DNA from: Chthoniobacteraceae bacterium
Lineage (GTDB): Bacteria > Verrucomicrobiota > Verrucomicrobiia > Chthoniobacterales > Chthoniobacteraceae
Reading direction: 5' to 3'
Length of the DNA stretch: 33,562 bases
NCBI GenBank assembly: GCA_031409335.1
Contig: JANNWY010000107.1
Location: 1 to 33,562 of the forward strand
Part shown: positions 1 to 33,562 of the stretch, piece by piece
How positions within the stretch are numbered: position 1 is the first letter of the stretch
How the letters are laid out: each line of letters begins with the position of its first letter
Made by a program: the position numbers and the translations under genes
The notes under the pieces: model-generated
Database searches by the model: none
The model's input: only the letters and a program-made list of their open reading frames with translations
What the model was told of the DNA's origin: nothing

Positions 1-122
1 TCTTGTCGCGTGGTTTATCGCCTTGTTACTGCCCCGGTGCCACCTCCGACGCCTCACGCCTGCCACAACTCGATCTTTTTCCAACCATCCACTACTTGAC
101 CCTCGCCTGACGAATAATGGGT

Positions 123-141
123 GTTTTTCAACAGGCTGTTA
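123..141. repeat. IS/MITE-like terminal sequence GTTTTTCAACAGGCTGTTA (copy 1)
   Basis: Near-identical direct copy at 348-365. Resembles IS/MITE terminal repeats; no transposase nearby. Confidence 0.45.
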
Positions 142-182
142 ACGGGCGCGAAGGTCTGCCAGTCTGTAGAAACGCCCATTCC

Positions 183-339
183 AGCGCCGTCGGCGCACAT
201 GTTTTTAGAGTCCATCCGAAACAAACCGGCTAGCTTCGTAGGAGCGGCATGTGCCCGCAAACCAAGCATCCATGCCGCTCCTACAGAGCTAGCCCAGTAT
301 TCCCACGAGGGTCTATAAACATGTCGCGCCTACGTCGCT
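183..339. repeat. REP/REPIN-like nested palindromic element
   Basis: Inner inverted repeat GCTAGCTTCGTAGGAGCGGCATG (from 229) / CATGCCGCTCCTACAGAGCTAGC (to 293). Outer degenerate pair AGCGCCGTCGGCGCACATGTTTTTAGA (183-209) / TCTATAAACATGTCGCGCCTACGTCGCT (312-339). Confidence 0.75.
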
Positions 340-347
340 AAAATGGG

Positions 348-365
348 GTTTTCAACAGGCTGCTA
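348..365. repeat. IS/MITE-like terminal sequence GTTTTCAACAGGCTGCTA (copy 2)
   Basis: Direct copy of 123-141, lying about 10 bp from the stop of the 376-957 gene. Confidence 0.45.
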
Positions 366-375
366 GAGCGAAATT

Positions 376-957
376 CTAAAGCTGTTCTCCCTTTTTAATG
401 AATGATGGATCATCGGTTCCTTTCCCGAACGACGGGTCATTCTTGGCATCTCGAATAGCGTGCCAATACCAGTCCACAGCATCGCGCATCAGCACGAGGT
501 CGTCGTCCGTAACAATAAGATCGGCTTTGGTCTTGGGATGTGTAAGCCTGTCTCTTACCTTCGTCACTCGCTGGAATCGCTCCCATCTGTGGTCAGAGAA
601 AAACGTGGCATCGGTGCCACACTCCTTGGCCAAGGAACGAAGAATAAACGCAGTATAGTTGATGAACGGAGCCCGGAGTTCTTCCATCTCGATTGTTCCA
701 TTCTTGAGAATTCGGTTGGAGATGTTGCCGAGAAATATGAGTCTCGCCATATTGTAAGATTCCGTTCGGACGCACGCCACCGCCATTGCGACTTGCCTCA
801 TCATCTCGTTCATCGCCTCGAACATGGAAAAACCGGTTTTAATGTAGGTGCGTCTCCAGAAATCGTTGTCATTGCTATGCAAAAGCTGCTCGCATCGGTA
901 AAAGTCAGCGCCCAGAATCACAACCATCTCTCCGAACCATCCATCGGCTTCATTCAT
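376..957 (-). CDS. Hypothetical protein, probable HEPN-like domain
   Basis: 193 aa ORF, visibly lower GC than neighbours. C-terminal RDRLTH fits the HEPN Rx4H motif (nt 538-555) in a helical-looking sequence. Confidence 0.6.
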   Translation of the reverse strand: MNEADGWFGEMVVILGADFYRCEQLLHSNDNDFWRRTYIKTGFSMFEAMNEMMRQVAMAVACVRTESYNMARLIFLGNISNRILKNGTIEMEELRAPFINYTAFILRSLAKECGTDATFFSDHRWERFQRVTKVRDRLTHPKTKADLIVTDDDLVLMRDAVDWYWHAIRDAKNDPSFGKGTDDPSFIKKGEQL

Positions 958-984
958 AACGCGTGGAAGTCGCCCAACATCCCG

Positions 985-2148
985 TTACGCCGCAGGCTTA
1001 GTCCAAGCCGCATTCCGCTTTGACGAATTCACCACGGCCTCGATGAATGCCATCCCGCGGATGCCATCTTCGATGCGGGGGAAATCGAGCGAGGGGTCAT
1101 CCTTTGCCAGCTTCTTCCCATCAATGCGGGCGTGGATGGCTTGGGCGAAGGCTTTGTAGATGTTGGCGAAGGCTTCGAGATAACCTTCCGGGTGGGCGGG
1201 CGGAGTGCGTCCGGCGGCGAGGGCGGCTTTGCCTAGATAGCCATTGGCGGTGCGATAGACCTGCATGGGTTGGTCGGGCCATTTCAGCAGCATGGTGTTG
1301 GGTTCTCGCTGATGCCATTCGAGGCCACCCTTTTCACCGTACACGCGGATGTTGATGTTGTTCTCTTCACCGACGCTGATCTGCGAGGCGTGCAGGATTC
1401 CTTTCGCACCACCTTTGAAACGCAGCAGCACGTTGCCATCGTCGTCGAGCTTGCGTCCTTTCACGAAGGCCGTGATGTCCGCCGCCAGCTCGCTGATCTG
1501 CAAGCCGGTGATGTATTCCGCGAGGTTTTCCGCGTGGGTGCCGATGTCGCCGATGCAACCCGCTGCGCCGCTCTTCTTCGGATCGGTGCGCCACGAGGCC
1601 TGTTTCTGCCCGGCGGCTTCGATGCGGGTGGCGAGCCAGCCTTGCGGATATTCCACGACGACCTTGCGAATTTTCCCGAGCTTCCCGGCTTTCACCAAAT
1701 CGCGCGCTTCCTTCACGAGCGGGTAGCCGGTGTAGTTGTGCGTGAGTCCGTAGAGCAGGCCGCTCTTTTTCACGAGCACTCCGAGCGCGCGGGCCTGCGC
1801 GAGATCGAAGGTCGCGGGCTTGTCGCTGAGGACGTGGAAGCCGTGTTCGAGCGCCATTTTCGCGGGAGGGAAATGCATGTGGTTTGGCGTGACGATCGCC
1901 ACGAAATCCATGCGTTCTCCCTCGGGTAATTTTGCCTCGGACTTAATCATTTCCTCGAAGCTGCCGTAGCAGCGCGAGGCAGGGAGGAAGAGATCGCCGC
2001 CGGACGCTTTCGATTTCGCGGGGTCGCTGGAGAATGCGCCGCACACGAGTTCGATCTGGCCATCCATCGCCGCCGCGATGCGATGCACCGCGCCGATGAA
2101 TGCCCCGCGTCCACCGCCGATCATGCCGTAACGAATTTTTCTGCTCAT
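985..2148 (-). CDS. Gfo/Idh/MocA family NAD(P)-dependent oxidoreductase
   Basis: Starts MSRKIRYGMIGGGRGAFIGAVH; has VTPNHMH, DKP and DIGTH motifs. ATG at 2148 preferred over the longer track ORF. Confidence 0.92.
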   Translation of the reverse strand: MSRKIRYGMIGGGRGAFIGAVHRIAAAMDGQIELVCGAFSSDPAKSKASGGDLFLPASRCYGSFEEMIKSEAKLPEGERMDFVAIVTPNHMHFPPAKMALEHGFHVLSDKPATFDLAQARALGVLVKKSGLLYGLTHNYTGYPLVKEARDLVKAGKLGKIRKVVVEYPQGWLATRIEAAGQKQASWRTDPKKSGAAGCIGDIGTHAENLAEYITGLQISELAADITAFVKGRKLDDDGNVLLRFKGGAKGILHASQISVGEENNINIRVYGEKGGLEWHQREPNTMLLKWPDQPMQVYRTANGYLGKAALAAGRTPPAHPEGYLEAFANIYKAFAQAIHARIDGKKLAKDDPSLDFPRIEDGIRGMAFIEAVVNSSKRNAAWTKPAA

Positions 2149-2211
2149 AGTGGCTGCTGTGTAGAAAAGTGGGCGCACTGCGGCAAGGGGAATGTGGCTC
2201 GACTCCCCAAA

Positions 2212-2307
2212 CCTACTCTCGATCCTGCTCCTGCTCTTGCTCCTGATCCTGATCTGGACCGCGTCCCGCGCGGTTCGTTTTTGGATCAAGATCAAGAGCA
2301 GGAGAGG
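2212..2307. repeat. Hexamer-repeat foldback element (CCTGCT/CTTGCT/CCTGAT units, then the inverse GATCAA/GAGCAG units)
   Basis: Tandem hexamers 2212-2255, central hairpin ACCGCG..CGCGGT, inverted hexamers 2283-2307, in a divergent intergenic gap. Confidence 0.7.
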
Positions 2308-2377
2308 AAGGGAACGGCTGCTGCGTGATCTGAATGACTAACGGAATCCGCCCGAGCGTGGTTGAATGTCTGCTCCC

Positions 2378-5300
2378 ATGAAGCTCGCGCCTTCCATCCT
2401 TTCGTTTCTCTGGTTGCTTCCTGCGCTTGTGTCGCCCGGTCGCGCGAATGAATTCGACACGAACATCAAGCCGCTGCTCGATGAGTTTTGCCTGAAGTGC
2501 CATTCGACCGTGGAGCAAAAGGGTGACTTCGATCTGGAGCAGCACGCCTCGCTCGCCGCGATGAAAAAGCATCCGAAACCATGGCAGATGGTTTTGCAGC
2601 AGTTGGCCGATGGCGAAATGCCGCCGAAGAAAAAACCGCAGCTTTTGCCGGAACAAAAAGCGAAGCTAATGTCATGGGTGCGCGCGTCGCTGGATGCCAT
2701 CGCGCTGGAGCGTGCGGGCGATCCGGGGCCGGTCGTCTTGCGGCGGCTTTCCAACGCGGAATACACTTACACGATTCGCGATCTGACGGGGATGGAGTCC
2801 CTCGATCCGGCGAAGGAATTTCCCGTCGATGGCGCGGCGGGCGAGGGCTTCACGAACACGGGTCAGTCGCTCGTGATGTCGCCGTCGCTGGTCACGAAAT
2901 ATCTTGATGCGGCGAAAGGCATCGCGGCGCACGCGGTGCTGCTGCCGGATGGGATTCGTTTTTCGCCGAGCACGTCGCAGCGCGATTGGACCGAGGAAAA
3001 GCTCGCGGCGATTCGCGGATTTTACGCGCAGTTCACAAGCATCGGTGGCGGTTCGGCGGTGGATTTGCAGGGCCTTAAATTCGACACGAAAGACGGCGGC
3101 GTTTTGCCCTTTGAAAAGTATCTCGCAGCCACGCTCGCGGAGCGCGATGCGTTGAAAAGCGGTGGCAAATCCGTCGCAGTCGTCGCGCGCGAGCGTGGGT
3201 TGAATGCGAAGTATCTCGGCGCGCTTTGGACCGCGCTGAACAACGCCAAACCGTCGCTCGTGCTCGACGGAATCCGCGCGCGGTGGCGCGACGCGAAGCC
3301 GGAGGGCTCGGCGGTGATCGCAACGGAAATTGCACAATGGCAGAGGGCGCTCTGGCGCTTCACCACGGTCGGCCACATCGGCAAACGCGATGGCCCGAAA
3401 GCGTGGGAAGTGCCGGTGACACCGCTCGCGAATGCGCGCGAAATGCGGTTGAAAATCCCGGCGCCGACTGCGGGAAAAGACGTGAGTTTGTATCTCGCGA
3501 CTTCCGATGCGGGCGATGGCGCAGAGCATGATTTCGCGCTGTGGGAAAATCCGCGCCTCGTCGCGCCGGGCCGGCCGGATCTCGCACTGCGCGATGTGCG
3601 CGCCGCCGTCGCCGCGCTCACGACGCATCGCGAGCGCGTCTTTTCCACCTCCGCGAAATGCCTCGCCGCAGCGGCGGAAGCGGGCGCATCGCCGACCGAA
3701 AACAATGTCGCGCAGCTCGCGCTAAAGCATGGTGTGGAAAAGATCGTGCTCGCGGCGTGGCTGGATTTTCTCGGCATCGGCGCGGGTGAGGCGTGGATCG
3801 ACGGGCACATGACGCAGAAGGCGGAGAGCGCGCAGAGTTACGATTTCATCAAGGGCTGGACGGGTGCGGATGCGTTGAGTGTCGTCGCAAATTCCTCCGA
3901 TCAGCAGGTGCGAATTCCGGGGAACATGAAACCGCACGGCATCGCGGTGCATCCCGCGCCGAAGCTGCGCGTGGTCGTGGGCTGGCGCAGTCCGGTCGCA
4001 GCGACCATGCGCGTCGAGGGAGTGGCGCAGCACGCGCATCCCGAGTGCGGAAATGGCGTGGCGTGGACGCTGGAATTGCGGCGCGGCAACACGCGGCAGC
4101 GGCTCGCGAGCGGCATCGCGCACGGCCCGGCGGCAGTGAAAATCGGGCCGGTGGAGAACCTCGCGATGCAGCCCGGCGACTTGGTTTCAGTGGTCATCGC
4201 GCCGCGCGAGGGAAATCATTCGTGTGATTTAACAGCGGTGGATTTGACGCTGACCGACGGCGCGCGCGAGTGGGATTTGGCGAAGGATGTCTCGCCAAAC
4301 ATCCTCGCTGGAAATCCGCACACCGACCGGCTCGGCAATGCGAACGTGTGGCATTTTTACAGCGAATCGGACAATGGCGCCGGGAACGGGCCGGTGCTGC
4401 CAGCGGGATCGCTGCTCGCGAAATGGCAGTCGAGCGCAAATGTGGACGAGAAGCAAAAGCTCGCCGGGCAAGTGCAGGCGCTGCTGCTCGGCGGCGCGGG
4501 GGGATTCGCGAAAGACTCGCCGGACGCCGCGCTGTATCGCGATCTCACGTCGTTGAGCGGACCGCTGATTTCCGCGGCGCGAAATGAATTGCTGAAGAAT
4601 CCCGCGTCGCCCGCGACCGACGGCGACGCTTATGGACTCGATCCCTCGATCTTTACCGGCGCGAGTCTCGGAGCGCGCGCTCCGTCGGTGATCGAAGTGC
4701 GTTTGCCTGCCGATCTAGTGGAAGGTTGCGAGTTCGTGGCGACGGCGACTTTGCACCGCGAGACGGGCGCGGAGGGAAGTGTGCAGATGCAAGTGCTCAC
4801 GACGAAACCAGCCGCGACGCCGGCGCTCGCTCCGGGCGTCGCGAAAGAACAGGGCGGCAAAAGCACGTGGTCGGATGGCGAGCGTCCGGTGATTTCGGAT
4901 TCGCCGATCCTCGTGGGCGACGCGAGTGAAGCGCGGAAGCGCATCGAGGCCGCGCTCGATGAATTCCGGCAGCTTTTCCCCGCCGCGCTTTGCTACACGA
5001 AAATCGTGCCGGTCGATGAAGTGGTGACGCTCACGCTTTTCTATCGCGAGGACGATCACCTCCGGCGGCTGCTGCTCGACGACGCGCAGACCGCGGAACT
5101 CGAACGGCTCTGGGCGGAGTTGCATTTCGTCAGCCAGGATGCGTTCAAGCTCGTCGATGCGTTCGAGCAGCTTTGGCAATTCGCGACGCAGGACGCCGAC
5201 CCGAGCGCATTCACGCCGATGCGTGAGCCGATCAAACAGCGCGCGGATGAATTCCGGAAACTGCTCGTTAGCACGGAGCCGCGGCACGTCGCGGCCACGC

Positions 5301-6535
5301 TGGATTTTGCCGAACGCGCGTATCGGCGCCCGCTCGCGGATGGCGAAAAAGCGCAACTCCGGGAGCTTTACCGAAAGCTGCGCGAACAGGAATTGCCGCA
5401 CGAGGAGGCGATCCGACTGACGCTCGCGCGGGTGCTGGTGGGCCCGGCATTTTTGTATAAGGTGGAGCGGCAGGGGCCTGGCAAACAACAGTCGCCGGTG
5501 AGTGATTGGGAACTTGCAACGCGGCTGAGTTATTTCCTGTGGTCGTCCGAGCCGGATGCGGAACTGCGCGCGGTTGCTGCGGCGGGAAAATTGCGCGAGC
5601 CGGAAGTGCTCGTCGCGCAGACGCGGCGGATGCTCGGCGATGCGCGCGTGCGGCGGATGGCGACGGAGTTTGGTTGCGCGTGGCTGCACATTCACGGGTT
5701 CGATTCGCTGGATGAAAAGAGCGAGCGCCACTTCCCGGAATTCGCCGCGCTGCGCGGCGCGATGTACGAGGAATCGATCCGCTTTTTCACGGACTTCTTT
5801 CAGGAGAATCGCGCGGTGCCGAGCATCCTCGACGCGGACCACACGTTTGTGAACGGCGCACTCGCGAAGCATTACGGAATCACCGGCGTGGACGGTGAGG
5901 AATGGCGGCGTGTCGATGGGCTGCGGAAGTTTTCGCGCGGCGGAATCATTGGCCAGGCGGCGACTCTCGCGAAGCAATCCGGCGCCTCGCGCACGAGCCC
6001 GATCCTGCGCGGAAACTGGGTCGCGGAAGTGCTGCTCGGCGACAAGCTGCCGCGTCCGCCGAAAGACGTGCCGCGTCTTCCCGAAGACGAAGCGACCGAG
6101 ACGCTGACCGTCCGCCAGCTCACCGAAAAACACAGCACCGACCCGCGCTGCTCCGGCTGCCATGTGCGCATCGACGCCTTCGGTTTCGCGCTGGAAAGTT
6201 TCGACGCCATCGGACATTTCCGCGAACGCGACCTCGGCAACCGCCCGATCGACACGCGCTCCAAAGTATTCGATGGCACCGAGCTGAATGGCATCGACGG
6301 ACTGCGCGATTACCTGCTGACGAAACGCCGCGACGCCTTTCTGCGCCAGTTCTGCCGCAAGCTGCTCGGCTACTCCCTCGGCCGTGCCGTACAGCTTTCC
6401 GACGAGCCACTAATCAAAGACATGCTCACCGAACTCGCCGCGAAAGATTACCGCATCCACAACGCGATCGAATTGATCGTGAGCAGCCGCCAGTTCCGCG
6501 AAATCCGCGGACGCGATGCCGGTGTGGAAGACTAA
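2378..6535 (+). CDS. DUF1592/DUF1588/DUF1587/DUF1595/DUF1585-type secreted c-type cytochrome protein
   Basis: Signal peptide, heme motifs CLKCH and CSGCH, LRRLSNAEYTYT, ELATRLSYFLWSS, TSPILRGNWV, KLLGYSLGR. Start at 2378 (or 2366). Confidence 0.9.
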   Translation: MKLAPSILSFLWLLPALVSPGRANEFDTNIKPLLDEFCLKCHSTVEQKGDFDLEQHASLAAMKKHPKPWQMVLQQLADGEMPPKKKPQLLPEQKAKLMSWVRASLDAIALERAGDPGPVVLRRLSNAEYTYTIRDLTGMESLDPAKEFPVDGAAGEGFTNTGQSLVMSPSLVTKYLDAAKGIAAHAVLLPDGIRFSPSTSQRDWTEEKLAAIRGFYAQFTSIGGGSAVDLQGLKFDTKDGGVLPFEKYLAATLAERDALKSGGKSVAVVARERGLNAKYLGALWTALNNAKPSLVLDGIRARWRDAKPEGSAVIATEIAQWQRALWRFTTVGHIGKRDGPKAWEVPVTPLANAREMRLKIPAPTAGKDVSLYLATSDAGDGAEHDFALWENPRLVAPGRPDLALRDVRAAVAALTTHRERVFSTSAKCLAAAAEAGASPTENNVAQLALKHGVEKIVLAAWLDFLGIGAGEAWIDGHMTQKAESAQSYDFIKGWTGADALSVVANSSDQQVRIPGNMKPHGIAVHPAPKLRVVVGWRSPVAATMRVEGVAQHAHPECGNGVAWTLELRRGNTRQRLASGIAHGPAAVKIGPVENLAMQPGDLVSVVIAPREGNHSCDLTAVDLTLTDGAREWDLAKDVSPNILAGNPHTDRLGNANVWHFYSESDNGAGNGPVLPAGSLLAKWQSSANVDEKQKLAGQVQALLLGGAGGFAKDSPDAALYRDLTSLSGPLISAARNELLKNPASPATDGDAYGLDPSIFTGASLGARAPSVIEVRLPADLVEGCEFVATATLHRETGAEGSVQMQVLTTKPAATPALAPGVAKEQGGKSTWSDGERPVISDSPILVGDASEARKRIEAALDEFRQLFPAALCYTKIVPVDEVVTLTLFYREDDHLRRLLLDDAQTAELERLWAELHFVSQDAFKLVDAFEQLWQFATQDADPSAFTPMREPIKQRADEFRKLLVSTEPRHVAATLDFAERAYRRPLADGEKAQLRELYRKLREQELPHEEAIRLTLARVLVGPAFLYKVERQGPGKQQSPVSDWELATRLSYFLWSSEPDAELRAVAAAGKLREPEVLVAQTRRMLGDARVRRMATEFGCAWLHIHGFDSLDEKSERHFPEFAALRGAMYEESIRFFTDFFQENRAVPSILDADHTFVNGALAKHYGITGVDGEEWRRVDGLRKFSRGGIIGQAATLAKQSGASRTSPILRGNWVAEVLLGDKLPRPPKDVPRLPEDEATETLTVRQLTEKHSTDPRCSGCHVRIDAFGFALESFDAIGHFRERDLGNRPIDTRSKVFDGTELNGIDGLRDYLLTKRRDAFLRQFCRKLLGYSLGRAVQLSDEPLIKDMLTELAAKDYRIHNAIELIVSSRQFREIRGRDAGVED

Positions 6536-6625
6536 CCCCCTTCCGGCCAGCCAATGCCTTCTTCGCTGGCGCGCGATGCGCGTCTCGCTGGGGCCTTCAT
6601 CGTTTCTCAATGGGCAGGTCCAAAT

Positions 6626-7198
6626 CTAAACCCATAGCGAGCCACGGAACCCTCTGGCACTATAGTAAGACTGCGCACCGTTGTGATAGATGAAGACGTG
6701 GCCGAACCGGCGATCACCAAAAAGGGCGCCGCCAAGTTTTCGAATGTCAGCAGGTGCCTTCACCCAGCTTGATGTCTTTGTGTCAAACCCGCCAAGTTCC
6801 TGCAGTTCTCGATATTGTTCTTCCGTTAAAAGCTCGATGCCCATCGCCACAGCCATATCCATCGCGCTATTCGCCGGTTTATGTTCCTTCCGTGATTCCA
6901 GCCCTTCGCGGTCGTAGCAAACACTGGTGCGACCTTTGGGACTTTCCGCGGAACAATCAAAAAAGAGGTATTCGCCCGTCTTCTTACTCTGACCCACCAC
7001 ATCCGGTTCACCGCCGGTTCTTTCCATTTCGCTGAGTGACCACAGTTTATCGGGAGTAGCGTCCAGCTTGGCTTTTACCTTAGCCCATTCGAGACCTTGA
7101 TGGCGGTTCATGTTTTCCTCGAAGCGGCTTTTCAGTGCTTTGAGCAGTGCTTCACGTTGTTGTGGCGACAACTCCTTTTTTGGTTCAACGCTTTTCAT
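6626..7198 (-). CDS. DUF4256 domain-containing protein
   Basis: RFEENMNRH, MERTGGEPDVV, FDTKTSSW and YHNGAQSYYSARGFRG are characteristic. Lower GC than the flanking genes. Confidence 0.88.
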   Translation of the reverse strand: MKSVEPKKELSPQQREALLKALKSRFEENMNRHQGLEWAKVKAKLDATPDKLWSLSEMERTGGEPDVVGQSKKTGEYLFFDCSAESPKGRTSVCYDREGLESRKEHKPANSAMDMAVAMGIELLTEEQYRELQELGGFDTKTSSWVKAPADIRKLGGALFGDRRFGHVFIYHNGAQSYYSARGFRGSLWV

Positions 7199-7277
7199 AT
7201 GGGTTTTCTGATTCGCGTAATACTATCCGCCGTTGCAAATTGTAAGTTTAGAAATCGGAGGTTAGCACTGATTTTCA

Positions 7278-7576
7278 GGGCGTGGATGCAAGCTCGGTCC
7301 ACAGGCTTGAAGAGCCTTAAAAAACGCCAGCCCAAGGCAACGCCATGGGTATTGATCGGAGGACGGCCAAGCTATGGATGGGCGTAATATTCTTGCGCTG
7401 AAAGCCTGTTCCATCTCCGCGCCCTTTCGGACCAATGGATGAAGCGGACTTTCATTCCCTGCGTTGGTTTTCCACGATTGCTGAGGCGTCGCCCCGGGCT
7501 GGGATGGTGGTGGGCCTTCGGCCCTCAAAAACGAGCGTTGCAAAGCCGGTCATTGGACCTGATTTGAATCACACCC
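7278..7576. mobile_element. Degenerate ~300 bp MITE/REP composite element
   Basis: Imperfect terminal IR GGGCGTGGATGCAAGCTCGGTCCA / TGGACCTGATTTGAATCACACCC. Internal hairpins AGCCCAAGGCAACGCCATGGGT, GAGGCGTCGCCCCGGGCT and GGGCCTTCGGCCC. Confidence 0.55.
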
Positions 7577-7801
7577 GTGGAATCCGAGTGGCTCGTGCCG
7601 AGTTGGCGTTGCAGGTTGTATTTTTCCAAAAGAGTCGCGAGCGAGGAGCCGACGAATCGCCAAAAACCCGGCAAGACAATTGACGAACCGATATGGGATT
7701 TGAGAAAAGATCACCAATCGTGATTGCCGAATCCCACGAGCGAGTTCGTTATCAAATTCAAGTTCGTTCTTCATTTTTCCGACTCCCACACACTTCCGTT
7801 T

Positions 7802-8629
7802 ATGATGCCTCCCGAGCCGCCACCCATTCCTTCGATCACGCGCAATTCGCACGTGATCGACTACCATATCCACGGCGACGACATGCAGCTCCTGGAGGTC
7901 GAACTCGATCCCGGCGAAAGCGTGATCGCCGAGGCTGGGGCGATGTGTTTCATGGAGGAGCAGATCGAGTTCGAGTCGAAAATGGGCGATGGCTCCGAGC
8001 CAGGCGGCGGTTTTTTTGGCGCGCTAAAAAACATCGGCAAACGCGTGCTCACGGGCGAATCGATCTTCATGACGCATTTCACGCATCGCGGTACCGGGAA
8101 GAAGAAGATCGCCTTTGCCGCGCCGTATCCGGGGAAGATCATTCCGGTCGATCTCGCGCAGCTCGGCGGGGAGTTGATTTGTGAAAAAGACGCGTTCCTG
8201 TGCGCGGCGAAAGGCACCTCGGTGGGCATTGCGTTTAACAAGAAGCTCGGGGCCGGACTTTTTGGCGGCGAGGGTTTCATCCTCCAGCGGCTGCGCGGGG
8301 ATGGGCTCGCGTTTTTCCACGTCGGCGGGACGGTCGTGAAGCGCGAGCTCAAGGGCGAAACGCTGCGCGTCGATACCGGCTGCCTCGCGGCGATGACACC
8401 CGGAATTCAGTATGACATCCAGCGCGCGGGAAATCTGAAGTCGATGCTCTTTGGCGGCGAAGGCCTCTTTCTCGCCACGCTGACTGGCCACGGCACGGTG
8501 TGGCTGCAAAGTCTGCCCTTTTCCCGCATGGCGGACCGCATCCTCGCGAATGCGCCCGGCGGTGGCGGCGGCTCGACGGGCGAAGGCTCGGTGCTCGGCG
8601 GCATCGGGCGGATGTTCGACGGGAATTGA
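7802..8629 (+). CDS. TIGR00266 / AIM24 family protein
   Basis: [43 protein letters not shown] and WLQSLPFSR. Exact start uncertain. Confidence 0.9.
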
Positions 8630-8648
8630 GGCGAGTTTCATCAGTCCT

Positions 8649-8788
8649 GCCGCTGATAGCCGAAGGCTCTGGGACTGCGGTGATTCCTTCACCGCTTTGG
8701 GAGAGTGGATCGCTCCACGGGGCAGCACCGTTCCGTGCTAAAGCGGTGAAGGAATCACCGCAGTCCAGGGCCTTCGGCTATCAGCGGC
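8649..8788. repeat. REP doublet (long inverted repeat) between convergent genes; possible terminator role
   Basis: About 50 bp arms: GCCGCTGATAGCCGAAGGC..GGACTGCGGTGATTCCTTCACCGCTTT / AAAGCGGTGAAGGAATCACCGCAGTCC..GCCTTCGGCTATCAGCGGC. Each arm contains its own hairpin. Confidence 0.85.
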
Positions 8789-8804
8789 GGATGGGATTGG
8801 CCGG

Positions 8805-11800
8805 TCATGGCACTGTGATTTCGATGCGCAGGAAGCGTTTTTCCGGGGCGCTGCTGAAGGGCACGTCGTCGCGCCAGACGGTGAGCACAGTTCCGTTCGG
8901 TTGCGGGGTCGTCCCGAGCGACATGGGGCCGGCGCTCCACGCGGCGAGGTCGTCGGAGCTTTTGGCGACGTGGGTCATGCCGGCGATGCCTTCGCGCAGG
9001 GAGCAGGTGATCCGCAGGTAGGTCTGCGAGTCGCCGGGGTCGGTATAAAGCGAGGCCGTTTGCACGGGGCGCGAGGCGGGATCGAGCGGCGCGCCGCCCA
9101 TGGTGAATTCGGCGGCATTGCGGAAGCCGTCGCCATCGGGATCGGCGTGGTCGCCCCAGAGCGTGGCTTCCAGCGCGGGATTGGCGAGGTCCGCGGCGGC
9201 GAAAACGTGGGCGCGCCAGCGGGCGATCGTCCATTCATCCGCCGCGCCGGGCACGCCGCCAGGGACGTAACTCGCGCGCCAATTCGTGGCGACGTATGGA
9301 TCGGGAGCCAGGGTTGGATTTACCAGCACGAGCGCCGCGCCGCTGCCATCCGCGGCGGTCGGCCATGGCGCGAGATCGTCGTACGTGAATTGCGCGATGG
9401 TCGCGCCGCCCGAGCCGAGCACGCGCACGAGATCGCCCGAGTTGTGAAGACTTCCCGCAAACGTGCCGGCGACCGGCAGCCCGGGGCCGTAGCGCATCGC
9501 TGCCGCGCCCGCATTTGCCACCACGAGCACGCGCGCGCCGGGCGCGAGTGAGGTGATCGCGGAGCCGCCGAAGGCGAAAGTCACCGCATCGCTGAGCGTG
9601 ACCGCGGTGAGATCGAGCCCGTTTGCGCCGATGTTCAGGAGTTCGATGTATTCAAACTGATCGTCCGTCGCGAATCCGGCGGTGATTTCCGCAGCGGTCG
9701 CCGCCGGCGGATTGTAGTGGAGTTTGCTCACCACGAGATTTGCGGAAGTCGCGGGCGGATAGATCGTGAACGCCGCCTCATCGAGCGCGGACCACACCGC
9801 GCCGCTGCTGCGAAAGCGAGCGCGGACGACCATCGGCGAATTCACCACGATCGGCCCGGCGTACAGCGTGCCAGCAGCCGCACCGCCGATCGCGCGCGGA
9901 TCGGTGCCATCGAGCGTGTAGTAAATCGTGCCCGTCTGTGCGCCCAGACTCAGCGCGAGCGAGTAACCCGGCGCGACCTGCCCGCCGCGTTGCGAGAAGG
10001 TGGGCGGATTGAAGTTCGGATAAAACCCGCGCGTCTTCAGCGCAGCGATCACCGTCGCCGCGCGCGATGGGAAAAAGTTCGTGCGGATATTCGCGAGGCG
10101 CGCGTTCCACTGCGCGAGCGTGTGATTCGTCGCACTCGTGCCCCAGCGCGTGCAGTCCGCAATCACAGCCTGCGCGATCAGCGCGGCGCGCGCGTCGAAA
10201 AGCGCCTGCGCTTTCGCGGAAGTCAGCGCCCCGCTGTTCAAGAGATGCTTTTGCGCCACGTCGGCGATTTTCAGTTTGTATTCCGCGTTGGTGGCGAGGT
10301 CTTCGTGGATCCACTCGGAGTTCGAGTAGGTGAAACTCGTGCGGTTCGCGCCGGTGGTCGTGTTGTTCGTCGCGCGCGCATTCACCCAGCTCGGCGCGAG
10401 CAGCGTGTGTTCGCAATCGTGCGGGAAAAAACGCCAGCCCGCGTCGGTCAGCCGGTTGCGCATTCCGCGCCAGTTGTTCGCGCGATTCATGCTGAGGAAA
10501 TTCGACAACGGCCCGTCGCCATCGCCCGTGTAGTAGTGCAGCACCATGTAGGTCGCGAGATGCTCCGGGTCCACATAGACCGGCATCGCGGGCACGCGCA
10601 CGCCGGTCGCATTGCGCCCGAGCAGCGCGAAATAATTCGCGTTCGTGGGGCTGGCGGCGCAGGCGCGGGCGAGATTCCACGTCTGCTGCCATGCGTCGAT
10701 GGTGCCGCTTCCGAGTTCGTAGGTGAACGCCGTGTGGTTCGAGGTTTGCACCACGTCGTAGTCGTCAGCCGCGCCGCCGAGATACGTGGCACCGTAATCC
10801 TCCTGCGCGCGCTCCTCCGTCATGTAGAGGCCCCAATACTGGCCATTCAGATAGACGTGATAGTAGCGCGAGCGCGTCGTCGCCTGGCCCATCGCGCCGA
10901 AGATGTCGCGGCAAAATGCCTCGCGCACCGCCGTGTTTTCCGTCCCGCCATCATTCGCCCACGAGTAGTTTTGCTCGCTGCGCAGGTCGATCGTCTGGAA
11001 CTCGTCCGCGCCCGCGGTGCCAAACAGCGGATGCGTCAGTTTTCCCTCGCCATATTGATTGCGGAAAAAGAACCGAAAGCTGTGCTTCGCGTACCCGTCA
11101 TTGCGACTATATCCGCCGCGGATGCGCAGCCCGCAGTTGATGTGAAAGCCGGGGCTGCCATCGGGATTGAGCAATTCCAGCGACGACGCGCGCTCCCACG
11201 CATCGCCTTTCAGCAGCGCGTTATTGTAAATGCCGGTCGTTTGATCCGTCAGATTCGGCTGGTCGGTGACGATCGAAAAACTCGGCACCTGATTGAGCGC
11301 GTTCGCGAGTTGTTGCGCGGTGTATTGCGCCTTCAGCGTCGCGTTGAAACCGTAGCGCATCGTCTGCCCGTTCAGCGACGCGGCACCTGCTGCCGGCCAG
11401 CCCGCGGGCGACGGGCCTTGGTTCGGCACGTCGGCGATGAACACATACGTCTGCGTGTCCGTATTCGACGACAGCAGCCCTGGGACAAACGCCCGCGCCC
11501 GCAAAACCCGGGTGGAATTCACCGTGAGCTGCCCGGTATAAACTGTGCCGTTCGTCTCGGTCGGCGTGCTGTTGTTCGTCGTGTAGCGGATCGTCGCGCC
11601 GGGCGTCAGGCACGTGATCGCGACCGTTTGCGGGGTGGTGAAAAAGCCGCGTTTCACGCTGAATTCCGTGTCCGCCACAAATCCGGTCACCGACGGCCCA
11701 TTCGCCGCGCCGGGCGTCGGGATCGGAAAAAACACCGCCGATCCCCCGCTCAATCCATACGCGATATTCGTCCGCTGCGGCGGATACGCGGGCGCGAATT

Positions 11801-13130
11801 CCGTCACGATCGCGCCGTCCGGTTGCTTCAGCGCGAGATATTCGCCGCCCTTTCCGAGACTGAACTGCGTGTGCAGCGGCGCGGCGGGATTCGTGCGGTT
11901 TTTGCCCGAGGCGAAAACGACTTTGTAGCCGCTGCCTTCGACCGGGACATTCGGGAAGGTCCACGTCTGCGTGCCGTCCACGATCTGCCAGCCCGCCGCC
12001 GAAACGGCGAAGGGGTTCGGGTTAAAAACCTCGATCCAGTCCTGCTTCGTCCCGTCTTCATCCGAAATGCTGGCATCGTTGTCCGCGAGGAATTCGTTCA
12101 AGACCAGCGGCTGCGTCGCGAGACCGATATAGACGGTGATGGGGCGCGTGACCGAGCCCGCGCCATTCGTCGCGGTGAGCGTGAAAGTCGTCGTGACCGT
12201 CGGCGAAACCGTGACCGATCCCGTCGCGCTCGCAGTGGGCGCGAGCGCGCCGTTGTCGATCGCGATCGTGTTTGCCGACCCGACATTCCACGCCAGCGTG
12301 ACCACCGCCCCCGCCGTGGACAGGACGCCCGTGCCCGCAGTCATCCCGCCCGCTTCAGCCGTGTAGCTGCTGATCACGGGCGTCGGCGTCGGGTACGGAT
12401 TTCCGGCGATGTTGTAGCGGTCTTGCAGATACCAGCCGACCCGGTCGATCCCCTCCGCCGTCAGCACGCCGTCATACACGATGATTTCGGCCACGCTGCC
12501 ATTCCAATACCGGCCGAGCGCCGCGCTCGCACTGCCGATCCAAAAGTTCGTGTAAACCTGATTCGTACCCGCCACCGCCATGACAATGTGCGGCGTGCCC
12601 GGCGTGTAAGTGCCGCTCGGGACTTTGTTCACAAACAGATTCCCCGTCGGCGATCCGACCCCGGAGAAGTCATTGGTGTCCTGCCCGGAAAGCGGCGAGC
12701 GATAGACATTCGACGTGCCGTTTCGCCGGATATTGAGCCCGTCGTCGCCGCGGGAAATCAGCCCAGCCAGGCTGACTGCGGCGCTTTCCCCCGTGACCAC
12801 CGCGAAAATCGTCCGCGCATTCACATTGGCAGCCGCACGAGTCATCACGTCATTCGTGCCATCGAAGCGGACGACCGGCTTGTTATTAAACCGCGCATCG
12901 CTGGTGATGAAAGTGGGCGCAGTCCCCGCCGCAGCCGTCATCGTTCCCCATGACGTGACGGCGCTGTTGTTCGCCTGGGAAAGCGAGTCGGCCACCAGCC
13001 GCAGCGTGATATTCCCGTAATCCGCCGGGTCGATACTCTGCGCTTTGGCAGGAAACTGAACGCAGGGCAAAACCGCGAGCAGGACAAGCAACCGGCGGAG
13101 CGAGTGAGGAAGGAGGGATAGGCTGAACAT
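8805..13130 (-). CDS. Secreted CotH-kinase family protein with lamin-tail and chitobiase/FN3-like domains
   Basis: Signal peptide, LamG-like N-terminus, LTD (LNEFLADN..DWIEVFN), IRYTTNNSTP, CotH core (GLRIRGGYSR, LNGQYWGLY, NNW, PHDCE), second LTD, C-terminal DPDGDG. Confidence 0.88.
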   Translation of the reverse strand: MFSLSLLPHSLRRLLVLLAVLPCVQFPAKAQSIDPADYGNITLRLVADSLSQANNSAVTSWGTMTAAAGTAPTFITSDARFNNKPVVRFDGTNDVMTRAAANVNARTIFAVVTGESAAVSLAGLISRGDDGLNIRRNGTSNVYRSPLSGQDTNDFSGVGSPTGNLFVNKVPSGTYTPGTPHIVMAVAGTNQVYTNFWIGSASAALGRYWNGSVAEIIVYDGVLTAEGIDRVGWYLQDRYNIAGNPYPTPTPVISSYTAEAGGMTAGTGVLSTAGAVVTLAWNVGSANTIAIDNGALAPTASATGSVTVSPTVTTTFTLTATNGAGSVTRPITVYIGLATQPLVLNEFLADNDASISDEDGTKQDWIEVFNPNPFAVSAAGWQIVDGTQTWTFPNVPVEGSGYKVVFASGKNRTNPAAPLHTQFSLGKGGEYLALKQPDGAIVTEFAPAYPPQRTNIAYGLSGGSAVFFPIPTPGAANGPSVTGFVADTEFSVKRGFFTTPQTVAITCLTPGATIRYTTNNSTPTETNGTVYTGQLTVNSTRVLRARAFVPGLLSSNTDTQTYVFIADVPNQGPSPAGWPAAGAASLNGQTMRYGFNATLKAQYTAQQLANALNQVPSFSIVTDQPNLTDQTTGIYNNALLKGDAWERASSLELLNPDGSPGFHINCGLRIRGGYSRNDGYAKHSFRFFFRNQYGEGKLTHPLFGTAGADEFQTIDLRSEQNYSWANDGGTENTAVREAFCRDIFGAMGQATTRSRYYHVYLNGQYWGLYMTEERAQEDYGATYLGGAADDYDVVQTSNHTAFTYELGSGTIDAWQQTWNLARACAASPTNANYFALLGRNATGVRVPAMPVYVDPEHLATYMVLHYYTGDGDGPLSNFLSMNRANNWRGMRNRLTDAGWRFFPHDCEHTLLAPSWVNARATNNTTTGANRTSFTYSNSEWIHEDLATNAEYKLKIADVAQKHLLNSGALTSAKAQALFDARAALIAQAVIADCTRWGTSATNHTLAQWNARLANIRTNFFPSRAATVIAALKTRGFYPNFNPPTFSQRGGQVAPGYSLALSLGAQTGTIYYTLDGTDPRAIGGAAAGTLYAGPIVVNSPMVVRARFRSSGAVWSALDEAAFTIYPPATSANLVVSKLHYNPPAATAAEITAGFATDDQFEYIELLNIGANGLDLTAVTLSDAVTFAFGGSAITSLAPGARVLVVANAGAAAMRYGPGLPVAGTFAGSLHNSGDLVRVLGSGGATIAQFTYDDLAPWPTAADGSGAALVLVNPTLAPDPYVATNWRASYVPGGVPGAADEWTIARWRAHVFAAADLANPALEATLWGDHADPDGDGFRNAAEFTMGGAPLDPASRPVQTASLYTDPGDSQTYLRITCSLREGIAGMTHVAKSSDDLAAWSAGPMSLGTTPQPNGTVLTVWRDDVPFSSAPEKRFLRIEITVP

Positions 13131-13202
13131 CGGGGTGGCGGGACGATAGCGAAGAGTTCCCAAGTCTCAACCGCGACCATCCCCGAAGTCCGCCGCGATC
13201 GC

Positions 13203-14543
13203 CTAGCTCACGGCGGCGAGTTCTTCGAGCAGCGCGCGGTTCAGGCGGATGCCGGCGAAGAAGTTTTCGAGCGGGAAGTTTTCGTTCGGCGCGTGCGCGC
13301 GGCAATCGGGGAGCGCGAGGCCAAGCAGCAGCGTCTCCGCGCCGAGCACGCGCTTGAAAGTATTCACGATCGGGATGCTGCCGCCTTCGCGGATGAGCGC
13401 CACGTCTTTGCCGGGAAACGCTCGCTGCAAAGCGCGGCGCGCGGCGAGACCGTCGGGTGAATTCGGATCGGTGACGTACGGCTCGCCGGAATGGCCGGTC
13501 TTGATTTCCAGCTTCACGCCGCGCGGGCAATGCGCCTGCAAATGCGCGCTCACTTTCGCCAGCACTTCCGCGGGCTGCTGCGGCGGCACGAGCCGGAAAG
13601 TCAGTTTGGCAAAGGCTTCGCTGGGCAGCACCGTCTTCGTGCCGGTGCCCTGAAAGCCGCCGCCGATGCCGTTCACTTCGGCGGTCGGACGCGCCCAAGT
13701 TCGCTCAATGCTCGAGTATCCGGCCTCGCCGAAAAGCTCGCCCGCGCCGCTGACTTTCAGAATGTCCGCATCGCCAAACGGCAGCTTCGCCCACGCCTCG
13801 CGTTCCCATGTTTCCAGCGGCGGAATGCCATCGTAAAATCCCGGCACCGCGACCCGTCCCTCGTCGTCGTGTAGCGTCGCGATGAGTCGCGCGAGCGCCG
13901 TCACCGGATTCATCACCGCGCCGCCGTAAATGCCCGAGTGCAAATCGCTCGAAGGCCCGATGACTTTCACCTCCATCGCCGCGATCCCGCGCAGCCCGTA
14001 GGTGAAAGTCGGCACGCCGAGCCCGACCATGCCCGTGTCCGAAATCGCGATGAGATCGCAGCGCAATTCCTCACGGTGCGTGTGTAGGAATTCCTCCAAA
14101 TGCTCGCTCCCGATTTCCTCCTCGCCCTCAATCAGCAAGATCAAATTCACCGGCAGCTCACCCTTCTCGCGCAGCGTCTCTTCGATCCCCAGCACATGCG
14201 CGAAGTGCTGTCCCTTGTTGTCCGCCGAGCCGCGCGCGAAGACGTATCCATCCGCAATGCGCGGCTCGAACGGCGGCGAATCCCACAGCGCCACCGGATC
14301 GACCGGCTGCACATCGTAGTGCCCGTAAATCATCACCGTCCGCCGGCCAGGCTTGTGCTCGTTTTTCGCGATCACGATCGGATGCCCCGCCGTCGGATGC
14401 AGCGTTGTCATCAGCCCAATCGCGCGCAATTTCGCCACGATCCAATCCGCGCACGCCGCCACATCGGCCTTGCGCTCGGGATCGGTGGAAACGCTGGGAA
14501 AACGAAGGTAGGCGAGGAATTCGTCGAGCTGGTGCTGATTCAT
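13203..14543 (-). CDS. M20/M25/M40 family metallo-dipeptidase
   Basis: [31 protein letters not shown] and HAPNE motifs. Confidence 0.93.
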
Positions 14544-14599
14544 CGGCAGATGTTACGCAAGTCGGCGTGCCGCCGCAAAGTCCGCAGACCGATTGACGC

Positions 14600-14616
14600 T
14601 TGGCACGGCTTTAGCA
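14600..14616 (+). promoter_or_regulatory. Putative sigma-54 (-24/-12) promoter
   Basis: TTGGCACGGCTTTAGCA has GG-N10-GC spacing and one mismatch to YTGGCACGRNNNTTGCW. It lies 17 bp upstream of the ATG at 14634. Confidence 0.4.
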
Positions 14617-14633
14617 ACTCTCGCGGCCTGCTC

Positions 14634-15476
14634 ATGGACATTCGCAAGGCTCTCATCACCGCCGCTGGCAAAAACCAGCGCACGCTGCCGCTGCAATCGC
14701 TCGTCGATCGTGACGGCGTCACAAAAACCGCGCTCGCCATCATCATCGAGGAAATCCTGCGCGCGGGGATCGAGACGATCGGCGTCGTCATCAGCCCCGG
14801 CGATGCGGAGCCGTATCGCGCCGCGGCGGGGAAACACGCTGAGCGGCTGACGTTCATCGAGCAGCCCGCGTCGCTCGGCTACGCGCACGCGGTGCATTGC
14901 GCGGCGGAGTTTTGCGGAAACGATCCGTTTCTCCTGCTCGTTGGCGATCACTTGTATTTGAGCGCCACGGAGAAGGGCTGCGCGCAGCAGCTCGTGGAAA
15001 TCGCGCGCGCGGAAAACTGCGCGGTGTCGGCGGTGCAATCGACGCACGAAAGCAAGCTGCCGTACTACGGCGCGATCGGCGGCAAGCTCGTGAACGCCGC
15101 GCAGCGCCTTTACCAAATCGAAGCCGTCCTCGAAAAACCCACGCCGACGGAAGCCGAACAAAAGCTCACCGTCCCCGGACTCCGCGCGGGCTACTACCTG
15201 TGCTTTTTTGGAATGCACGTCCTCACGCCCGCCGTGCAGCGCATCCTCGGCGAACTGCTCGCCGCCGCGTCGGGCCACGAGAATTCCGTGAATTTTCGCG
15301 CCGCCGTCGCCCGCCTCGCCACGCAGGAGCGATACCTTGCCTGCGAACTCGACGGACGCCGCTACGATTTCGGCGTGAAATACGGCCTGCTCACCGCGCA
15401 GCTCGCGCTCGCCCTTTCCGGCAAGGAACGTGACGAGGTGCTGCGCGGTTTAGTTGAGTTGCTCGCCACCCGATGA
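14634..15476 (+). CDS. Sugar-phosphate nucleotidyltransferase (GalU/UTP-glucose-1-phosphate uridylyltransferase-like)
   Basis: [31 protein letters not shown] and RYDFG motifs. Confidence 0.85.
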
Positions 15477-15491
15477 GGCGCGCACAGAGAT

Positions 15492-15657
15492 TTCCGGGTA
15501 GCACGCTCGTCCCGGGCGTTGGTCTCGGCGTCTCGCCGAGACGAACTTTCTGCACCGTCCTTTCGTCTTCACGCGCTTGTCCCGCTGCAACGCTGCCGGG
15601 AAGTCCGTCTTCGCGGGACGCCAAGACCAACGCCCGGGACGAGCGTGCTACCCGGAA
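15492..15657. repeat. GTAG-type REP/REPIN inverted-repeat element
   Basis: TTCCGGGTAGCACGCTCGTCCCGGGCGTTGGTCT / AGACCAACGCCCGGGACGAGCGTGCTACCCGGAA form perfect arms with internal hairpins. Intergenic within a probable operon. Confidence 0.85.
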
Positions 15658-15684
15658 CTCGCTGCCACCCGCATTTTGCCAGCC

Positions 15685-18600
15685 ATGTCTCTCTCACTAA
15701 TCGACCTCATCACGTCGCCCGAGGACGCCACCCGCAATCGCTCGCTCGACGAAATCTGCGCAGCAATGTCATTCGGGGATTTGCTCGCTGAATGCGACGC
15801 GCTCGACGCCTTTCGCGACCGCAGCGAGAACTTGTACGAGCGCGTCCGCGCGCTGTTTTTTCTCTACGCGATCCACCGTTTCCATCTGCCGTCCCGCGCG
15901 GAGTTGAGCGCGAGTGGAAAGATTCCATTTCGTGGCTACGAGCAGTTGCTCCACCGCCGTTTCGAGGAAGCGATCGACATTTTTTCCGCAGCGCAAAAGG
16001 CCGACGGGCCGAGCGATTCGCTGAGCAGCGCGCTCGCCGCCGCGTATCACCGGCTCGCTTTTCAAACGCTCGCGGATCAAGTCCGGCGCAGCGTCCGCAC
16101 GGTGCGCGGGAATCAGTGGATGTTTCGCATGGGCCACCCGAAAGATCAGCCGCTGCGGCTCCGGCGCGAGTTGCTCCAGCCCGCGGCGGACGGCTCCTTC
16201 CCGATCCTCCGCGAGCGCACGCCGGTGCGCATGGACCTCACGCACTCGGCGTGGAGCGACATCTTTTTTCTCGGCATGGATTTTCCCGAAGGCGCGCGGG
16301 TGCTGAATGTCTCCGTCGATCTCGGCGTGCATGGCCGCGACACCACCACGCAGCCGCCGGTGAGCGCGTGGCTGCGCGTGATCGAGGAGCCGGTGCTGCG
16401 GCTGGTGAGCGTCGATCTGAATGCGCGCGCGGACATTTCGCAGCTCTCGGAAGTGTTCGATTTCGCGAAGGATTATCTCGGCCTTTTGAAAGCCGCCGTC
16501 ATCGCCTCCGGCGTCGTCCCGCCGGGCATCGAAGGCTCGGGTCAGTCCCTCGGCGATCTGCTCGCGGAGATGCTCGGGCCGGGCCGCGGGCTCGAACTCG
16601 TCTCGTCCGTGAATGACATCCCGAAAGGCTCGCGCCTCGCCGTTTCCACCAATCTGCTCGCCGCGCTCATCGGCGTGTTGATGCGCGCGACGGGCCAGGC
16701 CGAATCGCTCACCGGGCCTTTGCAGGAAAGCGAACGCCGGCTCGTGCTCGCGCGCGCGCTGCTCGGCGAATGGATCGGCGGCAGCGGCGGCGGCTGGCAG
16801 GATTCGGGCGGCGTGTGGCCGGGCATCAAGCTGATCGAGGGCGTCGCGTCGCAGGCGGGCGATCCCGAGCACGGCATCTCGCGCGGGCGCTTGATGCCGA
16901 CGCATCACGTTTATTCGCGCGAAGAGATTCCGCAGGAAGCGCGGCAGCGATTGCAGGATTCGCTCGTGCTCGTCCACGGCGGCATGGCGCAAAATGTCGG
17001 GCCGATTTTGGAGATGGTGACGGAGAAATATCTGCTGCGTTCCGGGGAAGAATGGAAGGGGCGGCAGGAGGCGCTCGGCATTCTCGGGCAAATCCTCGAC
17101 GCGCTCCGTGATGGCGACATCGCGCGAGTCGGCGCGGTCACGACGCGCAATTTTCAAGGGCCGATCCAGACGATCATTCCGTGGGCCTCGACGCATTACA
17201 CCGAGCGGCTCATCGAGCAGGTGCGCACGGAATTCGGCGCGGATTTCTGGGGCTTTTGGATGCTTGGCGGAATGAGCGGCGGCGGCATGGGATTCATCTT
17301 CGCGCCCGCGCGAAAAGCGGAGGCGCAGCAGCGGCTCGCGGAAATCATGAGCGCGACGAAACGCGAATTGCAGCACGCGCTGCCGTTCGCGATGGAGCCC
17401 GTCGTGTACGATTTTGCGATCAATGAAAACGGCACCTTCGCCGATCTGCTCGACGGCGCGGACGCGCTGATGCCTGCCGGATATTATTCGCTCACTGTTC
17501 CCGATCTTTTGCGAAAAGACCGGCGTGACCTTTCGCCGCTGCGCCGCACCGAGCTGGATAAATTCGGAGCCGCCTGTCGCACGAAGCCCGAGCTGCGTGG
17601 CGTGGTGCAGACGCTTTTCGACGCCATGTTTCCGCGCGGAAAAGCCGAGAGCGCGGGCGATGAAAGCCTCGCGGCACTTCTCGCTGCCAACGGTTTCGAC
17701 GCGCGTCTGCACGAGCAAATCCGCGCGCAACTCCGCGAAGGCCGCATTGGCCTGGCGCAAAGCCGCCTGCCGGCCAACTCCGTGATCGAGGACGTGCAAC
17801 CGGGGGACGTGAGCGAAGTAGGGCAGGTGCCCCGCCTGGCAGAAAGTCCGGCGGGCGCCCCGCCCGCCAATCATACGGGCGAGGCGCCCGCGGGACAGAC
17901 GACAGGCGGGGCGCCTGCGCTACTTCCTGTCCGCTTCCAAGCCTTCGACCCAAAGCAAACCGTTACGATCACGCATCGCCGCATGCCCCACTGGCGGCAA
18001 AGCGGCGCGACGTATTTCATCACGTTCCGCCTTGCCGACTCCATCCCCCTGGAAATCCTCCGCGCCCACCAGCAGGAACGCGCCGACTTTTTCCAAAAGC
18101 TGCCGTCGAACGCGAACCGGCAGCAGCGCGAGGAGATGGAGGAATTCTTCCGCGAAAAAATGGAGCAGGAACTCGATCGCGGCCTCGGCTCCTGCGTCCT
18201 GCGGGAGGCGCGCGCCGCGGATGTGGTCGAGGAAACGCTGCGAAAATTCGATGCCGACCGTTACCAGCTCGGGACTTACGCGATCATGCCGAATCACGTG
18301 CATGTGCTGGTTAGTCCGCTCGGCGAGCACGATCTCGCGGGCATCATGCACTCGTGGAAATCGTTCACGGCGAAAGCGATCAACCGCCTGCTCGGGCGCA
18401 GCGGAGCGGTGTGGCAGGAAGAGAGCTTCGATCACATCGTGCGGGACGAGCAGCAGCTTCGGAAGTTCGCGGATTATATTGAGAACAATCCGGTGAAAGC
18501 GGGACTACCGCCAGGGGCGGCGCGTGTGGGAATCGGAAGTAGCGCAGGCGCCCCGCCTGCCGACCGTCCGGCGGGCGCCTCGCCTGCACGAACTGCGGGC

Positions 18601-19812
18601 GGGGCGCCCGCGGGACTTTTGGCAGGCGGGGCGCCTGCCCTACTCTGCGGGCTCGCCGCCCTCAAAAATGGCGAAATCGCCGTCGTCACACTCGCCGCTG
18701 GCGCGGGCTCGCGCTGGACGCAGGGCGCGGGCGTCGTGAAGGCGCTGCATCCATTCGCCAAGCTTGCCGGACGCCACCGCACTTTCCTCGAAACGCACCT
18801 CGCAAAATCGCGCCGCATCGCGCGCCTGTGCGGCACGCCGCTGCCGCACATTTTCACCACGAGCTACCTCACGCACGAGCCGACGGCCGCGTTTCTCGAA
18901 AAGCAAAACCACTACGGCTACGAAGGCCCGCTCCTGCTTTCGCGCGGCAAAAGCGTCGGCCTGCGCATGATCCCGACCGAGCGCGATCTGCGTTTCGCGT
19001 GGGAGGAAATGCCGCAGCAGATGCTCGACGAGCAGCAGCAAAAAGTCCGCGACAGCCTGCGTGCGGCGCTCATCGGCTGGGCGCGCGGTGCGGGCGAGGC
19101 GGACGACTACACCGACAATCTCCCGCTGCAATGCCTGCATCCCGTCGGCCATTGGTTTGAAATCCCGAACCTCTTCCGCAACGGCACGCTCGCCCAACTG
19201 CTCGCGACGCAGCCCAACCTAAAATACCTGCTCCTGCACAACATCGACACGCTCGGCGCGGACGTTGACCCCGCGCTGCTCGGGCATCACATCGAGAGCG
19301 GCGCGTGCCTCACCTTCGAAGTCATCGCGCGTCGGCTTGAAGATCGCGGCGGCGGACTCGCCCGCGTGAACGGCCGCCCGCGCCTCGTCGAAGGGCTCGC
19401 CATGCCGCGCGAGGAAATCGAATTCGACCTCACCTACTACAACACGCTCACCACCTGGATCGCGCTCGATCCGCTGCTCGCTGCCTTCGACCTCACGCGC
19501 GAAGACTTCGCGCCCGGCGCGGACAGTGACGAAAAGATCACCACCGCGATCCGCAACCTCGCCGCGAAGATGCCCACCTACATCACGATCAAGGAAGTGA
19601 AAAAACGCTGGGGCCACGGCCAGGAGGACATTTTCCCGGTCGTGCAATTTGAAAAACTCTGGGGTGACATGACCGCGCTGCCCGAGATCGACAGCCGCTT
19701 CATCGTCGTCCCGCGCCGCCGCGGGCAGCAGCTCAAAGATCAGGCGCAACTCGACGGCTGGCTGCGCGACGGCAGCGCCGCGCACGTCGAGACGTTGTGC
19801 GCGTGGGAGTGA
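15685..19812 (+). CDS. GHMP-like sugar kinase / UDP-sugar pyrophosphorylase (UDPGP-like) fusion containing an in-frame Y1 transposase insertion
   Basis: Kinase motifs [22 protein letters not shown] and GGMSGGG. Pyrophosphorylase motifs [19 protein letters not shown] and QFEKL. Continuous 1375 aa frame from ATG 15685. Confidence 0.85.
17815..17926. repeat. Left REP cluster (four palindromic units, GTAG...CTAC)
   Basis: GAAGTAGGGCAGGTGCCCCGCCTG ... CAGGCGGGGCGCCTGCGCTACTTC, translated in frame as EVGQVPRL...GGAPALL. Confidence 0.9.
18536..18644. repeat. Right REP cluster (four palindromic units), inverted relative to the left cluster
   Basis: GAAGTAGCGCAGGCGCCCCGCCTG ... CAGGCGGGGCGCCTGCCCTACT. 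Confidence 0.9.
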
Positions 19813-19887
19813 TTTCCGATCGCGCAGCGGACTGGACGGAAACTCAAAAGCAGCGATTCTTCGCCCTCGAAGCCTCCCCATCTTAGC

Positions 19888-22698
19888 GTGCCGCCCAAAC
19901 TTTCCATCTCCCCCACGACCTCGCGCAACCGGGAAAAAATCCTCGCGCACGCGGAGCGGGAATTGCGCGCGGGCGGGCGAACGAATCCCGCCAATCTTGC
20001 GGTGCTTTACAAAAAGTTCGTCCGAATCGAGAGCTACCGCATTCAAGTCCGGCACAATGCGGGCGGCGGCGGACGGGAAATTTGCGGCGAACGCGCGAAC
20101 CTCGTGGATGTGGTCGTGCGGCATTTGTTCGAGGCGCTCGTATCGCACGAGCCCAGCTTTGCAAAAAAACCGGCGAGGATCGCACTCGTCGCCTACGGCG
20201 GATACGGTCGCGGCGAACTCAATCCACTCAGTGACATCGACCTCACTTTCCTGGTCGAAGAGGCCCGCGGGAAACTCGATCCGCGGGTTGGGGCAGTCAT
20301 CGAGTTGATGGTGCGAATGCTGTGGGATATGGGCTTCAAGGCCAGCATTTCCACCCGGACGATCGCGGGGACCATCAAGGAGGCAAATGCGGAGATGAAG
20401 ACGAAGACCTCGTATCTCGAGGCCCGGCTCGTCACGGGGGACGGGAAGCTCTTCGCGGATTTCCAGCAGCAGTTCCTGAAAAAGTGTGTCGTCGGTTTTC
20501 TCGATGAATACATCCGCGACCGCATCAAGAACCAGCAGGAGCGCCACGAGAAATTCGGGAAAACGATCGCGATGCAGGAGCCGAATATCAAGGAAGGCTG
20601 CGGCGGATTGCGCGACTACCAGAACCTCCTGTGGATCAGCTTTTTCAAGGAACGCATCCAGACCACCGCCGGGCTCGTGGAGAAAAAACTGCTCGATGAC
20701 CGCGAGCGCCGGACGCTGGAAACCGCTTATGATTTCCTCCTCCGAGTGCGCACCGAGCTGCACTTCATCAACAAGGATGCGAAGGTCACCCCGGACGTGA
20801 TCGTGCTCGGCCAGCAGCTCAAGCTCGCGAACAAACTGCACTACGCGCAGAAGAACATCCTCCGGCGTTCCGAGGCGTTCATGCGCGACTACTACCTGAA
20901 GGCCCAGGACATTTACTTCATCACCGAACGGCTGTCGGAACGGCTGAGCCTGGACGTGCCGGAGCATCCGGACGCGCCGAAAAAGCGCCCGCTGCTCAGC
21001 TTCATGCGCAAGCAGCCCGCGACGCCGAAGACCGAGCGCTTCGACGATTTCTACAGCGTCGATGGGCGGATGTATTTCGCGACGCGCGACATCTTCGCGC
21101 AGGAGCCCGCGCGGATGATGCGGCTCTTCCAGCATCTCCAGCAGCGCGGATTGCGGCTGAGTCCGGAGCTCGAAAGACTCATCGAACGACGGCTGCCCCT
21201 CGTCGATGCGACTTTCCGCTACGCGACGGCGACGCGGGAAACTTTCCTCGCGATCTGCTCGCGAAAGGGCGAAGTCGCCGCCGTGCTGCGCGCGATGCAT
21301 CGGGTCGGATTTCTCGGGCGCTACATGCCGGAATTCGGGCAGCTCACCTGTCTCGTGCAGCACGAATTTTTCCACCGCTACACCACCGACGAGCACACGC
21401 TGGTCTGCATCGAAAAGCTGGACCGGCTCGTGGATTCCGAAGATCCGAAGCTGAAATTCTACCGGGCGCTTTTCCAAAAACTCGACGACCCGCTCGTCCT
21501 TTATCTCGCGTTGCTGCTGCACGACACGGGCAAGGCCGCGAATGTGAGCTCCCACGCGGAGGCGAGTGCGATGTATGCGCAAAAAGTCGCACGCCGCCTG
21601 CAGCTCCCGCCCGAGCAGCGCCGCTCGCTCGTGCTGCTCGTCGATCACCACATCCTCATGTCGAGCATCGCGCAACGCCGCAATATCGACGATCCGGCGA
21701 CGATCGCGGAATTTGCCGGCCTGGTGAAATCGCAGCCAAATCTCGACGCGCTGATGCTGCTCACGCTCGTGGACGGGCAGGGCACCGGCGATGAAAAATG
21801 GAGCGACTGGAAGGAGAGCCTCGTGTGGCAGCTCTATCGCGACACGACGGCATTTCTCGAGGACGGACTGGATTTTTTCCGGCAGCGAAACGTCGAGCGC
21901 GCGGACTTGCGGCAGGCAATTTCAAAGAAGCTCGGCGCTGATTTCGAGGACGAGATCGAGGCGCACCTCGATCACATGCCCGAGCGCTATTTTCACAAAC
22001 ACCCGGTCCCCGAAATCGTGGATCACATCCGGCTGTTCCGAAAATTTCTGGTGGGGTGGGCGAACCCGGACAATTCCCCGCTCACGCCCGCGATCAAATG
22101 GATCGCGCATCCGCACAGCGGGCACAGCGAGGTGCAGTTCTGCGGATGGGATCGCCGCGAATTGCTGGCGCGCATCGCCGGCGCATTTGCCAGCGCGCAG
22201 ATCAACATTCTCAACGCCGACATCTTCACCCGCGAAGATAGCCTCGTGCTCGACATCTTTCGCGTCTGCAACACCAAGATGGAAGCCGTCACTGACGAGC
22301 GTGACATGGCGGCCGTCGAGCGCCGGCTGCTGCCGGCGCTGTTGGGGGAGGATTTCGATTTCACCGCCGACCTCGCGAAGGTGAAAAAGCGCCGCGATTT
22401 CCATCTCTCCCATGAGCTCGATTTCCCGACGCGCATCCGGATCGACAACGAATCCCACCCGGCCTACACGCTCGTCGATATCCAGGCACCCGACCGCCTC
22501 GGCTTTCTCTACGATGTGCTCCGGGGCTTCGGGAAAGTCGGCGCGCGAATCTCCTTCTCGCGCATCGCCACTGAGAAGGGCGCAGCGATCGACAGTTTTT
22601 ACATCACCGACATGATCGGCAACAAGCTGCGTGACGACGCGACGGTGAAGCGGCTCCAGCGCGCCCTCGCCGCCGCCGCGGAAAATCCCGCCGTCTAA
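19888..22698 (+). CDS. glnD: [Protein-PII] uridylyltransferase / uridylyl-removing enzyme
   Basis: GGYGRGELNPLSDIDL, EPNIKEGCGGLRD, HRYTTDEH, LLHDTGK (HD domain) and two C-terminal ACT domains. GTG start. Confidence 0.95.
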   Translation: MPPKLSISPTTSRNREKILAHAERELRAGGRTNPANLAVLYKKFVRIESYRIQVRHNAGGGGREICGERANLVDVVVRHLFEALVSHEPSFAKKPARIALVAYGGYGRGELNPLSDIDLTFLVEEARGKLDPRVGAVIELMVRMLWDMGFKASISTRTIAGTIKEANAEMKTKTSYLEARLVTGDGKLFADFQQQFLKKCVVGFLDEYIRDRIKNQQERHEKFGKTIAMQEPNIKEGCGGLRDYQNLLWISFFKERIQTTAGLVEKKLLDDRERRTLETAYDFLLRVRTELHFINKDAKVTPDVIVLGQQLKLANKLHYAQKNILRRSEAFMRDYYLKAQDIYFITERLSERLSLDVPEHPDAPKKRPLLSFMRKQPATPKTERFDDFYSVDGRMYFATRDIFAQEPARMMRLFQHLQQRGLRLSPELERLIERRLPLVDATFRYATATRETFLAICSRKGEVAAVLRAMHRVGFLGRYMPEFGQLTCLVQHEFFHRYTTDEHTLVCIEKLDRLVDSEDPKLKFYRALFQKLDDPLVLYLALLLHDTGKAANVSSHAEASAMYAQKVARRLQLPPEQRRSLVLLVDHHILMSSIAQRRNIDDPATIAEFAGLVKSQPNLDALMLLTLVDGQGTGDEKWSDWKESLVWQLYRDTTAFLEDGLDFFRQRNVERADLRQAISKKLGADFEDEIEAHLDHMPERYFHKHPVPEIVDHIRLFRKFLVGWANPDNSPLTPAIKWIAHPHSGHSEVQFCGWDRRELLARIAGAFASAQINILNADIFTREDSLVLDIFRVCNTKMEAVTDERDMAAVERRLLPALLGEDFDFTADLAKVKKRRDFHLSHELDFPTRIRIDNESHPAYTLVDIQAPDRLGFLYDVLRGFGKVGARISFSRIATEKGAAIDSFYITDMIGNKLRDDATVKRLQRALAAAAENPAV

Positions 22699-23693
22699 AG
22701 CGCCTCGGCAATCTGCACGGCATTCAGCGCCGCGCCTTTCAGGAGCTGATCGCCTGCGACCCAGAAGGCGAGTCCGTTTTCCAGCGCGCAATCGTAGCGC
22801 AGCCGGCCCACCTGACAGTTGTCCTGCCCGGCGGCATTAAGCGGTATGGGATATTCGCTCTTCGACGGATCATCGACCACGTCGAGCCCCGCCGCATTCC
22901 CGAGCGCCTGGCGCGCTTCCGTCATCGATACCGGCCGCTCAAACTCCGCGTTCACCGAAACGCTGTGCGCGCGGTAAACGGGCACCCGCACGCAAGTCAC
23001 GGACGCCTTGAAAGTCGGATGGTGCATGATGCGACGGCCTTCGTTTTGCATCTTCATCTCTTCTTTCGTGTAGCCCGTTTCGAGGAACGAATCGACGTGC
23101 GGCAGCACGTTGAACGCGATCTGATGCGGATACACTTTCTTCACCACTGGCTCCCCGGCGACCAAGGCCGCGACTTGACTCCGCAGCTCCTCGATCGCCT
23201 GCGCGCCCGTGCCGCTCACGGCCTGATAACTCGACGCCACGATCCGCTTCACGCGAAATTCCTTATGCAGCGGCCACAGCGCCATCAGCGTGATCGCCGT
23301 CGTGCAATTCGGATTCGCGATGATGCCGCGATGTTTCTTGATGTCCGCGCCGTTGATTTCCGGAACCACCAGCGGCACGTCCGGATCCATCCGGAAGGCG
23401 CTCGAATTGTCGATCACCACCGCGCCAGCCTTCACGGCGATCGGTCCAAACTCTTTTGAAATCGAACCACCCGCGCTGAACAGCGCGATGTCCACGCCAT
23501 CGAATGAATGCGCCGTCAATTCCTGGATCACGATTTCCTCGCCGGCAAAAGGCAGCGTCTTTCCCGCCGACCGCGCCGAGGCGAGCAGCGTCATTTTTCC
23601 CACCGGAAAACCGCGCTTCTCGAGCGTCTTCATCATTTCGATGCCGACAGCTCCGGTTGCTCCAACGATTGCGACGTGCAAATTCTTGCTCAT
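22695..23693 (-). CDS. asd: Aspartate-semialdehyde dehydrogenase
   Basis: VAIVGATGAVG, VIDNSSAFRM, IIANPNCTT, CVRVPV and DQLLKGAALNAVQIAE. Confidence 0.97.
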   Translation of the reverse strand: MSKNLHVAIVGATGAVGIEMMKTLEKRGFPVGKMTLLASARSAGKTLPFAGEEIVIQELTAHSFDGVDIALFSAGGSISKEFGPIAVKAGAVVIDNSSAFRMDPDVPLVVPEINGADIKKHRGIIANPNCTTAITLMALWPLHKEFRVKRIVASSYQAVSGTGAQAIEELRSQVAALVAGEPVVKKVYPHQIAFNVLPHVDSFLETGYTKEEMKMQNEGRRIMHHPTFKASVTCVRVPVYRAHSVSVNAEFERPVSMTEARQALGNAAGLDVVDDPSKSEYPIPLNAAGQDNCQVGRLRYDCALENGLAFWVAGDQLLKGAALNAVQIAEAL

Positions 23694-23729
23694 AAAAAGG
23701 GCCGCGCACTGTATTGATGCGCGTTCGCA

Positions 23730-24179
23730 ATGCAAATCCGCATCCACGTTCCCTCGCAAACCCTCGATCTGCTGGAAAACGGCGCGCTCTGCCGCCGCTA
23801 CGTCATCTCCACATCGCGCTTCGGACTCGGCACCGAGCCCGGCTCGAATCGCACGCCGACCGGATGCTTCCGCATCGCCGAGAAACACGGCGACGGCGCG
23901 CCGCCGGGAGAGATTTTCATCAGCCGCGTCGCGACCGGGCGCATCGGCCAGGAGGGCGATGAAAAGGATCACGTCCAGACCCGCATCCTCTGGCTGGAAG
24001 GGCTCGACCCCGCGAATGCGAACACCTTCGAGCGCTACATCTACATCCACGGCACCAACGCCGAATCGCAGCTCGGCACGCCCGCCAGCTACGGCTGCGT
24101 GCGGATGAGCAACGACGACGTTTGCGATCTCTACGCGCGCGTGGAAGTCGGCGCGACCGTGCAAATCGACGCGGAGTGA
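23730..24179 (+). CDS. L,D-transpeptidase (YkuD family), catalytic domain only
   Basis: TPTG, IYIHGT and SYGCVRM catalytic His/Cys motif. Confidence 0.88.
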   Translation: MQIRIHVPSQTLDLLENGALCRRYVISTSRFGLGTEPGSNRTPTGCFRIAEKHGDGAPPGEIFISRVATGRIGQEGDEKDHVQTRILWLEGLDPANANTFERYIYIHGTNAESQLGTPASYGCVRMSNDDVCDLYARVEVGATVQIDAE

Positions 24180-24285
24180 AGTCGCGCCGTTTCATTCCAA
24201 AACTTTCTCGTTGTCACCTGCGCGCGAACGCCCATCTTCTGCCGCTCAAAGCAACCCGCATAGAAAGGAGGGGAAACACATCACC

Positions 24286-24402
24286 ATGAAATATCTCGCA
24301 ATCATCGCACTCGTCGCAGTCGCATTCGGCCTCGGAGCCTGCGCCTCGAAGCCAGCGCCAGCGCCCATGTCATCGTCGTCATCGACCGGCTATTCCAAGT
24401 AA
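24286..24402 (+). CDS. Small lipoprotein (38 aa)
   Basis: MKYLAIIALVAVAFGLGAC lipobox, upstream AAAGGAGG, downstream terminator hairpin. Confidence 0.75.
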   Translation: MKYLAIIALVAVAFGLGACASKPAPAPMSSSSSTGYSK

Positions 24403-24410
24403 GCCCGCGC

Positions 24411-25043
24411 TTACGGGGAGTTTCCGTTTTCAAGGCCAGGCCGTCCCTCGCGGGCGGTCTGGCCTTTTACTTTCGCGCTGACGAACGGGCTCCCGCGCAG
24501 CAGAAAGCGCCGCGGCAGATCCGCCGCTTTTGAGATTCCGACACGCACGTCTTCGACGATCTCGACCGGCTGCGCTGGCGCACGAAAGCCCACGCTTTTC
24601 CCCGCGCACAAATCGCGCCCGTGATCCGCGCCGCTCACGCCGAGCGCGATGGTGAGTTTGCCGGGACCGGAGCAGAGGGATTGCGGATTGGCGATTGCGG
24701 ATAGCGGATTGGGAAAGCGGCGGTGCGTCATGGCGTCGATCCCGCGCACCGGCTCGATCGCGCGGATGAGCACGAAGCCATCGTCGCTCCCGCCTTTCAC
24801 GAGCACATTCAGCAGCCAGTACATCCCGTAGTTGAAATAGACATACGCCGCGCCCGCGTCGTGTTTCTCCACAAAAGCCCGCGCCGACGGCCGCGCGAAC
24901 GTATGGCACGCTTCATCGCCGAGCGCGAAGTAGGCTTCCGTCTCCACGATCATCCCGGCGCACTCATTCCAGACGAGTTCGCAACCGATCAGTTCGCGCG
25001 CGCAGGTCAGCGGATCACGTCGGAAAAAGGCGCGCTCGATCAT
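24411..25043 (-). CDS. DNA-3-methyladenine glycosylase (MPG/AAG family)
   Basis: IVETEAY, YVYFNYGMYWLLN, VLIRAIEP, LCSGPGKL and RVGIS motifs. Confidence 0.93.
   Translation of the reverse strand: MIERAFFRRDPLTCARELIGCELVWNECAGMIVETEAYFALGDEACHTFARPSARAFVEKHDAGAAYVYFNYGMYWLLNVLVKGGSDDGFVLIRAIEPVRGIDAMTHRRFPNPLSAIANPQSLCSGPGKLTIALGVSGADHGRDLCAGKSVGFRAPAQPVEIVEDVRVGISKAADLPRRFLLRGSPFVSAKVKGQTAREGRPGLENGNSP
24432..24473 (+). terminator. Intrinsic terminator after the small lipoprotein gene
   Basis: AAGGCCAGGCCGTCC-ctcgc-GGGCGGTCTGGCCTT stem (with G-U pairs) followed by TTACTTT. Overlaps the 3' tail of the convergent MPG gene. Confidence 0.65.
24679..24713. repeat. Five tandem heptamers (GATTGCG-type) inside the MPG gene
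   Basis: GATTGCG GATTGGC GATTGCG GATAGCG GATTGGG, translated on the minus strand as PNPLSAIANPQS. Confidence 0.75.
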
Positions 25044-25205
25044 CCTTCCGGCTTTCGCTCACTCAGCACTTTCCGCAAGTCCCGAGGCTTTCCCTAGCGG
25101 CTCGATTCCCGCGTAGTGATTGGCGAGTGCCTCGACTGATTCGGAAGTGGCGGTGAGCATCCCGGCATTGTGGGAGAGACGAGTTGGGTGTCACGCTTGT
25201 TCATC

Positions 25206-25318
25206 AAGGATGAAGGATGTGAAGGATGGTGAAGGATGGATGCGGGCGATGGGGTCATGTTCGGGCGATGGGGTCAGTTCGGGCGATGGGGCGATGGGGT
25301 CAGAGCGAGAATCTCGCT
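25206..25318 (+). repeat. Stuttered purine-rich repeats ending in a 23-bp GGGGTC motif
   Basis: AAGGATG x4, then GGGCGATGGGGTCA x3 plus a partial copy, then GGGGTCAGAGCGAGAATCTCGCT (25296-25318). Confidence 0.8.
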
Positions 25319-25404
25319 GTCCCGATCGCGATTCGCGCCGAACTGTTTTCCGGTCGCTTCGACAAGAAAGTTCCCTCCCGTGGCTTTGTCCCCGGTCACC
25401 AACA

Positions 25405-25800
25405 TCACATGGTTCGACTCCGGCCGTTTGGAGCCACGGAGAACTCCATGCGCGAGCGGAAGAAGCACACGTCGAATTCCATGAAAAAATTGGTCTGTCC
25501 AAGCACCAATCGCACTTCATCGGTGCGGCACCAGGCAAAAGCCAGCCGCACCGGCGCAAATTCGCCGACGCGGGCTTGAATGAGCAATGGCATTGCGGGA
25601 GTTCCCGCCAGGGCTCCGCCCAGCCGGATGGTGGCCCGCTGATCGTCCCACGCCGCGCGCAGTGTCTGACCTGCACTCCAAGGCAGCACGTTCACGTCGG
25701 CCCCGCTGTCCAGGAGTCCTTCCACCGCGAGGCTCTCGCCGCCGAGCGTCAGCGTCAGGGGCAGGAGCGGCTTTCCGGCGGGCGAATAGGCAAACTGCAT
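25405..25800 (-). CDS. Retropepsin-like (clan AA) aspartic protease-like protein
   Basis: LLDSGADVNVLP catalytic motif and VLGQTNFF C-terminal motif. Confidence 0.75.
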   Translation of the reverse strand: MQFAYSPAGKPLLPLTLTLGGESLAVEGLLDSGADVNVLPWSAGQTLRAAWDDQRATIRLGGALAGTPAMPLLIQARVGEFAPVRLAFAWCRTDEVRLVLGQTNFFMEFDVCFFRSRMEFSVAPNGRSRTM

Positions 25801-25804
25801 GGCG

Positions 25805-26032
25805 TCATGGCTGAGATGCGGTATCGAGTTCCTGCATCAACGCCGCCGCTGCACCGGCTTCAAACACCGGAGTCGCGAGGTGGTAGGTGCGCCCGTGTTC
25901 GAGGGGCGCAATGTCTGGCTCCAAGTCGAGTTCTTCGGCAAGGAAGCGAATGAGACGCAGTTTGTCCGCCGCGGGCAGTGCCCGAACATTGGGAAGGACT
26001 TCGGCGAGAGACATGGTCAAGGAATGTGTCAC
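25805..26032 (-). CDS. Small hypothetical protein, antitoxin-like partner of the protease
   Basis: 75 aa, EVLPNVRALPAADKLRLIRFLAEEL, 4 bp from the protease ATG. Intact in both copies. Confidence 0.7.
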   Translation of the reverse strand: MTHSLTMSLAEVLPNVRALPAADKLRLIRFLAEELDLEPDIAPLEHGRTYHLATPVFEAGAAAALMQELDTASQP

Positions 26033-26095
26033 AACGCTATCGCATCACCAATCCTTAACTTTGCCAAAGGGGAGAAAGGGAGAAGTGGGTAGAAA

Positions 26096-26181
26096 GGGGT
26101 CGCTTCTCGCATTTCGCTCTGGCGGAGAAAATAGGGGCAATGGGGTCAGCGAGTGAGTGGGGTCGGTTCTAGAATCTCGCT
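26096..26181 (+). repeat. Two further copies of the 23-bp GGGGTC motif
   Basis: GGGGTCGCTTCTCGCATTTCGCT (26096-26118) and GGGGTCGGTTCTAGAATCTCGCT (26159-26181). Confidence 0.7.
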
Positions 26182-26202
26182 CATCGGGTCCGAAGAGTGG
26201 AT

Positions 26203-26427
26203 TTAGACCGCCACCGGTAGTGTTACCAGTGCGGCTTTCCGGGGCAGCGGGCGTTTGACGCGCTGGCTTTCGGTGATTTCAGCGGCGACGAGACGGGAGA
26301 GTTCACGATAGACCTTTTGCTCATCGGCACCGTGGCAGACGCCGCCGATGAAAAGGTCGGGACAATAGCCAACGAACAGTTGGTCGGGTTCACTCCATTG
26401 CACAAATTTGAGGTAATCAGATTTCAT
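26203..26427 (-). CDS. hicB: HicB-like antitoxin (short form)
   Basis: YLKFVQWSEPDQLFVGYCPDL..CHG fold signature. ATGA overlap with hicA. Confidence 0.78.
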   Translation of the reverse strand: MKSDYLKFVQWSEPDQLFVGYCPDLFIGGVCHGADEQKVYRELSRLVAAEITESQRVKRPLPRKAALVTLPVAV

Positions 26428-26624
26428 GTTCGGATTTCGCGGACGGCAGATTTGACGAGCTTTTCCTGGTAATGATGAGCGTCAGCTCCGCTCGCGCCGC
26501 TGAGGATGACCTTACGCCGCGAGCGAGGATGAGCAAACTTTCGATGACTGCCTTTTCCGCCGCTCTCGACGCGCCAACCGGCAGCTTCCAACTCAGAGAT
26601 CAGTTCGCGGATTTTTCGAGGCAT
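26424..26624 (-). CDS. hicA: HicA family toxin (mRNA interferase)
   Basis: MPRKIRELISELEAAGW..GKGSHRKFAHP contains the GSH motif. Confidence 0.88.
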   Translation of the reverse strand: MPRKIRELISELEAAGWRVESGGKGSHRKFAHPRSRRKVILSGASGADAHHYQEKLVKSAVREIRT

Positions 26625-26680
26625 CGGGTGAAGGAGGAATTTGCATCAGTCTGTGCGCTTCGCTTTCCGTCGTCGAGCGT

Positions 26681-26941
26681 TCACTCACGCATTTCCACCT
26701 CCGCAGCACCTGTCCAGCAAACTCCCGAGATCAGCCAGGGCCGGAGCACCAGTTTGCACACGCCGGGGCGGCGGCGCACCGGGCCGCCGCGATGCGGCAG
26801 GCGGCAGAGGGTTTCGGCCTTGTTGAGCAGGCGCGTGCCGAGCTGCCCGGCGGCGGCGGCGGGATCGCGCGAGGCGATGTAACGGACGATCTGCTCGAAA
26901 TCAGCGAGGGCGAGCGGGCCGAGGATTACTTGGCAATCCAT
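26681..26941 (-). pseudogene. RelE/ParE family toxin with a degenerate C-terminus
   Basis: VILGPLALADFEQIVRYIASRDP..LPHRG..KLVLRPWLI matches the family. The expected Y-R and HxxR tail is absent. Confidence 0.65.
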
Positions 26942-27070
26942 CCGGCGAGGCGCTGGCGCGCGTCCTCGATCGTCACGCCGGGGCCGGTCTCCATCGACGC
27001 AATGCCGGCGTCGATGGCGGCGAGCATTTCGGGCGTCTCGTCGATCTCCAAGCCGACGTCGAGCAAGACG
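26926..27070 (-). pseudogene. Antitoxin of the RelE/ParE module, C-terminal part
   Basis: Manual translation LLDVGLEIDETPEMLAAIDAGIASMETGPGVTIEDARQRLAGWIAK* overlaps the toxin start. No clear start codon. Confidence 0.55.
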
Positions 27071-27330
27071 AGACGGCGGAGGGAAGGAAGAAAGGGGGCG
27101 CGTCTTGAAATTCGCTCTTTGCGGTGCGAGCCCCACTTTCAACCTCGTGTCGGGCGCTGCGCAAAATAGGAACGCCATTTGCCTGTCCCTTTATCTCCTT
27201 CTTCATCTCCCCGGAGAGGCATTCATGCGGCCATTCTTCATCGCCCTGCAGCCCGCCGTCCAAATCACCCGCGCAATCCGGCGCGGTGGAAAGCATTGAT
27301 CGTCGAAGGCCGATCGGTCACGCCTGCCTC

Positions 27331-27558
27331 ATGCGATTCGCCTCTTTTCTCTCCCGGATTATCACAGGGCTTCTGCTGCTGTTCCCGTTCGCCGCGACGC
27401 GCGCGGATGATACGCCACTCGCGCCTTCGATAATCGGGAGGCTGCCAGCAGGGAAGGTGCTCTTCCTCGGCAACAGCGTCACGTTTCACTCGCCGAAGCC
27501 GGACATCGGCCGGACGGGAAATTGGGGCATGGCGGTGAGCGCGGAGGACGCGAAGTAA
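27331..27558 (+). pseudogene. Truncated paralog of the SGNH hydrolase at 31603
   Basis: 27175-27548 aligns with 31458-31820. The ORF stops after 75 aa. Confidence 0.88.
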
Positions 27559-27572
27559 CCGACACCGCGAGC

Positions 27573-27710
27573 TTACTTGCTTCGGATGCGAGACAGCGTC
27601 CCGGTGCGCAGCTTCATGTTCCCGTCATGCAACGTCGCGGCGCGGGCGAGGACGAGCAGCGAGCCATCGGGAGCAAAGGCGACATCGGGCGGGTTGAGCC
27701 TGCGCGGCAG
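27573..27710 (-). pseudogene. C-terminal fragment of a beta-propeller (glucose/sorbosone dehydrogenase-like) gene
   Basis: Manual translation LNPPDVAFAPDGSLLVLARAATLHDGNMKLRTGTLSRIRSK*. Confidence 0.4.
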
Positions 27711-27838
27711 CGGCGGGGCAAGCGCGGATGTGGAAATGATGCGTAAGCTCCACGCGAGGCCTGCCTGTCACCATACATTACGCAATATTCGCGCTGGATG
27801 TCTAATCGCGCTCCTCGCGCTGGGTCATCCCACGCAAG

Positions 27839-29749
27839 ATGACCTTCACTTCTCACAACCATCGCCTGTTTTGGCCTGTCGCGTGTTTTTGCACGCTCCT
27901 CACCGGCTGGGTGATCGGGTATTTGATGGATGACGGAGCGCCGTCGCGTTCCGGTGCGTTCGCAGGTTCCAGTATTGAGGCGCCATCGCCCGCGGCTCGG
28001 GCACGGGATTTTTCGCAAAGCCATCCGGAGCTTTCATCGGAAGTCCGCGACTCGATCGCTGGCGCGATGCGGGGCAATACCGAGATGCAACGCAATCACG
28101 ATTTCTATGAGGCGGTGAGCAAGATGACACCCGCGGAGGTTGCCGCAGCCATTGCCCGTGCTTCGAGCTTGTCGGTGCGGGATCGCGATGCGCTCCTGCC
28201 CATGCTCGTGGCGCGATGGGCGGAGACGGATCCCGCGGCGGCGGCGGCTTACGCGCTGGCTCTGCCGGAGACTATCACTCGCGGCGCGGCAGCGCGGGCG
28301 GCGCTGAGCGCATGGGCGGCGGCGGACCCTCTGGCGGCGATGGATTGGGTGGCGAAACTTCCTGGCGGGAAGATGCAGGAAAACGCCATCTACGGGCTCG
28401 CTGGTGCCATGGCGAAGAACGATGCGCCTGCCGCCTACCGCTACCTCTCGTCGCTCCCGCGCGACATTGTCAGCGACAATACTTACCTCGTCGTCTTCAA
28501 CGAACTCGTGAGCGCGAATCCCGCCGCCGCCGCTGCGCAGGCCATGACGCTGAGCCGCACGCCGGATCGCGATCGCGCGCTGCGACCGGTGGCGCAACGC
28601 TGGGCACTGATCGATCCGCAGGGCGCGATCGCCTGGGCGCAGTCCATCACCGACCCTGCGGCCCGCAGCACCGCACTCGGCTCGACGCTGACGACCTGGG
28701 CGACGCACGACGCGGCGGGCTTGTCCGCGTGGATCGGCACGCTCGCGTCCGGCGCGCAAAAGGATCACGCGATTTCCACCATCGCGAGCACGGTCGGCCA
28801 AGGCGACCTCGCTGCGGCGAGCGCGCTTATCGAGCAGATGTCCGCAGGCGCATTGCGAAATCAAACGATGCGCGATTTCATCGGGCAATGGGCCGTCAGC
28901 GATCCGCAATCGGCGGCCGGTTACGCCTTTGAGATGCCTCCCGGCGAGGCGCGCAACCAGGCCATCACCAACGCCACCTCACGCTGGGCGCGCAACGATC
29001 CGGCGGCCGCCCTCGCGTGGGCGCAGTCACTCCCGCCCGGCGATGCGCAACGCAGTTCGATCAATGAAGCCGCCTGGATGTGGGCGCAGAACGACCCGTC
29101 TGGAGCCGCGGCTTTCGCGCTGACTTTGGGGAAAAGCGGAGAGACCGGACTGCTTCCGCAAATCGCCCAGCATTGGGCCGGCACCGATCCCGCCGCTGCC
29201 ATCGCGTGGGGTCAGCGACTGCCTGCGGGTGCGGGCCGCGACAACTTTCTCGCGAGCGCCGTCACGCGCATGGCCGGCACCGATCCGCAAGCCGCCGCCG
29301 CCCAACTCAAGCTTCTGCCGCTCGCCCAACAACCCACAGCCGCAGGCCAGATCGCACGCGCCTGGGCAAAGAGCGACCCGTCCGCCGCCGCGCAGTGGGC
29401 GGCGAAATTGCCCGAGGAAAGCAACGTGCGCGGACACGCCTACGCGCAAATGCTCGAAGACTGGGTCGAAGGCGATCCCACCGCCGCCGGCACCTGGCTG
29501 CAGCGCCTCCCCGCCGGCCAATCACGCGACACCGCGGTGAGCACCTTCGCCCGCCGCGTGCGCGATACCGACCCGGTCAGCGCCGTCGAATGGGCAACCA
29601 CCATTGCCAATGAAGGCGAGCGCACCGCGAGCGTGGACACGGTCGTGCAGCACTGGCTCAGCACCGACCCGAACGCCGCGCGCAACTGGATCGCCTCCGC
29701 CCGTTCACTCACCGACGAGGCGCGGGCGCGCTATTTGGAAAAGAAGTGA
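27839..29749 (+). CDS. Membrane-anchored or secreted alpha-helical repeat protein (WxxxDPxxAxxW repeats)
   Basis: N-terminal hydrophobic segment, then more than a dozen repeats of W-x3-DP-x2-A-x2-W-x3-LP-x-G-x2-R. Confidence 0.82.
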   Translation: MTFTSHNHRLFWPVACFCTLLTGWVIGYLMDDGAPSRSGAFAGSSIEAPSPAARARDFSQSHPELSSEVRDSIAGAMRGNTEMQRNHDFYEAVSKMTPAEVAAAIARASSLSVRDRDALLPMLVARWAETDPAAAAAYALALPETITRGAAARAALSAWAAADPLAAMDWVAKLPGGKMQENAIYGLAGAMAKNDAPAAYRYLSSLPRDIVSDNTYLVVFNELVSANPAAAAAQAMTLSRTPDRDRALRPVAQRWALIDPQGAIAWAQSITDPAARSTALGSTLTTWATHDAAGLSAWIGTLASGAQKDHAISTIASTVGQGDLAAASALIEQMSAGALRNQTMRDFIGQWAVSDPQSAAGYAFEMPPGEARNQAITNATSRWARNDPAAALAWAQSLPPGDAQRSSINEAAWMWAQNDPSGAAAFALTLGKSGETGLLPQIAQHWAGTDPAAAIAWGQRLPAGAGRDNFLASAVTRMAGTDPQAAAAQLKLLPLAQQPTAAGQIARAWAKSDPSAAAQWAAKLPEESNVRGHAYAQMLEDWVEGDPTAAGTWLQRLPAGQSRDTAVSTFARRVRDTDPVSAVEWATTIANEGERTASVDTVVQHWLSTDPNAARNWIASARSLTDEARARYLEKK

Positions 29750-29776
29750 GTGGCGGCTTCGGCCCGGCGAGAATCG

Positions 29777-29798
29777 TGCACCACGTTTAATCACATCC
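29777..29798. repeat. Solo right end of the GGGTGTGATT MITE family
   Basis: TGCACCACGTTTAATCACATCC resembles 31393-31414 and is preceded by a GGCTTCGGCC hairpin remnant. Confidence 0.6.
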
Positions 29799-29849
29799 GG
29801 GAGCGCCCTCGGTGTAACATCCGGTTCGTTTTCGGTAAGAAAGGAGGAC

Positions 29850-30338
29850 ATGCTTGTCGCGCCGATGAATCCGCAATGCTCCACCGCACAATCGCCCGCG
29901 TTTCCCAACACGCGCTGGTCGGTCGTGCTCGCCGCCACGCAGCGCGAGACGCCGGGCGCGGCGGGAGCGCTGGATGAATTGCGCCGCGCGTATTGGTATC
30001 CGCTTTACGCGTTCGCGCGGCGCAGCGGGCACGCGGCGCATGATGCGCAGGATTTGACGCAGGAGTTTTTCGCGCGGTTGCTGGCGCATCGATGGCTCGC
30101 GGATGCGGATCGCGAGAAGGGAAAGCTGCGGACGTTTCTCATCGTGGCTTTCAAGAACTTCATGGCGAAGGAGTGGCGTCGCGCTTCGGCGGAAAAACGC
30201 GGTGGCGCGCAGGCGCCGCTGCAACTCGACACGGCGATCGCGGAGAGTCGCTACGCCGCGGATGCCGCGCCGGGGCACGCGGCGGATGCGGCGTTCGACC
30301 GGCAATGGGCGCTGACGCTTTTGAACCGCACGATCGTG
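29850..30338 (+). pseudogene. ECF sigma-70 factor truncated before region 4
   Basis: FPNTRWSVVLAA, YWYPLYAFARR, AQDLTQEFF and FDRQWALTLL. Homology ends at about 30338, where cassette A copy 2 begins. Confidence 0.85.
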
Positions 30339-30434
30339 GGGGCGATGGGGTCAGCGCGAGAATCTCGCTGTCCCGATCGCGATTCGCTTCGACAAGAAAA
30401 TTCCCTCCCGTGGCTTTGTCCCCGGTCACCAACA

Positions 30435-30830
30435 TCACATGGTTCGACTCCGGCCGTTTGGAGCCACCGAGAACTCCAGGCGCGAGCGGAAGAAGCACAC
30501 GTCGAATTCCATGAAAAAATTGGTCTGTCCAAGCACCAATGGCACTTCATCGGTGCGGCACCAGGCGAAGGCCAGCCGCACCGGCGCAAATTCGCCGACG
30601 CGGGCTTGAATGAGCAATGGCATCGCGGGAGTCCCCGCCAGGGCTCCGCCCAGTCGGATGGTGGTCCGCTGATCGTCCCACGTCGCGCGCAGTGTCTGAC
30701 CTGCACTCCAGGGCAGCACGTTCACGTCGGCCCCGCTGTCCAGGAGTCCTTCCACCACGAGGCTCTCGCCGCCGAGCGCCAGCGTCAGGGGCAGGAGCGG
30801 CTTTCCGGCGGGCGAATAGGCAAACTGCAT
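30435..30830 (-). CDS. Retropepsin-like aspartic protease-like protein (copy 2)
   Basis: DSG motif; few substitutions relative to 25405-25800. Confidence 0.75.
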   Translation of the reverse strand: MQFAYSPAGKPLLPLTLALGGESLVVEGLLDSGADVNVLPWSAGQTLRATWDDQRTTIRLGGALAGTPAMPLLIQARVGEFAPVRLAFAWCRTDEVPLVLGQTNFFMEFDVCFFRSRLEFSVAPNGRSRTM

Positions 30831-30834
30831 GGTG

Positions 30835-31062
30835 TCATGGCTGAGGTGCGGTATCGAGTTCCTGCATCAGCGCCGCCGCTGCACCGGCTTCAAACACGGG
30901 AGTCGCGAGGTGGTAGGTGCGTCCGTGTTCGAGGGGCGCAATGTCTGGCTCCAAGTCCAGGTCCTCGGCAAGGAAGCGAATGAGACGCAGTTTGTCCGCC
31001 GCGGGCAGTGCCCGGGCGTTGGGAAGGACTTCGGCAAGAGACATGGCGAAAGAATGTGTCAC
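30835..31062 (-). CDS. Small hypothetical protein (copy 2)
   Basis: Paralog of 25805-26032. Confidence 0.7.
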   Translation of the reverse strand: MTHSFAMSLAEVLPNARALPAADKLRLIRFLAEDLDLEPDIAPLEHGRTYHLATPVFEAGAAAALMQELDTAPQP

Positions 31063-31108
31063 AACGCTACCGCATCACCAATCCTTAACTGTGCCGAAGG
31101 GGAGAAAG

Positions 31109-31414
31109 GGGTGTGATTAAAAGTGGTGCAAAATCGGACGCTGGCAGTCTGTCCCGGAGGGACACGAGAAATTAGCCGGTGGTGAAGCGAGTCCGCGAGC
31201 GCAACCACCGGACCCTCACATAAAATGCAACCCGCCCCGGAGGGGCGATGGAAGCAAGCACGCGAGCGAATCCCATCGCCCCTCCGGGGCGGACTCGTTT
31301 TCTTCCAGAATCCCGGTGGTTCTCGCTCGCGGACTCGCTTTACCACCGGCTAATTTCTGCTGTCCCTCCGGGACAAAGAGCAGCGCAGCGTTTGCACCAC
31401 TTTTAGTTACACCC
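31109..31414. mobile_element. 306-bp MITE/REP composite foldback element
   Basis: 24-bp terminal IR GGGTGTGATTAAAAGTGGTGCAAA / TTTGCACCACTTTTAGTTACACCC (2 mismatches). Nested arms TGTCCCGGAGGGACA, AATTAGCCGGTGGT..GCGAGTCCGCGAGCG and CCGCCCCGGAGGGGCGATGG, each with its reverse complement. Confidence 0.85.
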
Positions 31415-31434
31415 TTAGGAGGACGATCTCATTC

Positions 31435-31457
31435 TGGACCCAACTTGAATCGCACCC
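31435..31457. repeat. Solo right end of the GGGTGTGATT MITE family
   Basis: TGGACCCAACTTGAATCGCACCC resembles TGGACCTGATTTGAATCACACCC ending at 7576. Confidence 0.6.
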
Positions 31458-31602
31458 CCATTTGCCTGTCCCGCCATCTCCTGGGAGCGACATTCGTGCG
31501 CCCATTCGCCATCGCCACGCAGGCCCGCCGACCAAATCACCCGCGCGAACGGGCACGGTGGAAAGCATTGATTGTCGAAAGCCGATGGGTCACGCCTGCC
31601 CC

Positions 31603-33207
31603 ATGCGATTCGCCTCTTTTCTCTCCCGGATTTTCACAGCGCTGCTGCCGCTGCTCCCGTCCGCCGCGACGCACGCAGACGATCCGCCGCCCGCACCTTC
31701 GATGATCGGGAGGCTGCCAGCCGGGAAGGTGCTCTTCCTCGGCAACAGCATCACGCTTCACGCGCCAAAGCCGGACATCGGCTGGACGGGAAATTGGGGC
31801 ATGGCGGCGAGCGCGGAGGAAAAGGATTACGTGCATTTGCTCACGGCGGACATCGCGAAGGCCGCGGGCGCAACGCCACGGACGCTGGTGCGGAATCTCG
31901 CCGGGTTTGAGCGCGAGTATGAAACGTTCGACCTCGCGACGGAACTGAAGGCGGAGCTGGAATTCCGCGCGGACATCGTGGTGCTCGCCATCGGCGAGAA
32001 CGTCCCGGAGCCGACGACGGACGAAGCGCGGGCAAAGTTCGCCGCTGCGTATGCGCGGCTGCTCGCAGCGCTCAAGGAGCACGGGCAACCGGCGATTTTT
32101 GTGCGCGGTTCGTTTTGGCCGAGCGCGGTGAAAGACGGGATCATGAGGAAGGCGGGCGCGGAAGCCGGGGCCGCGTTCGTGGACATCGCAGCGCTGGGTG
32201 CGGATGCGTCGAACGCCGCGAGTTCCGAGCGAAAGATCGGGCATCCCGGCGTGGCGGGACATCCCGGCGACAAAGGGATGCGCGCCATTGCGGACGCGAT
32301 TTTTGCGGCCCTCCAAAAGCGATCCGCAGTCGGGCGCGACGCCGTGCGCGTGCTTCTCCGCGGCGAAGCCGGGAGCGAACTCGCCCCGCACGGGAGCGGC
32401 AACGTCTATGCGCCCGAGGTGCATCGCGACGGCCAACGCTGGCTCATGTGGTATGGCGGGCAGGGCCGCGATGGACACGACCGCATTCATCTCGCGGATT
32501 CCACCGATGGCGCGCGATGGACGAAGCGCGGCGTGGTGCTCGATTGCGGCACGGCGAACCATGTGAACGACCCGTCGGTCGTGCGCGTCGGCGCGGTGTG
32601 GTGGATGTTCTACACCGTCGCGGAAAAGGGCGAACTCGACGAGATCGCGGCGGCGACTTCCACCGATGGTGTGAAATGGGAGAGGCGCGGGGTCGTGCTG
32701 AAGCGCGGCGAAGGCAGCGCGTGGGATTCGTGGAAAGTGGGCCGCCCTTCCGTGCTGCATGAAGGCGGTGTTTTTCGCATGTGGTTCGACGGCCAGACGA
32801 CGCCGGAAGCCGCGGCGGCGAACCCGATCTCAGCAGCGGTGAAGCGCGAAAGCCGCGCCGTCGGCTATGCGGAATCGCGGGATGGTTCCGCGTGGCAGCG
32901 CCGTCCCGAACCGGTCTTCCGCGAAGGCGCGGGAGCCGTTCACGTTTCCCGCGTCGGCGGGAGCCTCATTATGGTCATCGAGTCACACGCCGGAGTCCGC
33001 TGGGCTGACAGCCATGACGGGCTGACGTGGATTTCCCGCGGCCTCCTGCTTCCGCTGAGCGGCGGCGAAGACGATCGCTTTGGCCATGTCACACCGTTCC
33101 TGCACACGCAGGACGGTAAGGCCACGGTCTTCTTCGGCGCGGCAGCGCGGAAGACGTGGGACGGGAATGCAATCAGCGCCGCCCCGGTGCGATTGCCGAC
33201 CCGCTAG
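31603..33207 (+). CDS. Secreted SGNH/GDSL hydrolase fused to a five-bladed beta-propeller glycosidase-like domain
   Basis: Signal peptide, FLGNSITLH, AIGEN and GHPGDKGM. Then YAPEV, NDPSVV and GRPSVL blades with S-x-DG-x2-W repeats. Confidence 0.82.
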   Translation: MRFASFLSRIFTALLPLLPSAATHADDPPPAPSMIGRLPAGKVLFLGNSITLHAPKPDIGWTGNWGMAASAEEKDYVHLLTADIAKAAGATPRTLVRNLAGFEREYETFDLATELKAELEFRADIVVLAIGENVPEPTTDEARAKFAAAYARLLAALKEHGQPAIFVRGSFWPSAVKDGIMRKAGAEAGAAFVDIAALGADASNAASSERKIGHPGVAGHPGDKGMRAIADAIFAALQKRSAVGRDAVRVLLRGEAGSELAPHGSGNVYAPEVHRDGQRWLMWYGGQGRDGHDRIHLADSTDGARWTKRGVVLDCGTANHVNDPSVVRVGAVWWMFYTVAEKGELDEIAAATSTDGVKWERRGVVLKRGEGSAWDSWKVGRPSVLHEGGVFRMWFDGQTTPEAAAANPISAAVKRESRAVGYAESRDGSAWQRRPEPVFREGAGAVHVSRVGGSLIMVIESHAGVRWADSHDGLTWISRGLLLPLSGGEDDRFGHVTPFLHTQDGKATVFFGAAARKTWDGNAISAAPVRLPTR

Positions 33208-33398
33208 CCGCGGCTGCATCTTTCGCGATCTCGACGGCCTTCGCAGAATTGCCACCCATCCGAAAACCTCACGCCGAGAAATATGAGAGCGAACGGGCGT
33301 TGCTCACGATCCATTTACCTACGCGCCGCATTTCAAACTCTTCCGCCTCGCCACTCCGCTCCGTAACATCGGATTCGTTTTCGGTAAGAAAGGGGGAC

Positions 33399-33562
33399 AT
33401 GCTTATCGCGCCGATGAATCCGCATCCCTCCACCGCACAATCGCCCGCGTTTCCCAACACGCGCTGGTCGGTCGTGCTCGCCGCCACGCAGCGCGAGACG
33501 CCGGGCGCGGCGGGGGCGCTGGATGAATTGTGCCGCGCGTATTGGTATCCGCTTTACGCGTT
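33399..33562 (+). CDS. ECF sigma-70 factor, 5' part (runs off the window)
   Basis: Near-identical to 29850 onward, with LCRAYWYPLY. Start at 33399 or 33414. Confidence 0.8.
   Translation, partial: MLIAPMNPHPSTAQSPAFPNTRWSVVLAATQRETPGAAGALDELCRAYWYPLYA

Follow-up and report, generated by a model that had tools for sequence, protein, structure and literature searches.

A RAYT with hairpin ends lies in frame within an enzyme loop as a putative passenger moving between alleles of one gene

In the 33,562-nt stretch of Chthoniobacteraceae DNA analysed here (the window; contig JANNWY010000107.1), a RAYT (Y1 HUH) transposase domain together with its hairpin ends occupies, in frame, a loop of an enzyme gene. 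The explanation we lean towards, with some reserve, is that this cassette is a non-spliced passenger moving between alleles of that one gene. Judging from the reading frame, the RAYT domain is likely translated as part of the host protein without being spliced out, and sequence comparisons of filled and empty alleles indicate that horizontal recombination probably carries cassettes from one allele of this gene to another.

The host gene (15685-19812, + strand) encodes a 1375-aa protein for which the open reading frame and profile matches delineate an N-terminal domain, a GHMP/fucokinase-like kinase and a UDP-sugar pyrophosphorylase; it is present once in the assembly. Its translation bears out the initial annotation in that the frame is open throughout and the REPIN-RAYT-REPIN cassette (17815-18645, + strand; 831 nt, 277 codons, residues 711-987) contains no stop. 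The block is in frame as described, yet it is not a mere insertion, as it replaces 14 host codons. Nor does it precede the pyrophosphorylase domain, where it had wrongly been placed: in a predicted model, a single UDP-GlcNAc pyrophosphorylase chain aligns with host residues left and right of the cassette, which therefore sits within the pyrophosphorylase fold, in a variable loop. The two host halves do appear intact, as had been supposed, since none of 430 invariant host residues is changed (430/430 kept) and folding is predicted for both parts. The model of residues 629-1375 has a mean pLDDT of 77.7, with linkers below 50 and the RAYT mostly around 90; its host part matches 8yp3 across the insertion (Z 31.0, 376 aligned, rmsd 3.4), and Foldseek with this 747-residue model gave only pyrophosphorylases among the matches listed.

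The RAYT domain proper (17929-18537, + strand), likewise free of stops, retains the HUH and catalytic tyrosine motifs first read from the sequence, namely HVH at 18295-18303 (residues 871-873) and, in the catalytic position, the Tyr of YIENNP at 18475-18477 (residue 931); H871, H873 and Y931 are invariant in 61/61 same-host domains. Taken in isolation, the domain reaches 87.2 bits against NCBIfam NF047646 REP_Tyr_transpos (cut-off 80; 79.7 for the whole 1375-aa protein), 32.3 against Pfam Y1_Tnp (cut-off 23) and 20.3 bits against the IS200 transposase model, below its cut-off of 55. The RAYT part of the predicted model superposes on TnpA-REP 4ER8 (Z 14.3, 137 aligned, rmsd 3.2), and phmmer gave E 8.8e-6 in the TnpA-REP comparison; a single-sequence fold of the domain was poor (mean pLDDT 47) and was set aside. 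Its motifs are nearest to subclass 2.7 of Quentin et al. (PMC6006769), defined by [ND]HVH, WQ, YI[LR][NQ]NP and a long N-terminus: NHVH and WQ agree and YIENNP deviates at the third position. The RAYT occurs in a single copy in the assembly. Comparison of 21 pairs of RAYTs, 8 of them with saturated dS, points to purifying selection on the domain (pN 0.25-0.39 vs pS 0.58-0.81), and a metagenome scan for close relatives yielded only matches 32-55% identical, so that a low-divergence dN/dS is not possible.

On each side the RAYT is flanked by about 110 nt that form a REPIN. The left one (17815-17926) carries GTAG at 17818-17821 and an inverted REP with CTAC at 17920-17923, the right one (18538-18644) GTAG at 18539-18542 and CTAC at 18640-18643. 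The GTAG...CTAC palindromes seen earlier at both ends were confirmed, and both hairpins are stable relative to shuffled sequences (-58 kcal/mol, z -9.8, on the left and -63.7, z -10.5, on the right; each equalled by 0/200 shuffles). Both REPINs encode predicted disordered linkers. The sole Rfam match, to MIR1151 at 15512-15637 (36.8 bits, cut-off 90), was discarded as a chance match to another hairpin.

Alleles with the cassette (filled) are rare compared with those without it (empty): filled were 13/120 protein relatives, 5/80 genome loci and 1/19 anchored loci of relatives, leaving roughly 90% empty. The same-genus sisters of the window allele are empty, with 123 nt between anchors in G001 and G003 vs 912 nt in the window; empty orthologs are 263 aa shorter, close to the initially expected 270 or so. 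Because the empty sisters retain the 14 codons missing in the window, they are not deletion products of the window allele. On a 118-row host tree, the 14 filled rows need 12 changes (shuffled mean 13.5). Four alleles carry only REPs at the same loop (L031, L033, L039, L089), and a seemingly broken allele (L004/P0043) was dropped because there, where the contig ends, a REP runs into unrelated sequence. Furthermore, the Y1 domain lies in frame in other housekeeping genes, as the initial annotation had anticipated: in carB and recG of this genome, and elsewhere in DinG, DnaE and D-Tyr-tRNA deacylase.

RAYTs group by host gene. In a tree sampled from the best matches to the window RAYT, 6 changes suffice for the 61 same-host rows (55.3 when shuffled), which do not strictly form one clade, as DnaE-hosted RAYTs nest inside with support below 95; the carB RAYT of this genome groups with other carB RAYTs (97) and not with the window RAYT. 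No close donor of the cassette was found, the nearest RAYT relative among the matches listed being 64-65% identical. Across 51 filled alleles, RAYT distances of 1.3-1.5, with different REP peptides, occur between hosts at distances of 0.06-0.09, and RAYTs at a distance of 0.23, sharing a REP type, occur in hosts separated by 0.72. Hosts about 95% identical with such different RAYTs and REPs suggest that cassettes were exchanged between alleles. AU tests rejected the host clades on the RAYT tree in 4/4 groups chosen after inspecting the trees (p 1e-9, 0.005, 0.012 and 0.023), the host clades being those of the host-gene tree, not of a species tree. Host and RAYT distances nevertheless correlate (Mantel rho 0.45), indicating that a vertical or kin-limited component exists.

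The window allele may bear a further trace of exchange in its flanks. To the left, about 110 host codons (17485-17814, + strand; an interval picked post hoc) show excess differences from sister genomes, and to the right about 12 codons (18646-18681, + strand) differ from all four sister proteins. Private residues number 7/26 near the site vs 15/865 elsewhere, and synonymous private changes 23 vs 14 inside codons -100 to +13 and 60 vs 111 outside (p 0.002, post hoc). Likely, both flanks were imported together with the cassette, as these differences suggest, but this does not extend to alleles in general: 14 filled vs 89 empty alleles showed no general flank excess near the site (p 0.73), and in 51 alleles no flank window tracked RAYT similarity (rho <=0.14 near the site), so that neither test found general flank co-conversion.

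The REP motif of the cassette is present in 74 copies in this genome, compared with 0-1 in four same-genus genomes and at most 6 in 60 relatives, the pattern having been derived from this genome and being biased toward finding copies here. Of its 45 clusters, 27 lie in frame within coding sequence (mfd, uvrA and smc among the genes), with 12 other and 6 at contig edges. Flanks of this REP on both sides occur only at the cassette, one of 13 Y1-like loci in an assembly that is 98% complete in 326 contigs, outside of which a free cognate RAYT may fall. In five other filled genomes, the REP of each cassette is commonest in its own genome (4, 17, 12, 26 and 8 copies). The notion that a fused RAYT implies intragenic REPINs was abandoned, as the REP family beside the RAYT fused to recG has just 1 of its 59 clusters in frame.

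In the explanation that we favour, the host promoter and start codon would express the transposase, the hairpin-encoded peptides would serve as flexible linkers so that both parts fold, and the RAYT domain would still nick single-stranded REP DNA. The domain would have given rise to about 40 more REPIN copies here, often in frame within other genes, and the genome would have recently swapped a few hundred bases of its empty allele for a filled foreign allele. A bolder version, which we hold only tentatively and consider doubtful, is that of a novel type of homing element: a single-strand HUH transposase permanently resident as an unspliced domain in a host enzyme, with lineages specific to host genes, which converts empty alleles to filled ones and, while part of the fusion, distributes coding-compatible REPINs to loops in dozens of other proteins. 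Its core, that the transposase itself nicks or strand-transfers where the loop is empty or already holds a lone REP, homing as inteins do but without splicing, is unlikely, despite agreeing with the host-specific RAYT lineages, the retained catalytic residues, the repeated gain of the cassette at one site, the REP-only alleles and the imported look of the flanks. It would also fit the REP dimer published for Opitutus terrae (Di Nocera et al., PMC3733652), which spans residues 715-734 in the 1125-aa uridylyltransferase Oter_1564 and is probably in the same loop as the cassette, orthology being taken from length, name and position only. Homing by the transposase departs from the favoured explanation solely in the cause of transfer.

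The remaining alternatives fare worse. That the domain has been domesticated to serve the host enzyme or the cell, for instance as a nucleic-acid-binding regulator kept by selection, would accommodate its purifying selection, its stable predicted fold and an unharmed host; however, the nearest relatives lack it, unrelated enzymes contain the same domain, and catalytic residues and cognate REPs are retained and co-vary. The initial annotation had left mobile passenger and domesticated domain side by side; with most alleles empty at this site and cassettes swapped from allele to allele, the passenger is supported and a fixed host domain is improbable. Even less credible is one ancient insertion with vertical inheritance, many losses and discordance by tree error: the grouping of same-host RAYTs, the Mantel correlation and the vertical descent reported for canonical RAYTs speak for it, but hosts 94-96% identical bear RAYTs only 44-64% identical, and this discordance and the AU rejections have already largely refuted it; the host codons of empty sisters and the rarity of filled alleles also count against it. 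There is a very slight chance that the cassette is eliminated or skipped after transcription (by protein or RNA splicing or ribosome bypass across the REPINs) or that the RAYT is made from an internal start. Over 85 nt, the two REPINs show 87% complementarity, GTG codons stand in frame at 17809 and 17827 (the earliest ATG, 17983, is already within the conserved core), and a Cys follows the cassette in the window allele. Against this, the protein has no intein family in a Pfam search, in keeping with the earlier report of no intein motifs; junction residues, sought as an intein sign, vary freely across 58 alleles; an Rfam search at E 0.1 gave nothing over the cassette, hence no intron match; no promoter-like site was found; and a product from an internal start would, lacking a stop, still be fused to the pyrophosphorylase. 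An assembly artefact is scarcely conceivable. Hairpins do break contigs. Contigs of two runs (of one study, one possibly the source) bridge the left junction without difference; the right one is crossed with just 29-30 cassette-side letters, slightly below the 31-letter rule of the tool. Still, 60 other same-host fused sequences come from other assemblies, some being fragments or near-duplicates. Among the contig joints listed for four DNA runs, none skips the cassette, which is uninformative on excision as contigs drop rare variants; the public runs listed as carrying the locus include no RNA run.

RAYTs have been described as extragenic, non-jumping and vertical, and why hosts keep them is a standing question. 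Here, a RAYT without a gene of its own, gained repeatedly at one site and swapped, provides naturally occurring filled, empty and REP-only alleles in which REP-RAYT movement can be studied. It is also a candidate for the enzyme behind the in-frame palindromes long known from Verrucomicrobia, which are a source of peptide inserts in core proteins such as Mfd, UvrA and SMC. Quentin et al. (PMC6006769) dropped long members as "gene fusions or annotation errors"; fusions of this kind were filtered from the family survey, and in databases they are mis-named "transposase". In-frame REPs are already published for Opitutus; for in-frame RAYTs, a literature search covering few subscription papers listed no title or abstract that describes them.

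The cassette shares with E. coli TnpA-REP (PDB 4ER8) the HUH and Tyr motifs, the fold and the GTAG hairpins on both sides, and with the RAYT/REPtron the principle of one transposase per REP family with dispersed non-autonomous REPINs; cleavage and rejoining of single-stranded REP DNA is a RAYT trait, with an assay described in PMC8266576. In contrast to the canonical REPtron, whose RAYT is described as free-standing, extragenic and vertical with a tree congruent with its host, the RAYT here lies inside a gene without its own start or stop and is patchy and swapped between alleles, and its REPINs, elsewhere almost exclusively extragenic, are mostly in frame in coding sequence. The intragenic in-frame palindromes of Opitutus terrae and the Rickettsia RPEs, with uvrA among the genes, encode 7-82 residues and no enzyme in the passages of PMC3733652 on intragenic REPs, which mention no transposase within a gene. 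IS200/IS605 elements and IStrons (PMC4227781) likewise have terminal hairpins and share the Y1 transposase ancestry, and IStrons too spare the host gene. Unlike IS200/IS605, the cassette falls below the IS200 cut-off and is single-copy; unlike an IStron, it shows no group I intron match and its flanks are short. Inteins with homing endonucleases are in-frame nuclease elements at fixed sites of conserved genes, with host-gene-specific lineages, patchy occupancy and horizontal movement from allele to allele. The cassette differs from them in lacking a splicing domain and conserved junction residues, in lying at a variable loop and not at an active site, and in its DNA hairpin bounds and predicted single-strand HUH chemistry. 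It resembles them as a nuclease-bearing domain set in frame at one site of a conserved gene, with host-specific lineages, patchy occurrence and, probably, horizontal movement from allele to allele.

The host gene (15685-19812, plus strand) is an open frame of 1375 aa free of internal stops, and the in-frame, stop-free block between GTAG...CTAC hairpins claimed by the initial annotation is real. The plus-strand cassette (17815-18645, 277 codons) begins and ends in hairpins (17815-17926 and 18538-18644) that fold much more strongly than shuffled sequence (z -9.8 and -10.5), and the domain between them scores 87.2, above the curated cut-off of 80 for REP-associated tyrosine transposases (RAYTs). 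It matches E. coli TnpA-REP (4ER8) both in sequence (E 8.8e-6) and, as a predicted model, in fold (Z 14.3); on sequence, fold and REPs, the element is a RAYT. Its earliest ATG already lies within the conserved core, two in-frame GTG codons occur at or within the left hairpin, and a search for a promoter-like site found none. Contigs from two runs of one study bridge the left junction and also cross the right one, there covering just 29-30 letters of the cassette side.

In the host protein, a fucokinase-like GHMP region (NF009948, residues 176-558, scoring far under the full-length cut-off) is followed by the RAYT and then a UDPGP domain; its named best matches are Chthoniobacter and Chthoniobacteraceae, and the assembly holds one copy of the gene. 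One pyrophosphorylase chain, 8yp3 (Z 31.0, predicted model), is matched by host sequence on both sides of the cassette, which places the insertion site in a loop inside that fold. A structure model of residues 629-1375 (78 sequences) is confident for both the RAYT and the host part, and disordered in the hairpin-encoded linkers on both sides. Furthermore, all 430 positions invariant among 104 empty orthologs are retained (430/430), six of which are changed in another filled allele, P0115. A GalU-like nucleotidyltransferase upstream (about 14630-15476), under every NCBIfam cut-off, is probably a partner of the host enzyme.

Occupancy of the loop is patchy: a RAYT was present in 13/120 protein matches (the best 120 of 8000 scored), in frame in 5/80 genome loci (one of the 80 stops at a contig end) and in 1/19 anchored loci of relatives, these sets partly overlapping. 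Several of the 80 loci carry just REP-like or tandem-repeat inserts. On a host tree of 118 rows, built without the loop and after dropping three truncated or unanchored rows, the 14 filled rows (window counted) require 12 changes, which is near random. The site is empty in the same-genus genomes G001 and G003, and because empty sisters hold 14 codons that resemble those of other empty alleles and are absent from the window, its filled allele is, from sequence comparison, best read as a gain. In four sequences from other genomes (L041, L044, L141, P0088) unrelated short tandem repeats, such as PSTIN-type peptides, fill the same permissive loops; the loop therefore attracts several kinds of coding repeat.

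The RAYT domain itself is conserved. Across 61/61 same-host domains, about two thirds of them gathered via RAYT similarity, 23 columns are invariant, including the catalytic H, H and Y (median column conservation 64%), and these three residues are also kept in the 13 protein matches and five loci found via the host alone. Among 21 RAYT pairs, pS was 0.58-0.81 versus pN of 0.25-0.39, with a dN/dS-type ratio of 0.18-0.39 in the 13 pairs with estimable dS.

Cassettes have been exchanged between alleles of the host gene. In a 263-row FastTree phylogeny, from a sample biased to best matches and with support below 95 for the larger same-host grouping, RAYTs cluster by the gene that hosts them (61 rows with six changes for the window's host, 37 with three for DinG, 17 with two for DnaE, six with one for CarB), and the RAYT of this genome's CarB groups with other CarB-hosted ones. 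After three unanchored and seven short sequences were removed from the 61 filled alleles, the remaining 51 show a correlation of RAYT with host distance (rho 0.45), with sharp breakdowns: P0098, P0106 and P0119 have RAYTs only 44-46% identical and different REP peptides despite hosts 95-96% identical, and P0141 and P0196 share a REP type and RAYTs 80% identical in hosts 75% identical. When host clades were imposed on the RAYT tree, AU tests rejected them in 4/4 groups, picked post hoc with the trees already seen. In the window allele, 7/26 scorable residues adjoining the cassette are shared with none of the four sisters, versus 15/865 elsewhere, mostly shifting to residues of the wider family; the DNA, over an interval set post hoc and against two sister genomes, has an excess of private changes, including synonymous ones, from about codon -110 to +10. 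These differences fit import by homologous recombination, and the amino-acid part could also be explained by adaptation to the insert. The excess was not found across other alleles, in which import from a close donor would be invisible at the protein level.

A pattern derived from this genome finds 74 copies of the cassette's REP motif here, against none for the reversed control; each of four same-genus genomes has 0-1 copies, and none of 60 relatives has more than six. For five other filled genomes, the REP of each one's cassette was likewise most frequent in the genome that carries it. The cassette alone among Y1-like loci of the assembly (1/13) has the motif on both sides, the carB cassette having a single related REP. 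From this REP-RAYT association, we infer that the fused RAYT made the dispersed copies. By our own codon-score classifier, 27/45 clusters of the family (two cassette ends counted) lie in frame inside coding sequence, the other families giving 1/59, 2/18, 3/23, 2/5 and 0/5, and random intervals 872/1500. Pfam searches of 19 of the 27 spanning ORFs named Mfd, UvrA, SMC, penicillin-binding protein, citrate synthase, alpha-2-macroglobulin and PKS-NRPS, and gave no family for four. The PKS-NRPS gene (3837 aa; C295:33698-45208, L112) holds six in-frame REPINs of this family, some falling inside Pfam domains. In mfd, uvrA and smc, REPINs replace short host stretches of relatives' orthologs; the net length is a multiple of three in 12/15 comparisons and off by one or two bases in three, measured at a nominal junction that we set. 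At C161:25917 and C282:7771, the GTAG of a REPIN stands at an ORF end, apparently providing the stop codon.

As anticipated, Y1 domains also lie within other housekeeping genes of this genome: two more in-frame RAYTs, each with its own REP type, reside in carB (C92:8516-12544, L130) and recG (C96:33967-36825), the carB site being empty in same-genus G002 (net difference 717 nt). The REP family beside the recG-hosted RAYT (90 motif matches, nearly all outside genes) also forms an intergenic REPIN at 15500-15670, just upstream of the host gene. Two free-standing RAYTs (C71:2292-3227 and C23:11677-12966) carry an in-frame REP cluster within their own CDS, directly after the HUH motif, and the proteins P0123-P0128, with methyltransferase/DUF1156 and IspG hosts, have two RAYT domains per chain. 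Elsewhere in the window, near-duplicates of about 800 nt (25120-25953 and 30250-30983) encode a 131-aa aspartyl-protease-like ORF (LLDSGAD motif, minus strand), and a sigma-factor-like 5' part also recurs at 29850 and 33400.

In our model, host and RAYT would be translated as one chain with the hairpin-encoded peptides serving as linkers, the RAYT may still be active, and the cassette would spread by recombination. E. coli TnpA-REP is active in monomeric form, a property that would favour life as a passenger domain. According to the available portions of the cited papers, TnpA-REP proteins cut single-stranded REP substrates via a Tyr linkage, GTAG contributing to site choice in some (PMC8266576); unusually long family members were excluded by Quentin et al., who took them for fusions or annotation errors (PMC6006769); Di Nocera et al. 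reported REPs lying in frame within genes, with the highest numbers in Opitutus terrae and with uvrA and a uridylyltransferase (residues 715-734) as examples, those portions making no mention of a transposase within a gene (PMC3733652); in the account of Bertels and Rainey, RAYTs are extragenic, do not jump and are inherited vertically (10.1101/2021.07.10.451892); and the words "fused" and "fusion" are absent from the portions of Bertels et al. (10.1101/119735). Our literature searches turned up no description of in-frame RAYTs. The cassette is neither an intein nor an IS, and it is not a canonical REPtron either.
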